Below, one piece after another: positions 1-59,639 of a stretch of 59,639 nucleotides of DNA. Position numbers and translations under genes: made by a program. Below the pieces are notes generated by a model. That model searched no databases. It saw only the letters and a program-made list of their open reading frames with translations, and was not told the DNA's origin. Each line of letters starts with the position of its first letter. The stretch's first letter is position 1. The DNA comes from a virus, in the UHGV virus genome UHGV-1364324. One strand, given 5' to 3'.

Positions 1-90
1 CTACAGGCGCAGGTGTCGCAACAGGAGCGGCTACAGGCGCAGGTGTCGCAACAGGAGCGGCTACAGGCGCAGGTGTCGCGCCGATCGCAG
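1..90. repeat. 30-bp tandem repeat (3 copies) continuous in phase with copies at 59571..59639; circular/terminal junction of the record
   Basis: Unit caggagcggctacaggcgcaggtgtcgcaa; about 5.3 copies when the ends are joined; encodes (AAPVATPAPV)n on the minus strand. Confidence 0.9.
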
Positions 91-679
91 TGGCACCTGC
101 GGGCATTGCTGGTACAGCACCAAACACAGACGCAGGAGCCGGGCCAGAAATGATTTCTTCACCTGCGTACAGCAGTTGCGCCATTTCCATATTGATGTAA
201 ACACCCGCCTGATTACCCGTTGCTTCATTCGCAGACGTCGATCCGCTGATCCGGTAGTAGTAGCCTTTTTTGGCCTGGTTTTTATCGATCACAGGCTGGA
301 ACTGTGCGTTATACAACGGACAAGCATCGATCGCCACGTTGCGAGAAAAACCGATAATCCAGTGACCGGGATAACCCGTTTTAGTTGCGTGTTTCGGGTC
401 GTCACCGTTCGTGATTTTCCACGCGAAAGTGGCTTGTTGCGTTTCCCCAGCAACATAGTGCGAACTGGCAGCTTTCAGGATTGCCTGGAATACTGCGCCC
501 AATTCACCCTGTTCTTCCCACCAGTTCGCGGCAGTTTTGGGGAATGCCAGACCAACCCACCAGTTGTATTTTTTAGGATCCAGATCGCGTCCGTTGTTAT
601 CTTTCGTGTTCATATCGAAGAACGAACCACCAACCAGACGACCAACCGGAGTTACGAATTTTTCAACTACTTTAGCCAT
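1..679 (-). CDS. putative phage ssDNA-binding-like protein (DUF2815-like?), 5' part of a gene that wraps the window ends (continues 59428..59639); about 296 aa in total
   Basis: ATG at rc 679 (MAKVVEKFVTPVG...); open to position 1 and exactly in frame with the ORF entering from 59639; Pro/Ala repeat linker; lies between Cas4-like nuclease and DNA polymerase. Confidence 0.5.
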   Translation of the reverse strand, partial: MAKVVEKFVTPVGRLVGGSFFDMNTKDNNGRDLDPKKYNWWVGLAFPKTAANWWEEQGELGAVFQAILKAASSHYVAGETQQATFAWKITNGDDPKHATKTGYPGHWIIGFSRNVAIDACPLYNAQFQPVIDKNQAKKGYYYRISGSTSANEATGNQAGVYINMEMAQLLYAGEEIISGPAPASVFGAVPAMPAGATAIGATPAPVAAPVATPAPVAAPVATPAPV

Positions 680-691
680 GTTACTTACCTT

Positions 692-1837
692 TTATAATGG
701 ACGTGCGCCTGCGGGCATCGTCACGGGAGTATTGAAAACGGATTCAGCCATTGTGCTAAAACCAGTTCGAGCATCGGTATCAGGCACTAACGCAAACTGA
801 CCATCAGGTTTCGTTGTGCACATGTCAACCAGCGCTTTCGGTAATGTTTTTTCCAGAGTAGCCAGAGGCTTCAATTTACGTTCATAAAGCGTATCGGGCT
901 TGACACCAAACATAGGTGCAGCACCGATCAGTTTCCCTTCATCGGTTAACTGACGTCGGGTTTGTTTCGGGGCCAGTTTAAAACCGGGTAGCGGCTTACC
1001 TTGCCGAACGAAATGTAAACCCTGAATGTGCAACGCTGTTTTAGCATCGCTCGCCCGTGAATAAAGTTCCTCCAGCAGCTGTAAACGCTGCCCTACCTCT
1101 TCAGGTGTCAATGATGGTGGTGCATCAAGAACCGTAGCCAATTCAATGATCCTCTCATAAAGGGCCGGACATAAACCACGGGCCGGGCAATAGTGACAAT
1201 GATCGCCAACAACTAAAGGCGCATCGATCTTGTGAGCATCAGTAAAACCTTTCTTAAAGCGATCTGCCCAGTCCATCAATACACTGCGTGAAAACTGCCA
1301 GCGTCTAATCGTTCCGTTCGGATGCCATGCACGCGGTTGAACGACTGTAAATACCACTTGTTTAACCGAACTGATACAACGTTGGTCAAGTGCGTAATAC
1401 ACACCCTGTGTATTATCTTCGGCTTCCACTGCCTGATGACCGTACTTGTAATCCCAAACGTAAAGGATATCGGTTAAAAAATCATACCAGCGATAATCAC
1501 AGATGCCGTATTGCCCCGGCAAAAGCCAGTCAATATGAATGCGAACTTCTGAAAACAGCGGATCGATTTTTGCACCAACTGACAGAACATCAGCAATGAA
1601 TTCATCAGCATGTTCATGCATGTCATCAGTTACTGTAATACCATTTGGTGCAACACAAGGCATCAACGGTGGTTTACCTTTAATTTTTTGCTCAAGCACC
1701 CAGTGAGCGGCTTTACCTTCCTGTTTACTCGTGCTTAAAGGTTCATCGAAATCGATCCGCTGTGACAGTTGAACGCTACCCGGACAAGATAACCAACGTT
1801 TAGAACCACTGGCACTAAAGGTAGCGTTGCGTGTCAT
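692..1837 (-). CDS. PD-(D/E)XK Cas4-like exonuclease (DUF2800-like) with C-terminal Cys cluster
   Basis: 381 aa; DHCHYCPARGLCP Cys cluster and nuclease-like core; classic neighbourhood with phage SSB and DNA polymerase. Confidence 0.6.
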   Translation of the reverse strand: MTRNATFSASGSKRWLSCPGSVQLSQRIDFDEPLSTSKQEGKAAHWVLEQKIKGKPPLMPCVAPNGITVTDDMHEHADEFIADVLSVGAKIDPLFSEVRIHIDWLLPGQYGICDYRWYDFLTDILYVWDYKYGHQAVEAEDNTQGVYYALDQRCISSVKQVVFTVVQPRAWHPNGTIRRWQFSRSVLMDWADRFKKGFTDAHKIDAPLVVGDHCHYCPARGLCPALYERIIELATVLDAPPSLTPEEVGQRLQLLEELYSRASDAKTALHIQGLHFVRQGKPLPGFKLAPKQTRRQLTDEGKLIGAAPMFGVKPDTLYERKLKPLATLEKTLPKALVDMCTTKPDGQFALVPDTDARTGFSTMAESVFNTPVTMPAGARPL

Positions 1838-1990
1838 TTATTCGTCCTCTTCGTATTCACAATTACCGCAGTTAACATCTTCACCCGCATCACAAACATC
1901 GCATTTATCTGAACCACAGTATTTGCATTGTTTGACATATTCAGGTTGTTCGTTACCGCAGCCGCTACACTCTTTAACATCGCGTGTCAT
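1838..1990 (-). CDS. small Cys-rich zinc-ribbon protein (about 50 aa)
   Basis: MTRDVKECSGCGNEQPEYVKQCKYCGSDKCDVCDAGEDVNCGNCEYEEDE; ATGA overlap with upstream gene stop and TAATG with downstream start; below ORF-track size cutoff. Confidence 0.4.
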   Translation of the reverse strand: MTRDVKECSGCGNEQPEYVKQCKYCGSDKCDVCDAGEDVNCGNCEYEEDE

Positions 1991-2778
1991 CAGAATGTAC
2001 CACCCATATTTTTGCTGACTTCAGCCTGACCCAGAATTTTTTCAGCATCTGCTGGCGTCTGGTTGATACGCTCGATCAGGTCGATAGCAGATTTCAGTTG
2101 TGCAGGGTCTGACAGTGCCATGATGTTCTGCGTGTTGTACAGCGCCAGAATACGCTGGCTGATCGGCGCGGCACGCTCACCAGTGATCTGACCGAACATC
2201 TGCATCAGTGCAGACTGCAATACCTGGCTGTTATATACTTTCGCTGGGTCAGCGGCAGGCGCAACAGGTGCTACCGGGGCAGTCGGGGCGGTGTTCACAG
2301 GCGCTGTCGGAACAGTGCTGGCAGGTGCAACGGGTACTGCAGGAGTCGGATCGACTGGTGCAACATAGCCCGGCGCAAGTTCAGCAGGTCCGGTATAGCG
2401 TCCGGCTGCAGCGGCTTCAGCGATCAGTTCGCGTTTTACTTTATCCAGGAAAACTTCATCCAGCTTTTTACGCTGACGCCACAGGCCATCGCCTTTATTG
2501 ATGGATTTGCTGTCAGTGTGGATACGCGGATCGTGGCGCAGACCCCATGCGTCGAATTCGTTGGTACTGGTTTCGCCGTCATCGTCGTTATCAGATCCGG
2601 TAGCTGGCGGGACTGGTGGAACAGTTACCTGACCGCTGAAAACGTGAATGGCTTCTTTAGGGGTACTGTTAGGATCGAACCGCATAAGCGGTGCAGCACC
2701 AGTCGCGATAGCATTCGCCAGATTGTTGATTGCAGTTTCCAGTTCTGGAGCAGTGATATGCAATTTAACTTCAAACAT
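1990..2778 (-). CDS. hypothetical protein with Pro/Ala-rich linker
   Basis: ORF 1990..2847; likely true start MFEVKLH at 2778 with RBS AAGGAAC; promoter just upstream. Confidence 0.5.
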   Translation of the reverse strand: MFEVKLHITAPELETAINNLANAIATGAAPLMRFDPNSTPKEAIHVFSGQVTVPPVPPATGSDNDDDGETSTNEFDAWGLRHDPRIHTDSKSINKGDGLWRQRKKLDEVFLDKVKRELIAEAAAAGRYTGPAELAPGYVAPVDPTPAVPVAPASTVPTAPVNTAPTAPVAPVAPAADPAKVYNSQVLQSALMQMFGQITGERAAPISQRILALYNTQNIMALSDPAQLKSAIDLIERINQTPADAEKILGQAEVSKNMGGTF

Positions 2779-2811
2779 AGTTGGTTCCTTGTGTGGTTGA
2801 TTGGTTGCTAC

Positions 2812-2860
2812 GTGGCTAAGGTTACGAGTCAGGTTGCAATGTGTCAAGAATTATTTTATG
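2812..2860 (-). promoter_or_regulatory. sigma70-type promoter of conserved phage family (UP + TTGACA, 17-bp spacer, TAACCT)
   Basis: rc: AAAATAATTCTTGACA N17 TAACCT; drives 1990..2778. Confidence 0.5.
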
Positions 2861-2891
2861 ATTATTTCACATTCACAATGGAGATAAACCG

Positions 2892-3041
2892 ATGATTACT
2901 GATCTGTACAGTTTCATTCGTCATAACGTATTTTTCGATCGCGTAACAGGCAAGTATGTTTTCAGAGGTCGTGAGTTTAAACGAAACGGACAGGCACAGA
3001 AAGCCGCGCGTGACGCATACGTTAAGGAGAGCCGCGCGTGA
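2892..3041 (+). CDS. small hypothetical protein (49 aa)
   Basis: GGAG RBS 8 nt upstream; stop overlaps GTG start of helicase. Confidence 0.35.
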   Translation: MITDLYSFIRHNVFFDRVTGKYVFRGREFKRNGQAQKAARDAYVKESRA

Positions 3042-4702
3042 GTCAACAGCCGTTACGTTACTATCAGCAGGACGCCGTTAACGGTGTGAATGCAGAATGG
3101 GACGCTGGTAAAAAAGATGTGATCCTGGTAATGCCTACCGGGAGCGGTAAAACGCGAACGATGGCTGAACTGGTTAAGGTTGACGGGATCAAAGTTATCC
3201 AGGCGCACCGTAAAGAACTGGTTAGTCAGATAGCAATGGCTATCGCTGCCCAGGGATTACCACACCGTTTCATTGCGCAAAAAGACGCTATTAAATTTGC
3301 TACTGGTCAGCAGATGAAAAAGCTGGGTTACAGCACGTATGCACCCGGCGCGGATATCGTTATTGCCAGTGCACCCACGCTGCGAACAAAAAAATACGAA
3401 CGCTGGCACGATAGCGTAACCCGTGTTTTTTGTGATGAAGCCCATCATCTGGTACGAGGCACCATGTGGGGAACCTGTCGTGAACTTTTCCCAAAATCTT
3501 TAGGATTAGGCGTAACTGCATCACCGATCCGTGCCGATGGTAAAGGGCTTGGACGTCATGCGTCTGGCTATGCTGATGCAATGGTGATTGGCCCGGCAAT
3601 GCGTGAATTAATCAACCAGCAGCACCTGGCCGATTATCGCCTGATTATGGCTGAAACAGATATTGACCTGACAGCGGATATGATTTCCAGCACTACGGGG
3701 GATTACAAGCCATCTGCGTTGAAAAAGGCAATGGAAGATTCAACCATCGTTGGTGATACAGTAAATACCTGGAAAATGTACGCCGACGGTATGCTGACGG
3801 TAGTTTTTACCGTTGATGTTGACGCGGCTATAACACTGGCACAGGAATTCAGGGACGCGGGTATTCCTGCTGAGGCAATCAGTTCGCGTAATACCGATCA
3901 GGAACGCGCCGATATTCTGGACCGTTTCGAAAAACGCAAAACCCTGATTATGTGCAACGCGGATCTGTTCGGAGAAGGTTACGACTGCCCCGCAATGGAG
4001 TGTGCTGTGATGGACAGACCAACAGAATCGTATTCGCTTTTCATACAGCAAATGGGACGCCCGTTACGCTATGTTCCGGGTAAAAAAGCACTCATTATTG
4101 ATAAAGTGGGTAACGTCCGGCGTTTTATTGCCCGTGGTTTTCCGTTACCCGATCAACATTACAACTGGTCGTTAGACGACCGCGATCGTAAATCATCCAG
4201 CGGCGGATCCAGTAACACCACCTGTACAAACAAAGGGGATGCGGTAAAGGGTATTGAACCGTGTCTGAAACCTTATCCTGCAGGGCTTGCTGCTTGCCCT
4301 TACTGCGGTCATGTACCGGAAAAAGCGCTACGTTCAGGACCGGATCGCGTTGAGGGTAATTTACGTGAACTGACTGCTGAAGAACTCGAAGAACTGCGCC
4401 GCGCAGTGGTCATTATCGACCGTGACCCGGCAGCAGTTAAAGACCAGATGTTAAACGCTGGCGCACCTGCTGTTGCAGCTTACAGCGCGATGAAAAATAT
4501 TCAGGCGATGAACGATGCGCAGCGTAAACTACGTTCCATGATAACCACATGGGCTGGGTTACAGCGTGATAAAGGCGTATCACCTGATGATGCTTATCGT
4601 ATGTTTTATCAGGTTTTCGGCGTTGATGTACTTACGGCACAGGCATTACACACGCGTGAGGCAAACGAGTTGTCAGCACGGGTTGCAGGAACTATGATTT
4701 AA
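3038..4702 (+). CDS. SF2 DEAD/DEAH-box helicase with C-terminal Zn-finger
   Basis: Walker A MPTGSGKT, DEAH box CDEAHH, helicase C motifs; RBS AAGGAGAG. Confidence 0.85.
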   Translation: MSQQPLRYYQQDAVNGVNAEWDAGKKDVILVMPTGSGKTRTMAELVKVDGIKVIQAHRKELVSQIAMAIAAQGLPHRFIAQKDAIKFATGQQMKKLGYSTYAPGADIVIASAPTLRTKKYERWHDSVTRVFCDEAHHLVRGTMWGTCRELFPKSLGLGVTASPIRADGKGLGRHASGYADAMVIGPAMRELINQQHLADYRLIMAETDIDLTADMISSTTGDYKPSALKKAMEDSTIVGDTVNTWKMYADGMLTVVFTVDVDAAITLAQEFRDAGIPAEAISSRNTDQERADILDRFEKRKTLIMCNADLFGEGYDCPAMECAVMDRPTESYSLFIQQMGRPLRYVPGKKALIIDKVGNVRRFIARGFPLPDQHYNWSLDDRDRKSSSGGSSNTTCTNKGDAVKGIEPCLKPYPAGLAACPYCGHVPEKALRSGPDRVEGNLRELTAEELEELRRAVVIIDRDPAAVKDQMLNAGAPAVAAYSAMKNIQAMNDAQRKLRSMITTWAGLQRDKGVSPDDAYRMFYQVFGVDVLTAQALHTREANELSARVAGTMI

Positions 4703-4743
4703 TGGTAATCTGTTTAGAATTATTTTAAATATAAGGTAAACTC

Positions 4744-5250
4744 ATGCGTGATTTGATGATTGATATTGAAACATGTGGCACGAAACCCGGTTGTGCGGTG
4801 CTTTCCATTGGTGCTGTATATTTCGATCGCAAAGGTAATATCGGTGAACAGTTTTACGCATCAATGGGTTTTAGCGCGTTGTCATACGGTAATGCTGATG
4901 TTGATACAATGCGTTGGTGGTCGCAGCAGTCTGAACAGGCGCGTACTGACGCGTTTGGCGGGACTGATGACCCACGTGAAGTAGCACAACGTTTTGCAAA
5001 ATTCATTCGTTCTGATGCGCTCCCCTGGGGTAACGGATCTGTATTTGATATCACCATTTTAGAAGCATGGTTTGATGCGGTAGGTATCCGCTGCCCGTGG
5101 AAATTCTGGAACGTTCGTGATGTTCGCACCGCTGTAGATCTGCTGGGTATCAATACTAAACTGTTTACCCGTGATGGCGTTTTTCATAACGCGCTGGATG
5201 ATTGCCTTCATCAGATCAAATATCTCACCAGCGGGACTAAACACTTATGA
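4744..5250 (+). CDS. DnaQ-like 3'-5' exonuclease (DEDD family)
   Basis: Exo I motif MIDIETCG; 168 aa. Confidence 0.7.
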   Translation: MRDLMIDIETCGTKPGCAVLSIGAVYFDRKGNIGEQFYASMGFSALSYGNADVDTMRWWSQQSEQARTDAFGGTDDPREVAQRFAKFIRSDALPWGNGSVFDITILEAWFDAVGIRCPWKFWNVRDVRTAVDLLGINTKLFTRDGVFHNALDDCLHQIKYLTSGTKHL

Positions 5251-5738
5251 CACCTCTTGAAGAGTGGGCGAAACGTCACGGTATCAGCCAGATGGCGCTG
5301 TATGAGTTATACGGCCTTTTTCAGCCGGACGGTAAACCGCATGAAGATGGTAAAAGTGAATCAGCAACGTCTAAAGAATGCGAACTGATCGCGGCCCGTG
5401 CTGGTCAACGCCTCTGGCGAAACAATAACGGCGCTTTACAAAACGAAAAAGGCCAGTGGGTGCGTTACGGTCTGGGTAATACCAGCAAAAAAATCAACGA
5501 TGTTATGAAATCCAGTGACTATATCGGGATCAAAACGTTGATTATCACCCCTGCTGATGTTGGTCGTAAAATTGGAATGTTTATCGCGGCTGAAATGAAA
5601 GAGCCGAACTGGCACATGACCCCCAGTGATAAACGTGCCCAGGCGCAGGCCACTTTTGGTACAGTTGTAGTTAACGCAGGTGGTGAATTTCGTTTCATCA
5701 CCCATCCCTCACAGTTTGAACAATGGATGAAAGAATGA
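5247..5738 (+). CDS. putative VRR-NUC domain nuclease
   Basis: Pattern E..L...G..R.N.G ... SDYIGIK ... AEMK resembling VRR-NUC; ATGA coupling. Confidence 0.45.
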   Translation: MTPLEEWAKRHGISQMALYELYGLFQPDGKPHEDGKSESATSKECELIAARAGQRLWRNNNGALQNEKGQWVRYGLGNTSKKINDVMKSSDYIGIKTLIITPADVGRKIGMFIAAEMKEPNWHMTPSDKRAQAQATFGTVVVNAGGEFRFITHPSQFEQWMKE

Positions 5739-5908
5739 ATAACGAACGCGTAAACCGTCTGCAAAAACTGATCGATACTCACGGGATTGAAAACGTTGCT
5801 AAACGTATGAACGTAAGTGAGATCCACATTAAACGTAATCTTCTCACAGGTCATTCAGCGATTAACCTGGTAAAACTCATGGCTGCTGAACGTCAGTTCG
5901 GAGCGTAG
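5723..5908 (+). CDS. small hypothetical protein
   Basis: 61-aa ORF overlapping previous gene end. Confidence 0.35.
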   Translation: MDERMNNERVNRLQKLIDTHGIENVAKRMNVSEIHIKRNLLTGHSAINLVKLMAAERQFGA

Positions 5909-5911
5909 ATC

Positions 5912-8266
5912 ATGAAGGGATTACTGAACCGTAAACAATGGGTTTGCTGGAGGCTGGAGCATATTGAAGGTCGCCCAAAACCCACGAAAGTACCTTACAG
6001 CCCAGTCCACGGGTACAAGGCCAGTACAACAAATCCTGCTGACTGGTCTGACTATCATACTGCGCTGGGTATGGCGCAAATACATGGTATGTCTGGTGTC
6101 GGTTTCGTGTTCACTGAAAACGATCCCTATTTTTTCATTGACGTCGATAACTGTCTGGTAGATCAGGCTACAGCCACGTGGTCACCACTGGCACACGAAT
6201 TTGTAAACCGTTTCCCCGGCGCTTATACCGAAGTAAGCCAGTCAGGAACAGGTTTACATATCATCTGTGCGTATAGCAGTTTACCGGAAGGGTTCAACAG
6301 CCTTAACGATCAGAAAACCGGGCTTGAAATGTACTGGCGCGATCGCTTTGTTGCCATGACATTAACCGGGAATGGTGAAGTTGACGTTGATTATACACAG
6401 GGTGTTCATGACTCGATCGCCCGGTATGGTCGAATTCGTTCTGATCGTTCCGCACACTGGACCAGCGCACCCTGTGATGAATGGTCAGGACCAGAAGATG
6501 ACGAAGAACTGATCGCAATGGCGTTGAAGTCATCCAGTGCGGCTTCAGTTTTTGGTAATAAGGCATCGTTTGCGGATCTGTGGACGGCAAATGTTGAAAA
6601 ATTGTCTGTCAGTTATGCGAGCGATCAGGGGAAAGATTATAACGGAAACGCAGCTGATGCGGCTCTGTGTTCACATCTTGCTTTCTGGACAGGTAAAAAC
6701 TGTGAACGAATGGAGCGGTTATTTAATAAATCAGCGCTTGTTCGTGGTAAATGGACAGATCGAAAAGATTACCGTGAGAGAACAATATTAGGTGCAGTTG
6801 AACGTTGTGATACCGTTTATCGTGCACAACCCGCGCTGACCCCAGAACTGATTAACGCTGTTACGCCAGCGCCTACAGTTGCGGTAACGGGTAGTGTTCC
6901 GGCGTATATGTCAATCAGACCCGGTGAAGGTGCTTATGGGGCTAACCATACGGTTAACGCATCCACTTTCGTTAATAACTATTATCCAAATAACACACTG
7001 GTTTTTGTACAGCAGCAACCGTACCGCTTTAACGGTCGCGTCTGGGAACGTGTGACAGAAGATGAATTAAAACATCAGTTATCTATGGCAATGCTGGCAA
7101 GCGAACCAAAAGCTGATGTGATTAATGGTACATATAAAGTTTTAAGCTATCTATTTACCCGTGCCGATCGTGAGTTAGGCACCTGGCCGGGCGTTGATGT
7201 TTCACACTATATCGTGTGTCAAAACGGGATCCTTGATGTTCACACCAGAAAATGTGAACCGCACAATCCCGATTTCTTCACCACCAGTATTTTACCATAC
7301 AGTTACGATCCGTTTGCACAGGCACCCGTTTTTCAGGATTTTCTGAATACGACGCTGGAAGGCGATCAGGAACGTATTGCACTGCTGCAGGAATGGCTGG
7401 GGTATATGCTGGTTAACTCCTATGACTATCAGAAAGCGATGTTACTGATCGGTGCGCCTCGTTCCGGTAAGGGTACTATCGGCCAGATTATTCAGGCGCT
7501 GGTAGGTGATGAAGCCTATGCCGGGATTACGCTTGAAGGGCTGGCAAGTGATGCTGTTCTGGAAACTGTGCTTGATAAATCGGTGTTATTTATTGGTGAT
7601 GCTCACAGTGTTTCCGGGCCTGACCGTAACAGGATCCTCGACCGTTTTAAATCGATAACCGGTGCTGATGCGATACCTGTTAACCGTAAATATAAAGGAG
7701 CCTGGAACGGTCGTTTACCGGGTCGTATGACACTTGCCGCGAACAATATTCCGGCCTTTGCTGATGATTCTGGTGCAATGGCAAACCGCTTGCTGATCCT
7801 GCCGTTTAATATCTCGTTTTTGGGTCGTGAAGATATCACGCTGAAATCACGGTTAATGAAAGAATTACCGGGGATCTGTAACTGGGCTATCGAAGGTCTT
7901 GAACGGTTGCGTAAAAATAACCGCTTCACTGAACCAACAGCAAGCATTGTTGAGCGTCAGGAAATCATAGATCAGCAGGCACCGCTGATGGCTTTCGTTC
8001 GCGACTGCTGCGAGCTGTTACCTGATAGCGTAACCCACACTGAAGAACTTTTCTGTAGATATAAGATGTGGAAGATGCAGGAAGGTGGTGCGACGATGAC
8101 TAAAACCGCTTTCAGCCGGGCGTTTAAAAGTATGTTGCGTGGCCGCGTGGTTAAAGATGTGGTGTCTGTTAACGGTCAGCGGGCGAACGGTTTCCGGGGA
8201 GTGCGTTTACTCCCTTTCCAGCCAGCGGGTAACGTTGTTCCTTTCGCGCCCGCCAGTAATAGTTAA
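5912..8266 (+). CDS. bifunctional primase-polymerase (AEP/PrimPol N-term) + SF3/D5-like helicase
   Basis: FFIDVDNC primase-pol motif; Walker A GAPRSGKGT in C-terminal half; 784 aa. Confidence 0.8.
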   Translation: MKGLLNRKQWVCWRLEHIEGRPKPTKVPYSPVHGYKASTTNPADWSDYHTALGMAQIHGMSGVGFVFTENDPYFFIDVDNCLVDQATATWSPLAHEFVNRFPGAYTEVSQSGTGLHIICAYSSLPEGFNSLNDQKTGLEMYWRDRFVAMTLTGNGEVDVDYTQGVHDSIARYGRIRSDRSAHWTSAPCDEWSGPEDDEELIAMALKSSSAASVFGNKASFADLWTANVEKLSVSYASDQGKDYNGNAADAALCSHLAFWTGKNCERMERLFNKSALVRGKWTDRKDYRERTILGAVERCDTVYRAQPALTPELINAVTPAPTVAVTGSVPAYMSIRPGEGAYGANHTVNASTFVNNYYPNNTLVFVQQQPYRFNGRVWERVTEDELKHQLSMAMLASEPKADVINGTYKVLSYLFTRADRELGTWPGVDVSHYIVCQNGILDVHTRKCEPHNPDFFTTSILPYSYDPFAQAPVFQDFLNTTLEGDQERIALLQEWLGYMLVNSYDYQKAMLLIGAPRSGKGTIGQIIQALVGDEAYAGITLEGLASDAVLETVLDKSVLFIGDAHSVSGPDRNRILDRFKSITGADAIPVNRKYKGAWNGRLPGRMTLAANNIPAFADDSGAMANRLLILPFNISFLGREDITLKSRLMKELPGICNWAIEGLERLRKNNRFTEPTASIVERQEIIDQQAPLMAFVRDCCELLPDSVTHTEELFCRYKMWKMQEGGATMTKTAFSRAFKSMLRGRVVKDVVSVNGQRANGFRGVRLLPFQPAGNVVPFAPASNS

Positions 8267-8304
8267 AATAATTCTTGACGGATTACAAGGAAGTGATCCA
8301 TACT
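8263..8304 (+). promoter_or_regulatory. conserved-family promoter (UP + TTGACG, 18-bp spacer, CATACT)
   Basis: TTAAAATAATTCTTGACG at 8263..8280 overlapping primase 3' end; AT-rich region follows. Confidence 0.45.
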
Positions 8305-8472
8305 CTGTACATCAACTGAACAGGGGTTAAGACGATGTGTTGGCTAATCGCTGAGATACTAAATCGTAAAGATATAATTAAATATTATAATATATGCATA
8401 ACCTTAGCCTATATTGGTAGTTTAGAAATAACTGTATATGGTTTTTTTATAGGTAATTATTTCGGATAACCT

Positions 8473-8700
8473 ATGAAACGTCGCCGTAAGCAATATACAT
8501 GCCGATGCAGCGCTTATGACTTTCCACACCGTTTCAGCGGTGGGCGCTGTCAGGGTTTGTGGTTAGTCGAGCCTAATCATTATTGCCCGGCGTGTAACTT
8601 GCTCACGGATTCTGGTTGTCAGGTTATCAACGGTATTGAACATCCGCGCGAATGCCCATTAGTTCAGGACTTTTGCAATCACCACGAGGTTAAATTATGA
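8473..8700 (+). CDS. small Cys-rich protein (75 aa)
   Basis: Multiple CxxC/CPAC motifs. Confidence 0.45.
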   Translation: MKRRRKQYTCRCSAYDFPHRFSGGRCQGLWLVEPNHYCPACNLLTDSGCQVINGIEHPRECPLVQDFCNHHEVKL

Positions 8701-8909
8701 AGCCGCGTTATCGGTTAATGAAATTATCAGATTGTGCAAATGGTACGCGATTTTATTTTTATCGTTCTAAATTGCTGTGGCCTTATACGCTAATTGCTAT
8801 CAATCGTAGGAAATACGAAGGTGTTTATCACATAGGTCATGATTTCAATATTAATGTCCGGATGTTTAGAACATCGTTAAACAAACAAGTTTGGGCCAAG
8901 GTAGAATAA
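8697..8909 (+). CDS. hypothetical protein (70 aa)
   Basis: ATGA coupling to previous ORF. Confidence 0.4.
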   Translation: MKPRYRLMKLSDCANGTRFYFYRSKLLWPYTLIAINRRKYEGVYHIGHDFNINVRMFRTSLNKQVWAKVE

Positions 8910-9095
8910 ATGGGTGGTCATCGTCGAACTCGTTCATTACGCTGTAGTAAGTGTTATGAACAATACGGTTATAACGGTCTTGTCAAAGTAACAGGTAAGA
9001 ATGGAAACGCTTTTACCTGCCGTTGTGAAACCTGTAGTTATACTTATCAAACAACATCAGCGGCTGCACGCCGCGCCTGGAGATACCATGCTTGA
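8910..9095 (+). CDS. zinc-ribbon protein (61 aa)
   Basis: CSKC ... CRCETC arrangement. Confidence 0.45.
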   Translation: MGGHRRTRSLRCSKCYEQYGYNGLVKVTGKNGNAFTCRCETCSYTYQTTSAAARRAWRYHA

Positions 9096-9249
9096 ACGTA
9101 TCGTTATTACAATTATTTTCCTGATTTCCGTGGCGCTGGTTTCTTCAAATCTGGCGTTTATCAGTGAACAGTGGGTACTGGCGTTAACAGGTGTTGTTGC
9201 AGCGTTAGCCAGTATTGCCGCGTGCATGTGGGGTGCTCAAAATGACTGA
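9088..9249 (+). CDS. small membrane protein (53 aa)
   Basis: MLERIVITIIFLISVALV... hydrophobic; GGAG RBS; ATGcTTGA overlap with previous stop. Confidence 0.4.
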   Translation: MLERIVITIIFLISVALVSSNLAFISEQWVLALTGVVAALASIAACMWGAQND

Positions 9250-9457
9250 ATTAGGAGCGGTGATCCGTAAAGGTGAACATTACGCACAAATTAACGATCG
9301 GCTGAACTGGGTTAATATCAATCATGCGACTGTTTTCAGTTCGACATATAAAGCAGGTATCGCACTGCAGGCACTTCGCGAACAAGGGTTTGATGTGCGT
9401 AAAATGTGTGTCGCACAGGTTAAGGTAATAACTAGTGTAATGGAGACTGGTGTATGA
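9242..9457 (+). CDS. hypothetical protein (71 aa)
   Basis: ATGA overlap at both ends. Confidence 0.4.
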   Translation: MTELGAVIRKGEHYAQINDRLNWVNINHATVFSSTYKAGIALQALREQGFDVRKMCVAQVKVITSVMETGV

Positions 9458-10143
9458 AAGTCGTCTGGTCGCTCTTTGATGGTTCCGGGATTATGGGTTT
9501 ACCGTGGGCTGAGGCTGGTTATCAGGTTTACTGCTTTAATGCGGATAAGGGTAATCACGGGGAATATAAAGTAAAAATGCATCACCCGAACCTTCATTAT
9601 ATTGACCAGTGGATTGACCCACAGTTTGCAATAAAACGGGAAATATTGGGAACTCCTTTACCCTCTATTGTTTTTGGTTTTCCTGATTGCACGCTGTTTG
9701 CACAGAGTGGGTCGCAACATGAAAGGTCACGGGGATCGCTGCAATATGCGTTAACACTGGCAAAACTAATCCGTGAACTGGGCGAACGATATAACGTACC
9801 GTGGATGATCGAAAACCCGGTAGGCGCATTATCCTGTCCTGATATGATGGGTAAACCTCACGCATATTTTCATCCGTGGGAATACGGAGGTCACATGACT
9901 GCTGATGACCGACCATTTCACCCAAAAATGCCGATGTTTGATGGGTATACAAAGAAAACCTGTCTGTGGTTCGGCAATGGCTTTAAGATGCCTGAAAAGT
10001 GTCCGGGGCCGATTAACATTGGTTTCTTCTGGGGCTGGAAGTATCTCGGTGGTAAGTCTGAAACGACTAAACAGTTACGATCATTAACGCCGCGTGGTTT
10101 TGCTCGTGCGGTATTCAAGGCTAACCATCATGACCCATCTTGA
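9454..10143 (+). CDS. DNA (cytosine-5)-methyltransferase-like protein, compact and non-canonical
   Basis: Motif I LFDGSGIMG, motif IV-like GFPDC (PDC instead of PC), motif VI ENP (ENV-like), C-terminal ARAV; only 229 aa. Confidence 0.5.
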   Translation: MKVVWSLFDGSGIMGLPWAEAGYQVYCFNADKGNHGEYKVKMHHPNLHYIDQWIDPQFAIKREILGTPLPSIVFGFPDCTLFAQSGSQHERSRGSLQYALTLAKLIRELGERYNVPWMIENPVGALSCPDMMGKPHAYFHPWEYGGHMTADDRPFHPKMPMFDGYTKKTCLWFGNGFKMPEKCPGPINIGFFWGWKYLGGKSETTKQLRSLTPRGFARAVFKANHHDPS

Positions 10144-10327
10144 AAAACTACGGTCGTTAATGGGGTATTACCAATCTGGTAGCGATCAGATAATCAGTCT
10201 TGCCCAGGATCCCCACACGGGGCTTTACTGGGTCAGTTGTAAACGTGCCTGGTATGAATGCGGAACAACACTTGAAGCCGCAATTGATACTGCCTATGAA
10301 AAACATGGGGTGCCTTCTTATGAGTGA
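10130..10327 (+). CDS. small hypothetical protein (65 aa)
   Basis: ATG at 10130 shortly before MTase-like stop. Confidence 0.35.
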   Translation: MTHLEKLRSLMGYYQSGSDQIISLAQDPHTGLYWVSCKRAWYECGTTLEAAIDTAYEKHGVPSYE

Positions 10328-10336
10328 GGAAAAACT

Positions 10337-10732
10337 ATGATAGTCGTGGTCACTGGTGGTCGTGATTATAACGATCAGGCCGCTATCTTTGGTGCGTTAT
10401 CAGTATTACATGCCCAACACCCGATTACCGAACTGATCGAAGGTGAAGCATCTGGTGTTGATACCATTTGCCGTGAGTGGGCGCAACTGAATGCAATCCC
10501 TGTGCGCCGTTGTCCGGCTGATTGGGGTAACCTTGACGTACCGGGCGCGGTTATTAAGCAGGGTAAACACGGGCCTTATAACGCCGTTGCTGGTCATCAG
10601 CGCAATCAGTCTATGCTGGATAATGAACCACGTCCGACATACGGTGTTGTGTTCCCCGGTGGGCGCGGAACGGCTGACATGCATCGTCGCATGTTGAAAG
10701 CTGGTTTAACTGTGTGGGTGCCTTATGGTTGA
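10337..10732 (+). CDS. SLOG-superfamily protein (DUF2493/YspA-like)
   Basis: VVVTGGRDYND ... PADW ... FPGGRGTADM pattern typical of DUF2493 SLOG domains; overlaps next gene by 8 nt. Confidence 0.55.
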   Translation: MIVVVTGGRDYNDQAAIFGALSVLHAQHPITELIEGEASGVDTICREWAQLNAIPVRRCPADWGNLDVPGAVIKQGKHGPYNAVAGHQRNQSMLDNEPRPTYGVVFPGGRGTADMHRRMLKAGLTVWVPYG

Positions 10733-11153
10733 TAGTTTCAGTGGTGAATATCGCTGGCTAAGTAATTTTTGGCCTGTACCTGTCAACTATGATGGGTACG
10801 TTTTTAAAACGGTGGAACATGCTTACCAGGCGCTTAAATGCAAATATCATCATGAATTTCTGGAAGTGAAAAACTGTGACACACCTGGTCAGGCTAAACG
10901 TTTAGCACGTCAAAAAATAATGCGTGATGACTGGGACGAAGTTAAAATTTCAGTCATGTTTTATTTACTGCAGCAGAAATTTTCAGATCCTCATTTATGG
11001 TCATTACTCATCGCTACAGGTGATCAACCCATTGTTGAAGGTAATCAGTGGGGCGACACTTTCTGGGGCGTTTGTCGTGGTAAGGGTGAAAACCATTTAG
11101 GTAAAATGATTATGGCTATCCGGGCCGGACAACAACACTATGAAACTGTCTAA
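10725..11153 (+). CDS. NADAR family protein (YbiA-like N-glycosidase / ADP-ribose processing)
   Basis: WLSNFW ... EHAYQALK ... signature of NADAR (DUF1768). Confidence 0.65.
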   Translation: MVDSFSGEYRWLSNFWPVPVNYDGYVFKTVEHAYQALKCKYHHEFLEVKNCDTPGQAKRLARQKIMRDDWDEVKISVMFYLLQQKFSDPHLWSLLIATGDQPIVEGNQWGDTFWGVCRGKGENHLGKMIMAIRAGQQHYETV

Positions 11154-11568
11154 AAAACAGCGTCAGGAACTACGCATGAAGTTTGGCGGGTATTGTGCTT
11201 ATTGTGGTCAGTTGTTGCCGGAAAAAGGCTGGCACGCTGACCATGTTGAGGCTGTTTACCGTGTTCTTAAACAGGATATGAAAGCCGCTAAAAAAGGTTT
11301 ATGGAAACTTAAAGCAACCGGAAAACACTACCGGGAACAAAATGATACGCTTGAAAACTTATTCCCAGCTTGTGCACCTTGTAACCTGTTCAAAACGACG
11401 TTCACCCTTGAACAATTCCGTAAACAGATCGGTGAGCAAATTAGCCGCGCCAGGTCGTACAGCGTCAATTTCCGCACTGCTGAACGCTTCGGACTGGTTC
11501 AGGTAGTTGAACGCCCCGTGGTATTCTGGTTCGAGATCTACCCTTTCATAGTTCAAAATAATTCTTGA
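11140..11568 (+). CDS. HNH endonuclease
   Basis: CAYCG ... HADH ... N ... CAPCN. Confidence 0.75.
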   Translation: MKLSKKQRQELRMKFGGYCAYCGQLLPEKGWHADHVEAVYRVLKQDMKAAKKGLWKLKATGKHYREQNDTLENLFPACAPCNLFKTTFTLEQFRKQIGEQISRARSYSVNFRTAERFGLVQVVERPVVFWFEIYPFIVQNNS

Positions 11569-11593
11569 CACATTGCAAACCCTCCACCATAAT
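11554..11593 (+). promoter_or_regulatory. conserved-family promoter (UP + TTGACA, 17-bp spacer, CATAAT)
   Basis: CAAAATAATTCTTGACA at 11554..11570; -10 CATAAT at 11588..11593; drives 11628 gene. Confidence 0.55.
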
Positions 11594-11620
11594 CAGCCTC
11601 AGTTACTACACATGAGGCTG
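11593..11620 (+). promoter_or_regulatory. hairpin sequestering SD of ParB-like gene
   Basis: CAGCCTCA N10 TGAGGCTG; GAGG SD lies in the 3' arm; paralogous hairpin at 31851..31873. Confidence 0.4.
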
Positions 11621-11627
11621 AAAACCA

Positions 11628-12386
11628 ATGACCAACATCCATTCACTGCGCAAGCTGTCAGAAGCAGACAAAGAAAACGTAAAACGCGCTAACTCCTTCA
11701 TGATCGACCCGCGCATTATCCAGATCGAGCCGGGCTTTAACCCGCGTGGTATGTTCACGGAAAACTACTGGGAACAGCCTGATACTCTGGCGCATATCGA
11801 ACAGTTCGTTAAAGCATACCGCAACGGTGATTTCGTCCCGCCGATTGCCGTTAAAGTTATCAATGGTGTGCCGTATGTGCGTGACGGTGAGCACCGCTTA
11901 CGGGCGCTGCGTAAACTGATCGCTGAAGGCGTACCGTTCCAGCGTGTTGAAGTCGTTGAAGCGTCTGGTGATGAACTGGCGCAGGCTAAAACCAACTTTA
12001 ACGCTAACAATGGTCGCCAGTGGTCAGCCGTCGAACGTGCGGTTCATTACGGTCGCTTTAAATCCTACGGTATGACCGTTGAAGAAATCGCCCAAGAAGT
12101 CGGTAAAACTGTACAGCACGTTTACCAGTTGCTGACTATCCTTGAAATGCCGCTGGAACTCAAACGCCGGATCCAGGAAGGGTCGATCAGCGCATCAGCC
12201 GCTATCAACCTGTTTAAAAACCCGGACGTTGCTACAGTAAAACGTCCCCCGGCTAAACTGATTCGTTCGGCTGTTGAAGCCATCCGTGGTGAATGGTCGG
12301 TCACGCGGCAGGAAGGCGGTAAAGTCCTGGTTGAATTGACCGCTGAACAGTATGAAGCACTGAAGGCGCTGAAAGATCATGAATAA
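11628..12386 (+). CDS. ParB N-terminal domain (ParB/Srx-like) protein
   Basis: VRDGEHRLRALRKL ParB-box-like motif. Confidence 0.6.
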   Translation: MTNIHSLRKLSEADKENVKRANSFMIDPRIIQIEPGFNPRGMFTENYWEQPDTLAHIEQFVKAYRNGDFVPPIAVKVINGVPYVRDGEHRLRALRKLIAEGVPFQRVEVVEASGDELAQAKTNFNANNGRQWSAVERAVHYGRFKSYGMTVEEIAQEVGKTVQHVYQLLTILEMPLELKRRIQEGSISASAAINLFKNPDVATVKRPPAKLIRSAVEAIRGEWSVTRQEGGKVLVELTAEQYEALKALKDHE

Positions 12387-12495
12387 ATTCCCAGTAGGAT
12401 TCAGAACGGTGGAAGAACGCCGTTCATTTTTCAAAACAATTATCGGCGCGTTTTTATTTGGCGGGCTGATACTTCTGTTGAGGGCGGTATTATGA
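12379..12495 (+). CDS. possible small membrane peptide (38 aa)
   Basis: ATGAATAA overlap with previous stop; hydrophobic C-terminus; low confidence. Confidence 0.25.
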   Translation: MNKFPVGFRTVEERRSFFKTIIGAFLFGGLILLLRAVL

Positions 12496-13304
12496 CCAGA
12501 GAAGAACTGCTGAACATCATTGAAACCGATCACGTTCAGTGTGGCGAGGCTGCTGCACTGGCCCGCATGGCGCTGGCAGCAATGGACAGCGAGCCGGTTT
12601 TCACTCTTGATGCGGCGCGTAAGTTGAAAGAGGGCAATTACCAGCTCTATCGCCACGCGCAGCCAGCGCCGGTAGTCTTTGATGCTATCGACACAAACTT
12701 GATTGACGCCCTTCGCCTGGTTCAGTGCATGCTGGATGACTATCGCGAGCGCAATTATGGTGACGCACAAGGTTGGATTAGACATATCAATACGCACATG
12801 AGCGACTACACTGAAGCGCATGGTGATGATGCCTACTCGGTTCTGCATAACTTAATTACAGCCTCCCCGCAGTCACCCGGCAGTGAACCCGCTACCGTGC
12901 CGGAGGAAATAACTTCGGCAATCGAAGGATTGAAACAGTCGCTGGTTGACTGCAACCGCTACAACTACTGCTTTGATGCAGTTACGCGTGTAGAAAATGC
13001 CTGCCGCGCCGCAATGCTCCAGGCTGGCAACTCTCCGGTAATTCAAGAAAGTTGCAGTGCTCAATTTGGAAATTTTCAGCATTACTGGCATTCAAAGGGT
13101 TACGTGATGGTGCCGAAGGAACCGACAGAGGCCATGTGTGACATCCGTCATATCGGTGTCGATGTCTATTGCGGAATAACTGACGACAATGAGTATTACT
13201 CGATAGGTGGCGCTGATGCTGCAAAAGTCTGGAAAGCCATGCTCGCAGCTGCACCGCAGGCACCCGGCATTGAACCGTCCACCGTGCCGGAGGTTAAACC
13301 ATGA
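12492..13304 (+). CDS. hypothetical protein with internal PGxEPxTVPE repeat
   Basis: 270 aa; about 45-bp direct repeat at 12862..12905 and 13249..13295. Confidence 0.5.
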   Translation: MTREELLNIIETDHVQCGEAAALARMALAAMDSEPVFTLDAARKLKEGNYQLYRHAQPAPVVFDAIDTNLIDALRLVQCMLDDYRERNYGDAQGWIRHINTHMSDYTEAHGDDAYSVLHNLITASPQSPGSEPATVPEEITSAIEGLKQSLVDCNRYNYCFDAVTRVENACRAAMLQAGNSPVIQESCSAQFGNFQHYWHSKGYVMVPKEPTEAMCDIRHIGVDVYCGITDDNEYYSIGGADAAKVWKAMLAAAPQAPGIEPSTVPEVKP

Positions 13305-13468
13305 GGTTGACATTTTCATATTCTGGTGGCAAAGCGTCACGTATTGCCCTTTACATGTTGGTTGGCGGTATTGTTTTTAAATACTCACCAACACCGGGCA
13401 TATTTCTTTTTTGGGCTTTCGCACTCGGAATGATTTTTGGGCTAACAGTTCGCCGTCAAAATGATTGA
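13301..13468 (+). CDS. small membrane protein (55 aa)
   Basis: ATGA overlap; two hydrophobic segments. Confidence 0.35.
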   Translation: MRLTFSYSGGKASRIALYMLVGGIVFKYSPTPGIFLFWAFALGMIFGLTVRRQND

Positions 13469-13509
13469 AGTGATGGTGCTGCTCGCAACTACCCCACAGG
13501 AGGCTGACC

Positions 13510-13668
13510 ATGTTAGAAAATAACCCCAACTACGGCACAATCCAGTGTAAGTCTAAATTTATACGGCTTACAGCAGATGAAGAAAAAGCCTGCAAAGGTC
13601 GCAATAGTTTCCCCAGTGTTAATGAAAACAAGTGGGTTAACAAATTTATTAAGGACGGTAAGAAATGA
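13510..13668 (+). CDS. small hypothetical protein (52 aa)
   Basis: GGAGG RBS; ATGA overlap with next. Confidence 0.3.
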   Translation: MLENNPNYGTIQCKSKFIRLTADEEKACKGRNSFPSVNENKWVNKFIKDGKK

Positions 13669-13832
13669 TCCAGTGGTATTTCTCAAAAGAATGTTTCTGG
13701 TTGCGAATTTTTGGTTATGGGTTTTGCGCAAACGATCGTTCTTCATATACACCGTTCTCAGTACGTAGCGGACATGTAAAAGAGTTACGCATTGGTAAAT
13801 GGGGCTTTAAATTTCTAAGGAGTAAGAAATGA
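13665..13832 (+). CDS. small hypothetical protein (55 aa)
   Basis: ATGA overlaps at both ends link it into the gene chain; alternative to track ORF 13577..13768. Confidence 0.3.
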   Translation: MIQWYFSKECFWLRIFGYGFCANDRSSYTPFSVRSGHVKELRIGKWGFKFLRSKK

Positions 13833-14050
13833 AATATGAAAAACTCGATCAGCTGATTTTAAATAAAATCGGTGGTCACCCCGTGCCGTTTCATAAAATC
13901 TATATTCGTGACGTTGTGGAAGAATCCGAACGGTTAGCAAAAGAGTTAAACAAAACTTACCCGTTCCGTTTTGTTGATACGCGATTACAGTTTCTTCGTA
14001 AAAAAGGCATTATTAAAAATATTACCGGTAAAGGCTGGGTGAAATTATGA
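13829..14050 (+). CDS. hypothetical protein, possible winged-helix DNA-binding
   Basis: 73 aa; basic C-terminal helix. Confidence 0.4.
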   Translation: MKYEKLDQLILNKIGGHPVPFHKIYIRDVVEESERLAKELNKTYPFRFVDTRLQFLRKKGIIKNITGKGWVKL

Positions 14051-14340
14051 AATGGATCTCGTGGTTTCAACCGACTGAAGATTATCGGCCTGTAAATTAC
14101 CCACCGACTGAGAAAATTTTAGCGTGGTGGTGTACTGGTCATAGTGAAAACGGCGCAACACTTGTTGCTTTGGTTGATGTAGATGATCAGGAACAGGCAG
14201 AACACCACGTTAAACTGAACTGGCCTGAAGCGGAAAACTGGCGTTTCTGTGAAGATAAAGAAACTAAAGTTTTTGGTAGTCGTTTCCCGGTTGAGGACTG
14301 GATGATCGAACGTGGTTGTTCTAACCGGGAGGTACGTTAA
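14047..14340 (+). CDS. hypothetical protein
   Basis: 97 aa; ATGA coupling. Confidence 0.45.
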   Translation: MKWISWFQPTEDYRPVNYPPTEKILAWWCTGHSENGATLVALVDVDDQEQAEHHVKLNWPEAENWRFCEDKETKVFGSRFPVEDWMIERGCSNREVR

Positions 14341-14558
14341 TGAAACTGACTGTTGCGCAAAAATTCTGGTTAAATGAATTATGGAAAGCGTATACGTTTA
14401 ACCCTAGCAAAGTATTATCTGTTGTTTATGATAAACCACCTGCTACCGTAATGAAGGCGCTGGAAAGAAAAGGTTTATGTCAGAACGTAATGGATACTTT
14501 CTGGAAAATCACAAATGAAGGTCGGGAACAATTTAACCAAATATTGAAAGAGGAATAA
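14340..14558 (+). CDS. hypothetical protein
   Basis: 72 aa; TAATG coupling. Confidence 0.45.
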   Translation: MKLTVAQKFWLNELWKAYTFNPSKVLSVVYDKPPATVMKALERKGLCQNVMDTFWKITNEGREQFNQILKEE

Positions 14559-14563
14559 CGCTG

Positions 14564-14815
14564 ATGACCGTATTTGAAATGGAAGGTTTCCTTCGTGGTA
14601 AATGTGTGCCCGGCGATCTGAAAGTTAATGAATCAAATGCTGAATACCTGGTACGCAAATTATCACGGGTGGATCAACAACTTGAATCGCTTGATAAACT
14701 GGCTGGTCTGTTCCTGCAACTATCCACTGAACGTGGTGGGCGCGTGGCAACGGCTTACGCTGAATGCGCCGATCTACTGGCTAAAACTGTTCGTGATATA
14801 AGGAAAAACAAATGA
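14564..14815 (+). CDS. hypothetical protein
   Basis: 83 aa. Confidence 0.45.
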   Translation: MTVFEMEGFLRGKCVPGDLKVNESNAEYLVRKLSRVDQQLESLDKLAGLFLQLSTERGGRVATAYAECADLLAKTVRDIRKNK

Positions 14816-14985
14816 ACGAAATCGAAAAACTGGTGAAACGTTTACGGGCAGCAGGTCATAAACTGACTGTTAAAAATACATGGGGGATAATTGTCACTCC
14901 TCCGTGTTCGATAGACGATACACTTTTGATTCAGAAACTGAATAAGGGTGAAAAACTGGCTGACTATATTAAGGAACATCCGTGA
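14812..14985 (+). CDS. small hypothetical protein (57 aa)
   Basis: ATGA overlap with previous stop. Confidence 0.35.
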   Translation: MNEIEKLVKRLRAAGHKLTVKNTWGIIVTPPCSIDDTLLIQKLNKGEKLADYIKEHP

Positions 14986-15215
14986 TGAAAATTAAAAATA
15001 TGGCTGCGTCTGGCCTGTCAGGTCGTATCTTTTACGGTACGATGGAAACCAGTAATGGTGGTCAGTCCGGGCGCTGGTTAGCAGGAAAACAGGACGTTAC
15101 TGATATGGCGATCAAAGCCGTTGCTGAACACTGCTATCAGACGGGTAACAGTTACAGTTGCCAACTTGTTACTGGGGAGACTCTTACACTATCAGTGGAG
15201 GTGAGCAGACCATGA
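14985..15215 (+). CDS. hypothetical protein
   Basis: 76 aa. Confidence 0.4.
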   Translation: MKIKNMAASGLSGRIFYGTMETSNGGQSGRWLAGKQDVTDMAIKAVAEHCYQTGNSYSCQLVTGETLTLSVEVSRP

Positions 15216-15352
15216 AAATTAAACTGCCCGGTTGGTGGGTTTCTGTAAGCTGGCAACCTGCTAAACGCTGGGGTTACTTTTACTTCTGGCACGATCAACC
15301 GCTTCGCGCATTCTGGATCGGTCATGTCGCAATCGAATGGTGGTGGCGATGA
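15212..15352 (+). CDS. small Trp-rich protein (46 aa)
   Basis: MKIKLPGWWVSVSWQ...; ATGA overlap. Confidence 0.35.
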   Translation: MKIKLPGWWVSVSWQPAKRWGYFYFWHDQPLRAFWIGHVAIEWWWR

Positions 15353-15675
15353 GTCTATTTCAATGTGAACATTGTGGGTGTGTTGAAAATACTGCTTTAT
15401 CTTCTCAAGGTTTCAACGGGTTCTTTGAGCGCTTGTACAACTGGTCATATGCACCAGAAAGAAAAGGTAAACGGTTGTGTTCCGCGTGTGGGCCTGTTAA
15501 ATATCGTGATGGTAATCCGACACCATATGGTAAATGGCATAACGTATTTGCTCGCCAGTATTTACCGTTAGGTAAGTTTAAAACAAACAGTCAGGGTAAT
15601 CTGCAACATATTGAAACAGGTGATATAGATTATCAAAATTATCTTGTACCGCCGTCTGAGGTGAGCAAACAATGA
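15349..15675 (+). CDS. zinc-ribbon protein
   Basis: CEHCGC ... CSAC. Confidence 0.45.
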   Translation: MSLFQCEHCGCVENTALSSQGFNGFFERLYNWSYAPERKGKRLCSACGPVKYRDGNPTPYGKWHNVFARQYLPLGKFKTNSQGNLQHIETGDIDYQNYLVPPSEVSKQ

Positions 15676-15986
15676 AACGATTACTTCTGATCTCTCTGCT
15701 GGCAACCGCTGCAGTAAACGGTGCGGAGTTAAAACGCTGTGACCTGACAATCACCCGGCTGAACTCAACGGACAGCATTACACGGCCTGGTGGCGCAACT
15801 GTGGTTGATGATGTGGATCGGTTCGTGGTGATGACCAGCGACCTGACAAGCTGGAGCCTGAAACTTAACCGCTACGGGTTCGGCAAGTCGAAAGACGGTA
15901 AACGGATGTTCGTAAAAGACAACGGCAACTACACCGCGAAAGAAACGCTGATCACCTTATCTGCAACAAACTGTCATCCCTTCTGA
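15672..15986 (+). CDS. secreted protein with signal peptide
   Basis: MKRLLLISLLATAAVNGA / ELK signal-peptidase-I-like site. Confidence 0.5.
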   Translation: MKRLLLISLLATAAVNGAELKRCDLTITRLNSTDSITRPGGATVVDDVDRFVVMTSDLTSWSLKLNRYGFGKSKDGKRMFVKDNGNYTAKETLITLSATNCHPF

Positions 15987-15993
15987 ACTGCTG

Positions 15994-16012
15994 GCGGGGC
16001 GCTCAACCCCGC
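15994..16012. terminator. hairpin between convergent genes (weak, no U-run)
   Basis: GCGGGG cgctcaa CCCCGC. Confidence 0.3.
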
Positions 16013-16938
16013 TGCATATCCGTGTAAAACTGCATAATCACATCGTCCGGGAACGCGTTAAAATCACACTGCGGGTTCATCATCATGGCGAACGGTCGAA
16101 CGTATTCGCGGATCTCCGGCGTTACCGTAGCCTGTGTGGTCATCGCGTTAAACAGCGTACCTGTCCCTTCATAACGCTCTGTCAGCGTCACCATTACATC
16201 AAGCACATCAGAAGGCCATTCCCGCCCGATATGATTGTGTAGCCAGTTTTCCGTAATGTTGTACCCGGTGGTGTTCCGGCGCAGAGTGTACAGCGCGTTA
16301 TTGAAGTTGCCGCACAGCGTTTCAAACCGTTTCCAGACGTCGAAGCCATAGCGGATCACTACATCCTTTTGACTCATTACCCGTGGTGTTGCGTCCGGTT
16401 CTGCCTGTGGTAAACCGTCGCGGATCACGCCGTCCATATAGTTCAGAACATCAGGATACCAGCCGCTGTCGATCCGGTTCAATACCCATGACTCAGTGAC
16501 CCGGCGATTCAGCCCGGCGTTACGCAGCACGTCAACCGCCTTAAATGTCCCGCCACACTGATCCCTGAACCGTTCCCAGACGTCATAGCCGTAGATCACC
16601 TGTTCAACTTCCTTATCCACCATCCGCAACTGCTGAAAATAATTATCGCTGAACCGACGATGAGGCAACGCCGCACGCAGGGTATCAACGCTGACGCTTC
16701 TGTTCAGTACGTGCGGCTGCGTTGGCGGTTGCGTGGTGATGACCACAGGGTTCAGATCCAGTTCCCCGCCCGTTACCGTACTGAGGATTAGATTTAATGT
16801 TTCTGCCCGTGGTAGCCGTTTTCCTGTCATCCATTCAGTAAAACGACCCTTGTTTACGTTGCAACCCATCATGTTCAGATAATTTACAGCGTTGTCTGCT
16901 GAACCAAAGTGACGAGCAAACTTATCGAATAAATTCAT
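16003..16938 (-). CDS. HTH (XRE-like) protein with two tandem about 60-aa C-terminal repeats; candidate regulator binding adjacent iterons
   Basis: N-terminal HTH-like segment; duplicated YG(Y/F)DVW(E/K)RF... domains; divergent from iteron region. Confidence 0.5.
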   Translation of the reverse strand: MNLFDKFARHFGSADNAVNYLNMMGCNVNKGRFTEWMTGKRLPRAETLNLILSTVTGGELDLNPVVITTQPPTQPHVLNRSVSVDTLRAALPHRRFSDNYFQQLRMVDKEVEQVIYGYDVWERFRDQCGGTFKAVDVLRNAGLNRRVTESWVLNRIDSGWYPDVLNYMDGVIRDGLPQAEPDATPRVMSQKDVVIRYGFDVWKRFETLCGNFNNALYTLRRNTTGYNITENWLHNHIGREWPSDVLDVMVTLTERYEGTGTLFNAMTTQATVTPEIREYVRPFAMMMNPQCDFNAFPDDVIMQFYTDMQRG

Positions 16939-17027
16939 TGTTGTTACACCTTACCAGATGTGATTAGGTCAAGTTTACGCCTTATATGAAACAAGTACAA
17001 CTCTTATATGCAACAGGATCAAAGTTG

Positions 17028-17260
17028 GCCTTGTTACAACTGGTAGGATGAAAGAGAAACCTTGTTACATCTGGTAAGCTGAAACATAGATTGCTAAAGT
17101 TCTATGTAAACCATCCAAGCACATCTGGTAAGCTGAAACTAAAAATCCTTATATATTAGTTATTTATCTTTTTATAGTATAGATAGTATAGATAGTATAG
17201 ATATATAAGAAATTATAAAGTAGGTATAGTTAGGCTAGTTAAACTGGTAAGCTGAAACAA
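17028..17260. repeat. iteron array: 4-5 copies of CTGGTA(A/G)G(C/A)TGAAA(C/G), plus CCTTGTTACA repeat
   Basis: Copies at 17040, 17071, 17125, 17244 and degenerate 17383; paralogous region at 34330..34560. Confidence 0.7.
17170..17225. repeat. AT-rich tract with (TAGTATAGA)x3 tandem repeat and ATATAAGAAATTATAAAGTAGGTA box
   Basis: Near-identical about 45-bp box at 34493..34535. Confidence 0.7.
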
Positions 17261-17403
17261 GGTAAACTAGGAGGGATTAAAAAGTTATAGGAAAATACCA
17301 TACTATCTATGATTTTCAATGTTATCAACGACTTAAAGTATGTTGTAGACAATCCGTGATAAATTGTGCAAAATTAACCAAAATGGTAAGAGGAAACTAG
17401 CTT

Positions 17404-18039
17404 ATGAAAATTTCAGATCGTGCGAAACGTGCCAGTCTGGAATTAAGTCCCGAACAGCTTAACTTCGCCAACCTGTGGCTAGATCGCGCAAATAACGGTC
17501 TGAGTAACGCCCAGTGCGTTTTAAGGTCTTATCCGGGTCATAACACTGAGGCGGCTGCAGCGACGACCGCACACCGTCTGCTGTCGAATACGAAGGTGTT
17601 AAACTATCTCGACGCAATGGGAAGTCATGCGCTGGAATCTGTCGGTGAATCGTTATCGTCCCGTGTCGAATGGTGGAAGCGTGCGGCAAGTACCGCTGAA
17701 GAATTGCTGGAACCGTTTTGCAAACGTGTAGTGATCCCCGGCGAGGACAACGACGAATGCAAACACCTGTGGGTGAACAGCACTGACGATATTCCGAACC
17801 ACCTGCAGCAATACGTGGTGCGTTACAAACGCTACCTGTTAGGCGGGTACACGCTGGAGACGCGCGAACTGTTTGATCCTAAGACGCGGGCGAAAGCATC
17901 GGAGAACCTGGATAAAATCACCGGGAATAGCGTTGAGCGTGTGGAATTGTCAGGGGCGGTCGGTAATCTGGTTCAGACGGTGCCGGACGGTGCCAACATT
18001 GAAGATATCGCCCAGTTGTATCAGAAGGCGTTGAAGTAA
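17404..18039 (+). CDS. terminase small subunit (Terminase_2/SPP1 G1P-like)
   Basis: LELSPEQLNFANLWL ... NAQCVLRSY ... AHRLLSN pattern of TerS family. Confidence 0.55.
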   Translation: MKISDRAKRASLELSPEQLNFANLWLDRANNGLSNAQCVLRSYPGHNTEAAAATTAHRLLSNTKVLNYLDAMGSHALESVGESLSSRVEWWKRAASTAEELLEPFCKRVVIPGEDNDECKHLWVNSTDDIPNHLQQYVVRYKRYLLGGYTLETRELFDPKTRAKASENLDKITGNSVERVELSGAVGNLVQTVPDGANIEDIAQLYQKALK

Positions 18040-18111
18040 GGTAAGCAGTACGTTGATATGTTTTATGCGAGAAAACAGCACACAGCGAAAACTAAACCGG
18101 TTTAGCAACCA

Positions 18112-18160
18112 TTTAAAAAAGAAGCCCGGACGTTACCGGGCAACCTTTATTAATTTTTCA
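18112..18160. terminator. bidirectional intrinsic terminator
   Basis: GCCCGG acgtta CCGGGC flanked by A-run upstream and T-rich downstream. Confidence 0.55.
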
Positions 18161-18485
18161 GTGCATCTTTCAACAACCGATACGTTTCAGGACAGTTACC
18201 CGCACCGCGTTCACGTTCGTAAGCAGCACTAATTGCGTCCCAATTTTCAATCACACCTTTGAACGATGGGACACGTTTTGCTATCAACGGGAAACTGTTT
18301 CTGATTTCTGGTACAGCCTCAACCAAAAACCAACAGCGGCGAAAGTCAGCAACATCAGACGGTGCACGAAATCCCCAGTCACCATCCATTTCATTACCCG
18401 TGTGAATGCAAACCATCGTCTTAGAACTTAGACCTGTTTCACCAGAGCACAACCACTGAATAATACGTTCCTGTTCTGTTTTCAT
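18150..18485 (-). CDS. hypothetical protein
   Basis: 111 aa. Confidence 0.45.
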   Translation of the reverse strand: MKTEQERIIQWLCSGETGLSSKTMVCIHTGNEMDGDWGFRAPSDVADFRRCWFLVEAVPEIRNSFPLIAKRVPSFKGVIENWDAISAAYERERGAGNCPETYRLLKDALKN

Positions 18486-18646
18486 TCTGTATCACCTTTT
18501 AAATATTTGTCGTCACCAGGAACCCAGAAACGGTCGCCAACATCAGGCGACGATTCCCAGGGCATTTTTTCAGTTACTTCCAGTTCCAGATCGCCGCGCG
18601 TGTTTTCAGCGATAATCTTCACGGGTACACCATCATAGGTTTTCAT
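18482..18646 (-). CDS. small hypothetical protein (about 54 aa)
   Basis: [21 protein letters not shown]...; ATGA overlaps on both sides; coordinates +/-1. Confidence 0.35.
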   Translation of the reverse strand: MKTYDGVPVKIIAENTRGDLELEVTEKMPWESSPDVGDRFWVPGDDKYLKGDTE

Positions 18647-18921
18647 TTGTTCCTGGCCTCCAGCATTGCATCAGCATAGGCGTATGCGCCTTTTGCATAA
18701 TAGGAAAACGCTTCACCGGGTGTATTGAATATTGGCTGATTTTCAGAGGAATGAGCTATTAACCCCTGTAATGCAGCGATCGCAAACTGATCACGAATGG
18801 TCAGTGTTTTCTGGTTGATTTCTTCCAGGGTTTCCGCTGACTGAAAATGAGAAAGACAGTTTTGACCTTCAATAGATTTATAACCCTGAGAGTGTTTATG
18901 TTCGGCATCACTACGTTTCAT
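18643..18921 (-). CDS. hypothetical protein
   Basis: 92 aa; ATGA coupling. Confidence 0.45.
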
Positions 18922-19832
18922 CGTTGAGCCTCCCCGCCCAGAGCGGTTACAAGCTGTTTGATCAGCGCTGAAAGTTCACCTGTCATCAGTGTAAAATCAG
19001 CATCAAACCGCGCTAACACGTCTTCACGATCGATATCGTCGTTCTGGTCGATCAGTTCGTCGCAGAATTTCAGGCGCGTTAAAATCGCGTCATCAGTCAG
19101 CGTGAACGTAACCCGCTGTTGCCAGTCCAGCGCCAGTTTAGTGACAACTTTCCCGGCTTCGATGTGCGTTGCGATTTCATCGCTTACCAGGTCCTGTTTC
19201 TTAACGCGGGCAATACCACCATCAGCCAGGATCGCTTTCAGTTCTGCCGCATCACCGATCGCGAAACCCGATGGTGCGTTGCCGGAACGGACCCATTCAG
19301 TCATCGTCAGTTCAACAGGATTTTCAATGGTCAGCGGGATAACCGGGAGACTACCCAGACTTTTACGCAGCAGCGCCAGTGCATCTTCAGCTTTGCGAGC
19401 GCTGGACGCATCGACAACAATCAGACCGCTCATAACATCGATCCACAACTGCGTGCGGCTGTCTTTGGTAAATGCTCGTGGTAACAGAGACTGCAACACT
19501 TCATCTTTCAGGCTGTCTTTCTCTGTTTTCTTCAGTTTACGACCCTGTTCACTTTCCAGTTTCGCAATACGCGCGTTCAGTTCCTGTTTAATAACCGGAC
19601 CGGGCAGGATTTTTTCCTGACGTTGCACGGTTAACAGATACTGAGTGTGCGATCGATGCGCCAGGGTCTGGCTGAAAGCAGTCGCCGGAACCCATCCAGT
19701 GCGTGCCGTATCCTGGGAGCCGCACGGCGTAAACTGGAACGGCAGCAACTGTTGTTCAATGGTTGCCAGTTGTGCCATCAGTGACATAGGGTTACTGATA
19801 CGGTAGATAATTGCGTTTTTAAAGAAGTTCAT
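18918..19832 (-). CDS. rdgC: recombination-associated protein RdgC homologue
   Basis: Full-length similarity to enterobacterial RdgC recalled from memory ([56 protein letters not shown]-terminus). Confidence 0.85.
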
Positions 19833-19834
19833 AA

Positions 19835-20032
19835 TTATTCGATTTCCTGTGGGTTAACTTTAATGGTTGTTTCGATTTTCGGTGTATTACCAGCCTTTGA
19901 TAATGTTTGATATTCGATTACGTCAACTTCAATAAACATACCGTTAGTAACAGCATCGTTTATTGCTACGTTCAGTTCATCTGTCAGATGCTTAATTTCA
20001 CGCTGGCGTGCCAGTGCTTCGGATAGTTTCAT
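19835..20032 (-). CDS. hypothetical protein
   Basis: 65 aa. Confidence 0.4.
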
Positions 20033-20259
20033 GGTGACACCTTGTTAAAAGGGTTAATGGGTTTATTTTGGTTCCATTCAGGATACTCACAAACTAATGG
20101 GATATTTAGTTTACTGGCTAACTGTTCCGCATCGTGTTTAGACCATACAAACCATCCATAACCACCAGTAGGTGCAACATCCGCATTAGTTTTTACAGCA
20201 AAATATTCATTACCGTTTGGTGTCGGTGTCATAGTGACGAATAATTTCACCTTCAACAT
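20029..20259 (-). CDS. hypothetical protein
   Basis: 76 aa; start may be 20232. Confidence 0.4.
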   Translation of the reverse strand: MLKVKLFVTMTPTPNGNEYFAVKTNADVAPTGGYGWFVWSKHDAEQLASKLNIPLVCEYPEWNQNKPINPFNKVSP

Positions 20260-20392
20260 CCTCTTTAATGATCGGTACAGTTCCGCAGCGGCAGTTGATC
20301 ATTCGTTCACGACCGTTATCATCAACCGCTGCTGGGATGTAAGTTACGCCCGGTTCAAGTTCAACCGTGGGTGACCAGTCAAAGCGGGTCAT
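20210..20392 (-). CDS. hypothetical protein
   Basis: 60 aa. Confidence 0.35.
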   Translation of the reverse strand: MTRFDWSPTVELEPGVTYIPAAVDDNGRERMINCRCGTVPIIKEDVEGEIIRHYDTDTKR

Positions 20393-20613
20393 TTCCGGTT
20401 CCTTCTTTTCCGTGCATCGCGCCGGGACTGTGCAACACCAGTTTTACGGCGCGGCTGTCTGGTCGGTAACTGTTGGGTAACCTGTGGTGGTTTCAATCCA
20501 GTGGTAAATATTTCGAAATCACCGATCGTGAGTTTGCCCAGACTGCTCGCCTGTTCGCGGAACTGTTTCAACGTTTCGGAAAAAGGATAAAAACCTACAA
20601 TAATGTTGTTCAT
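20389..20613 (-). CDS. hypothetical basic-tailed protein
   Basis: 74 aa; Arg/Lys-rich C-terminus. Confidence 0.4.
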   Translation of the reverse strand: MNNIIVGFYPFSETLKQFREQASSLGKLTIGDFEIFTTGLKPPQVTQQLPTRQPRRKTGVAQSRRDARKRRNRK

Positions 20614-20882
20614 ACGTTCAGTACCGCGAAATCAGGCGACAGGCTGCGGTGATCGTGCTGCCCGGACCAGGTAAACGAAAAGGTGTAATCGCAGCGTTCA
20701 CCGTCGAATAAGAAGGGAATTTGAAACCCCGTATCGTCGGTGATGCGAACTTTTACGGGGTATTCAGCTTGTGGGTCGATAGCGATAATCTGACCGAAAG
20801 GTTTTGTTTTGCGCCGTGCGAGGACGTCGATTAGTTGTGGGTTGGTGATTTCCACATGTTGACCAACATGATAGATGGACAT
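20610..20882 (-). CDS. hypothetical protein
   Basis: Start MSIYHVGQ at 20882 with GGAG RBS just downstream of promoter. Confidence 0.5.
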   Translation of the reverse strand: MSIYHVGQHVEITNPQLIDVLARRKTKPFGQIIAIDPQAEYPVKVRITDDTGFQIPFLFDGERCDYTFSFTWSGQHDHRSLSPDFAVLNV

Positions 20883-20914
20883 TTTGTTGACTCCGGGTTG
20901 TGTGTACAACCAGA

Positions 20915-20960
20915 AGTCTATCGGGTAATTCGTAATCCGTCAAGAATTATTTTAAACCGT
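20915..20960 (-). promoter_or_regulatory. conserved-family promoter (UP + TTGACG, 17-bp spacer, TAGACT)
   Basis: rc TTAAAATAATTCTTGACG; overlaps 3' end of 20918..21124. Confidence 0.55.
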
Positions 20961-21124
20961 CCTGTACTGTCTATCGCGTAACAGATACCGTTGCTGTAAA
21001 CGGTAGTAGTCTGAGTAATTCTTTGATAATCGGTGCATTGGCTGCGAATACGTAAGTCATACGCAGACTGTACGACGAACCATGCAACCATTATTGCTAA
21101 CAATTTCAAAACAAATCTAAGCAT
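20918..21124 (-). CDS. small membrane/secreted protein
   Basis: Hydrophobic N-terminus MLRFVLKLLAIMVAWFVV; GGAGGG RBS. Confidence 0.45.
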   Translation of the reverse strand: MLRFVLKLLAIMVAWFVVQSAYDLRIRSQCTDYQRITQTTTVYSNGICYAIDSTGRFKIILDGLRITR

Positions 21125-21183
21125 TTCCGCACCCTCCTGTGTTTCCCCCAGAGTAGTGCGGATTTCCGGGGAGGCTATGGGGG

Positions 21184-21366
21184 TTAGTCTGATTTTAAGG
21201 CGAGGTGTTTTTCTACACCCTCTTTGACATCTCTTAGTGATCGTTCAAACCAGTTAACATGATTTACATAACTGTCAAATTTAAAACCTTTTGCGTTAAT
21301 TTTAGCAATGGTAATATCTCGTGCAGCGTTAATCATTGCTATTGTTATTTCGTCAGTCTGTTTCAT
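21184..21366 (-). CDS. hypothetical protein
   Basis: 60 aa. Confidence 0.4.
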   Translation of the reverse strand: MKQTDEITIAMINAARDITIAKINAKGFKFDSYVNHVNWFERSLRDVKEGVEKHLALKSD

Positions 21367-21518
21367 AGTTTGTGCACCTTAAAATTACAGCCGGAATAGC
21401 GATGTTTACCGCACAGTTTACAGCGGTGTTCTTCAGTCGCGTAGTTGCGTTCATCCCCGTGAATGGTTCTGAACAGATACCACTGATGTTTGCAAAAAAG
21501 ACGCTTGATGAAATTCAT
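21363..21518 (-). CDS. small zinc-ribbon protein (about 51 aa)
   Basis: C..H ... CKLCG ... C; ATGA overlaps both neighbours. Confidence 0.35.
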   Translation of the reverse strand: MNFIKRLFCKHQWYLFRTIHGDERNYATEEHRCKLCGKHRYSGCNFKVHKL

Positions 21519-21727
21519 TTACTCACTTTCCATTTGTTGTAGTCATTTTCAGTAATCACAACATCAACACCATAAATAAATTCAGTTATCTGCTGTTTAT
21601 TTATAAATCCACGCGTAAATATTTCGTCAAAGAAAACGCGGCAATCGCAATCAACAGTTATTTTTCTTACACCATAAGGCCAACCGTAATCTAAAACTTT
21701 AATCATTACTGCTTCTGTACGCGTCAT
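21515..21727 (-). CDS. hypothetical protein
   Basis: 70 aa. Confidence 0.4.
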   Translation of the reverse strand: MTRTEAVMIKVLDYGWPYGVRKITVDCDCRVFFDEIFTRGFINKQQITEFIYGVDVVITENDYNKWKVSK

Positions 21728-21932
21728 ATTTAATCACCCCGTGACCAGGCGCGAAGCAGACCGTATTGCGTTCTTTGAAAACCCATCCGGCTTGCTTCGC
21801 TTGTTTCAGGCAATCGCGAAAGTTTTCACCAGCGAATACGGTAACTTCAGTTGTGAAAAATGAACCTCTGGGTTGGTTGCACATTCGACAATCACAGTAA
21901 AGGTCCATTGAATATCCGCTAACTACAGGCAT
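21699..21932 (-). CDS. Cys-containing hypothetical protein
   Basis: 77 aa; CDCRMC. Confidence 0.4.
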   Translation of the reverse strand: MPVVSGYSMDLYCDCRMCNQPRGSFFTTEVTVFAGENFRDCLKQAKQAGWVFKERNTVCFAPGHGVIKYDAYRSSND

Positions 21933-22106
21933 CAGTAACCCCTCTTCGACTGGTATTCAATTTTGTTCAGTGTGTTTTGCACGATCTGCCATGAGCGCAT
22001 CATGAACAACGATGCACACTGTGATAACATCAGACAACGCGGTTGAACACTATACGCAGCGATTGTGTCCATATCATCAGATGTCAGGAGGAAACGCCAG
22101 GGTGTG

Positions 22107-22298
22107 TTATTCATGTTCGAGCCGTCCCAGCAGTTCGCGGATGTTTTGCAGAACGTGTTGCTTTGTCTGCGTCGTTACACAAACACCATCAGTACGCCCG
22201 AACGTGTCCAGCACCGTTTGAAGCGAGTGTTTAAGTTCAACGTAATGTGTGATTGGTATAGAAACCATCACCACTAATTTTCCGTCAGTGTTAGCCAT
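22107..22298 (-). CDS. hypothetical protein
   Basis: 63 aa. Confidence 0.35.
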   Translation of the reverse strand: MANTDGKLVVMVSIPITHYVELKHSLQTVLDTFGRTDGVCVTTQTKQHVLQNIRELLGRLEHE

Positions 22299-22303
22299 AA
22301 TGA

Positions 22304-22561
22304 TTACCCCGCTGTACTTTCAACCTGATTAGGAAATCTTAAAACCTCATCGAATACAGCACCGATACGATCCGCGCTGGGGATGAAATCACAACTCCCA
22401 TTGTCAACGGCTTCACATATTTCGTGGTAGCGCGTTACATCGAATAACGTCACATCACAATCACCAATGGTGGCAAATGCAATACGCTTTGATGGGCATT
22501 GCGCTAATATTTTATTTACTTTTTCAACCCATTTCCTTTCGGCGATTGTTAAAACGGCCAT
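22304..22561 (-). CDS. hypothetical protein
   Basis: 85 aa; GAGGG RBS. Confidence 0.45.
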   Translation of the reverse strand: MAVLTIAERKWVEKVNKILAQCPSKRIAFATIGDCDVTLFDVTRYHEICEAVDNGSCDFIPSADRIGAVFDEVLRFPNQVESTAG

Positions 22562-22571
22562 AATGAACCCT

Positions 22572-22748
22572 CTATTCGGTTATTTCTTCGTACTCAACAC
22601 CCCAGAAACCTGTAACCCATGATAGTTTTTCATATTTTAGTAGTGAGTTAGACCACATTAACTTATCACCACTGGCACTATCTAAAATTTCTGTGATTTC
22701 ACCAACCGTAACAAAAGTACAGTTTGATTTAGTAATTCTAACGTCCAT
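22572..22748 (-). CDS. small hypothetical protein (58 aa), first gene of leftward operon
   Basis: MDVRITKSNCTF...; GAGGG RBS in the leader duplicated at 26655..26675. Confidence 0.4.
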   Translation of the reverse strand: MDVRITKSNCTFVTVGEITEILDSASGDKLMWSNSLLKYEKLSWVTGFWGVEYEEITE

Positions 22749-22781
22749 CTTTTCTAAACCCTCTGTTCAGTTCATGTTCAA

Positions 22782-22830
22782 AGCATAACCGTGCATCTGC
22801 AATTCGTCAAGAATTATTTTAACCAATACC
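22782..22830 (-). promoter_or_regulatory. conserved-family promoter (UP + TTGACG, 17-bp spacer, TATGCT)
   Basis: 74-bp module 22755..22828 identical to 26655..26728. Confidence 0.6.
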
Positions 22831-22884
22831 AGCTACGATAACCCGTGGTAAACTGTACAGAACTGTTGAAAACGGAACATCACA

Positions 22885-24648
22885 ATGAATAAATTCGCTG
22901 GCAACATTCACAAGTACCCGCGCTGGCGGGACGCTTACGCAGAAGATGAACGGATCTGGCGCAAAGGTGAACCACGGCCTGATTACCGTCAGTGTTACAT
23001 CGACCGTATCAACCTGATAAACCGTATGCGCACCGATCGGGCGATCATTCCGGTACTGAAAAAGTATTATGAAACTAACCCGGTGGCGTTCATCCTCGAC
23101 TGGGCGTTTACCTACGATCCGCGTAACGTTGGTACGGAATTTCCGCCGAACATGCCGTTCTGTCTGTTTGAGCGTCAGATCGATATGATTCAGTTCGTTT
23201 ATGAAGCGCTCGAAGATAAAGAAAAAGGATTATGGGAAAAATCCCGCGACTATGGCGCAACGTGGGTAGCCTGCGGATTATCCGTGTGGGCCTGGCTCTA
23301 TCGTCCCGGTTCGTCAGTTGGCTGGGGGTCACGTAAAGAAACGCTCGTTGATAAACTGGGGGATCCTGACAGCATATTTGAAAAAATCCGCCAGATTATC
23401 CGCGCTCTGCCTCCTGAATTACGCCCGGTTGGTTACCGTGAAAAAGATCACCTGACGTTCATGAAATGTATCAACCCGGAAAACGGTGCAACAATCACTG
23501 GTGAGGCCGGGGATAACATCGGGCGCGGTGGTCGTAAATCAATTTATTTTCTCGATGAGGCTGCACACGTTGATCGCCCTGAACTGATCGAAGCGTCATT
23601 GTCAGCTAACACCAACGTTCGTATCGATATCAGTTCTGTTAACGGTGTCGGTAACGTTTTTTATCGCAACCGTAAAGCAGGTATTGAATGGGAGCCGGGT
23701 AAGAAAATACCCCGTGGTAAATTGCGCGTCATGGTTCTGGACTGGCGCGATCACCCGGCGAAAGATGATGAATGGTACAAGCGCGAAAAACAGTCATTCG
23801 CTGAAAAAGGTTTACAGCATATTTTCGCACAGGAAGTTGACCGCGATTATGCTGCAGCCGTTCAGGGTGTACTCATCAAAGCTGAATGGGCGCGGGCCGC
23901 ATTCGATGCGTTCAAAGATATCGCGTGGCGTAAAGCAAACGGTCTGCTTGCACCAGCAGGTAAACGCATTGCCGGACAGGATGCCGCAGACGGTGGTGAA
24001 GATGCGAGTGCACTGGTCGTTGCTCATGGTGTATTTATCACGCATCTACAACTTGACCACCGCAGCGCTGAACTGGCCGCACCTGGTATGCTGAATGCTG
24101 CGAACATGATCGGTGTTGATGAATACTGGTATGAAGTTAACGGCGTGGGTGCTGGCGTTAAAGTAGCGGCTAACGATCGTAAGGATACGTTGCGGTTCCG
24201 TGTTCGTCCGTGGTTACCGAACGGAAAAGTTGTCAATCCTGGCGGTGATATTATCGGCGGAACGATACCGGGCGATAAAGACCGTAAAACGAACAAAGAT
24301 TATTTCAGCAACTATAAAGCACAGGCATCATGGGCGCTGCGTATGCGTTGCCAGAGAATTTATAAATGGTACGTTGAAGGTCAACCACAGGATCCTGATG
24401 AGATTATTCTGATTGATCCGACAATGGAAAACGCGCAGCGTCTTGAGGCAGAACTATGCCAACCAACGTATAGCACTAATGGTGCGGGGAAAATAGTTAT
24501 TGATAAAAAACCAAACGGCTCTAAATCACCTAACTTTTTCGACGCAACCGTTATTGCTACTTCACCGAAGCGCGTAGAATTCGAGGAAGAAACGTTTACA
24601 GGTACAGTAAACGCTGTCGGAACACCAGATTACGGGAGTATATTCTAA
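22885..24648 (+). CDS. terminase large subunit
   Basis: 587 aa; deviant Walker A KSRDYGATW typical of TerL ATPase; nuclease-like C-terminal half. Confidence 0.8.
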   Translation: MNKFAGNIHKYPRWRDAYAEDERIWRKGEPRPDYRQCYIDRINLINRMRTDRAIIPVLKKYYETNPVAFILDWAFTYDPRNVGTEFPPNMPFCLFERQIDMIQFVYEALEDKEKGLWEKSRDYGATWVACGLSVWAWLYRPGSSVGWGSRKETLVDKLGDPDSIFEKIRQIIRALPPELRPVGYREKDHLTFMKCINPENGATITGEAGDNIGRGGRKSIYFLDEAAHVDRPELIEASLSANTNVRIDISSVNGVGNVFYRNRKAGIEWEPGKKIPRGKLRVMVLDWRDHPAKDDEWYKREKQSFAEKGLQHIFAQEVDRDYAAAVQGVLIKAEWARAAFDAFKDIAWRKANGLLAPAGKRIAGQDAADGGEDASALVVAHGVFITHLQLDHRSAELAAPGMLNAANMIGVDEYWYEVNGVGAGVKVAANDRKDTLRFRVRPWLPNGKVVNPGGDIIGGTIPGDKDRKTNKDYFSNYKAQASWALRMRCQRIYKWYVEGQPQDPDEIILIDPTMENAQRLEAELCQPTYSTNGAGKIVIDKKPNGSKSPNFFDATVIATSPKRVEFEEETFTGTVNAVGTPDYGSIF

Positions 24649-25352
24649 TGACCACGCTAACACTCTTGAGTAGTGAAACCAGTGACGATTTATTGACCAA
24701 AATCAATGATGCATTGAGTGATGGTAAATTTCTTTACGGTACAACAACAGTTTTACCGGGTGAGAGTCATAATCCGGTGCGTTTTTTCCAGTATGTCAGC
24801 GATATTGATATTACCAGCGGGGCAAGCGCTTATGACATCTGGCTACAGCAGGGTAACACAGGAAGTGAACAGGATTTTCTGGATAGTCTACAGGGTGCAT
24901 CCTACGTGCGCCAGAAATCAGAGGTAACCTGGTCTGGTATCTCACTGGTTATTCCAACCGAATCGCCGATCAACCTGATTAACGCACTGAAAGCACTCAC
25001 CCCCAGCGGTGGTACGTTAGCGCCATTCTTCAACACCACTGACAACAAACTGCACGTATTCAACCAGAACATGACGGTTAATTTTAAACTTAACCTGATT
25101 GGTTCATGGGCAGGATCAACCGAAAACCGCAGCATGACCCTAAATTTTGTCGGTACAACAGGTAACACACTGACTTATTCACGAGATAGTAGCGTGACCA
25201 GTGATAATGTATCGTTCAGAACGTTCCTGAGTATCGACCAGGATGGGAATATTGCAACGAACGGTACAGAGTTGACGATCGTCAGTAACGGTGCAGCGTT
25301 TACTGCTACACAGGTGCTATTGATTGCCGAACAGCTTGTTCCGACTCCTTAA
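24648..25352 (+). CDS. tail-fibre-like / virion fibre protein
   Basis: SAYDIWLQQGNTGSEQDFLDSLQG motif common in phage fibre proteins; TAATG coupling to TerL. Confidence 0.4.
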   Translation: MTTLTLLSSETSDDLLTKINDALSDGKFLYGTTTVLPGESHNPVRFFQYVSDIDITSGASAYDIWLQQGNTGSEQDFLDSLQGASYVRQKSEVTWSGISLVIPTESPINLINALKALTPSGGTLAPFFNTTDNKLHVFNQNMTVNFKLNLIGSWAGSTENRSMTLNFVGTTGNTLTYSRDSSVTSDNVSFRTFLSIDQDGNIATNGTELTIVSNGAAFTATQVLLIAEQLVPTP

Positions 25353-25359
25353 ATTGAAT

Positions 25360-25388
25360 AGCCCCGTTACTCCGGGGCGTTTTCATCG
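25360..25388 (+). terminator. intrinsic terminator
   Basis: GCCCCG ttactc CGGGGC GTTTTCAT. Confidence 0.6.
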
Positions 25389-25621
25389 CGGTAAACGTCA
25401 GCGCAGCCGTATTTATTTTCAGGATGATACACCTGTTCAACTTTCAATGCTGCCTGACACTCGTCCCAGGTAAGAACGTTATCATTTACAGGTTCAATCA
25501 TCGACCCGTTCAGAATGATTACTAACACGTATCCAATCAGCATTTTCTGAGAGTCTCCCGCCAGTCCAGACCGTGTAGATGGACATGTGCAACTACTGAA
25601 GGTGGGAAAGCAGAACCCCAT
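25367..25621 (-). CDS. hypothetical protein
   Basis: 84 aa. Confidence 0.4.
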   Translation of the reverse strand: MGFCFPTFSSCTCPSTRSGLAGDSQKMLIGYVLVIILNGSMIEPVNDNVLTWDECQAALKVEQVYHPENKYGCADVYRDENAPE

Positions 25622-25869
25622 TCAGTTTCGTAATCATTAGTTTCCGGTAACTCGTGCCAGGCACAAACTGTCCCATCGGCATCTGTGGTAATACACTTTG
25701 AACCTTCAGGAACATCCAAGCTCAAACCGAAATAATCAACTGTTTTCATTTTAATCAGACTAACCAGTGTCATTTTACAGTCCGGCGCTTCCTCGTGGAT
25801 ATCCCACGACTTACCGCAATGCGAGCACTGGTATTCATCATTGCAGCGAATAGCGTTTACATGGTTCAT
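25537..25869 (-). CDS. Cys-rich hypothetical protein
   Basis: 110 aa; CSHCG ... C. Confidence 0.4.
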   Translation of the reverse strand: MNHVNAIRCNDEYQCSHCGKSWDIHEEAPDCKMTLVSLIKMKTVDYFGLSLDVPEGSKCITTDADGTVCAWHELPETNDYETEWGSAFPPSVVAHVHLHGLDWRETLRKC

Positions 25870-26135
25870 GGTTGTTCCCCGATGTGACTGTTAATATTAC
25901 GGCTTGTTAATGGTTCCCAGCCTTTTTCAACAGCGATGTCAATACACTCAGCTAATGTATTAGCCTTAATTGGTACGCCGATTTCTACGTCATCATATGT
26001 TCGTTGGATTTGGTAACCATCAACTACATATAATATTTCAACTGCGCCATGCAACGTGTGCATTGACTGAAGCCATTCAATATGGTTCATTTCACAGTCT
26101 CCGGTACAAACCATTGTGAAGCCAGGTAAGCACAC
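25866..26135 (-). CDS. hypothetical protein
   Basis: 89 aa. Confidence 0.4.
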   Translation of the reverse strand: MCLPGFTMVCTGDCEMNHIEWLQSMHTLHGAVEILYVVDGYQIQRTYDDVEIGVPIKANTLAECIDIAVEKGWEPLTSRNINSHIGEQP

Positions 26136-26398
26136 CCAGCGATCTTGTGCTCGTGTTTCGGTTCGAAACTAGCCAGAATCACTTTGATATGTTTGTGGGC
26201 GTCTTTGAAATTTACACCTTCTACTGCAACAGCGTAATTTTCCAGACCCTTGTAAAACCATTTGCTAACCCATCTGTTCCACGGGTTAGAGTCTTTGAAA
26301 AACTCTTCTGGGATACTACCCATTGCCGGGAGAAATTTAGCAAGGTTTTTTGGTCCGAAAACAATATTACCAGAGGTGATGTTTTCAATCGGTTTCAT
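26087..26398 (-). CDS. hypothetical protein
   Basis: 103 aa. Confidence 0.45.
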   Translation of the reverse strand: MKPIENITSGNIVFGPKNLAKFLPAMGSIPEEFFKDSNPWNRWVSKWFYKGLENYAVAVEGVNFKDAHKHIKVILASFEPKHEHKIAGCAYLASQWFVPETVK

Positions 26399-26400
26399 TT

Positions 26401-26544
26401 TTAAAACCCCTTGTCTTTAGCAATTTGACGTGCGCGTTTCATAGTGTGACCAGCCGCCATCAGGCGTTTAATTTCTGCTTCACGACGTTCAAAACGGGTA
26501 TCATGGGAATTTTCAGTCAACGGGTGTTTATTTTTCGGATTCAT
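26401..26544 (-). CDS. small basic protein (47 aa)
   Basis: MNPKNKHPLTENSHDTRFERREAEIKRLMAAGHTMKRARQIAKDKGF; GGAG RBS. Confidence 0.35.
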   Translation of the reverse strand: MNPKNKHPLTENSHDTRFERREAEIKRLMAAGHTMKRARQIAKDKGF

Positions 26545-26680
26545 TGTGTTTTCTCCATTCTAACCACTGGTCGCGTAAATCCTTAATGAAATAATAAGCG
26601 GCTACAAAACCCAACTGTGCTCGCCATTAAGTAAAAGTATCCCAGTTATTCTTGTACATCATCTCACCCTCTGTTCAGTT

Positions 26681-26729
26681 CATGTTCAAAGCATAACCGT
26701 GCATCTGCAATTCGTCAAGAATTATTTTA
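26681..26729 (-). promoter_or_regulatory. conserved-family promoter (duplicate of 22782..22830 module)
   Basis: Identical 74 bp including RBS region. Confidence 0.6.
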
Positions 26730-26795
26730 ACCCCGTGCAAAACTAACCCGCCTGATATAACATATGTTAAGAATAAACCCGTGGAGCCTGTGAAG

Positions 26796-28148
26796 ATGGC
26801 AGATGACCAATTTGAACAACTAGCCGTTGCCGGATACAGTCGCACAGGCAACCAGGTTAACGATGATTTTTTACCTAAACTCAACGGTAAACAGGGTCGT
26901 CGTATCCTTCGCCAGATGGCAGAGAACGACGAAACGATCGGTGGTGTACTGTTTGCCATGAACAGCGTTTATCGTTCCGTACAGTGGATTTTTGACCCGT
27001 CTGATAAAGAAGACCCGCAAGCTGTTAAATACGCTCAATGGCTGCAGAATGCTATTGAAAACCAGATGGGTGATCCACAGGGTGCGTTACCTGATGACAC
27101 CTGGTCAGCATTCGTTCAGACCTGGACCGACACCGATGTTTTCGGCTGGGGATGGTATGACGTCTGGGTTAAAGATTTACCCGATGGTTCCGTGGGTATC
27201 GCCCGTCTCGTTCCGGTTGCGGCTGAAACGCTCGACGGCTGGGAGATTGAAGAACCGACAGGTTATGTCACGGGTATTCATCAGCGTCAGCCATCAACCA
27301 ATATCAGCAAACTGATCCCCCGGTCACGATCGCTGCATCTGATTTCATCACCGAACAAAGGTAACCCGGAAGGTTTATCACTGCTGCGCACAGCATATCG
27401 CCCGTGGTATTACAAAAAAGTTCATCTGGAAATCGAAGCAATTCTGGCAGAACGTGGAACAGGTTTCCCGGTCATTACCGTTAACCCTGACATTAAAAAA
27501 GCGGCTAACGATCCGACGCTGTCTGAACAGCAACGTCAGTTAGCACAGGCAATGATAGATGAATTTGAAAACATCGCGGCTAATATTAAGCGCAATGAAC
27601 AGTCTGGTCTGGTGATTTACTCAAAACCGTATATTACCGGGTTTGATAACGAAACAGGGGTGACGACATACGGCGGTGAACAACAGGTTAAACTGGAATT
27701 CCTGACGCCTGAACAGTCTAACGCCGTGGATATCGACCGCACGATTAAGCGTCTCGATACCAGTATTGCCCGTGCGCTACTGGCCGACTTCATGTTTTTT
27801 GGTACAGGTGGGAATACAGGCAACCAGGCGAATCTGGGTAGCCGTACAGAACTGTGGATCCGTGCGATGCAGTCGCGTATCGATAGCAACGTTGAATGTA
27901 TTAACCGTCAGCTAATCCCGCAGTTATGGAAACTGAATGCGTTCCCGGATGAATATAAACCAACGTTACGCGCTGGCTCAATAAGTAAAGACAGTATTGA
28001 AACACTGACCACTGCGCTTACACGTCTGGCACAGGCTGGCGCGCCAGTATTCCCGGATCCTGTACTTCAGGAATTCGTGTATAAAGAGGCGGGATTACCA
28101 ACAGCGGGAATTGATAAAACTGGTGAAGGTTTACCGTCTATTGATTAA
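26796..28148 (+). CDS. portal protein
   Basis: About 450 aa; position and size; GGAG RBS before ATG 26796 (track start GTG 26781). Confidence 0.7.
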   Translation: MADDQFEQLAVAGYSRTGNQVNDDFLPKLNGKQGRRILRQMAENDETIGGVLFAMNSVYRSVQWIFDPSDKEDPQAVKYAQWLQNAIENQMGDPQGALPDDTWSAFVQTWTDTDVFGWGWYDVWVKDLPDGSVGIARLVPVAAETLDGWEIEEPTGYVTGIHQRQPSTNISKLIPRSRSLHLISSPNKGNPEGLSLLRTAYRPWYYKKVHLEIEAILAERGTGFPVITVNPDIKKAANDPTLSEQQRQLAQAMIDEFENIAANIKRNEQSGLVIYSKPYITGFDNETGVTTYGGEQQVKLEFLTPEQSNAVDIDRTIKRLDTSIARALLADFMFFGTGGNTGNQANLGSRTELWIRAMQSRIDSNVECINRQLIPQLWKLNAFPDEYKPTLRAGSISKDSIETLTTALTRLAQAGAPVFPDPVLQEFVYKEAGLPTAGIDKTGEGLPSID

Positions 28149-28180
28149 ATAAAAAAAGGGGTCTATAACAGACCCCAAAA
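28148..28180 (-). terminator. intrinsic terminator (mainly minus strand; bidirectional hairpin)
   Basis: GGGGTCT ataac AGACCCC with A7 run upstream (T-run on minus strand). Confidence 0.65.
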
Positions 28181-28248
28181 CACCAACGACCAGAACAGAA
28201 TTAATATGATTGCTATCAGTGAATAAACTTTCTGGTTGTATGTCATGG

Positions 28249-28590
28249 TTACCCCACATAATTTGCAACGATTTGATCGCAGTCGTCCGTGTTGCGGGCC
28301 AGTCGATAAATTTCAGAAGCAACCTGTGACCGATAATACATATCGACGTTGTAATTATTAGTCACGTAGTTATAAGCCGCTTCGTAACTGCCGAACATTT
28401 TGTGATTGCTCACAACTTCTTTTTTCACTGAACCATTCAGCAACCAGCCGATCAACAGCAGTATTGCACCGATACCAGGACTGGTTAAAACCGCAATAAA
28501 GAACCAGGTTCCGGGGTTGCGCCCGGTATGTTTGGCAAAGGCACCAACCAGAGCGCTAAAGAGGATCCACAGGATTACGAACATTTTCAA
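28249..28590 (-). CDS. two-TM membrane protein
   Basis: Hydrophobic helices; AAGGAG RBS. Confidence 0.5.
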   Translation of the reverse strand: MKMFVILWILFSALVGAFAKHTGRNPGTWFFIAVLTSPGIGAILLLIGWLLNGSVKKEVVSNHKMFGSYEAAYNYVTNNYNVDMYYRSQVASEIYRLARNTDDCDQIVANYVG

Positions 28591-28615
28591 ATCTCCTTAA
28601 CCAGTTGTTGAGTTA

Positions 28616-28664
28616 ACAGTACACGTCCATGTGTAATCCGTCAAGAATTATTTTGAAACGTCGA
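28616..28664 (-). promoter_or_regulatory. conserved-family promoter (UP + TTGACG, 17-bp spacer, TACTGT)
   Basis: rc CAAAATAATTCTTGACG. Confidence 0.5.
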
Positions 28665-28908
28665 ATACTGGCGGAACACCCATCCCAGCCATGACGCGCC
28701 GTTGTTCGTACACCTGACGCAGTTTTTGCAACTTCTCTATACCGATATCACAACCCCGGATTATATCATCGCACAGGTCAGTATAACTTGCCCCAGCTTG
28801 TGGCGTGGTTCGCGGATAGTCAACCAGTGACGGATCCGTAATGATAACTTTCGGGAGAAACGCCACCGTATCCCCAACACCATTTTTCATAATCGTCATG
28901 AGTCGCAC
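28648..28908 (-). CDS. hypothetical protein
   Basis: 86 aa. Confidence 0.4.
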   Translation of the reverse strand: MRLMTIMKNGVGDTVAFLPKVIITDPSLVDYPRTTPQAGASYTDLCDDIIRGCDIGIEKLQKLRQVYEQRRVMAGMGVPPVFDVSK

Positions 28909-29483
28909 CCGTGATAAAGTTCCTGACCCTGTTCAACTTTAGACCCGCAACACTGACAAACCAAACGGTATTCGAAACCAGGTGCTGCACAGTGCTTGCG
29001 GTAGCCAGCGTCGTAAAGTTCCCGGCACGCATGGATAACAGCGGTCATATTATAATTAGTGACCGATCCGAGCATTTCATTAATAACCGTTTCACGTTCA
29101 TCAGGCAGTGGTTTGAAATCGTCGTCATCAACCACAAACGATTCAGAACCGTCTTCAGGCTTAACCCACACTTCGTTACCGTTGACGCCCAGTACGTTAA
29201 CGGTGGTCCATTCCGTGCCGTTGTTCCACTGGCAGACTGTACCGACAGTTGGTAGCCCTTGACCGTCCCACACCTCGATCAGTTCGCGCTGTGCGATGAG
29301 TGGTAAACCGCCTACGTCGTCATAACCTTCTTCTTTTTCCCGACTCTTATTTTGCCAGTGACCAAGACCTATCACCTGCTCGTAAAATACAAGACACAAG
29401 GATCCTTGACATACACTGAGCGCCCAGTGAGGCGCACCTTCAAAATCTTTTTCAGAACCTTTGATATATTTCCACTGTTTCAT
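28896..29483 (-). CDS. hypothetical protein with C-terminal zinc ribbon
   Basis: 195 aa; CQCCG ... C. Confidence 0.45.
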   Translation of the reverse strand: MKQWKYIKGSEKDFEGAPHWALSVCQGSLCLVFYEQVIGLGHWQNKSREKEEGYDDVGGLPLIAQRELIEVWDGQGLPTVGTVCQWNNGTEWTTVNVLGVNGNEVWVKPEDGSESFVVDDDDFKPLPDERETVINEMLGSVTNYNMTAVIHACRELYDAGYRKHCAAPGFEYRLVCQCCGSKVEQGQELYHGCDS

Positions 29484-29809
29484 AAGTTTTCCCCAATAAT
29501 TGCAGCACAGTTAACGATCGCTAAACGGGTTGCTTTTTCACGGTCTTCCCCGTGTGGAGTAAGTTGTTTATAGCGAACACCAGTATCTGGATTGTTCACT
29601 AAAACTGCATAATCTCTAACATCCAGATCTAAATACAGGTGTACCATCAAACTGAAAGCATCACCGTTATCAATAAGCGGGTTCCACAAGCGACCACCGC
29701 CGATATCGATCCCTTCGTTTACGTCGCGCTCGCCATACGCGATATAGTATTTACCCTCAATTTCACCAGCGCGGGCCGCATTGATCAGCAATTCACGATT
29801 AGTCATCAT
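29480..29809 (-). CDS. hypothetical protein
   Basis: 109 aa. Confidence 0.45.
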   Translation of the reverse strand: MMTNRELLINAARAGEIEGKYYIAYGERDVNEGIDIGGGRLWNPLIDNGDAFSLMVHLYLDLDVRDYAVLVNNPDTGVRYKQLTPHGEDREKATRLAIVNCAAIIGENL

Positions 29810-30309
29810 TTACGCCCCGTTGATCCGAAACCGCCTTTACGCTGACTTTCCACGCCGGGCAACTGCTCCACTTCAACCACGGCTACCGGTTCAACGCGTT
29901 CTACCATCAGTTGACAGCAACGTTCACCGTGTTCCAGCATGAACACTTTGTGGGAATGGTTAACCAGGGTGATAAAATATTCGCCGGGATAATCGCGGTC
30001 ACCAACACCCACGCAGTTGATCAGTGTCATACCATTTTTCAGGCTGAGGCCGGAACGAGGGTAGAATTTGATGCAATGATCAGCATCGACAGACATTTTC
30101 AGACCAGTGGGAATCAGTGCGCGTTCGCCTGGGTAAATACCAATAATACCCTCAATGGGTTTTCGTTCCAGTTTAGCGCCTGCAGGCGGGAAGATTGTCA
30201 CAGTTTCAGACCACAGACATGCGCGAACATCCATCCCGGCGCTATCAGCCGTTTCACGCGTTGGGATCACAGCCAGGTTAGTGAGTCGTTGAATGTAAAG
30301 GTTAGACAT
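29806..30309 (-). CDS. dut: dUTP diphosphatase (dUTPase)
   Basis: AGMDVRA, PRSGL, GVGDRDYPGE and C-terminal RKGGFGSTG motifs. Confidence 0.8.
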   Translation of the reverse strand: MSNLYIQRLTNLAVIPTRETADSAGMDVRACLWSETVTIFPPAGAKLERKPIEGIIGIYPGERALIPTGLKMSVDADHCIKFYPRSGLSLKNGMTLINCVGVGDRDYPGEYFITLVNHSHKVFMLEHGERCCQLMVERVEPVAVVEVEQLPGVESQRKGGFGSTGRK

Positions 30310-30337
30310 TGTTTAGTTCCTCATTGTGTTTCGACAC

Positions 30338-30390
30338 TTGCAATACTGCGTCCTGTAGTGTAATCTGTCAAGAATTATTTATAACCAACG
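30338..30390. promoter_or_regulatory. overlapping divergent promoters: minus-strand conserved-family promoter (TTGACA at rc 30371..30366) and putative plus-strand TTGCAA-N17-TAATCT
   Basis: Minus promoter drives dut; plus candidate would drive the 30402 gene; hexamers interleave on opposite strands. Confidence 0.4.
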
Positions 30391-30401
30391 AGGAACAAAC
30401 G

Positions 30402-30884
30402 ATGAGTAAAGTTGACTGGAGTAAAGCGCCTGAGTGGGCTGAATGTGTTGTTATACGCACAGGTTATCAACTTAGTGATCATTATCACTGGTCGGAATTA
30501 CCTCGTTCGCAGGCTCGCATGATGAAGATTGAAACGGGTACTAATTTTTCAATGTCTGATCCTGCATTATGGCGAATTGTTGAACATCGTCCCGTAGAAC
30601 AACCATCAACCGCGCCGGAACTGTTAAATCACGCTGCACAACTTCTGGCTGAACGTGGTAAACAGTACGACAAATCAGGTGAAGAACGTTCAGCGGCTGC
30701 AATCGTCGCGGCGTTTAATGCGATCACTAAACGCGATTTAACACCAGGTGAAGGCTGGTTATTCATGGTGCTATTAAAAGCAGTTCGTTTCTATTCGAAT
30801 ACTGAAACACCACATCGTGACAGTCTGGAAGATATGATCGCCTATGCTGCGTTGCACGCTGAGGAATATCTGAATGATAAGTGA
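30402..30884 (+). CDS. hypothetical protein
   Basis: Start MSKVDWSK with GAGGAA RBS; 160 aa. Confidence 0.5.
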   Translation: MSKVDWSKAPEWAECVVIRTGYQLSDHYHWSELPRSQARMMKIETGTNFSMSDPALWRIVEHRPVEQPSTAPELLNHAAQLLAERGKQYDKSGEERSAAAIVAAFNAITKRDLTPGEGWLFMVLLKAVRFYSNTETPHRDSLEDMIAYAALHAEEYLNDK

Positions 30885-31065
30885 GTTGCAGGCGTTTCAC
30901 CTGATGGTAAAACACAGCATGATTATCATTCACTGTGACCGTGATAAATCGGTATTCACTGACGACTTACAATATACGGAACAGTGGGTTGATAATTGTG
31001 ATAAACCTAAAGCTACATGCCGTTTAATTGACCGTGTGGCGCGTGACCTGGGGGAACAGTTATGA
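30874..31065 (+). CDS. hypothetical protein
   Basis: 63 aa. Confidence 0.4.
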   Translation: MISELQAFHLMVKHSMIIIHCDRDKSVFTDDLQYTEQWVDNCDKPKATCRLIDRVARDLGEQL

Positions 31066-31418
31066 AGGGTTTTCCGGGTGTATATTATAGCACTACTGGT
31101 TTTTCAGCAGGCGTTCATGTAAATCAAAAGAAATGCCATCTTGGGGTTTTTAAAACTCCAGAGCGTGCAAGTGTATCAGTGCGACTGTTTAAATACTGGT
31201 TAAGAAAAGGTTTTAAACCTGATGAAATCCCACGGTCATGTGTAACACCAATGAATCGTGAACCGGATTATAAACCAGTTGAAAATTATAAAATTTCAAT
31301 GATCATTAAAAACAATGGTGAATATAAATTAGACACCATAGATCTATTAAATCTCGCAAGAGAATTACAGTCACTAAGGGTTTATAAATATGGTCGGACA
31401 AAAGCGCTCAGATTCTGA
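31062..31418 (+). CDS. AP2-like DNA-binding domain protein
   Basis: GVYYSTTGFSAGVHVNQKKCHLGVFKTPERASV resembles AP2/ERF fold. Confidence 0.45.
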   Translation: MKGFPGVYYSTTGFSAGVHVNQKKCHLGVFKTPERASVSVRLFKYWLRKGFKPDEIPRSCVTPMNREPDYKPVENYKISMIIKNNGEYKLDTIDLLNLARELQSLRVYKYGRTKALRF

Positions 31419-31542
31419 ATTACTTCGCGATCTGGAACTGGATTATGAACGTGCATTAGCAGCAGTAGAACACCTGGAAGAACAGATCAGGGAAGTGAAG
31501 AACCGTTTGCAAGGGGTGACTAAACGTGAATTTCAGTCATAA
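31390..31542 (+). CDS. possible small coiled-coil protein (50 aa)
   Basis: Alternate-frame ORF spanning the junction; low confidence. Confidence 0.2.
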   Translation: MVGQKRSDSELLRDLELDYERALAAVEHLEEQIREVKNRLQGVTKREFQS

Positions 31543-31843
31543 TTTAGAACGTTCTGCAGAATATAGCGGTTATCCTGCAGATCATCCGAAAGTAATCGGT
31601 GTGCATGAGTTTATCGATATCGTTATAACATTGCAGTTGTGTGTTGCGATGAATAAAGATAAACCAAATACTGCGTTAAAACGTTGTGCACAGGCACTGA
31701 AACAACGAATGACAATGCCAAACACAATCAAAATGCTTGACGTTGTTCTTTCACAACCATTCCCATCAGGCTATGTTGCCAAACTCCAGCGCCTGCTGAT
31801 CGCAACTGATCGTGAAGTTGGTCAACGCATGATAAACCTGTGA
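31526..31843 (+). CDS. hypothetical protein
   Basis: 105 aa; GTG start. Confidence 0.4.
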   Translation: MNFSHNLERSAEYSGYPADHPKVIGVHEFIDIVITLQLCVAMNKDKPNTALKRCAQALKQRMTMPNTIKMLDVVLSQPFPSGYVAKLQRLLIATDREVGQRMINL

Positions 31844-31850
31844 TACAATA

Positions 31851-31873
31851 AGCCTCAGTAACCACGCTGAGGC
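31851..31873 (+). promoter_or_regulatory. hairpin sequestering SD / possible terminator before head-morphogenesis gene
   Basis: AAGCCTCAG taaccacg CTGAGGCTT TTCT ATG; paralogue of 11593..11620 hairpin. Confidence 0.4.
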
Positions 31874-31879
31874 TTTTCT

Positions 31880-32833
31880 ATGAAAGACCCATACCCGGAC
31901 ATTGCTGATAAATATGACCTGCGGATCCGTGAAGCACTGAACATCGTGTGGGAAAACGTGCGCCGTAGTGAGTCTTTAGCAAACCTTGAATACATTATTG
32001 AAACTCAGGGTATTAGCGGGTTACTTCCCATTCTTGACACCCTCCCGGATGAGTTGAGCGCACAGCTACGACCTGTTATCGAAAACGCGATAGCTGAATC
32101 AGGTCGTGTAGTCGTTCAGGTTCTGCCGAAAGCAGCTGTTACTGCCCCCGTGGTTTTCAGCCTTGTTAACCCACGGGTCGGTGCATACATCAATAACTAC
32201 GTTGGACAGATGATCCGCGAAGTAAGCGATGAAACGGTAAAAGCGGTTCAGATTGCTGTTAATCAGGGCGTTATTACCGGGCGTAACCCGCGCCAGATTG
32301 CTCGTGATTTTCGTTCCAGTATCGGATTAACCAGTCGCCAGGAACAAACTGTTCAACGGTTACGTGCTGCGCTTGAAAAAGGTGAAGCAGGTTATGTGAA
32401 CAGCTTAACCACCGTGACTGATAGCGCAAAAAACGCTGTAAGCGCCGGGAAACTGTCTGAAAGCCAGATTGATAAGATTGTTGAACAAACCCGCTTACGC
32501 TACGTAAAACAGCGCACAGAGACAATTGCACGTACTGAGTCATTACGTGCAACATCTGTTGGTCAGGATCTGGCAATTCGTGAAGGGCAGATTACCGGGG
32601 CTATCAGTAACGAACTGTTAAAGCGCTGGTTATATCGTCACGATACACGCACTCGTGACGCACATATTAGCGCCGGGGAAACTAACGGGTGGATCCCAAT
32701 GAACAGACCGTTTTCAACACCGTTAGGGCCGCTTATGTTCCCTCGTGACCCTAACGGAAGCGCATCGAATACGATTAACTGCAGGTGCCGTGTACAGTAC
32801 AGTTTGCCGGAAGATATCGGTTCACTGGGTTGA
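31880..32833 (+). CDS. phage head morphogenesis protein (Mu F / SPP1 gp7-like)
   Basis: 317 aa; family-typical C-terminal region. Confidence 0.55.
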   Translation: MKDPYPDIADKYDLRIREALNIVWENVRRSESLANLEYIIETQGISGLLPILDTLPDELSAQLRPVIENAIAESGRVVVQVLPKAAVTAPVVFSLVNPRVGAYINNYVGQMIREVSDETVKAVQIAVNQGVITGRNPRQIARDFRSSIGLTSRQEQTVQRLRAALEKGEAGYVNSLTTVTDSAKNAVSAGKLSESQIDKIVEQTRLRYVKQRTETIARTESLRATSVGQDLAIREGQITGAISNELLKRWLYRHDTRTRDAHISAGETNGWIPMNRPFSTPLGPLMFPRDPNGSASNTINCRCRVQYSLPEDIGSLG

Positions 32834-33088
32834 ACAGGTACAGCGCCCGAACATAGCCAGACTAATCGGAGACGGATCAGCAGGGCTTGAAACAGAATCA
32901 GCGTGGTAAACAGTCCCGCGATAAATCACGCTGAAACCATTTTCTTTAATCAGCATGAGTTTTCCGGTTCTGGCGGTCATTCGAATACTGTTACCTGTTC
33001 GTTTCTCGATCACAAAATCAACTTTATCACCGACTTTCACAGGTGTTGGTTCACCCTGATAGCCGTTACATACGTCACAACGTTTCAT
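32822..33088 (-). CDS. zinc-ribbon hypothetical protein
   Basis: CDVCNG ... CTC. Confidence 0.4.
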   Translation of the reverse strand: MKRCDVCNGYQGEPTPVKVGDKVDFVIEKRTGNSIRMTARTGKLMLIKENGFSVIYRGTVYHADSVSSPADPSPISLAMFGRCTCSTQ

Positions 33089-33099
33089 CAGCGTTTACC

Positions 33100-33273
33100 T
33101 CATGGTTCTGACATTTCAAGATTAACACTAATACCAGAACGAATGGCCTGCGGTGCTAATTTTGCCAGTTCTTCCTGATCGTCGCGCCATTGTTTTCTGA
33201 GTATTTCGATACTCTCACGAACGCAAACCTGACGCCTGCGCAGTTCTTTAATTCGTTTTTCGAGATCGGTCAT
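33100..33273 (-). CDS. small coiled-coil protein (57 aa)
   Basis: MTDLEKRIKELRRRQ...; GAGG RBS for next gene follows. Confidence 0.35.
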   Translation of the reverse strand: MTDLEKRIKELRRRQVCVRESIEILRKQWRDDQEELAKLAPQAIRSGISVNLEMSEP

Positions 33274-33278
33274 GGGTA

Positions 33279-33518
33279 TTACTCCTGCTCCGGGTAGATA
33301 ACATCGTATTCGTTTATCTCCACCCAGTAATATTCACCTTCAGCCCGATCGTCTGATTTCCACAAAACATTATCGAACTGATTAATACGTTCAATGACTT
33401 TTTCAGCATGTTCTTTAGCCAGTTCAAAACTGCTGTACATGCCGCCTTCACGTTCCCCACGTCCTGGTGCACCGTCCATACCAGATCGAACTTCAAAAAC
33501 TGATTCTAAGTCACACAT
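33279..33518 (-). CDS. small acidic protein (79 aa)
   Basis: High D/E content. Confidence 0.4.
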   Translation of the reverse strand: MCDLESVFEVRSGMDGAPGRGEREGGMYSSFELAKEHAEKVIERINQFDNVLWKSDDRAEGEYYWVEINEYDVIYPEQE

Positions 33519-33523
33519 CAGCG

Positions 33524-33799
33524 TTACTCCTGCTTTTCACCACAGAACGGGCAGTAAGACATTTTCACGTTAGTTTCTAATCGCGTGAAGTTCTTCGCCA
33601 GTTCACCGTTTTTCTTCGGCGCACGATACGCCAGGCGATATTTCAGCATGACGTAGATGTTCCCGGATGACAGCCCCAGACACTGGTTATCCCAGCCCAC
33701 TTTGTCAAATATGTTGGTACTGACTTCTGCCCCCTGCGGCACTTTTTCCATCAGTCGTTGTTGAAGTTCGTCACCAAGTTTTTTCATGCATTCGCACAT
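33524..33799 (-). CDS. zinc-ribbon hypothetical protein
   Basis: MCEC ... CPFCG. Confidence 0.45.
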   Translation of the reverse strand: MCECMKKLGDELQQRLMEKVPQGAEVSTNIFDKVGWDNQCLGLSSGNIYVMLKYRLAYRAPKKNGELAKNFTRLETNVKMSYCPFCGEKQE

Positions 33800-33820
33800 G
33801 GGTTGTTCCTTGTAGTTGAA

Positions 33821-33836
33821 GCCCCGTTGCCGGGGC
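33821..33836. other. intergenic GC hairpin
   Basis: GCCCCG ttgc CGGGGC; no U-run. Confidence 0.3.
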
Positions 33837-33843
33837 GGGTTAG

Positions 33844-34242
33844 TTATGCCAGTGATGCGGCAATTTCTTCAAACTTATCTGCCAGCACATTGCGGCGCGT
33901 GAACGTGCCATTTATGGCCAGATCATCACGCCCTAATTTGTGGGCGCACTCGTTGAACTCGCGCTGCACTGCATCCATCGGGCGCTGTGAAAAATCACCG
34001 TTCGGGTTACGCAGACCAGACGCGTAATGCAGGGCGCTATTAGCAAGCAGGGTTTCAGCGGAATGTTGTGATTCAACTTCATACGCCAGTGCTTCACGCA
34101 GACTATTGGTACGAAGAACGGTTTCACCTTTTACGGTATCAACGACAATGTATTTACACGCGGTTGATGCATCAGTACCAACGATAAACATATTTTCTGC
34201 TTTCCAGACTTTACGGTTTTGAGTTTCGCTAATCAGTTTCAT
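33844..34242 (-). CDS. hypothetical protein
   Basis: True start MKLISETQ at 34242 with GAGGGTAAGA leader shared with 42282 gene. Confidence 0.5.
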   Translation of the reverse strand: MKLISETQNRKVWKAENMFIVGTDASTACKYIVVDTVKGETVLRTNSLREALAYEVESQHSAETLLANSALHYASGLRNPNGDFSQRPMDAVQREFNECAHKLGRDDLAINGTFTRRNVLADKFEEIAASLA

Positions 34243-34273
34243 CGTCTTACCCTCAGTTCGTTTCGTTGTGATA

Positions 34274-34322
34274 ACTATACCTCCATACCTGCAATTCGTC
34301 AAGAATTATTTTAAATCTTCTT
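34274..34322 (-). promoter_or_regulatory. conserved-family promoter (UP + TTGACG, 17-bp spacer, TATAGT)
   Basis: Promoter + leader (34245..34310) duplicated at 42290..42355. Confidence 0.6.
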
Positions 34323-34329
34323 TCATCTT

Positions 34330-34560
34330 ACCAAACTGGTAAGCCGTAACTCAGCGTCATAGATGACATAGATAGTATGAAAGAGTTATACAGATCTGGT
34401 AAGCGGTAACATAGATTGCATAGTTTGCGTATACTTATTTTTAACAAATTTATCTTCTAACTTACTGTTTTTATTATCTTTTACATACTTATCATAGATA
34501 GTATAGATTTATATAAGAATTATAAAAGTAAGGTAAGTAAGGGTTAGTAGGGTAAGATCT
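34330..34560. repeat. second iteron/AT-rich region paralogous to 17028..17260
   Basis: CTGGTAAGCCGTAAC (34336), CTGGTAAGCGGTAAC (34396), ATAGATTGC box, ATAGATAGTATAGATTTATATAAGAATTATAAAAGTAAGGTA, GGTAAG repeats. Confidence 0.65.
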
Positions 34561-34630
34561 AAAAGATAAGGAAAACAGCATGAAATGTATGATACTATGC
34601 ACCCGTGGTTAACTCGCGAGGAAACACCCA

Positions 34631-35041
34631 ATGATCGAAGTTAAAGTTAACAAGGTCGACTCACAGTTACGGATGGTTTTTGGCTGGGGTTCGATTTGTA
34701 AAAAACGTAATCAGGAAACGGGTCAGTTAGAAATTTACACTGACACCGACAACGAACAATTCCCTGAAGATGTAACGTTAAAAGCATGGCTGGATTTCAT
34801 GAACGGCGATCAGCGGATCATGGATAACATGCACAACGAACAACCCGTGGGTAAAGTGGTGTTCGCTTTTCCGATGACCGAAGATATCGCCGCAAGTTTT
34901 GGACTGGTTGAAAAACTGGATCAAACAGGCGTTATTGTTGGTACGCTGATCACCGACGATGACATTCTGAAAAAATTTCAGTCTGGCGAATATACCGGGT
35001 ATAGTATCGGTGGAACTGCTTACTATGAGGACGTTGAATAA
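34631..35041 (+). CDS. putative prohead protease (S78-like) or head assembly protein
   Basis: 136 aa; His (DNMHNE) and Ser (GYSIGG) candidates; first gene of head operon. Confidence 0.3.
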   Translation: MIEVKVNKVDSQLRMVFGWGSICKKRNQETGQLEIYTDTDNEQFPEDVTLKAWLDFMNGDQRIMDNMHNEQPVGKVVFAFPMTEDIAASFGLVEKLDQTGVIVGTLITDDDILKKFQSGEYTGYSIGGTAYYEDVE

Positions 35042-36297
35042 TGCGTACTGATGGCACTAACCATTTACGCCGGGCGCGGTCAATGAAAATTGGCTTTCTG
35101 TCCGGTGTGACCAAACCAGCGCATGAAGGCGCAAACGCCCTCATGCTTAAATCCCATGGTGAAACACCCGGCGAAGCCCTGCTGAAATCTGCGTTTAGTG
35201 CGGCGCTTGCTGAACAGCAGCTGGAACAGCAGGTGAACCAGTTCCTTTCTAACTCATGGGTGCTTAATGAAGCGCTTCGCGAGTCAGCAGAGGATATTGC
35301 GAAAGATGATTCAATTACTGATAAACAAGCAGCATTGCGTGACGCAGTAAATGAATATATTATAACAATGCAGCAGGCCGCTGGTATTTCGCTTAATAAA
35401 GCGAAGGGTGGTAAAACAGAAGGTGGTGAAGTATTCCCGGCATCCGATTACGCTTATGTACCGGACCCGGAAAAACCTTCAACCTGGAAACTTCGTTTAA
35501 CCTCCACGCCCGGCGGAAAACCTGATTCACGTATTGTCGGCGCTGCACTGGCCGCATTAGGTCCAGGGTATCGCGGTAATAAGGTTGAAATCCCTGAAGC
35601 TGATTTAGCAGGTGTGAAAAGTAAGGTTCGGGCCGCGTGGAAAGAATTGCACCCGGATCAAGAAATCCCCCAGGTTTTAAAAACGGCAGAGGAAATTGAA
35701 ATGTCCGAACTGGAAAAATACAAAGCTCTGGCTGAGATGAGCGATACCCACAAGGCGTATCATGATGCTCTGCCTGAAACCGATCAGGAAGCGTTCCGTA
35801 AAATGGACGCAACCGCCCGTGACGCTCTGGTAGTTATGGCGAAACAGGCTGATGAATCTTTTACTACTCTGGCAGGCCAGGAAGTGAAAAAATCCGTAGC
35901 TGGCGCGATGTATGACGTTCTGAAAACTCAGGACGAACAGATCCGCAAAGCACAAACCGAAGCGGCGCTGGCGAAAGCTAAAGAAGTCGTTAATACCGAC
36001 TTTGCACATATTCCGGGTGAAGTTGTCCAGAAAACCGCGATGGTCATGGCGCTGGATAAACTGCCGGAAGCCGATCGCACTTTCGTGGTTGAGAAACTGA
36101 AACAGGCTGATACCCTGTGGAAAGAACGTAAAACGCCTGCAGCGCCAACCGGTGGTAAAGGTTCCAGTGCGTTTGAAGATCTGGTCAGCGAATACATGAA
36201 GAACAACCCAGGCAAAACCCGTGCACAGGCCATGCAGGCCGTCGCATCGACCAAAAAAGGCCAGGATGTTATCGAAACCATGCGAGGTGATGAATAA
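35041..36297 (+). CDS. scaffolding protein
   Basis: 418 aa, Ala/Glu/Lys-rich helical repeats; TAATG coupling. Confidence 0.5.
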   Translation: MRTDGTNHLRRARSMKIGFLSGVTKPAHEGANALMLKSHGETPGEALLKSAFSAALAEQQLEQQVNQFLSNSWVLNEALRESAEDIAKDDSITDKQAALRDAVNEYIITMQQAAGISLNKAKGGKTEGGEVFPASDYAYVPDPEKPSTWKLRLTSTPGGKPDSRIVGAALAALGPGYRGNKVEIPEADLAGVKSKVRAAWKELHPDQEIPQVLKTAEEIEMSELEKYKALAEMSDTHKAYHDALPETDQEAFRKMDATARDALVVMAKQADESFTTLAGQEVKKSVAGAMYDVLKTQDEQIRKAQTEAALAKAKEVVNTDFAHIPGEVVQKTAMVMALDKLPEADRTFVVEKLKQADTLWKERKTPAAPTGGKGSSAFEDLVSEYMKNNPGKTRAQAMQAVASTKKGQDVIETMRGDE

Positions 36298-36704
36298 TGG
36301 CTACTAATAGCAAAATCTACTGGAACTATGAGCGCCCGACCCGTGCTGTTGCCAGCGTAGCGATCGCCGCTGGTGTTGGTCTGGTGCTCGATACCAGTCT
36401 GGGCGACACCAACGCATGCGTACCGAAATACAAACTTCCTGCTGCTGGCGGTCGTATCGACGGCGTAGCACTGGACGATGTAGCGGCTAATCAGTTCTTT
36501 GATCTGGTCAACGAAAAAGAAAAATTCGTTCCGATTAAAGCGGCTGCGGCTTTCGGTGTCGGTGTTGAACTCGCAGTAACTGCCGCTGGTAAATTCCAGA
36601 CTGCAACCACGGGTCAACTGGTCGTGGCAATTTCGCAGACCCAGGCCACCGCTGCGGATCAGGTTGTTACGGCTTTAGTCCGTGCGCCGTACGCTAAAGC
36701 ATAA
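36297..36704 (+). CDS. head decoration protein (lambda gpD-like)
   Basis: 135 aa; LVLDTS motif like lambda D; directly precedes major capsid. Confidence 0.45.
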   Translation: MATNSKIYWNYERPTRAVASVAIAAGVGLVLDTSLGDTNACVPKYKLPAAGGRIDGVALDDVAANQFFDLVNEKEKFVPIKAAAAFGVGVELAVTAAGKFQTATTGQLVVAISQTQATAADQVVTALVRAPYAKA

Positions 36705-36719
36705 TCAGGAGCAAATCAG

Positions 36720-37739
36720 ATGAGCTATAAACAGAATTTCCGCGACGTTAGCAACCCGGATCTATTCCTGTCTAACTTTTCGGTAGCGTACTGGCAGGAT
36801 ACATCACTGTTCGTCGGTACTCGTTATTTCCCGGTTGTTCCGGTAAACCTGGCGGCTGGTAAGTATCTTACCTATCCGAAAGGTTATTTCGGTCGCCCGG
36901 TTAACTCGAAACGCGCTGAAGATGGTGTTGCTAACACTATCGGCTACAAAACCAAAAGCGAAGGCTATACCGTCGATGACGACGCGATCCGTATTTTTAT
37001 CTCTGATAAAAAACGCGCAAACGTCGCAAACGGTCAGCAGCTGGATATGGAAGCAACAGGTGTTGTTACCGATGCACTGCTGATCAATAAAGAGATCGAC
37101 TTCGTTTCTAAGTTCCTTGTGCCGGGTAAATGGGCAACTGACTATCAGGGTGTTGCATCTGGTCCTACTGGTAACCAGTTCCTGAAATGGTCTAATGCCA
37201 ACTCTGACCCGATCGGTGATATCCTGTCTCGCCGCGTAGCGTTCTCGCTGGCAACGGGCGGTCGCCGCTGGAACAAGGCGCTGATGACCCTGGACGTTTA
37301 CGATGCTCTGACCCGTAACCCGTCTGTTATCGACCGTATCAACGGTGCGTCTACCAGTCAGAATCCGGGTATTGTGACCCAACAAGCGCTGGCCGCTCTG
37401 CTGGAAGTCAACGAGATCGAAATTATGCAGTCCGTGGTTAACATGGCTGCTGACGGTCTGGAAACTGCAGAAGGTGACCCGCTTACCGATATGCAGTTTG
37501 CAGCTGAAGGCGTGCTGATGCTGAACTATGTTGAACCGACAGTGGGCAACATGAAGCCTATCGCAGCTGTTACCTTTGCCTGGAATGAATTTGTTGGTCT
37601 GGGCATTGATAACGGTCCGGCGATCCGTACCTATCCGGGTGTTGAAGGTCGTCGCGGTAACTTTGTTGAAGCAGAGTTTGCGATTGATACCCAGATGGTT
37701 GCACCGGATATGGGTATTCTGTTCTACGACGCTGTTTAA
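36720..37739 (+). CDS. major capsid protein (lambda gpE-like family)
   Basis: 339 aa; position after scaffold/decoration; terminator follows. Confidence 0.7.
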   Translation: MSYKQNFRDVSNPDLFLSNFSVAYWQDTSLFVGTRYFPVVPVNLAAGKYLTYPKGYFGRPVNSKRAEDGVANTIGYKTKSEGYTVDDDAIRIFISDKKRANVANGQQLDMEATGVVTDALLINKEIDFVSKFLVPGKWATDYQGVASGPTGNQFLKWSNANSDPIGDILSRRVAFSLATGGRRWNKALMTLDVYDALTRNPSVIDRINGASTSQNPGIVTQQALAALLEVNEIEIMQSVVNMAADGLETAEGDPLTDMQFAAEGVLMLNYVEPTVGNMKPIAAVTFAWNEFVGLGIDNGPAIRTYPGVEGRRGNFVEAEFAIDTQMVAPDMGILFYDAV

Positions 37740-37756
37740 CAGTCTGCCGTAATCAC

Positions 37757-37790
37757 AAAGGGGTGGCTAACGCTGCCCCTTTTGCTTATG
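37757..37790 (+). terminator. intrinsic terminator after major capsid gene
   Basis: AAAGGGGTGGC taac GCTGCCCCTTT TGCTTAT (11-bp stem incl. G-U). Confidence 0.55.
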
Positions 37791-37801
37791 TGAGGTTTAT
37801 C

Positions 37802-38185
37802 ATGAAAAAAAATGAATTTGATCCGTCAGCTAAATATCGTTTCACCCGTCCTATGCTCTGGCACGGTAAGTACGTTGCCACGGGTGATGCTGTTCCCGAC
37901 GATGGTACACCTGTTGGCATTTTGCGGGCATTGTTCAAACAGCGGCAGATTGAAGCCGTTGTACCCGTTACCATCCAAAACAAAAGCAACGAACCGGTAA
38001 CTGTTAGTCAGAAAGATGACAAAATAACTATCAGTGCTGGCCCGGTAGCTGAGATCCGCAGTGAAGGCGATGGCTTCTATAACGTTTATATGTCCGGTAT
38101 GCCATTAACCCCGGCTAAAATTCGCGGTAAGAAAGCCGTTGAAAAATGGTGTGAAGAACAAAAGTTGACTTACAAGTATTCTTGA
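37802..38185 (+). CDS. hypothetical protein
   Basis: Start MKKNEFD with GAGG RBS; 127 aa. Confidence 0.45.
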   Translation: MKKNEFDPSAKYRFTRPMLWHGKYVATGDAVPDDGTPVGILRALFKQRQIEAVVPVTIQNKSNEPVTVSQKDDKITISAGPVAEIRSEGDGFYNVYMSGMPLTPAKIRGKKAVEKWCEEQKLTYKYS

Positions 38186-38945
38186 CGTATTGTTAGTTCA
38201 AGGCGACGCTGATTAGATAGAACTGCATAGCAGACGCTGTTGAAAACCTTAGCCTTTAATCGGTCACCATGTGTGACGCTGGATAAACGTAACCAGCAAC
38301 TATCAGGTAAGGGTATTGACAGGTGGATGTTCGTAGCGCTGCGTAACTTTTGATGGGTTCGAGTCCCATACAATGCTCTTTCCGATAGTTTTCGTGGCGA
38401 CTTTGCGGGTTTTTAGAAACTGACCACAAAGATAAATGCAAACGAAGAAATGTATCTGGCAGTAGCCTAACGGCTAAACACCAGTGAGGTATTCCAGCTC
38501 CTCATCAACGAATCTGGCGCACTGGCCCGGTGTGATTAATAATGGGCACACAACAGGTAAGGTAATTTCAAGCAGTCTCAAGGGGTGCGCCCGCACTGAT
38601 GACGATCGGTGCGCAAAAGTACGCACAGAAGAACTTGGAGTTATCTTTCCGTTGTGGTGAAGTACAAGATGACAGTGCTGATGAATCGGGGACATCAAAA
38701 CCCTTGAGCCGGGTCATATGGGGACGGCAAGAACGCGACTTCAGCCACCACACGTGCGAATCACACCAATAGGAGGTGATCGCTATCTTGCTGGCGGGCA
38801 AGCCGCAAAGCGTGGGTAAAGCACGTTGTGAAACGTTCTGAACTGCGTAAAGAATTAACCCAGAGCCATGCAATTATTCGCCGTCTGTTTAAGACGGCTT
38901 TTTTTCGTGCTAAAATAATGAAAACTATTCTGTACAGGTGACCAC
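38186..38945 (+). other. about 750-bp non-coding island with tRNA-like T-arm/acceptor element and terminal intrinsic terminator
   Basis: No ORF >=60 aa; ATGGG TTCGAGT CCCAT T-arm at 38353..38369; 7-nt 38187..38193 complementary to 38370..38376; no canonical D/anticodon arms. Confidence 0.3.
38880..38905 (+). terminator. intrinsic terminator
   Basis: GCCGTCT gttta AGACGGC TTTTTTT. Confidence 0.7.
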
Positions 38946-39356
38946 ATGGCAATCACAGTTGAAGGTATCCGCAATTTAATTAACGTTCCTGATATCAGTG
39001 ATGACACAATTCAGTGGTACATCGATAACGGGTACACCAATCCGTTAAGTATCTGTATCGCGCTTTGTGATTACATGGCTTCACTGGTCAGTAACGATAC
39101 TGATATTAAAGTTGGCCCCATCTCACTTTCTGGTAGTGACGCCGCTAAAGCCTGGAACTTGCTTAAAAAAGATTTTATTTTGCGTTTGAATACCGGGACG
39201 GATCCGGGTGGTTCAGGATTTGGCTTAGGGTTTGGTGTCGGCGGTATTACATTAACTGGTCAGGGTATGCCCCCTGCTATTCAGCGTGGGCAGTTTGATA
39301 ACCCACCTATCACGCTTGAGAACAACACTACACGCATTAATGAAGGTGAGCAGTAA
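38946..39356 (+). CDS. head-tail connector/adaptor (gp6-like)
   Basis: 136 aa; first gene after head module. Confidence 0.4.
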   Translation: MAITVEGIRNLINVPDISDDTIQWYIDNGYTNPLSICIALCDYMASLVSNDTDIKVGPISLSGSDAAKAWNLLKKDFILRLNTGTDPGGSGFGLGFGVGGITLTGQGMPPAIQRGQFDNPPITLENNTTRINEGEQ

Positions 39357-39730
39357 TGTCCGATCAACGTAACCGTGTTTTAGCAGGTGTTACACGCGCA
39401 CTCGCAGAAGTGGGTGAAGATCTGACTGTATCGCGTACTGTAACCACACCAAACCCCAGCAACCCCACGCTACCCGGTGTGACAGAAACTACGGTTCACA
39501 GTTGCCGTGGTTATGTTTACCCACTGGAAAAATGGGATCCGTCAACCATGACGCGCAATACCGTGACAATGGTCATTATGGATACGAAATCTTTTGACCC
39601 GCCTTTTGTGCCTGAACGTGGTGATGTGGTAACTGATAACCGTGGGCGTGAATACAGGTTGTTAGACCGTCAAAATCCGCGTTTGCTGGGTGATGATATG
39701 GCGTTTATTCATCCTACAGGCGCTGCATAA
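39356..39730 (+). CDS. head closure / head-tail joining protein
   Basis: 124 aa; ATGA coupling. Confidence 0.35.
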   Translation: MSDQRNRVLAGVTRALAEVGEDLTVSRTVTTPNPSNPTLPGVTETTVHSCRGYVYPLEKWDPSTMTRNTVTMVIMDTKSFDPPFVPERGDVVTDNRGREYRLLDRQNPRLLGDDMAFIHPTGAA

Positions 39731-40158
39731 TGGCACGTAACGTTAATGATATAAACCGGATCACTGGTGTCTTTAAAGACATTAAAGCTGATTTACAGGA
39801 TTTCACAAATCGTGAGGTTATCCGGTATGTTTTAACGTTGCGTAATATTTTAATCAGTGAACCACCTACAGGTACACCCGTTGATACGGGATGGGCATCT
39901 AACAACTGGTGGTTCGATCAAGGTCAACCAGCTAATAGCCCTTCTACAGCATCTGGTGATGTTGCAACCAGTAAAGCGCGTATTGAACAGGATACAATAA
40001 CGATCAGCAGTATTGTTGTTAATGGTCAGTCACTGCACATAACGAATAACGTTCCATATATTGGTGTTCTGAATAGTGGTAGCAGCTTACAAACACCATC
40101 CGGGTTTGTGGATCGTGCTATTTTAACAGCCGGAATTATGGTGAGGTTCAATCAATGA
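39730..40158 (+). CDS. tail completion / neck protein (HK97 gp10-like)
   Basis: 142 aa; position. Confidence 0.35.
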   Translation: MARNVNDINRITGVFKDIKADLQDFTNREVIRYVLTLRNILISEPPTGTPVDTGWASNNWWFDQGQPANSPSTASGDVATSKARIEQDTITISSIVVNGQSLHITNNVPYIGVLNSGSSLQTPSGFVDRAILTAGIMVRFNQ

Positions 40159-40577
40159 AAATCTCTGACGTATCCGGGGTTGTTTATAATCGTGTTCTGG
40201 CTAATCTCCCCGTGGAGATAACACCGGATCGTTTTACGATTGCATCTGGTAATCTTCCCGATGACACAACAAAGAAACCCGGACTTATTTTAACGCATAA
40301 CCCTGGTCCGTGGGCAATTACAACACTGGGTGGTGAGGGTGTTTGTCGTCGTCGCTTACGTACAGGGAACGTTTTTTTACAGGTGCGCACTCCTGCACAA
40401 TACGGAATGGACACGTTAAGTCTTGATATTGCTGATCGACTGGCGCGTTTGTTTGAAGGTATCTGGCAGGATCGCCCGTTACTTTATACAGGTGTTGATG
40501 TAAGATATGTGGGACGTGATAATGCCTGGTTCCTCGCGAATACGGTTATCACTTATGAATTCGAAGAAGTCTATTAG
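40155..40577 (+). CDS. tail terminator-like protein
   Basis: 140 aa; position before major tail protein. Confidence 0.35.
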   Translation: MKISDVSGVVYNRVLANLPVEITPDRFTIASGNLPDDTTKKPGLILTHNPGPWAITTLGGEGVCRRRLRTGNVFLQVRTPAQYGMDTLSLDIADRLARLFEGIWQDRPLLYTGVDVRYVGRDNAWFLANTVITYEFEEVY

Positions 40578-40593
40578 CGAATGAGGAACCAAA

Positions 40594-42051
40594 ATGGCTG
40601 AGTCAATTTTTAACTGTAATCAGGCCAGCGCTGCAGACGTTAACGCAACCCGTCTTTCTGTGGCTAAGGTCTGCGAGCCTGTCAGCGGTACACCATGGAC
40701 TGTACAGCAACCGAATGAAATCAGTTCGTATTCTGCTGACATTACCAAAACTCAACGTACCCCGATCAGCACTGACCGATCCGCGCGGAAAGGCACGGTA
40801 ACCAACGTTGAAGTTGCACCAGGGTTTCAGACTGATATTACGCTGGACACATTCCGTTACTGGGGTGACGGCTTCCTTTACAGCCGCTGGATGGGTGCCG
40901 GGGCTATCGATATTGATGTGATCAGCGTTGATAGCGATAGCTATACTGTTGCCGCACTTGCAAGCGCATTACCAGCCGGAACCTTAGTTTATGCTGCAGG
41001 GTTTATGATGGCTGCGAACAATGGCCTGAAAACTGTTGGTTCAGGTAGCACGACTACCGATATCAACGTTACTGGTCTGGTAGCTGAGGCATCCCCGCCA
41101 GCGACTGCACGTTTATATGTAGTCGGTACAGTCGCGGCTGCAGGCGATATTGCGGTGAATGCAAATGGGCAAATCACCTCAACCACGCTGGACTTTACCA
41201 CGCTGGGGTTAATTCCGGGCCAGTACATCTATATTGATGGTTTCACCCAGACCGTTACCAGTAAGTTAGCGCGGGTTGTCGCCGTTACTGCCCATGTGCT
41301 TACGCTGGCAAGCAGTGAGTTTGTAACAGAAGTCGGTACAGGGAAAACGGTTAGTATTTACGTTTCCAGTTTTGTGCGTAACGTTCCGGTTGATTCAGCA
41401 GATTTTGTTAAAACTGAATACACGATGGAAGCGCGTTATAACACTGAACCGGAAATTTTCGAATATGCCCGTGGTGTCAGCGCTAACCAGATGACCATTA
41501 ACGCGCCGCTGACTGAAAAAATGACAATGGATCTGACATTTGTCGCACAGGATTTGTCAGAGCCTGTTGATACTCCGCTGCCGGGTTCTGGTTATTACGA
41601 TTTCGTTGAAAACGAAGCGTATAACACGGTTACTAACCTCAACCGTGTTCGCCTGACCGGGATCGATGAAAGTGGGCTTTCAACCTATCTGAAAGATACC
41701 ACCATCACGATCAACAACAACGTATCGGGTGAAAACACGCTGGGCCGTATGGGTGCCACGTTTACCAACCTGGGTAACCTGGAAGTCACTATTGATACTG
41801 AAGCAGTGATGACTGATGGCGCGGTGCTTGCGGCGATCCGCAACAACACCACCGTTACGTTTGAGCTGGCTGGCGTTAACGGTGACGGTGCATTCGTGGT
41901 TAACATTCCTGCTATGACGCTGGGTGATGGTTCTAAGAACCTGGCGACGGGTGAGAAGGTTAAAGTGACAGTATCAGGTACAGCCCATGAAGAAGCGGGT
42001 CTGGACTTCATGATCGGCTTCAGTCTGTTCCCGTATCTGCCAACTCTGTAA
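40594..42051 (+). CDS. major tail (tube) protein with C-terminal extension domain
   Basis: 485 aa; strong terminator immediately downstream. Confidence 0.5.
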   Translation: MAESIFNCNQASAADVNATRLSVAKVCEPVSGTPWTVQQPNEISSYSADITKTQRTPISTDRSARKGTVTNVEVAPGFQTDITLDTFRYWGDGFLYSRWMGAGAIDIDVISVDSDSYTVAALASALPAGTLVYAAGFMMAANNGLKTVGSGSTTTDINVTGLVAEASPPATARLYVVGTVAAAGDIAVNANGQITSTTLDFTTLGLIPGQYIYIDGFTQTVTSKLARVVAVTAHVLTLASSEFVTEVGTGKTVSIYVSSFVRNVPVDSADFVKTEYTMEARYNTEPEIFEYARGVSANQMTINAPLTEKMTMDLTFVAQDLSEPVDTPLPGSGYYDFVENEAYNTVTNLNRVRLTGIDESGLSTYLKDTTITINNNVSGENTLGRMGATFTNLGNLEVTIDTEAVMTDGAVLAAIRNNTTVTFELAGVNGDGAFVVNIPAMTLGDGSKNLATGEKVKVTVSGTAHEEAGLDFMIGFSLFPYLPTL

Positions 42052-42058
42052 AAGAACT

Positions 42059-42084
42059 GCCCCGGACTAACCGGGGCTTTTTAT
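42059..42084. terminator. strong intrinsic terminator (bidirectional)
   Basis: GCCCCGG actaa CCGGGGC TTTTTAT; U-rich on rc as well. Confidence 0.7.
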
Positions 42085-42087
42085 GTG

Positions 42088-42282
42088 TTAGTTAAGATAT
42101 GCCGCACGACCAGCCATATAACCAGCGAGAAACATTTTAAACCACTCGTTGCACTCTCCTTGCTGATAATATGCACCAATTTTCCACATTTCTTTTTCTT
42201 CGCGGTCGAAACGAAAACGCCCTTTGCAGTTCTTTTCAAAAGACTCCATAATTTCGTACCATTCTTTTGTGAACAACATCAC
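42088..42282 (-). CDS. moron: small hypothetical protein (64 aa) with own promoter and terminator inside tail operon
   Basis: MMLFTKEWYEIMESFEKNCKG...; opposite strand to flanking tail genes. Confidence 0.5.
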   Translation of the reverse strand: MMLFTKEWYEIMESFEKNCKGRFRFDREEKEMWKIGAYYQQGECNEWFKMFLAGYMAGRAAYLN

Positions 42283-42311
42283 TCTTACCCTCAGTTCGTT
42301 TCGTTGTGATA

Positions 42312-42360
42312 ACTATACCGCCCTGTCTGCAATCCGTCAAGAATTATTTTAAATACCTTG
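42312..42360 (-). promoter_or_regulatory. conserved-family promoter (UP + TTGACG, 17-bp spacer, TATAGT)
   Basis: Promoter + leader nearly identical to 34245..34310. Confidence 0.6.
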
Positions 42361-42418
42361 CGCAATTCGTACAGAACTATTACTATCAACGTGTCATCTA
42401 ACATAACAGGTAAACATC

Positions 42419-42841
42419 ATGTCCAAGTTTGATCATCTTAAAAAAGCACTTTCACCGTTGGTTTTGAAAGCCTCTGCTGAACTGATTCTGAATGAAAATT
42501 TCAAAATCATCGTGTTGAACCTGAACACCACTAACCAGGCGTATAACGCTGCTGTTGCGAACTACATGAAAGGTCGCGCGGCGCTTCCTGAAGATTTTTT
42601 TGAACGTCTCTGGAAGCAGGAGTATTTCCCGCAGGGGATCGAGTTCGTCGCTAATGTCCTGATGCTGGACTGGGTATTGTTGTCAGAAGATGACACGCCT
42701 GAACCGTTCAGCCCGGAAGAAGCGATTGAACTGATGAACGATGATCGGTTTGGGCCGTCCATTTATGCGCGGGTAATTCAGTTCTCCATTAACTCCGCAA
42801 TGTTTAAAGACGACTGGGAGAAACAGATCACAAAAAACTAA
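42419..42841 (+). CDS. tail assembly chaperone (gpG-like)
   Basis: 140 aa immediately upstream of tape measure; slippery site at 3' end. Confidence 0.55.
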   Translation: MSKFDHLKKALSPLVLKASAELILNENFKIIVLNLNTTNQAYNAAVANYMKGRAALPEDFFERLWKQEYFPQGIEFVANVLMLDWVLLSEDDTPEPFSPEEAIELMNDDRFGPSIYARVIQFSINSAMFKDDWEKQITKN

Positions 42842-43107
42842 TTGACTTCCTCCAGTGGAACCGCAAAACAGACGGCGATGATCTGGACTGGGTTGCACAG
42901 GGGGCTGCAGCGCGTGGTAAGGCCGTTCCGGCAGTAATCAGCAATCGTCCGGTATTACGTCGTGACGCATTGTTTTACTGGAATGCTTACCTCGATCTGA
43001 TGACGGCTGACTGGGGAACCTGCGAACATTACGCCCGGTGTTATAACGTTGATGTTCAATTCCTGTGGTCATTACTGATTAAGTTACGCGCTGTTGGGTC
43101 AAAGTAG
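42832..43107 (+). other. programmed -1 ribosomal frameshift site A_AAA_AAC and GT-like extension ORF (about 90 codons, no ATG)
   Basis: Heptamer at 42832..42838 in zero frame of chaperone; -1 frame open to TAG at 43105..43107. Confidence 0.6.
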
Positions 43108-43157
43108 TCACGGGGTCACGGTTGAGTTAAACTATTCGTATCATCGTTTCAGGAGGC

Positions 43158-46079
43158 TTGACCGTGGCCCAATATCCTATTGATATAAAGTTAGATACCG
43201 GGTCTGCTGACCGCGATCTGAAAAATCTTAATACTCAGTTAGATCAAACTGAGAAATCAACAATAGCCGCAGCACAGGCAGCAAACCAGTTATCTGCTGC
43301 TGATCAACAGGTTGCTAAAGCATCCCAGCAATTAGCCCAACAACAAGTCCAACAGGCTGCTAAAGCCGCTGCTGTTGCCCGTGCTACCCGTGAGGCTGCG
43401 CAGGAACAATCGCGCCTTTTAGCCACGCAGGGGGCTGCTGCGCGTGCTGCTGGTGAAACGGTCAACAACCAACAGAAATTTGCAGATCTTGCTAAAACAA
43501 TTAAACAAGCAACCGCTGATGAAAAGAAAGCAATTGATGATCTGACAAATAGCCTTAAAAAGCTGGATAACCAGCAGAATAATACAAACCAGTCAGCACA
43601 GAAAACCAATACCGCATTTGATACTATCGCAACGGGTGTTAAAGGCTTTATCGGCTTACAGGTCGTAAGCACTGTCGCTGAATGGGGTAAGGCTTTCATT
43701 GATACCGCATCTCAGGTTGAGTTACTGCAAAGTCGTATACAGCTTTATTCGAATACGTCTGTTGAAGCAACACAGATTTTTCAGCAACTGGTACAACAGG
43801 CTAACCGTGCTGGTACAGATATCAATGCTGTAGCCAACAGTTTTCAGCGTTTTGCGGCTGCTGGTAAAGATGCCGGGATCAGTAATCAGGTTATTCTGCA
43901 GTTTACCGATAACCTGCAGAAAATGGCGCGTATTTCCGGCGCATCATCACAGGAAGCATCCGCCGCTATTTACCAGTTATCACAGGCGTTTGCGTCTGGT
44001 CGATTACAGGGTGATGAATTCCGGTCTGTTTCAGAACAGATGCCTACTGTTTTACAGGTTTTAGCAAAACAGTTAGGTGTAACTACGGGTGAATTAAAAC
44101 AAATGGGTTCTGAAGGACTCATTACCCGTGACCAAATGTTACTATTAAACAACGCCACCGACGATATTAACGCACAGTTCGACCGTATGCCGCGTACCGT
44201 CGATCAGGCTGCTACAGCATTGCAGAATAACCTTTCTGTGGCTATCGCTGAACTGGATCAGCAGATCGGTGCGTCTAAATTTCTGGCGAAATTCCTCGAT
44301 TTACTGGCAGGCGGTGTATCCGGGGTTACTGACCTAGTCAAAGCCGCTGGTGAAATTGATAAAATGGCGCAGGCTACAAATAACCTGAACGCCGTCACCA
44401 GTCAGCGCGAATCGAACCTGAAAGAGATCGCGGATCTTGAGAAACAGATCCAGAATGGTTACACCACGCAATCAATCGGTGGTTATACCAAATTTGTTAA
44501 TAATACCGCTGATGCACAAAAACGCCTGACTGAACTTAAAAAAATTGATGTTCAGTTAACAAAACAACAGGCAGACGCACAACATCAGGTAACACAGGCT
44601 ACCCCACTGGGTAAAGGTGTTGCTGAAAACCTGGCATCACAGGCAAGCAAGTTAGCATCGCTGAACAAAAGTGTCACGGCTGCTGGCCGTCCTGATGCAG
44701 ATGCAGCCAAACAGATTAAAAACCTGCAGGAACAATTCACTTATACTAAAGCGCTTGCCGATGGTAACTACGAACTGGCCGCTGCTCAAAAACTGGGTAA
44801 TAAAGCCACCAAAGACCAGATCTCTTCTTACGCTGCGTTACTGAAACAGCAGGCAGAGTATAAGCAAGGCCTTAAAGACGATAAAAAAGCCCAGTCAGAG
44901 GCCGCAGCCGCCGCAAAACGTGCACAGAAAGAACTGGAACGTAATCAGGCTGCGAATGAAAAATATTTAAAAACACTTAACGATAAAGTTAATGCTGGTC
45001 AATACGATGTTCAGTTGGCCCGTGAACAGGTTCAGTTAAGTCTTACGCAGGGTGCATCAGTTGATCAGCTTACGGCAGCGTATCAGAAGTCCTATCAGGT
45101 ACAGCAGCAGTTAACGCTACAGTCACAGCAGGCAGAGGCACAATCACGCCTGAATAAAGATGCTACAGATGCTGAACGTAAGGCGGTAGATGAACAGGTT
45201 GCAGCGCTTCAGCGTCAGCAGGAGGCTAAACGCCTTGCTGCACAAGTTTCCCAGGTTCAAAGCGATGTTACCAGCACACTTAACCCGGTTCAGGGACAAA
45301 TGGACCAGATTAACCAGCAGGAAGCACAGCGTTTAACTGTTGCTGAACAGGCACGCCAACAGGATCTGATTAACGAACAGCAGTACCAGGATCTGAAAAC
45401 GCAGATCATGATGGCGGGTGAACAACAGCGCAATGATGTGATGACTGCTAATAATGCGATGTTGCTGGGTGCAACTGGCGATCTTTTTGGTGGTCTGGCT
45501 GATGTTTTAAAGAATGCGCAAGGTGAACAGTCAAGTATCTATAAAACGATGTTTGCAGCAAGTAAAGCATTCGCCATTGCGCAGGCGTCTGTTCTCCTGT
45601 GGCAAAACGTCAGTAAAGCAATGGCGATTGGTTTCCCTCAGAACATCCCATTTATTGCGGGTGCTTTAGCACAGGGTACGTCTATTTTAACTAACCTGTC
45701 ATCCGTGGCTGCAACCGGGTTTGCAACGGGTGGTTTAGTCACGGGTCCTGGTACAGGGCAGAGTGATAGCATTAACGCACGTTTAAGTAACGGTGAATTC
45801 GTCAGTACCAAACAAGCAACAAGTCGTTATCGTGATACACTGGAATCAATGAACCGTGGCACCTATACGCCAGGATCAGAAGGCGGATCAGCACCTAACG
45901 TACAGGTTCATAACTATGGTGGTGAGCGTGTGCAAGTTAAGCAGGGGTTGACCCGTGACGACGTGGTTCTGATCATCGGTGAAGAATTCCCGCGTCAGTC
46001 TGCTGCCCAGTGGAATAACCCTTACAGCCAGACTAATAAATCATTCAGATCAAACTATGATGTGAACAGGAAACTTTAA
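43158..46079 (+). CDS. tail tape measure protein
   Basis: 973 aa, helical/Ala-Gln-rich; AGGAGG RBS (start TTG 43158 or GTG 43164). Confidence 0.8.
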   Translation: MTVAQYPIDIKLDTGSADRDLKNLNTQLDQTEKSTIAAAQAANQLSAADQQVAKASQQLAQQQVQQAAKAAAVARATREAAQEQSRLLATQGAAARAAGETVNNQQKFADLAKTIKQATADEKKAIDDLTNSLKKLDNQQNNTNQSAQKTNTAFDTIATGVKGFIGLQVVSTVAEWGKAFIDTASQVELLQSRIQLYSNTSVEATQIFQQLVQQANRAGTDINAVANSFQRFAAAGKDAGISNQVILQFTDNLQKMARISGASSQEASAAIYQLSQAFASGRLQGDEFRSVSEQMPTVLQVLAKQLGVTTGELKQMGSEGLITRDQMLLLNNATDDINAQFDRMPRTVDQAATALQNNLSVAIAELDQQIGASKFLAKFLDLLAGGVSGVTDLVKAAGEIDKMAQATNNLNAVTSQRESNLKEIADLEKQIQNGYTTQSIGGYTKFVNNTADAQKRLTELKKIDVQLTKQQADAQHQVTQATPLGKGVAENLASQASKLASLNKSVTAAGRPDADAAKQIKNLQEQFTYTKALADGNYELAAAQKLGNKATKDQISSYAALLKQQAEYKQGLKDDKKAQSEAAAAAKRAQKELERNQAANEKYLKTLNDKVNAGQYDVQLAREQVQLSLTQGASVDQLTAAYQKSYQVQQQLTLQSQQAEAQSRLNKDATDAERKAVDEQVAALQRQQEAKRLAAQVSQVQSDVTSTLNPVQGQMDQINQQEAQRLTVAEQARQQDLINEQQYQDLKTQIMMAGEQQRNDVMTANNAMLLGATGDLFGGLADVLKNAQGEQSSIYKTMFAASKAFAIAQASVLLWQNVSKAMAIGFPQNIPFIAGALAQGTSILTNLSSVAATGFATGGLVTGPGTGQSDSINARLSNGEFVSTKQATSRYRDTLESMNRGTYTPGSEGGSAPNVQVHNYGGERVQVKQGLTRDDVVLIIGEEFPRQSAAQWNNPYSQTNKSFRSNYDVNRKL

Positions 46080-46080
46080 T

Positions 46081-46584
46081 ATGGCTACCACTGACGACTT
46101 ACCACGGCTTGAGTATGGGGGCGAAATGGTTCGCCCTGCGCGTGATAACTATAACTATAACCCTCCTTGGGGTGCGACGAAATCAGATATTGCCGGGACA
46201 CTATCGCGGCTGGGACGTAGCGCTTTCGGTGGCCCGGCTGATGTTTCCTGTACTGTTCAGTTGCATAGCCCAGCAATGCTTCAATGGTGGGACGATTTCT
46301 ATAACCTTGAAATTGCAGAAGGTACGAAACGCTTCGTGATGGAACTGTTTGTTAACGGTTTTATTCAGGAACACGTAGTACAGATCGTATCACGACCAGC
46401 AGCAGTTACAGTAGGCTGGAAAGGAAGTATTGACCTGCAGTTACAGGCAGTACCGATTATCGATCGCTGTGCTATGGCGTCCCGCTTGCTTATCACTAAA
46501 TGTCAGGGTGATCATTCATCTTGCTATATTAAAGATCTGATTGATTTAGGTTTATCTCTGAATAACGCCTGGACACCAGAATGA
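46081..46584 (+). CDS. minor tail protein (lambda M-like position)
   Basis: 167 aa; directly after TMP. Confidence 0.4.
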   Translation: MATTDDLPRLEYGGEMVRPARDNYNYNPPWGATKSDIAGTLSRLGRSAFGGPADVSCTVQLHSPAMLQWWDDFYNLEIAEGTKRFVMELFVNGFIQEHVVQIVSRPAAVTVGWKGSIDLQLQAVPIIDRCAMASRLLITKCQGDHSSCYIKDLIDLGLSLNNAWTPE

Positions 46585-47087
46585 AAGATGAACTGAAAGA
46601 ACTATTGACAGTTGCCACAACGGGTAAAGGTGTGGTTGACGGTATTAAACTTAATCATAGTTCCTGGCCGCAACCGCTTTATATCACCAGTGTTTACCCT
46701 GGCTTTACAGCAGTACATGAAGATGGTCTGGAATATGATTACGAATATATTCCTATGTCTGTTAAGAAAGCGAATAAGCAAAACGACTTATCGCAGGATT
46801 ACAGTTTCACTATTCAGGATCTGAACGAGGTTGTCGGGGTTTATCTGGACCTGATACCGCTTGATAGTGAAGAAAAACCATCGGTGGAGTTACGAACCTT
46901 CGTGTACCGTGAAGACGGATCTATTTCTGATATTCAGGATGGTCCGTATGTGCTCGAATCGGGTGATATCACTACTGAGCCGCAGGGGTGTACGTTTACA
47001 GCTACACCACCGATAACGAATTTTTCAGGAACAGGTGAGTTACAAACGTTTGAACTTTTTCCTTCATTACTGGCGTATACATCATGA
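46581..47087 (+). CDS. minor tail protein (lambda L-like position)
   Basis: 168 aa; ATGA coupling. Confidence 0.4.
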   Translation: MKDELKELLTVATTGKGVVDGIKLNHSSWPQPLYITSVYPGFTAVHEDGLEYDYEYIPMSVKKANKQNDLSQDYSFTIQDLNEVVGVYLDLIPLDSEEKPSVELRTFVYREDGSISDIQDGPYVLESGDITTEPQGCTFTATPPITNFSGTGELQTFELFPSLLAYTS

Positions 47088-47443
47088 TCGGCGATCGTTA
47101 TGATGTTGATAACTGGAATTGCACACATGAAGTCAGCCAATGGTATATGTTAAATAACTATCCCCATCAGTTGCACAGCGTCAACAGTAGTGAATGGGGT
47201 GTATCGTTCGTCAGATGGATGCGTAAGCGTTTTACACCACTGGTTAAGCCTGAACAGGGTGCGTTAGTTTTAATGAAAAATCGTTGCTCTGGTGGGCTTC
47301 ATGTCGGTGTGTGGGATGATGGTATGGTTCATCATTGTTATCAACCTCCCGGTAACACACCAGGACAAACTATAAGAACACCTCTAAGTATAATAAAATG
47401 TTCTCACAAAGACGTGACTTTCTGGAGAATGAACAATGTCTAA
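47084..47443 (+). CDS. NlpC/P60-like cysteine peptidase tail protein (lambda K-like)
   Basis: Conserved Cys (WNCTHEV) and His (GLHVGVW, HHCY). Confidence 0.4.
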   Translation: MIGDRYDVDNWNCTHEVSQWYMLNNYPHQLHSVNSSEWGVSFVRWMRKRFTPLVKPEQGALVLMKNRCSGGLHVGVWDDGMVHHCYQPPGNTPGQTIRTPLSIIKCSHKDVTFWRMNNV

Positions 47444-49973
47444 AGTCGTTTATCACACAGTACCGATTGAAAAAGCTGAAAATGTTGATTTTGGTGAATG
47501 GTTGCTGAAACGCTGGCCTGTTGGATCCGTTCGCCCCCGTGGGTTACTGATTTTTAAAAATGACGAAAACATTACTCACGAATGGGTGAACAACCCATCA
47601 GTTTTAAACGATCCCGATGCTACATACCATATTTACGAACTTCCGCGCGGTGGTATTGTAAGTGCTATTACAGGTGTAATCGGCACTATTCTCAACCCTA
47701 TTTTAAAACTATTTACCCCGCAAAGTAATGTTTCTAATACATCATTAAATAATAAAATAAAGTCCTCAAATAACTCTTTACAAGGTCGTACAAATGATTC
47801 CAGACCTGGTGAACGCATTGCTGATATTCGTGGTATGGTCAGAGCGTACCCGGATCTGTTAATGAACTATAGTGTTTTTAAAAACGGAACTGAATATGAG
47901 TGCCAGTTTCTTTGCTTGGGTGTTGGTTCATATGTCACTGATGAGATCAGTGATGGTGTAACACCTATTACTAACGTATCGGGTTCTCAAATATCAATTT
48001 ACGATCCTGGTACAGCACCAGGTTACGGATCGCCTTCGAAGGTTATCAACGGTGCTATTGATATCGCATCGTTCCCCGTGGTAATCGCTAAAGAATCAAA
48101 TGAAGTTGATGGTGCTGAACTATTCCCACCGAACTATGCTGACGTTAGTTCGGGCAACCTGACATTTACGATTTATTCAACTGGTCAGATTGATGGGGTT
48201 AGTAACGATGAAAACAACCCTATTGACTGGTCAGATCGTGTATCTATTGGTGATGATTTTGTAATATCAGGATTTATTTCACTCGAAGAACAAATTGTTA
48301 GCGGTAGTCCAACTGGTTTGTACTATCTGCATGACCTAAGTGGCACATATAGGGTTACCGGAACCTCAGATGAAGGTGTATTATTAGATGTTTCTGGTAA
48401 CCCTAACTGGTCATTCCTTTCTTCAACAGGTCAGGCACCTGTAACCACAGTTTATGATGTAGGTGGAGGTTTATATTCATTAAATTCTTCATCTGGTGGG
48501 ACGAAGGTTACATATAAACCGAGCATGGACACGACACGCCCATATAGTGTCGGTCCGTATCTGATGGTTAATTCACCAAAAATTCTGGTGAATGCTTACG
48601 CTCAAAATGGTATTTATCGTCGTCGTTATTACATTACACCATTTGACGTAACTTTGCGTGTAACTGTATCTAACTATAACAACCCATCAGATCCTGAATA
48701 TACTTATGATTTCGTGGTAAAAGGATCGACAAGTGCGACAGGTGCGTCTTTACTATTCGATAATCCTTATCCAGACGCTGCTTTTATCAGAATGCAACGT
48801 TTAACAGATACTACTTTGGATGAAAGCATTTCAACAGTAGATACAGTTAAATGGCGTGATATGTATGGTATTACTGATATTTCACCGCGTAGTTACGGTG
48901 ATGTTACAACAATACATTCAGTAACTAAAGCAACATCATCTGCTTTAAAACTGAAAGAACGAAAATTAAACATGTTAGCTACCCGAATTTATAACGGTAG
49001 TCCAAGCAGCAATTTTGCAGATGTTGTTATGTCTATGCATCTTGATCCAAATTTTGGACGCCGTGATCTATCCACAATTGATGTTGATGCTTTATATGCT
49101 GTACAGCAACAACTACTAGATTATTTTGGCGACCCTCGATCTATTCAGGTTGGGTATACGTTTGACGACAACGGAACCACCTACGAAGAAGCATTGCAAA
49201 CCATTTGTAATACGGTCAACGTAACACCATACCAGGTGGGTAGCGTGCTTTATTTTTGGCCTGAGTTACCACAATCTGTATCTGCAATGCAGTTTGGGCA
49301 CGCGTTTAAAGTGCCGGATACTGATAAACGTACCCGTGCATTTGCACCACCTAAAGAATACACGGGCGTTCAGGTTAAATACTTTGACCACGATGAAAAA
49401 TCATATCTTTACGTTACGATCGGCGAAGAAACTAACCTGAATAAAATAGATTTAGTTGCCTGCCAGTCAAAATATCTGGCTACAATCCGTGCTAATCGTG
49501 AGATGAATAAACTACGTTATCAACGTATTACCCATGAATGCACCGCGCTTAGTATCGGGTTGCAGGCTACCCCTGGAATGCGTGTGGATATGATTGATAA
49601 TACCAGAATGAAACAACACGAAGGTGTGATTGTTGATGTTGACGGTTTAACACTGACGTTAAGTGATCCTGTTGATTTTGTTACAGGTAATACGTATTCA
49701 ATCACGATAACAGGGCGTTTAGGCACGCTTGAAAACATCCCAGTTTCACCTGGTGATGATGAGTTTACTGTTGTATTACAGTCAGCACCAACAGAAGAAA
49801 TATATACCGGGTGGTTACAGGATCGAACTAGTTATATTATCAGAACAGATGATGAACGTAGTAAGCTGGCGATGTTGGTACAGACTATGGAACCGTCAGG
49901 CGCTGATAATAATTATCAGGTGGGGTTAACGTGCATCAATTACGATGCACGTTATTATCAGGATGATAAGTAA
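47436..49973 (+). CDS. tail tip / host-specificity protein (J-like)
   Basis: 845 aa, last large gene of tail operon. Confidence 0.45.
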   Translation: MSKVVYHTVPIEKAENVDFGEWLLKRWPVGSVRPRGLLIFKNDENITHEWVNNPSVLNDPDATYHIYELPRGGIVSAITGVIGTILNPILKLFTPQSNVSNTSLNNKIKSSNNSLQGRTNDSRPGERIADIRGMVRAYPDLLMNYSVFKNGTEYECQFLCLGVGSYVTDEISDGVTPITNVSGSQISIYDPGTAPGYGSPSKVINGAIDIASFPVVIAKESNEVDGAELFPPNYADVSSGNLTFTIYSTGQIDGVSNDENNPIDWSDRVSIGDDFVISGFISLEEQIVSGSPTGLYYLHDLSGTYRVTGTSDEGVLLDVSGNPNWSFLSSTGQAPVTTVYDVGGGLYSLNSSSGGTKVTYKPSMDTTRPYSVGPYLMVNSPKILVNAYAQNGIYRRRYYITPFDVTLRVTVSNYNNPSDPEYTYDFVVKGSTSATGASLLFDNPYPDAAFIRMQRLTDTTLDESISTVDTVKWRDMYGITDISPRSYGDVTTIHSVTKATSSALKLKERKLNMLATRIYNGSPSSNFADVVMSMHLDPNFGRRDLSTIDVDALYAVQQQLLDYFGDPRSIQVGYTFDDNGTTYEEALQTICNTVNVTPYQVGSVLYFWPELPQSVSAMQFGHAFKVPDTDKRTRAFAPPKEYTGVQVKYFDHDEKSYLYVTIGEETNLNKIDLVACQSKYLATIRANREMNKLRYQRITHECTALSIGLQATPGMRVDMIDNTRMKQHEGVIVDVDGLTLTLSDPVDFVTGNTYSITITGRLGTLENIPVSPGDDEFTVVLQSAPTEEIYTGWLQDRTSYIIRTDDERSKLAMLVQTMEPSGADNNYQVGLTCINYDARYYQDDK

Positions 49974-50198
49974 CTATGAAAAACGACCCCGAATTGAAGA
50001 TCAATCAGCCGTGAGTATTTCAGAGACAGTTAAAGTTGTAGCTGTTAAATCATCTTTACGTGCACGGTAAAACTTACCAATCCATGCCAGTGGGAACGGT
50101 GTATGACCTACCCTTCGATAAATACTGTTTTATATACAGTAGTTTTGAGTGGTAGATCAAGAAAGTTTCAGGTATCAATTTCTATGATAGATGCTATG

Positions 50199-50235
50199 AC
50201 CGCCCGGTAATTCTTCCATACGGTTACCGGGCGGT
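50199..50235. other. perfect 12-bp stem hairpin between convergent tail genes
   Basis: ACCGCCCGGTAA N13 TTACCGGGCGGT; no U-run. Confidence 0.5.
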
Positions 50236-50239
50236 ACAG

Positions 50240-50995
50240 TTACAGCGTCAGTCCATAAACGTCTTTATAAAAGGCCGTCAGCTTTGCGAGCAATGATGCT
50301 CCAGCACTGGTGTTCATTGCGACGGTACACAGAAATAGGTCGGACACGTCACCATCCCAGAACTGAGAACCACCCGGTAATGCGCCCAGGGCGAATGCCG
50401 AAGAGGAAGGACTTCCAGCAGCAGCAACGGATGCCATCACACCATTCACGCGCAGGAAAATATTCGTCCCATCATAACCACAAACGAACGCAAACGGCGT
50501 ATCAAGATCCAGTGTCGGGACAACGCATGTTGCTGACCCATACAGAAACTGTAATTTCCCGGCGTTGGTAGTGGGGCTTACGTTGAGTATGGCCCGAACA
50601 GACGAGGAGGTGAATGTACCACAAAGGTTACTTGATGCCGCCAGCGCCCTTAGTGTGGCCACACCTGACCAACTGAATGGCTGCGTTAAATCCAGCACAT
50701 CTCCGCTGAATAAAGAGCGATCAGATTCTGATGCGTTGAATCTGGCCCCGGAGTATTGTCCAAATGCGTTGCTGACCAGGGTTGCGCCATTGGCTGCATC
50801 AGCGCGGGTCAACTTGCTGGCGGTCCCTTTCCGATCGTTGAATGAGACAATATCATTACCACTCAGCGTTACTGAATTCGCATCGGCCTGAAACCAGTTT
50901 TTTACGCCTGAGTCGGCAATCAGCGCCGATGCCAGACTTTCCCCCGCCGGCAACGCGGTATTATTGAAATTTTGTGCAACAATGATTCCGGGCAT
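50240..50995 (-). CDS. tail-fibre-associated protein (possible adhesin/partner)
   Basis: 251 aa Ser/Thr/Ala/Gly-rich; downstream of fibre gene in same leftward transcript. Confidence 0.4.
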   Translation of the reverse strand: MPGIIVAQNFNNTALPAGESLASALIADSGVKNWFQADANSVTLSGNDIVSFNDRKGTASKLTRADAANGATLVSNAFGQYSGARFNASESDRSLFSGDVLDLTQPFSWSGVATLRALAASSNLCGTFTSSSVRAILNVSPTTNAGKLQFLYGSATCVVPTLDLDTPFAFVCGYDGTNIFLRVNGVMASVAAAGSPSSSAFALGALPGGSQFWDGDVSDLFLCTVAMNTSAGASLLAKLTAFYKDVYGLTL

Positions 50996-51000
50996 GTTAA

Positions 51001-53085
51001 TTACTCCGTAACAGTGATTTCAAAACGAATAGCGTAGTGGCGAACGTTGCGCGGGATATTCACACCCTGCCTGTTCCACCAGGATTTTCGGTCGGTTTCG
51101 ACCATTAGGTTACCGCGACGTGTTGGCCAGTAGGTGACATCATCAAATGCGTCAATCGCATATCGTAGGGTACGTTGCGCCGGTGCCGCCGAGAGGGTCA
51201 GACGTACTGTTTTGGCTCCCGTAATTTCAACGGCTGTGATGGTCGCGCCGGGGAAAGAAAAGCCGTGGTTAAGCGTATCTGGAACCCAATCGCTATCGAT
51301 TGACAGTTTTGCGCCAAAGGCCTCGAAAGGCGTGCCTTCAAAAGTGATATCGACAATATTTCCGGATAGGACCGCAGACACCGGCTGTACCGGTTTCCAC
51401 GCTCCTTTATCAACGATGCTGGAGTAAACGTCCGCATAGGTCTCACCCAGCATCAACCTGCCCTCTGGCCCTGTGTGAACAGTGCTGGGACCAGTACCCG
51501 GTTCGTCACCGAGCTTAAACTGGTACATCGGTCCAGCCAGGAAACTATCTGCGCGGCTCTTCGCTACGTCCCATTGTCCCTGACTGGCGTAGTTCTCGCC
51601 GCTTGCGGCTTTCGACATGTTTGTTTGCCAGATAGCAACCTGAACATCATTAGCCTGTCCGGTTGCGGCTTTGTACCCGGGTAGAATAGTGTTGAAAAGG
51701 TCATTCAACTGAGTGGCGTAGTTATCGCGACCGGTTGGTCCCGCTTCGCCTTGAATCCACTGCATAACGTCAAGCACAGCAGATCGGCCATACTCCGCAG
51801 CAATCTCTACGGCACGCTGCAGGAACGTCACTGCGTTCTCGTAGTTCCAGTATCCCGACTGCGCGTTCGGGTAGAATGAGCTAATAGGCTGCGAGCCATG
51901 CCAGGCGGTTGCGGCGATATAACCCGGGTCATCCCGCCCAAGCTCTGCGTTACGCTGCGTGATTCCGTACGCCGAGCAAATCGCTGGGGACTGCGCAGCA
52001 GAGTAGTCCAGCGCCGGTACAAAGTCGGTGAGCGATGCTGGCGATAAATGAACGGTTCCCTGCTGACTACTGCCGTTGACTCCCGCAAACCCCCATGCAG
52101 AAAACGCCCACGGCGCACTATCAACAATGCGGCCTGTCGAGCCACCAAGCCCCGCATTTGACTGGCCATATACCAACGCAATACGGATTGCCGTAGCTAA
52201 TGGCGCAGCCATCACCAGCGTATCCTGCACACCGTCAGATAACTGACGCGCGTCGAAAGTGCGTGAACCTTTGTCCAAGACAGAAGCTGTGTTGTATTCG
52301 TCGCCGATATAGTGTCGGGGATTAAATACCCGCGCTCCCCATTGCCCGCGGATATCAGGAACGGTGGCCCCCCCGCCACCAATTCTGTCAGCAATGTATG
52401 CAACAGAATCATCATCAAGCAGAGCGAACGTTAAACCAGTATCCGGGTTAAAGCCGATACCTACGCGCCCGTCATTTTTCGATTTAACAACGGAAATATA
52501 TTGCGGTCCGTCGCGCGGAGGTATTTTATCTGTGCCGGGAATTTCAACGTCTGCCACATATACGCCGCCGTCGTTTTTAAATCCGATAACACGTTTATCA
52601 GCTGAGATGACCGGAAATGAAAATCCCGCCACACCGTTTCGATAGAGTGACTGATTCTGCATTTGCTGAATAATGCTCAGTAATGAGTCGATATAAACCT
52701 GAGATGGCATTCGGCGCCCCGTGGCCTCCAGCGTTCCACCGTTGTTGATGTACTCGTTTGCCAGCGCGCTTCCGTCCTGGCTACGCACGTAGGTTGTGGA
52801 GTTTACCGGGATATTCGCGATATCAGCCTGAGCATCAGCCAGGGTCATGTACTGACGGCTTAGAGGGATCAGATTCTGCCGGGTTTCCTCAACAACAGCA
52901 TCACCATCCGCCTTAATCCCTTTAAGTGTATGATCACTTACCGTTTCAGTACCAATTGTATCAGTTACCATCAATGCGTCAGCACCGTTTGCATCCTTAC
53001 TTTTAGCTACATGTTCTATGTGTTGAATTGCTTGTTTGCCTGTTTTAAGGTCGTCAGCACTGATATAATTGCTGCAGTCAGCCAT
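51001..53085 (-). CDS. side tail fibre/tailspike with GQSN (SGNH esterase) motif
   Basis: 694 aa; VYGQSNAGLGG motif; Gly-rich segments. Confidence 0.5.
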   Translation of the reverse strand: MADCSNYISADDLKTGKQAIQHIEHVAKSKDANGADALMVTDTIGTETVSDHTLKGIKADGDAVVEETRQNLIPLSRQYMTLADAQADIANIPVNSTTYVRSQDGSALANEYINNGGTLEATGRRMPSQVYIDSLLSIIQQMQNQSLYRNGVAGFSFPVISADKRVIGFKNDGGVYVADVEIPGTDKIPPRDGPQYISVVKSKNDGRVGIGFNPDTGLTFALLDDDSVAYIADRIGGGGATVPDIRGQWGARVFNPRHYIGDEYNTASVLDKGSRTFDARQLSDGVQDTLVMAAPLATAIRIALVYGQSNAGLGGSTGRIVDSAPWAFSAWGFAGVNGSSQQGTVHLSPASLTDFVPALDYSAAQSPAICSAYGITQRNAELGRDDPGYIAATAWHGSQPISSFYPNAQSGYWNYENAVTFLQRAVEIAAEYGRSAVLDVMQWIQGEAGPTGRDNYATQLNDLFNTILPGYKAATGQANDVQVAIWQTNMSKAASGENYASQGQWDVAKSRADSFLAGPMYQFKLGDEPGTGPSTVHTGPEGRLMLGETYADVYSSIVDKGAWKPVQPVSAVLSGNIVDITFEGTPFEAFGAKLSIDSDWVPDTLNHGFSFPGATITAVEITGAKTVRLTLSAAPAQRTLRYAIDAFDDVTYWPTRRGNLMVETDRKSWWNRQGVNIPRNVRHYAIRFEITVTE
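53055..53069 (+). promoter_or_regulatory. putative extended -10 promoter (TGATATAAT) for lysis cassette, inside 5' end of fibre gene
   Basis: Perfect TATAAT with TG at -15/-14; only 28 bp separate divergent starts. Confidence 0.35.
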
Positions 53086-53113
53086 CTTTTAACCCTCGTG
53101 GGAGTGTGGAACA

Positions 53114-53437
53114 ATGTCCGATAATCCGGTATTGAAATATTGGCCTATCATAACATTTATTGTAACTGGTGCGGTAGGTTTCGGCGTACTCCAGCAGCAG
53201 GTTAATGCAACAGCTAAAGATGTAGCTGACGCAAAAGTAAACGCCAGTAACGCCTACAACCTCGCCAAACGTATTGAATCCCGTGTTGATGTTCATGATG
53301 TAAAATTAGAGTATCAGGCTGTTCAGAATACTCAAATCCTTTCCAGCGTCAAAGAACTTACCCAGTCTACTAACGATCTGAAAGTCGTTATCGAAGGTCT
53401 TAAAAATCAACGTCGTACAGAAGGTGACACAAGATGA
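53114..53437 (+). CDS. putative holin (single N-terminal TM)
   Basis: 107 aa; TM YWPIITFIVTGAVGFGVL; precedes endolysin. Confidence 0.4.
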   Translation: MSDNPVLKYWPIITFIVTGAVGFGVLQQQVNATAKDVADAKVNASNAYNLAKRIESRVDVHDVKLEYQAVQNTQILSSVKELTQSTNDLKVVIEGLKNQRRTEGDTR

Positions 53438-53994
53438 GCACAGGCAATAAATCTGTTGATGAAATCATTGATACAACTATTGGTCACGAGGGCGGTTATT
53501 CAAATGATCGCGCCGATCGTGGTGGTGTAACAATGTGGGGTATTACTGAAACTGTAGCACGTGCACATGGCTACAAAGGTGATATGCGTTTATTACCACG
53601 GGCAACTGCTGTAAGCATTTATGAGGCTGATTACTGGTTTGGTCCTCGTTTCGATCTGGTACAACAAGTTTCACCGTTAATTGCGGCTGAACTTTTTGAT
53701 ACTGGTGTTAACATGGGTCCGTCAGTGCCATGCAAGTTCTTTCAACGGTGGCTGAACGTCTTCAATAATCAGCAAAAACTCTATCCTGATTTGATCGCAG
53801 ATGGTCAGATTGGACCACGAACTATCAACGCCCTTAAACAGTATTTAACCACCCGTGGTAAAGATGCTGAAAAAGTCATGGTGCGTGCATTGAACTGTTC
53901 ACAAGGTAATCGTTATCTGGAACTGTCAGAGGCACGGGAAGCCAATGAAACGTTTACTTATGGTTGGTTACTTAATCGCGTGGGGTCACTCTAA
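53434..53994 (+). CDS. endolysin: GH108 N-terminal domain + PG_binding_3
   Basis: HEGGYSNDRADRGGVTMWGIT motif. Confidence 0.8.
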   Translation: MSTGNKSVDEIIDTTIGHEGGYSNDRADRGGVTMWGITETVARAHGYKGDMRLLPRATAVSIYEADYWFGPRFDLVQQVSPLIAAELFDTGVNMGPSVPCKFFQRWLNVFNNQQKLYPDLIADGQIGPRTINALKQYLTTRGKDAEKVMVRALNCSQGNRYLELSEAREANETFTYGWLLNRVGSL

Positions 53995-54236
53995 TGGATA
54001 TGTTCAGCATGTTTCGTAACGCAGCGGGTGGTATCTCGTTAAGCCGGGCGCAGGCCGCGCTGGGTTTCCTCGTGGTAACCGGGATCCTGATCTACCAGGC
54101 AGTTGATCAGACGTTAGATAACACGGTTTTGTTAACGTACTTCGGTTTCTGTATCGGTCAGTATGTGGGCGCTAAGAAGATCGCCGTTGATAAGGATATC
54201 AAAGAACAGAAAATTGATGCGGGGTTAAACCCATGA
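53994..54236 (+). CDS. two-TM membrane protein (holin/antiholin candidate)
   Basis: 80 aa; two hydrophobic helices; ATGA coupling. Confidence 0.4.
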   Translation: MDMFSMFRNAAGGISLSRAQAALGFLVVTGILIYQAVDQTLDNTVLLTYFGFCIGQYVGAKKIAVDKDIKEQKIDAGLNP

Positions 54237-54631
54237 CTATTCGTAGCGTTATCATCACGATTATTGCGCTTTTACTGGCTTTAGCCGCAGGTGGTATCAC
54301 CTGTTATAAGGCGGGGTATAAAGCGCGGGTAAATGAAGAAAAACAGGAAAAGTTAAACGAGGCGCAACAGGAACAGTCACGTTTGAAAGCACAGCAAGAG
54401 TTGGCTGATAATGTTTTACGTGGTCTTGCTGACTGGTCACAAAATACTAAAATTGTGGAAATTCGTCATGAAAAAACTAACACTGTTTTTCGTAATGAGT
54501 GCCTTACTCCTGAATATCAGCGCCTGTACAACGAACGAGTTACCGAAGCAGAAAGCCGTTTATCAGGCCGCGCTGGTTCAGAAGTGTCAGACCGAAAACC
54601 TGCCACGGCTAAACGGTCTGACGGGAACTGA
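54233..54631 (+). CDS. i-spanin (Rz-like)
   Basis: N-terminal TM + periplasmic coiled coil. Confidence 0.55.
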   Translation: MTIRSVIITIIALLLALAAGGITCYKAGYKARVNEEKQEKLNEAQQEQSRLKAQQELADNVLRGLADWSQNTKIVEIRHEKTNTVFRNECLTPEYQRLYNERVTEAESRLSGRAGSEVSDRKPATAKRSDGN

Positions 54632-54716
54632 TTCAACCGATGTGAACGATTTGTGGTTAGACATTTATTTTAAATGCGCCTATACGCACAATTCGTTAGT
54701 AGACAGCCTTCAGTAA
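54468..54716 (+). CDS. o-spanin (Rz1-like lipoprotein), embedded in the Rz gene (+1 frame) and extending beyond it
   Basis: MKKLTLFFVMSALLLNISAC lipobox-like signal; Pro-rich periplasmic part. Confidence 0.55.
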   Translation: MKKLTLFFVMSALLLNISACTTNELPKQKAVYQAALVQKCQTENLPRLNGLTGTDSTDVNDLWLDIYFKCAYTHNSLVDSLQ

Positions 54717-54935
54717 TTCTTCAACGCTCACTTCAACCCACGATGCCGGAACAGGGTATTCAGTCCGATACATGAACAGGGATGTTCCGATCAAACCGTT
54801 AGGATCTGTTTTAATTCCCTGCATGGCAACCAGTGGTAAAAACTGTTCACGAGTTTGTGACAGTCGCGCAAAGCGCCCTGTGGGACGTTTTGCCGGGTCC
54901 ATAGGGTTAAACTCAACGATTGTTGACATAAGCAA
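54696..54935 (-). CDS. hypothetical protein
   Basis: 79 aa; convergent overlap with o-spanin. Confidence 0.4.
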   Translation of the reverse strand: MLMSTIVEFNPMDPAKRPTGRFARLSQTREQFLPLVAMQGIKTDPNGLIGTSLFMYRTEYPVPASWVEVSVEELLKAVY

Positions 54936-56244
54936 TCCTCTGTTTAGCTATTTCACAATAATGTGGGTCCATTTCAAAACCGATAAATTCAAAACCTTCA
55001 ATTGCGCAGGCTTTACCAGTTGAACCACTACCTGTGAACGGATCCAGAACTTTACCGCCCGGTGGTGTAACAAGGCGCACAAGCCATTGCATCAGCGCTG
55101 TAGGTTTCACCGTAGGATGGTTATTACGTGCGCCTGATGTACGCCCGGCACCAGCGCGGGGACTGTTTAACCCGTCAGTATCAGGTTCACGCCCGGTCAT
55201 TTCCGCACCAGTTACCATTGCCAACATCACACCTTCATCACGGTCTGATTTGCTCGCTTTAGCACAGTAGAAGAAACGCGCGGCGCTACCAGTATCTGAA
55301 TAGAATTGACCTGGTACACGATCATTAAATTTACCGTAAATACCGTTAGTCACTTCACTTTGTTCAGTACCTTTCACAGGTGCAGCAGCGCCAGCTTTCG
55401 CCGGGAACAAATTTACGACTTCATCAGAACCATCGTGGATAAAATTAGCTGGGAAGCGTCCAGTGGTTGTATCAACAGCCCCGGTGCGATTGCTACCGTT
55501 TAAACCATCACCAAACGCATTATCAGATATTTCATTTCTTTTATTAAATACAGGTACACCATCTGGCGCAGCAACCCGACAATCATCAATATTCATACCA
55601 CCCGTGCCGAACTGCAGGATATTTTCAGCAACCGTTCCTGTCAGTGGTTTACGCGCAACGCAAATAGGCTCGTGAGCAGGTTTTAAAGCTGTTCCCCATC
55701 CTTGCCACTGTTTCGCTTCGTCGGTGGCGGGTGCGGTGATATTTATTTCTCTGCTTTGATTTAAAACTTCGCTAAACTCGTTGTTACCTCCGCTTCTTCC
55801 ACCTTCACTTTTCCGTGTACCTACGACCTCACGTTCTGCACCTGCCGCTTTGTCAATCGCCTTACTCACATCCAGTGACTTAGGGAAACCGGAACCATAA
55901 ACCCAGTCAATTTGATCGCGGATTTCAAATCCAGCTAAACGGATCGCCAGTGTTCCTAGGTCATAGGTGCGTGTGCCGAAAAACGCCAACAGGTGACCAC
56001 CGGGTTTAAGGACGCGGAAAACTTCTTTCCAGACTGACGGACCCGGAACAAAACTATCCCAGGTTTTACCCATGAAACCACCGCCTGTATGAACATAATC
56101 GTCACCGTTTAACCAGTGGCGTAAAACTTCGTTCATATCAGGTTGTTTACTGAGTCCGTAAGGCGGATCCGTCACGACTGCATCGATACTGTTATCAGCA
56201 AGCATCATACGCATACCGATCAGGCATTCTATGTTAATCACCAT
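54913..56244 (-). CDS. DNA methyltransferase (N6-adenine/N4-cytosine, DPPY motif)
   Basis: AVVTDPPYG motif; 443 aa. Confidence 0.75.
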   Translation of the reverse strand: MVINIECLIGMRMMLADNSIDAVVTDPPYGLSKQPDMNEVLRHWLNGDDYVHTGGGFMGKTWDSFVPGPSVWKEVFRVLKPGGHLLAFFGTRTYDLGTLAIRLAGFEIRDQIDWVYGSGFPKSLDVSKAIDKAAGAEREVVGTRKSEGGRSGGNNEFSEVLNQSREINITAPATDEAKQWQGWGTALKPAHEPICVARKPLTGTVAENILQFGTGGMNIDDCRVAAPDGVPVFNKRNEISDNAFGDGLNGSNRTGAVDTTTGRFPANFIHDGSDEVVNLFPAKAGAAAPVKGTEQSEVTNGIYGKFNDRVPGQFYSDTGSAARFFYCAKASKSDRDEGVMLAMVTGAEMTGREPDTDGLNSPRAGAGRTSGARNNHPTVKPTALMQWLVRLVTPPGGKVLDPFTGSGSTGKACAIEGFEFIGFEMDPHYCEIAKQRIAYVNNR

Positions 56245-56584
56245 GTGGGATACTCTCCACGCTGTAATAAACGGGGATCCCTAATCGTTCAGCCTCTGCG
56301 ATTTCAGCAATAGTTCCATGCGAACGACGGTAATCAGGAAGTACCAGAACAGCATCACAGCGGCGCATAATTTCTAGTGTGCCTGACAGGTAGTATTCAG
56401 GCTGAACATTGCGTAAACCGCCGTCAAAGTCCCATAGTTCTGTATTCTTGTGTGGAATAACCGGGAACCATTCAGGATGTTCCAACGTCAGGCGTTTACC
56501 CATTTGTTCAGCACGAGATACATTACGGGAGGTTTTAAGCGCACAATCAGCGCGGTAAGGCCCGGCAATATAGCAGAGTTTCAT
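56234..56584 (-). CDS. DUF4406-like (nucleoside 2-deoxyribosyltransferase-like fold) protein
   Basis: YIAGPY motif and Rossmann-like pattern. Confidence 0.4.
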   Translation of the reverse strand: MKLCYIAGPYRADCALKTSRNVSRAEQMGKRLTLEHPEWFPVIPHKNTELWDFDGGLRNVQPEYYLSGTLEIMRRCDAVLVLPDYRRSHGTIAEIAEAERLGIPVYYSVESIPHGD

Positions 56585-56895
56585 TGTTTGTTTTCCTGCA
56601 TCTGTAAGAACACGATCATTGCTGCGCGAAGCGGGTTTGTACCGTCAATGTACTGATAATTTATCGTTCCAGCACCCCATTCACCATATCCGTATATACC
56701 TATTGAAATTCCATTTTTATAAATAATTGGATAACTATCTGACGGGTTAGTACACGGGTTAAAAACCCACAAATCACCATTCTTCCAATAACAAAGACCA
56801 TTATAATTATCCTCAAGATTGGCCCATTCAAGTTTAAGAATATCACCAACTAATTTAGCAATCTGTTCATCACTCAACTTACTGTAATCAGTCAT
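56581..56895 (-). CDS. hypothetical protein
   Basis: 104 aa; ATGA coupling. Confidence 0.45.
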   Translation of the reverse strand: MTDYSKLSDEQIAKLVGDILKLEWANLEDNYNGLCYWKNGDLWVFNPCTNPSDSYPIIYKNGISIGIYGYGEWGAGTINYQYIDGTNPLRAAMIVFLQMQENKQ

Positions 56896-57424
56896 GACGT
56901 TTCATTCCTTCTAACATGTCCCAGATGATAGCCACACGGCGCGGGTTGGTGCTGATTGAATGCAGGGTTTCGCACCCGTGATGATAGCCCCAGCGAACAG
57001 ACAGTTCTGATAACAGGTAGCCGCGAGTATTAGCCAGTTCTGCCAGTTCACCCGGCGCGAAAATAGTTGTGTTCGGTTCTGTCAGAACATGCGAGCCGAA
57101 AATTGCGTCAGTGATGCGCCACGGTTTCATGAGGTCGTCAACCATGTACCAGTTACTGATACTGATTTCAGAAACACCCCAGCGTGCAGCCAGTTTCAAA
57201 CGTTCCTGGCGCGGCGGGAAAACCGGCATTCGTGGTAAACGCAATTCGATTTGTTCTACAGGTTCAAAAAATGCGTCATCGGTCAGGCGGAATTCACCAC
57301 GGTCATCAATGTAGAAACCACGGGATTTCCCGTCACGAACGAACCCGTCAACGCGGTTGTAAACTTTACCCGGCGTAAACACGCCAATGGTGGAACCAGA
57401 AAGGAATTTATGTGAAGTATGCAT
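56888..57424 (-). CDS. hypothetical protein
   Basis: 178 aa. Confidence 0.45.
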   Translation of the reverse strand: MHTSHKFLSGSTIGVFTPGKVYNRVDGFVRDGKSRGFYIDDRGEFRLTDDAFFEPVEQIELRLPRMPVFPPRQERLKLAARWGVSEISISNWYMVDDLMKPWRITDAIFGSHVLTEPNTTIFAPGELAELANTRGYLLSELSVRWGYHHGCETLHSISTNPRRVAIIWDMLEGMKRHD

Positions 57425-57464
57425 TGTTTATCGCCTCAGTAAGTTTTAAATAATTCTATACGGT

Positions 57465-59348
57465 TTACCGTAACGGCGCAACCAGCTTTTCAGCCTCTTT
57501 GATATAAAACTCATAGTTCAGCGTTGCCCGGTTGAAGCGCTGCATGTTGTTACACTCTGTTACTGTCCACCCCTTGCATACCGCCATGCGACGTTCTGGT
57601 GCGTTAGGATCGATCTTCAGTGCTTTAGCCAGCGGTGGCATGACTTTTATTAACGGTGCACCATCAGTGCTGACATAATAGCGGGTAATATTTTGAACCT
57701 GCTGATCGCCACACGTTAGTTTGCTGTTACGGGGAACTTTCGTCACCAGCATGAAATCGTGAATATCTTCATGTGATGTTATAAACTTACGAATATCTTT
57801 ACCGTATACCAGCGCGGCTTCAGCAGCTTTTGCAACAACCTGCATACTGTGGTTCTGATGCCAACCCAGGTCGCCGTTAGGGTTTGCATCAGTCTTAGTA
57901 GTGTGACAGTACGCACCTTTACGTTTAACTTTCTTACCGCCTTCATAAACAGCGATGTAGTTGTTTACATCACGAATAAACATCGCGTCATAAATGGCTT
58001 CTTCCAGTTCCAGACGTGTCAGTTTTTCCCACGCGTGACGAACCTGTTCAACCTGTCCTGTAAACACACGGGGGACGTATACTGTAAGACCATCAGTGTT
58101 AGCCTGAATCATAGACAGACCCGGAATTTTCAGAAGTTCTTCAGCTAACATACACAACAGTAACTGACCGTTGATAGTGATCGACATTGTATACGCCGGG
58201 TCATAGAACGGGCTGTATACGTTATTTGAGTCACCGTAAACACCGTTAAGTGCGAGTTTAAGCATTGCGTTTTCTGGTGTGCCTTTTGGATAACCAGAAC
58301 GCATATCGTAAACATTTTTATAAATAGTACAGAACTGTTTACCCAAATGAGCCGGGAATAATTCATTACTGATCGCCAGGTTAGGGTAAAAACTTGCAAC
58401 ATCCAGATCGATAATAACGTAATTTTCAGTTGATCTAATGGTTTGTGATTCAATCGATCCGTGGATGCCACCTGTGCCAAAAACAAACGAAAACCCATTG
58501 ACAGTAGCATTTAGATCAGTAAACACACCTTTTGTTTCTGTAATAATCTGCTGACGTAGCCAGTTCAGTACGCGATTAAATTCACTTTGTTCAAAACGGA
58601 TGTAAGGAAATATAACATCGTTAAGTGCAATAGATGATCTGATAGTTTGCCGTGGTCTTTTGCCTGGTCCTGGGTGATAACATTCAATGCCTGATTTTTC
58701 CAGTTCCATAATGAAATAATCTTTACCGATTTTAGTATCATTGTGGTTCATGAAATTTCGCTTATACTTCTCGGAAAGTTCACGGCGAAAATCTATCAAC
58801 TTTTTACTGTGACCATGAAACATCAAAGTAGCTTTAAGGTCGTGTATCAAATACTGACGAAGTTTATCAATTTGTTCATCGGTCAAATAAGTACCCGGTG
58901 AGAATGGCAGATCTTCAATATTTTCCATTCTCATATTGAACTCAAGCGTTTTTAAACTTGTTCTTTTTGCCTGGTTATCAAAGTGGTGAATCTTATAAAG
59001 ATCGATTTGTGGAACAATCCAGTCACTTTCCCACACCATGTGAGCAAAACGATTATCATCGCCACAGTTAATGATAGCATCACCTTTACGATAAATATCA
59101 GCATTAGTGATGTACATGATATTATTGAGTATCGAATGTTGAACAGGGTAGTCATAACCAATGTTGTTATAACCCACTTCTTCAGCACCATGTTCACGAA
59201 GAAATTCAGTGAACATATAATACGCCTGACGATCATCGCGGCGATGCGAGATTTCAAATATATACGGCGTTCCCGTTAAAGCGTGAATAGCACCAAATAA
59301 CCACACGTTAGGGTAATTTTCAATATCGTAAATGTAAGCGTCTGACAT
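57465..59348 (-). CDS. DNA polymerase with 3'-5' exonuclease domain (family-B-like motifs)
   Basis: Exo I YIYDIENYP; pol motif A DLDVASFYPN; motif B KLALNGVYG; motif C-like ANTDGL. Confidence 0.7.
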   Translation of the reverse strand: MSDAYIYDIENYPNVWLFGAIHALTGTPYIFEISHRRDDRQAYYMFTEFLREHGAEEVGYNNIGYDYPVQHSILNNIMYITNADIYRKGDAIINCGDDNRFAHMVWESDWIVPQIDLYKIHHFDNQAKRTSLKTLEFNMRMENIEDLPFSPGTYLTDEQIDKLRQYLIHDLKATLMFHGHSKKLIDFRRELSEKYKRNFMNHNDTKIGKDYFIMELEKSGIECYHPGPGKRPRQTIRSSIALNDVIFPYIRFEQSEFNRVLNWLRQQIITETKGVFTDLNATVNGFSFVFGTGGIHGSIESQTIRSTENYVIIDLDVASFYPNLAISNELFPAHLGKQFCTIYKNVYDMRSGYPKGTPENAMLKLALNGVYGDSNNVYSPFYDPAYTMSITINGQLLLCMLAEELLKIPGLSMIQANTDGLTVYVPRVFTGQVEQVRHAWEKLTRLELEEAIYDAMFIRDVNNYIAVYEGGKKVKRKGAYCHTTKTDANPNGDLGWHQNHSMQVVAKAAEAALVYGKDIRKFITSHEDIHDFMLVTKVPRNSKLTCGDQQVQNITRYYVSTDGAPLIKVMPPLAKALKIDPNAPERRMAVCKGWTVTECNNMQRFNRATLNYEFYIKEAEKLVAPLR

Positions 59349-59351
59349 AGT

Positions 59352-59386
59352 AAATCCTGATAAATAAATGGGGCGCTATGGCCCCA
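59352..59386 (-). terminator. intrinsic terminator for SSB-like gene
   Basis: rc GGGGC catagc GCCCC ATTTATTTATC. Confidence 0.5.
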
Positions 59387-59427
59387 TGTCTGTTTAAAGC
59401 GGTATGTCGTCCCAGTTCCAGTAACTA

Positions 59428-59639
59428 TCAGTAACCGTTACCCGTGAGAAACCCCGGCGCGGGAGTGGTCATAACCATGTAACCCTGATCGATCATCGCC
59501 TGATCAGTCCAGCCACCTGCAACAAACTGTTCGTAAGTCGCACCAGCGGCTTTTTCAGTCATCACTTTCACAGGAGCGGCTACAGGCGCAGGTGTCGCAA
59601 CAGGAGCGGCTACAGGCGCAGGTGTCGCAACAGGAGCGG
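59428..59639 (-). CDS. 3' part of the wrapping SSB-like gene (C-terminal tail ...KVMTEKAAGATYEQFVAGGWTDQAMIDQGYMVMTTPAPGFLTGNGY*)
   Basis: No stop from 59639 down to TGA at rc 59430..59428; frame matches the 1..679 part through the codon spanning positions 1/59639/59638 (GCC). Confidence 0.5.
   Translation of the reverse strand, partial: APVATPAPVAAPVATPAPVAAPVKVMTEKAAGATYEQFVAGGWTDQAMIDQGYMVMTTPAPGFLTGNGY
59571..59639. repeat. 30-bp tandem repeat copies (2.3) at window end, continuing at 1..90
   Basis: Same 30-bp unit; joins position 1 seamlessly in repeat phase. Confidence 0.9.

What the first reader, a model, noticed from the sequence alone, without database searches (positions are those of the whole stretch)
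38186..38945. 750-bp non-coding island in the structural module with a tRNA-like T-arm and acceptor pairing, ending in a strong terminator
No ORF of 60 aa or more lies on either strand between 37802..38185 and the connector gene 38946. The island holds a canonical T-arm ATGGG TTCGAGT CCCAT (38353..38369). It is followed by ACAATGC (38370..38376), which is perfectly complementary, with one G-U pair, to GTATTGT at 38187..38193 preceded by a TA dinucleotide. The 160 nt between them lack canonical D and anticodon arms. A -35-like ATTCTTGACG of the conserved promoter family (38174..38183) sits just upstream of the candidate 5' acceptor strand and in part overlaps it. A textbook intrinsic terminator (GCCGTCT gttta AGACGGC T7, 38880..38905) closes the region. 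Possibilities are a tRNA-like regulatory RNA, a tRNA gene disrupted by insertion, an attP-like relic carrying a tRNA 3' end, or a structured ncRNA of about 700 nt expressed with the late genes.
Basis: seen in the sequence. Interest (0 to 1): 0.65.

Follow-up and report, generated by a model that had tools for sequence, protein, structure and literature searches.

The report
Phage-encoded tmRNA tag-template RNA island
This non-coding stretch of a Klebsiella-type phage encodes a chain of structured RNAs; its core copies the degradation-tag message of the bacterial ribosome-rescue RNA (tmRNA) but lacks tmRNA's tRNA-like head, and its leader is complementary to the host's own tmRNA, which suggests that many enterobacterial phages tamper with ribosome rescue.

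Summary
The T-arm (38353-38369) and the terminator (38880-38905) are exact. The T-arm belongs to a conserved tRNA-like three-way junction, M1 (38298-38390). M1 is closed by a covarying 19-bp helix, not by the proposed pairing with 38187-38193.

Directly downstream lies module M2 (38386-38548). It holds a start-codon-less tmRNA-type tag frame, GCA AAC GAA GAA ATG TAT CTG GCA GTA GCC TAA (ANEEMYLAVA*). The U(-5)/A(-4) context of tmRNA precedes it, and two covarying pseudoknots follow it.

M2 occurs in 749 phage records (FelixO1-like, Kuttervirus, SSU5-like, Schitoviridae, Erwinia phages). It also occurs in P1-like plasmids, in a lambdoid prophage, and in 822 of 5426 complete E. coli genomes. Tag variants differ mostly at synonymous sites.

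No alanine-type tRNA-like domain exists in the window. Rfam and ARAGORN do not call the element, and I found no description in the literature searched.

The invariant 5' leader of M2 is the reverse complement of host ssrA nt 68-106, which covers the 3' side of PK1, the resume codon and codons 1-6.

Best reading (inferred, about 0.45): a phage "coding piece" anneals to host tmRNA and substitutes its own tag template.

The parts
38165..38193 (+). Sigma-70-like promoter candidate, TTGACT-17-TATTGT. It would start a transcript of about 700 nt that ends at 38905.
   Evidence: 9/12 match; 3 promoter-like sites found in the region against 1.8 expected, so weak on its own. Read-through from the capsid operon is not excluded.
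38298..38390 (+). M1, a tRNA-like three-way junction. The closing helix pairs 38298-38304/38384-38390, 38306-07/38382-83 and 38309-18/38371-80. Inside lie a D-loop-like ACAGGUGGA, a hairpin with a GCGC loop (38329-38347) and the T-arm 38353-38369. There is no free 3' end, no CCA and no G3:U70.
   Evidence: 91% of cells paired, 11 of 19 helix pairs changed on both sides, slid controls at most 58%. Homologous modules occur in Schitoviridae, Kuttervirus and Klebsiella siphophages.
38386..38415 (+). M2 leader, TAGTTTTCGT-G-GCGAC-TTTGCGG-G-TTTTTA. It is the reverse complement of host ssrA nt 106-68. Block A (38386-95) pairs with ssrA 97-106. GCGAC (38397-401) pairs with ssrA 87-91, which includes resume codon G90/C91. 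TTTGCGG pairs with 75-81 and TTTTTA with 68-73.
   Evidence: Smith-Waterman z = 6.9 with 0/500 shuffles. RNAduplex -41 to -42 kcal/mol with E. coli and Raoultella ssrA. Block A forms 8.9/10 Watson-Crick pairs with the host against 6.5/10 with the element's own tag region.
38416..38437 (+). Linker and resume-codon context GAAACTGACCACAAAG ATAAAT. Positions -6 to -4 are A-U-A, as in E. coli tmRNA A84-U85-A86. CUUUGCGG (38401-08) can alternatively pair in cis with CCACAAAG (38424-31) to form a hairpin that stands in for PK1.
   Evidence: The importance of U85/A86 is taken from PMC2481249.
38438..38470 (+). tmRNA-type tag reading frame without a start codon: GCA AAC GAA GAA ATG TAT CTG GCA GTA GCC TAA = ANEEMYLAVA*.
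   Evidence: There are 26 distinct nucleotide variants, all with an intact 10-codon frame plus stop. Differences by codon position are 433/435/1007. Synonymous:non-synonymous counts are 430:395 in frame, against 62:428 and 106:271 in the other two frames.
38484..38517 (+). Pseudoknot PK-a. Stem 1 pairs 38484-89 with 38500-05. Loop bases 38494-97 pair with 38514-17.
   Evidence: helices 1 and 2: 89% and 92% of cells paired, 3 pairs each with changes on both sides.
38518..38547 (+). Pseudoknot PK-b. Stem 1 pairs 38518-22 with 38530-34. Loop bases 38525-29 pair with 38543-47. The single-stranded UGAUUAAUAA between them is conserved.
   Evidence: helix 3: 100% paired, 2 pairs with double changes. 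The second stem is misaligned by indels, but it covaries by eye (GCCC/GGGC, GCCCUGA/UCAGGGC, GGCGGGAG/CUCCCGCC, UCCCCGU/ACGGGGA).
38549..38658 (+). M3, a helix-closed variable module. It uses the same GGUAAGG / UCUUUCC closing-helix type as M1.
   Evidence: predicted only. Similar inserts occur in a few Klebsiella-type contigs.
38653..38752 (+). M4, a conserved 100-nt module closed by GUUGUGGUG / CACCACA. In relatives a tRNA gene follows it directly. Its function is unknown.
   Evidence: 16 phage records, all at least 94% identical, so there is no covariation to test.
38880..38905 (+). Intrinsic terminator: 7-bp stem with 5 G-C pairs, 5-nt loop, then T7.

Best explanation
What it is (shown, confidence about 0.9). 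The island 38186-38945 is transcribed from the + strand as a chain of helix-closed RNA modules. The widely conserved core, M2 (38386-38548), derives from the mRNA-like half of tmRNA. It has the upstream A-U-A context, a GCA resume codon, a 10-codon tag ending in a hydrophobic Ala-rich C-terminus, a stop codon and two H-type pseudoknots. It has no tRNA-like, alanine-accepting domain.

How it most likely works (inferred, about 0.45). The invariant 5' leader of M2 anneals to the host's own tmRNA across nt 68-106 (up to nt 54-108 in this phage). This disrupts the 3' side of PK1 and buries the host resume codon and its first six codons. The resulting duplex takes the place of PK1 and tethers the phage frame to the host tRNA-like domain, SmpB and EF-Tu. 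Rescued ribosomes would then resume on the phage frame and tag stalled proteins with A-ANEEMYLAVA instead of A-ANDENYALAA. In effect this would be a two-piece tmRNA whose pieces come from two genomes.

M1 is a tRNA-like punctuation or stabilising element. It could be cut by RNase P, RNase BN or RNase III to free the leader; this step is inferred. The benefit to the phage is not known. It could be an altered fate of tagged proteins, or control of rescue late in infection.
For: - Tag frame. Sub-threshold but repeated tmRNA-family hits fall exactly on the tag in six unrelated phages. ARAGORN's own tag finder reads ANDNVFLAVA** in locus L118. All variants keep an intact frame with a coding-type substitution pattern.
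- Resume context. U(-5)/A(-4) is kept, and these positions matter for frame choice in E. coli tmRNA (PMC2481249).
- Pseudoknots. They covary, and P1-type and Bp4-type copies keep the same architecture with different sequences.
- Leader antisense to real ssrA. Alignment to the reverse complement of ssrA 68-106 gives z = 4-10 with 0/500 shuffles in most phage groups. Duplex energy is -40 to -47 kcal/mol.
- Host versus own target. Block A is invariant while each element's own codons 3-6 vary. It pairs better with the host than with its own tag region in 43 of 46 variants.
- Target conservation. The target segment is conserved across Enterobacterales ssrA genes.
- Pairing, not coding, is preserved. 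Indels in the leader destroy any reading frame on the opposite strand but keep the complementarity blocks.
- Seed position. In pIS4-A-type phages a TTGACA-16-TAGATT promoter puts block A within about 5 nt of the RNA 5' end.
- No phage TLD. The window holds no tRNA or TLD gene.
- Strand. The + strand folds with z = -2.2 against -0.4 for the minus strand.
- Distribution. 749 phage records and 822 of 5426 E. coli genomes carry M2.
Against: - There is no experimental evidence of any kind here: no transcript, no hybrid, no tagged peptide.
- The SSU5-like group keeps only the short blocks GUUUUCGU and GCGACU. Its alignment score alone is not significant.
- Part of the complementarity (UUUGCGG) is also explained by a cis hairpin with the element's own CCACAAAG.
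- In this window the first bases of the leader are sequestered in the M1 helix, so the model needs processing or strand exchange.
- The host target is invariant among the hosts sampled, so phage-host covariation could not be tested. A search for Yersinia-type variants found none.
- The tags still look like ssrA-type degrons, so the advantage of swapping them is unclear.
- Ribosomal helicase activity could unwind the duplex, and whether SmpB can position a non-covalently attached template is unknown.
Confidence: 0.45

Rival explanations
1. Anti-tmRNA antisense RNA or sponge only. The leader pairs with host tmRNA and blocks or destroys it (for example through RNase III), shutting down tagging or rescue. 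The phage tag frame and pseudoknots are not translated; they serve as a decoy for S1, SmpB or RNase R, or are evolutionary baggage.
For: The same complementarity data apply. A TLD-only phage RNA (DS6A) is reported to inhibit tmRNA, so phages interfering with tmRNA has a precedent (PMC4131195).
Against: The tag frame is intact in all 26+ nucleotide variants, with a third-position and synonymous excess specific to that frame and conserved stop codons. The U(-5)/A(-4) context is kept. A pure antisense RNA would not need these features.
Confidence: 0.2
2. Coding piece of a genuine phage two-piece tmRNA. The acceptor piece would be a phage tRNA-like RNA not recognised here: M1 after processing and CCA addition, M4, or the odd tRNA-like genes seen next to M2 in FelixO1 and Marshall.
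For: - M2 usually sits among tRNA or tRNA-like genes.
- M1 has a T-arm and a GG-containing D-loop analogue.
- FelixO1 has a neighbouring tRNA-like gene with G3:U70 and ACCA.
- The Rfam permuted-tmRNA model gives its best (sub-threshold) scores here.
Against: - M2 has no acceptor 5' strand. No 3' strand complementary to its 5' end follows a T-arm anywhere in the window.
- M1 has no conserved G3:U70, no CCA and a closed helix.
- The neighbouring tRNA-like genes vary between close relatives, and in FelixO1-like contigs an ordinary tRNA replaces them.
- This window has no tRNA gene at all.
- This model does not explain the leader's complementarity to host ssrA.
Confidence: 0.12
3. Self-contained structured RNA with another function. 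The leader pairs in cis with the element's own tag region (a regulatory lid), and the resemblance to host ssrA only reflects descent from an inverted duplication of a captured ssrA fragment.
For: Partial cis complementarity exists: 6.5/10 for block A, and the CUUUGCGG/CCACAAAG hairpin appears in the minimum-free-energy fold.
Against: There is no covariation between the leader and the element's own codons 3-6. The leader stays matched to the host sequence while the phage tags diverge; for example locus L071 has tag ANSDQY with the leader unchanged apart from one base. A relic would not stay invariant across phage families whose pseudoknot sequences have been completely replaced.
Confidence: 0.1
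4. One reading: a decayed tRNA gene, an attP-like relic carrying a tRNA 3' end, or a generic tRNA-like regulatory RNA as the main content of the island.
For: The T-arm is exact. Relatives carry tRNA-Ser, tRNA-Arg or tRNA-Met genes in the same island.
Against: - M1 is conserved with compensatory changes and has a defined non-tRNA architecture.
- Relaxed ARAGORN gives only spurious calls.
- The lytic phages that carry the element have no use for an attP.
- The conserved core of the island is M2, not the T-arm.
Confidence: 0.05
5. Missed protein-coding gene(s), for example the 101-aa or 74-aa minus-strand ORFs.
For: Five minus-strand ORFs of 60 aa or more exist. Some relatives annotate 'hypothetical proteins' here.
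Against: - None hits a PHROG family, whereas the flanking genes do.
- The ORFs span modules that are shuffled independently among relatives.
- Conservation follows RNA helices that contain G-U pairs on the + strand.
Confidence: 0.02

Closest known systems
One-piece tmRNA (SsrA; Rfam RF00023)
   Same: A GCA resume codon with no start codon. An A-rich upstream context with U(-5)/A(-4). A 10-codon ANDxxY/F...A tag plus stop. Pseudoknots after the frame. The tag region is clearly similar in sequence to enterobacterial ssrA.
   Different: It has no acceptor stem, no G3:U70, no ACCA, no P2 helix and no TLD. Its Rfam score is 11-19 bits against a gathering score of 47. It has an added 5' leader antisense to ssrA nt 68-106. 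It is only about 165 nt long.
Two-piece (circularly permuted) tmRNA of Alpha- and Betaproteobacteria and cyanobacteria (RF01849-51, RF04321)
   Same: The template ('coding piece') is a molecule separate from the 3' acceptor part and is held to it by base pairing. These families give the best, though sub-threshold, Rfam hits.
   Different: In those RNAs both pieces come from one gene, the coding piece carries the acceptor 5' strand and D-loop, and the acceptor piece lies upstream with CCA. Here none of that is present, and the proposed partner is the host's complete tmRNA, whose own template would be displaced.
TLD-only tmRNA forms (mycobacteriophage DS6A; jakobid mitochondrial tmRNA)
   Same: A half-tmRNA kept on its own. 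The DS6A form is phage-encoded and reported to interfere with host tmRNA (PMC4131195, PMC11915505).
   Different: It is the mirror image: those forms keep the tRNA-like half and lack the tag frame, whereas this element keeps the tag frame and lacks the tRNA-like half.
Phage or prophage trans-acting antisense RNAs and anti-sRNAs (for example AgvB and AsxR of EHEC prophages; named from my own knowledge)
   Same: A short, conserved 5' seed complementary to an abundant host RNA. The element is encoded in late or leader regions of prophages.
   Different: The target here would be tmRNA itself, the complementarity is 30-45 nt, and the RNA carries a translatable tmRNA-type frame.
tRNA-like modules in non-tRNA transcripts (bacterial YrlA Y-RNA tRNA-like domain, MALAT1 mascRNA, tmRNA TLD; from my own knowledge)
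   Same: M1 has a canonical T-arm, a GG-containing unpaired D-loop analogue and a helix in the place of the anticodon arm.
   Different: In M1 the 'acceptor' helix is 19 bp long and closed. There was no Rfam hit to YrlA or tRNA. Its function is untested.

Membership tests
tmRNA (one-piece, RF00023) | tRNA-like domain: a 7-bp acceptor stem with G3:U70, discriminator A and a 3' CCA, formed by the 5' and 3' ends | tested here: not met
   ARAGORN finds no tmRNA at default settings or at 90% thresholds, and only spurious calls at 80% or below. No T-arm-linked strand complementary to the M2 5' end exists in the window. The M1 helix has no conserved G3:U70.
tmRNA (one-piece, RF00023) | Tag reading frame that starts at a GCA/GCN resume codon without an initiation signal and ends in a hydrophobic Ala-rich C-terminus plus stop | tested here: met
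   38438-38470 encodes ANEEMYLAVA*. All 26+ variants are intact and show coding-type substitution.
tmRNA (one-piece, RF00023) | Upstream frame-setting nucleotides (E. coli U85/A86 at positions -5/-4) | tested here: met
   ATAAAT, ATAACT, ATAATC or ACAAGT precede the resume codon. A(-4) is invariant, and U(-5) is present in 98 of 117 copies. The functional role is taken from PMC2481249.
tmRNA (one-piece, RF00023) | Pseudoknots flanking the frame | tested here: met
   Two H-type pseudoknots 3' of the frame covary. PK1 is absent or replaced by a hairpin.
tmRNA (one-piece, RF00023) | Reaches the curated Rfam gathering score | tested here: not met
   Best scores are 11.7 bits (RF00023), 18.8-28.3 bits (RF04321) and 24 bits (RF01849), against thresholds of 47-50.
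Two-piece permuted tmRNA | Gene order: acceptor piece (T-arm, acceptor 3' strand, CCA), then an intervening loop, then a coding piece that starts with the acceptor 5' strand | tested here: not met
   The T-arm lies upstream of the frame, but ACAATGC-T-CTT follows it with no CCA, and it pairs with 38309-18 upstream rather than with the start of M2. The order is D-loop analogue, then hairpin, then T-arm, which is the normal tRNA order.
tRNA gene or pseudogene | Cloverleaf with D-stem, anticodon loop, and a 7-bp acceptor stem with a free 3' end | tested here: not met
   ARAGORN makes no call. No Rfam tRNA hit at E up to 10. M1 has a GCGC tetraloop hairpin in place of an anticodon arm and a closed 19-bp helix.
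Trans-acting antisense RNA against host tmRNA | Extended complementarity to the target, beyond chance and conserved | tested here: met
   z = 4-10 with 0/500 shuffles in most groups, at the same target coordinates 68-106. The SSU5 group keeps only two short blocks.
Trans-acting antisense RNA against host tmRNA | Pairing with the target in vivo and an effect on it | not testable with these tools
   This needs RIL-seq/CLASH, Northern blots and genetics.
Intrinsic (Rho-independent) terminator | G+C-rich hairpin followed by a T run | tested here: met
   38880-38905.

The most novel reading that the evidence does not exclude
A large, previously unrecognised family of phage RNAs forms inter-genomic two-piece tmRNAs. 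The family is found in P1-like and SSU5-like phage-plasmids, lambdoid prophages, FelixO1-like phages, Kuttervirus, Schitoviridae, 9NA/Sasha-like phages and Klebsiella siphophages. In this reading the phage supplies only the tag template, docks it by 30-45 nt of base pairing onto the host's alanyl-tmRNA-SmpB, masks the host resume codon, and so rewrites the C-terminal tag added to every rescued protein during infection.
Probability: 0.4. Interest if true: 0.95.

Novelty: new variant of a known kind. Interest (0 to 1): 0.86.

Why it matters
tmRNA is regarded as a self-contained molecule, and the phage-encoded versions on record are complete tmRNAs or TLD-only forms in mycobacteriophages and Bacillus phage G. 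This element is a tag template without a tRNA-like domain, yet it is under coding-type selection. It is present in hundreds of well-studied enterobacterial phages and in about 15% of complete E. coli genomes. It would therefore be a new way for a virus to reprogram a core translation quality-control pathway.

The idea is directly testable. Tagged peptides have a predictable C-terminus. The leader-ssrA pairing allows compensatory-mutation genetics. P1 and lambdoid prophages offer easy systems.

Practical consequences:
- A widespread unannotated RNA gene can be added to phage annotation.
- It explains 'empty' intergenic islands next to phage tRNA clusters.
- It may bear on phage therapy candidates (FelixO1-like phages, Kuttervirus, Klebsiella phages) and on ssrA-tag-based synthetic biology in lysogens.

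Tried and rejected
- Rfam at gathering thresholds on the whole window: no family. In E-value mode only sub-threshold tmRNA hits appear.
- Search of the whole window for a T-arm followed by a strand complementary to the M2 5' end (a hidden acceptor piece): only noise.
- M1 as an alanine TLD: rejected, because there is no conserved G3:U70, no CCA and the helix is closed.
- M1, M3, M4 and the tail compared with ssrA on both strands: no meaningful similarity beyond the T-loop.
- M4: only 16 near-identical copies, so no covariation test was possible.
- Protein-coding reading of the island's ORFs: no PHROG hits.
- Host-phage covariation test: the target segment is essentially invariant in the sampled Enterobacterales. 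A pattern scan for Yersinia-type leader variants returned only chance matches. Inconclusive.
- Sigma-70 promoter scans upstream of M2 in SSU5 and Erwinia M7: negative with this tool, positive only for pIS4-A.
- Seven literature searches and six papers: no description of this element.
- The metagenome scan, structure prediction and protein-homology tools were not used, because the element is RNA.
Full report
**1. The observation**

The T-arm ATGGG-TTCGAGT-CCCAT is at 38353-38369, ACAATGC follows it, GTATTGT is at 38187-38193, and a textbook terminator is at 38880-38905.

Three details are wrong.
- ATTCTTGACG lies at 38178-38187, not 38174-38183.
- GTATTGT is preceded by AC, not TA.
- The island does contain five minus-strand ORFs of 61-101 aa. 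None matches any PHROG family, while both flanking genes do.

The T-loop motif occurs once in the window, but a single match arises in 17% of shuffles. Its reality therefore rests on conservation, not on the motif. ARAGORN finds no tRNA or tmRNA in the whole window. Rfam finds no family at curated thresholds.

**2. The island is modular**

BLAST against annotated phages and pairwise comparison with relatives divide the island into modules that are shuffled independently. The closest relatives are about 60-kb Klebsiella phages such as VLCpiS10a.
- M1 is 38298-38390 and holds the T-arm.
- M2 is 38386 to about 38548.
- M3 is a variable helix-closed insert.
- M4 is 38653-38752.
- The tail runs to the terminator.

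In relatives, tRNA-Ser, tRNA-Arg or tRNA-Met genes follow M4 directly. The + strand folds better than shuffles (z = -2.2) and the minus strand does not (z = -0.4). The covarying helices contain G-U pairs on the + strand.

**3.

Homologous modules occur in a schitovirus (UTK0001), in Kuttervirus contigs and in several Klebsiella siphophage contigs. Aligning them shows a common architecture. It consists of:
- a 19-bp closing helix;
- an unpaired ACAGGUGGA segment, which is a D-loop analogue containing GG;
- a hairpin capped by GCGC;
- a short U-rich joiner;
- the T-arm;
- the 3' strand of the closing helix.

In the window the closing helix reads AACUAUC-A-GG-U-AAGGGUAUUG / CAAUGCUCUU-U-CC-GAUAGUU.

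On that alignment 91% of cells pair and 11 of 19 helix pairs change on both sides. Every measure exceeds all 500 shuffles, and the slid controls reach at most 58%.

The strand after the T-arm therefore pairs with 38309-38318, only 35 nt upstream. It does not pair with 38187-38193, which instead coincides with a promoter-like -10. M1 has no free end, no CCA, no anticodon loop and no conserved G3:U70. It is neither a tRNA gene nor a decayed one.

**4. M2 is a tmRNA message without a tmRNA head**

A permissive Rfam scan gave weak hits to tmRNA, tmRNA_permuted, alpha_tmRNA and beta_tmRNA. The hits fall at the same spot in the window and in FelixO1, Marshall, SSU5, pIS4-A and UTK0001.

The spot reads ATAAAT GCA AAC GAA GAA ATG TAT CTG GCA GTA GCC TAA, which is ANEEMYLAVA* (38438-38470). 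E. coli tmRNA encodes ANDENYALAA.

A pattern scan of viral contigs and further loci gave more than 26 distinct nucleotide versions. All keep an intact 10-codon frame plus stop. The tags are:
- ANEEVYLAVA, ANDNVFLAVA, ANDEQFLAVA, ANDNTFLAVA, ANDTQYLAVA and ANDAQFLAVA;
- ANDDVVLMAA (Bp4 and UTK0001);
- ANDDLMMVAA (P1-like plasmids);
- ANDNEFKVAA (phiEa2809).

Differences concentrate at third codon positions (433/435/1007). Single-base codon differences are 430 synonymous to 395 non-synonymous in this frame, against 62:428 and 106:271 in the other two frames. These pairwise counts are not phylogenetically independent.

There is no start codon and no Shine-Dalgarno sequence. Positions -6 to -4 are A-U-A, as in E. 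coli A84-U85-A86. U85 and A86 are the nucleotides shown to set the frame on tmRNA (PMC2481249).

Two H-type pseudoknots follow the frame and are supported by covariation. Helices 1-3 are 89-100% paired. There are 72 double-change cells against 25 in shuffles, and 84% pairing against at most 49% when slid. The P1-type and Bp4-type copies keep the same two-pseudoknot layout with unrelated sequences.

**5. Distribution**

M2 matches 749 of 50,697 phage records: Salmonella, Escherichia, Klebsiella, Erwinia, Shigella and other phages. The taxa seen include Felixounavirus, Kolesnikvirus, Kuttervirus and other Ackermannviridae, Schitoviridae, SSU5-like phages and Roufvirus.

It also matches 822 of 5426 complete E. 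coli genomes, mostly on plasmids of about 90-115 kb. In a P1-like plasmid it lies between dmt and the tRNA cluster. In a lambdoid prophage it lies just after Q and a PR'/tR'-like leader.

It is unannotated in the records I inspected, or overlaid by 'hypothetical protein' calls.

The tmRNA database papers list only mycobacteriophage and Bacillus phage G tmRNAs among viruses (PMC4131195 and PMC11915505). Seven full-text searches found no description of this element.

**6. No tRNA-like domain**

The window has no tRNA gene. Relaxed ARAGORN gives only spurious calls. No T-arm-linked strand complementary to the start of M2 exists.

In pIS4-A a strong promoter places the RNA start within about 5 nt of UAGUUUUCG. 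By eye, -10-like hexamers sit similarly close in the SSU5 and FelixO1 groups, but the promoter scan did not call them in SSU5 or Erwinia M7. There is thus no room for an acceptor strand upstream. The tRNA-like genes beside M2 differ even between close relatives.

**7. The leader is antisense to host tmRNA**

The only part of M2 upstream of the frame that is conserved in every group is GUUUUCGU...GCGAC(U). I verified the E. coli ssrA sequence against 5426 genomes.

With that sequence, window 38386-38415 aligns to the reverse complement of ssrA nt 68-106:
- window: TAGTTTTCGT-G---GCGAC-----TTTGCGGGTTTTTA
- reverse complement of ssrA: TAGTTTTCGTCGTTTGCGACTATTTTTTGCGGCTTTTTA.

That target covers the 3' strand of PK1, the linker, resume codon G90 and codons 1-6.

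Smith-Waterman scores are z = 4-10 with 0/500 shuffles in most phage groups, always at the same target coordinates. The SSU5-like group retains only the two short blocks. Predicted duplexes are -40 to -47 kcal/mol in the long-leader groups and about -25 to -30 kcal/mol in the short-leader groups, with E. coli ssrA and with the ssrA of Raoultella, a Klebsiella relative.

The target is nearly invariant across Enterobacterales.

The leader fits the host better than the element's own tag region. Block A forms 8.9/10 Watson-Crick pairs with the host at a fixed register, against 6.5/10 with its own region at the best register, and the host wins in 43 of 46 variants. The leader stays constant while each element's own codons 3-6 diverge.

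Indels in the leader break any frame on the opposite strand but preserve the pairing blocks. This argues for selection on pairing.

**8. Mechanism**

Shown: the conserved template, the pseudoknots, the absence of a tRNA-like domain, and the conserved complementarity to host ssrA.

Inferred: the leader docks on host tmRNA and masks its resume codon. The duplex stands in for PK1. From my own recollection, not checked here, PK1 can be replaced by a simple hairpin. The phage frame would then be read after alanyl-tmRNA-SmpB rescues a ribosome.

Rivals:
- a pure anti-tmRNA antisense RNA or decoy;
- the coding piece of a phage two-piece tmRNA with an unrecognised acceptor piece;
- a cis-acting lid;
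- missed protein genes.

Caveats:
- Part of the complementarity (UUUGCGG) can also form a cis hairpin with CCACAAAG.
- In this window the first leader bases are held in the M1 helix, so processing or strand exchange is needed.
- Host-phage covariation could not be tested.
- The adaptive value of changing ...YALAA to ...YLAVA is unknown.

**9. Verdict**

The tRNA-like element is a conserved accessory module. The core is an undescribed, very widespread tmRNA-derived template RNA with a leader aimed at the host's tmRNA.

It fails the membership tests for tmRNA, two-piece tmRNA and tRNA. It works most like the coding piece of a two-piece tmRNA combined with a trans-acting antisense RNA.

Noticed in passing
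window 2819-2851, 20915-20947, 22782-22814, 26690-26722, 28616-28648, 34274-34306, 42312-42344 (all minus strand); + strand -35-only copies at 8269, 11559 and 38176: There is a real phage promoter family, TAATTCTTGAC[GA][GA]ATT[GA]CA...TAnnnT. The pattern ATTCTTGAC-N15-19-TANNNT has 7 exact matches against 0.02 expected. The copy next to the island lacks a properly spaced -10.
   Followed up: partly
L004 (Salmonella phage FelixO1) 1393-1475: An odd tRNA-like gene lies directly after the FelixO1 copy of M2. It reads CGGGGCG...GCGGGUUCGAGUCCUGC-CGCCUCG-ACCA, with a G3:U70 pair and an encoded ACCA, but it has no D-arm. Rfam tRNA scores it 31.7 bits and ARAGORN makes no call. In other FelixO1-like contigs an ordinary tRNA replaces it.
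   Followed up: partly
L005 (Salmonella phage Marshall) about 1395-1462 and about 1466-1585: Two tRNA-like minihelices have canonical T-arms and CCA-type ends. One has a GAAA-capped stem instead of an anticodon arm. Neither ARAGORN nor Rfam calls them.
   Followed up: no
window 38306-38318 / 38371-38383, 38555-38567 / 38641-38652; many loci (L011, L027, L124, L070 and others): The helix pair GGUAAGGG(Y)AUUG / CA(R)UGCUCUUUCC brackets successive modules like a cassette boundary. The 3' strand of one helix and the 5' strand of the next could also pair with each other across M2. This may explain the independent shuffling of modules.
   Followed up: partly
window 38653-38752: Module M4 is found in only 16 phage records, all at least 94% identical, including Aeromonas/Vibrio phages pIS4-A and pYD38-A. 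It always lies immediately upstream of tRNA genes. In phi_KPN_H2 it occurs without M2. Its function is unknown.
   Followed up: partly
L248 (E. coli P1-like plasmid) about 681-860; L249 (E. coli lambdoid prophage) 1514-1680: Copies of M2 occur in a P1-like plasmid between dmt and tRNA-Asn (tag ANDDLMMVAA) and in a lambdoid prophage right after the Q antiterminator and a PR'/tR'-like leader (tag ANEEMYLAVA, with synonymous GCC and GCT codons). 822 of 5426 complete E. coli genomes carry a match.
   Followed up: partly
L118 91-839: ARAGORN reports a 749-nt 'tmRNA*' with tag ANDNVFLAVA**. It does so by joining halves of unrelated flanking tRNA genes around the M2 tag. This artefact shows why tmRNA finders miss or mis-call the element.
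   Followed up: no
window 38802-38811: A 10-nt sense-strand identity to ssrA nt 72-81 (AAGCCGCAAA) lies in the tail of the island. It is probably chance.
   Followed up: no
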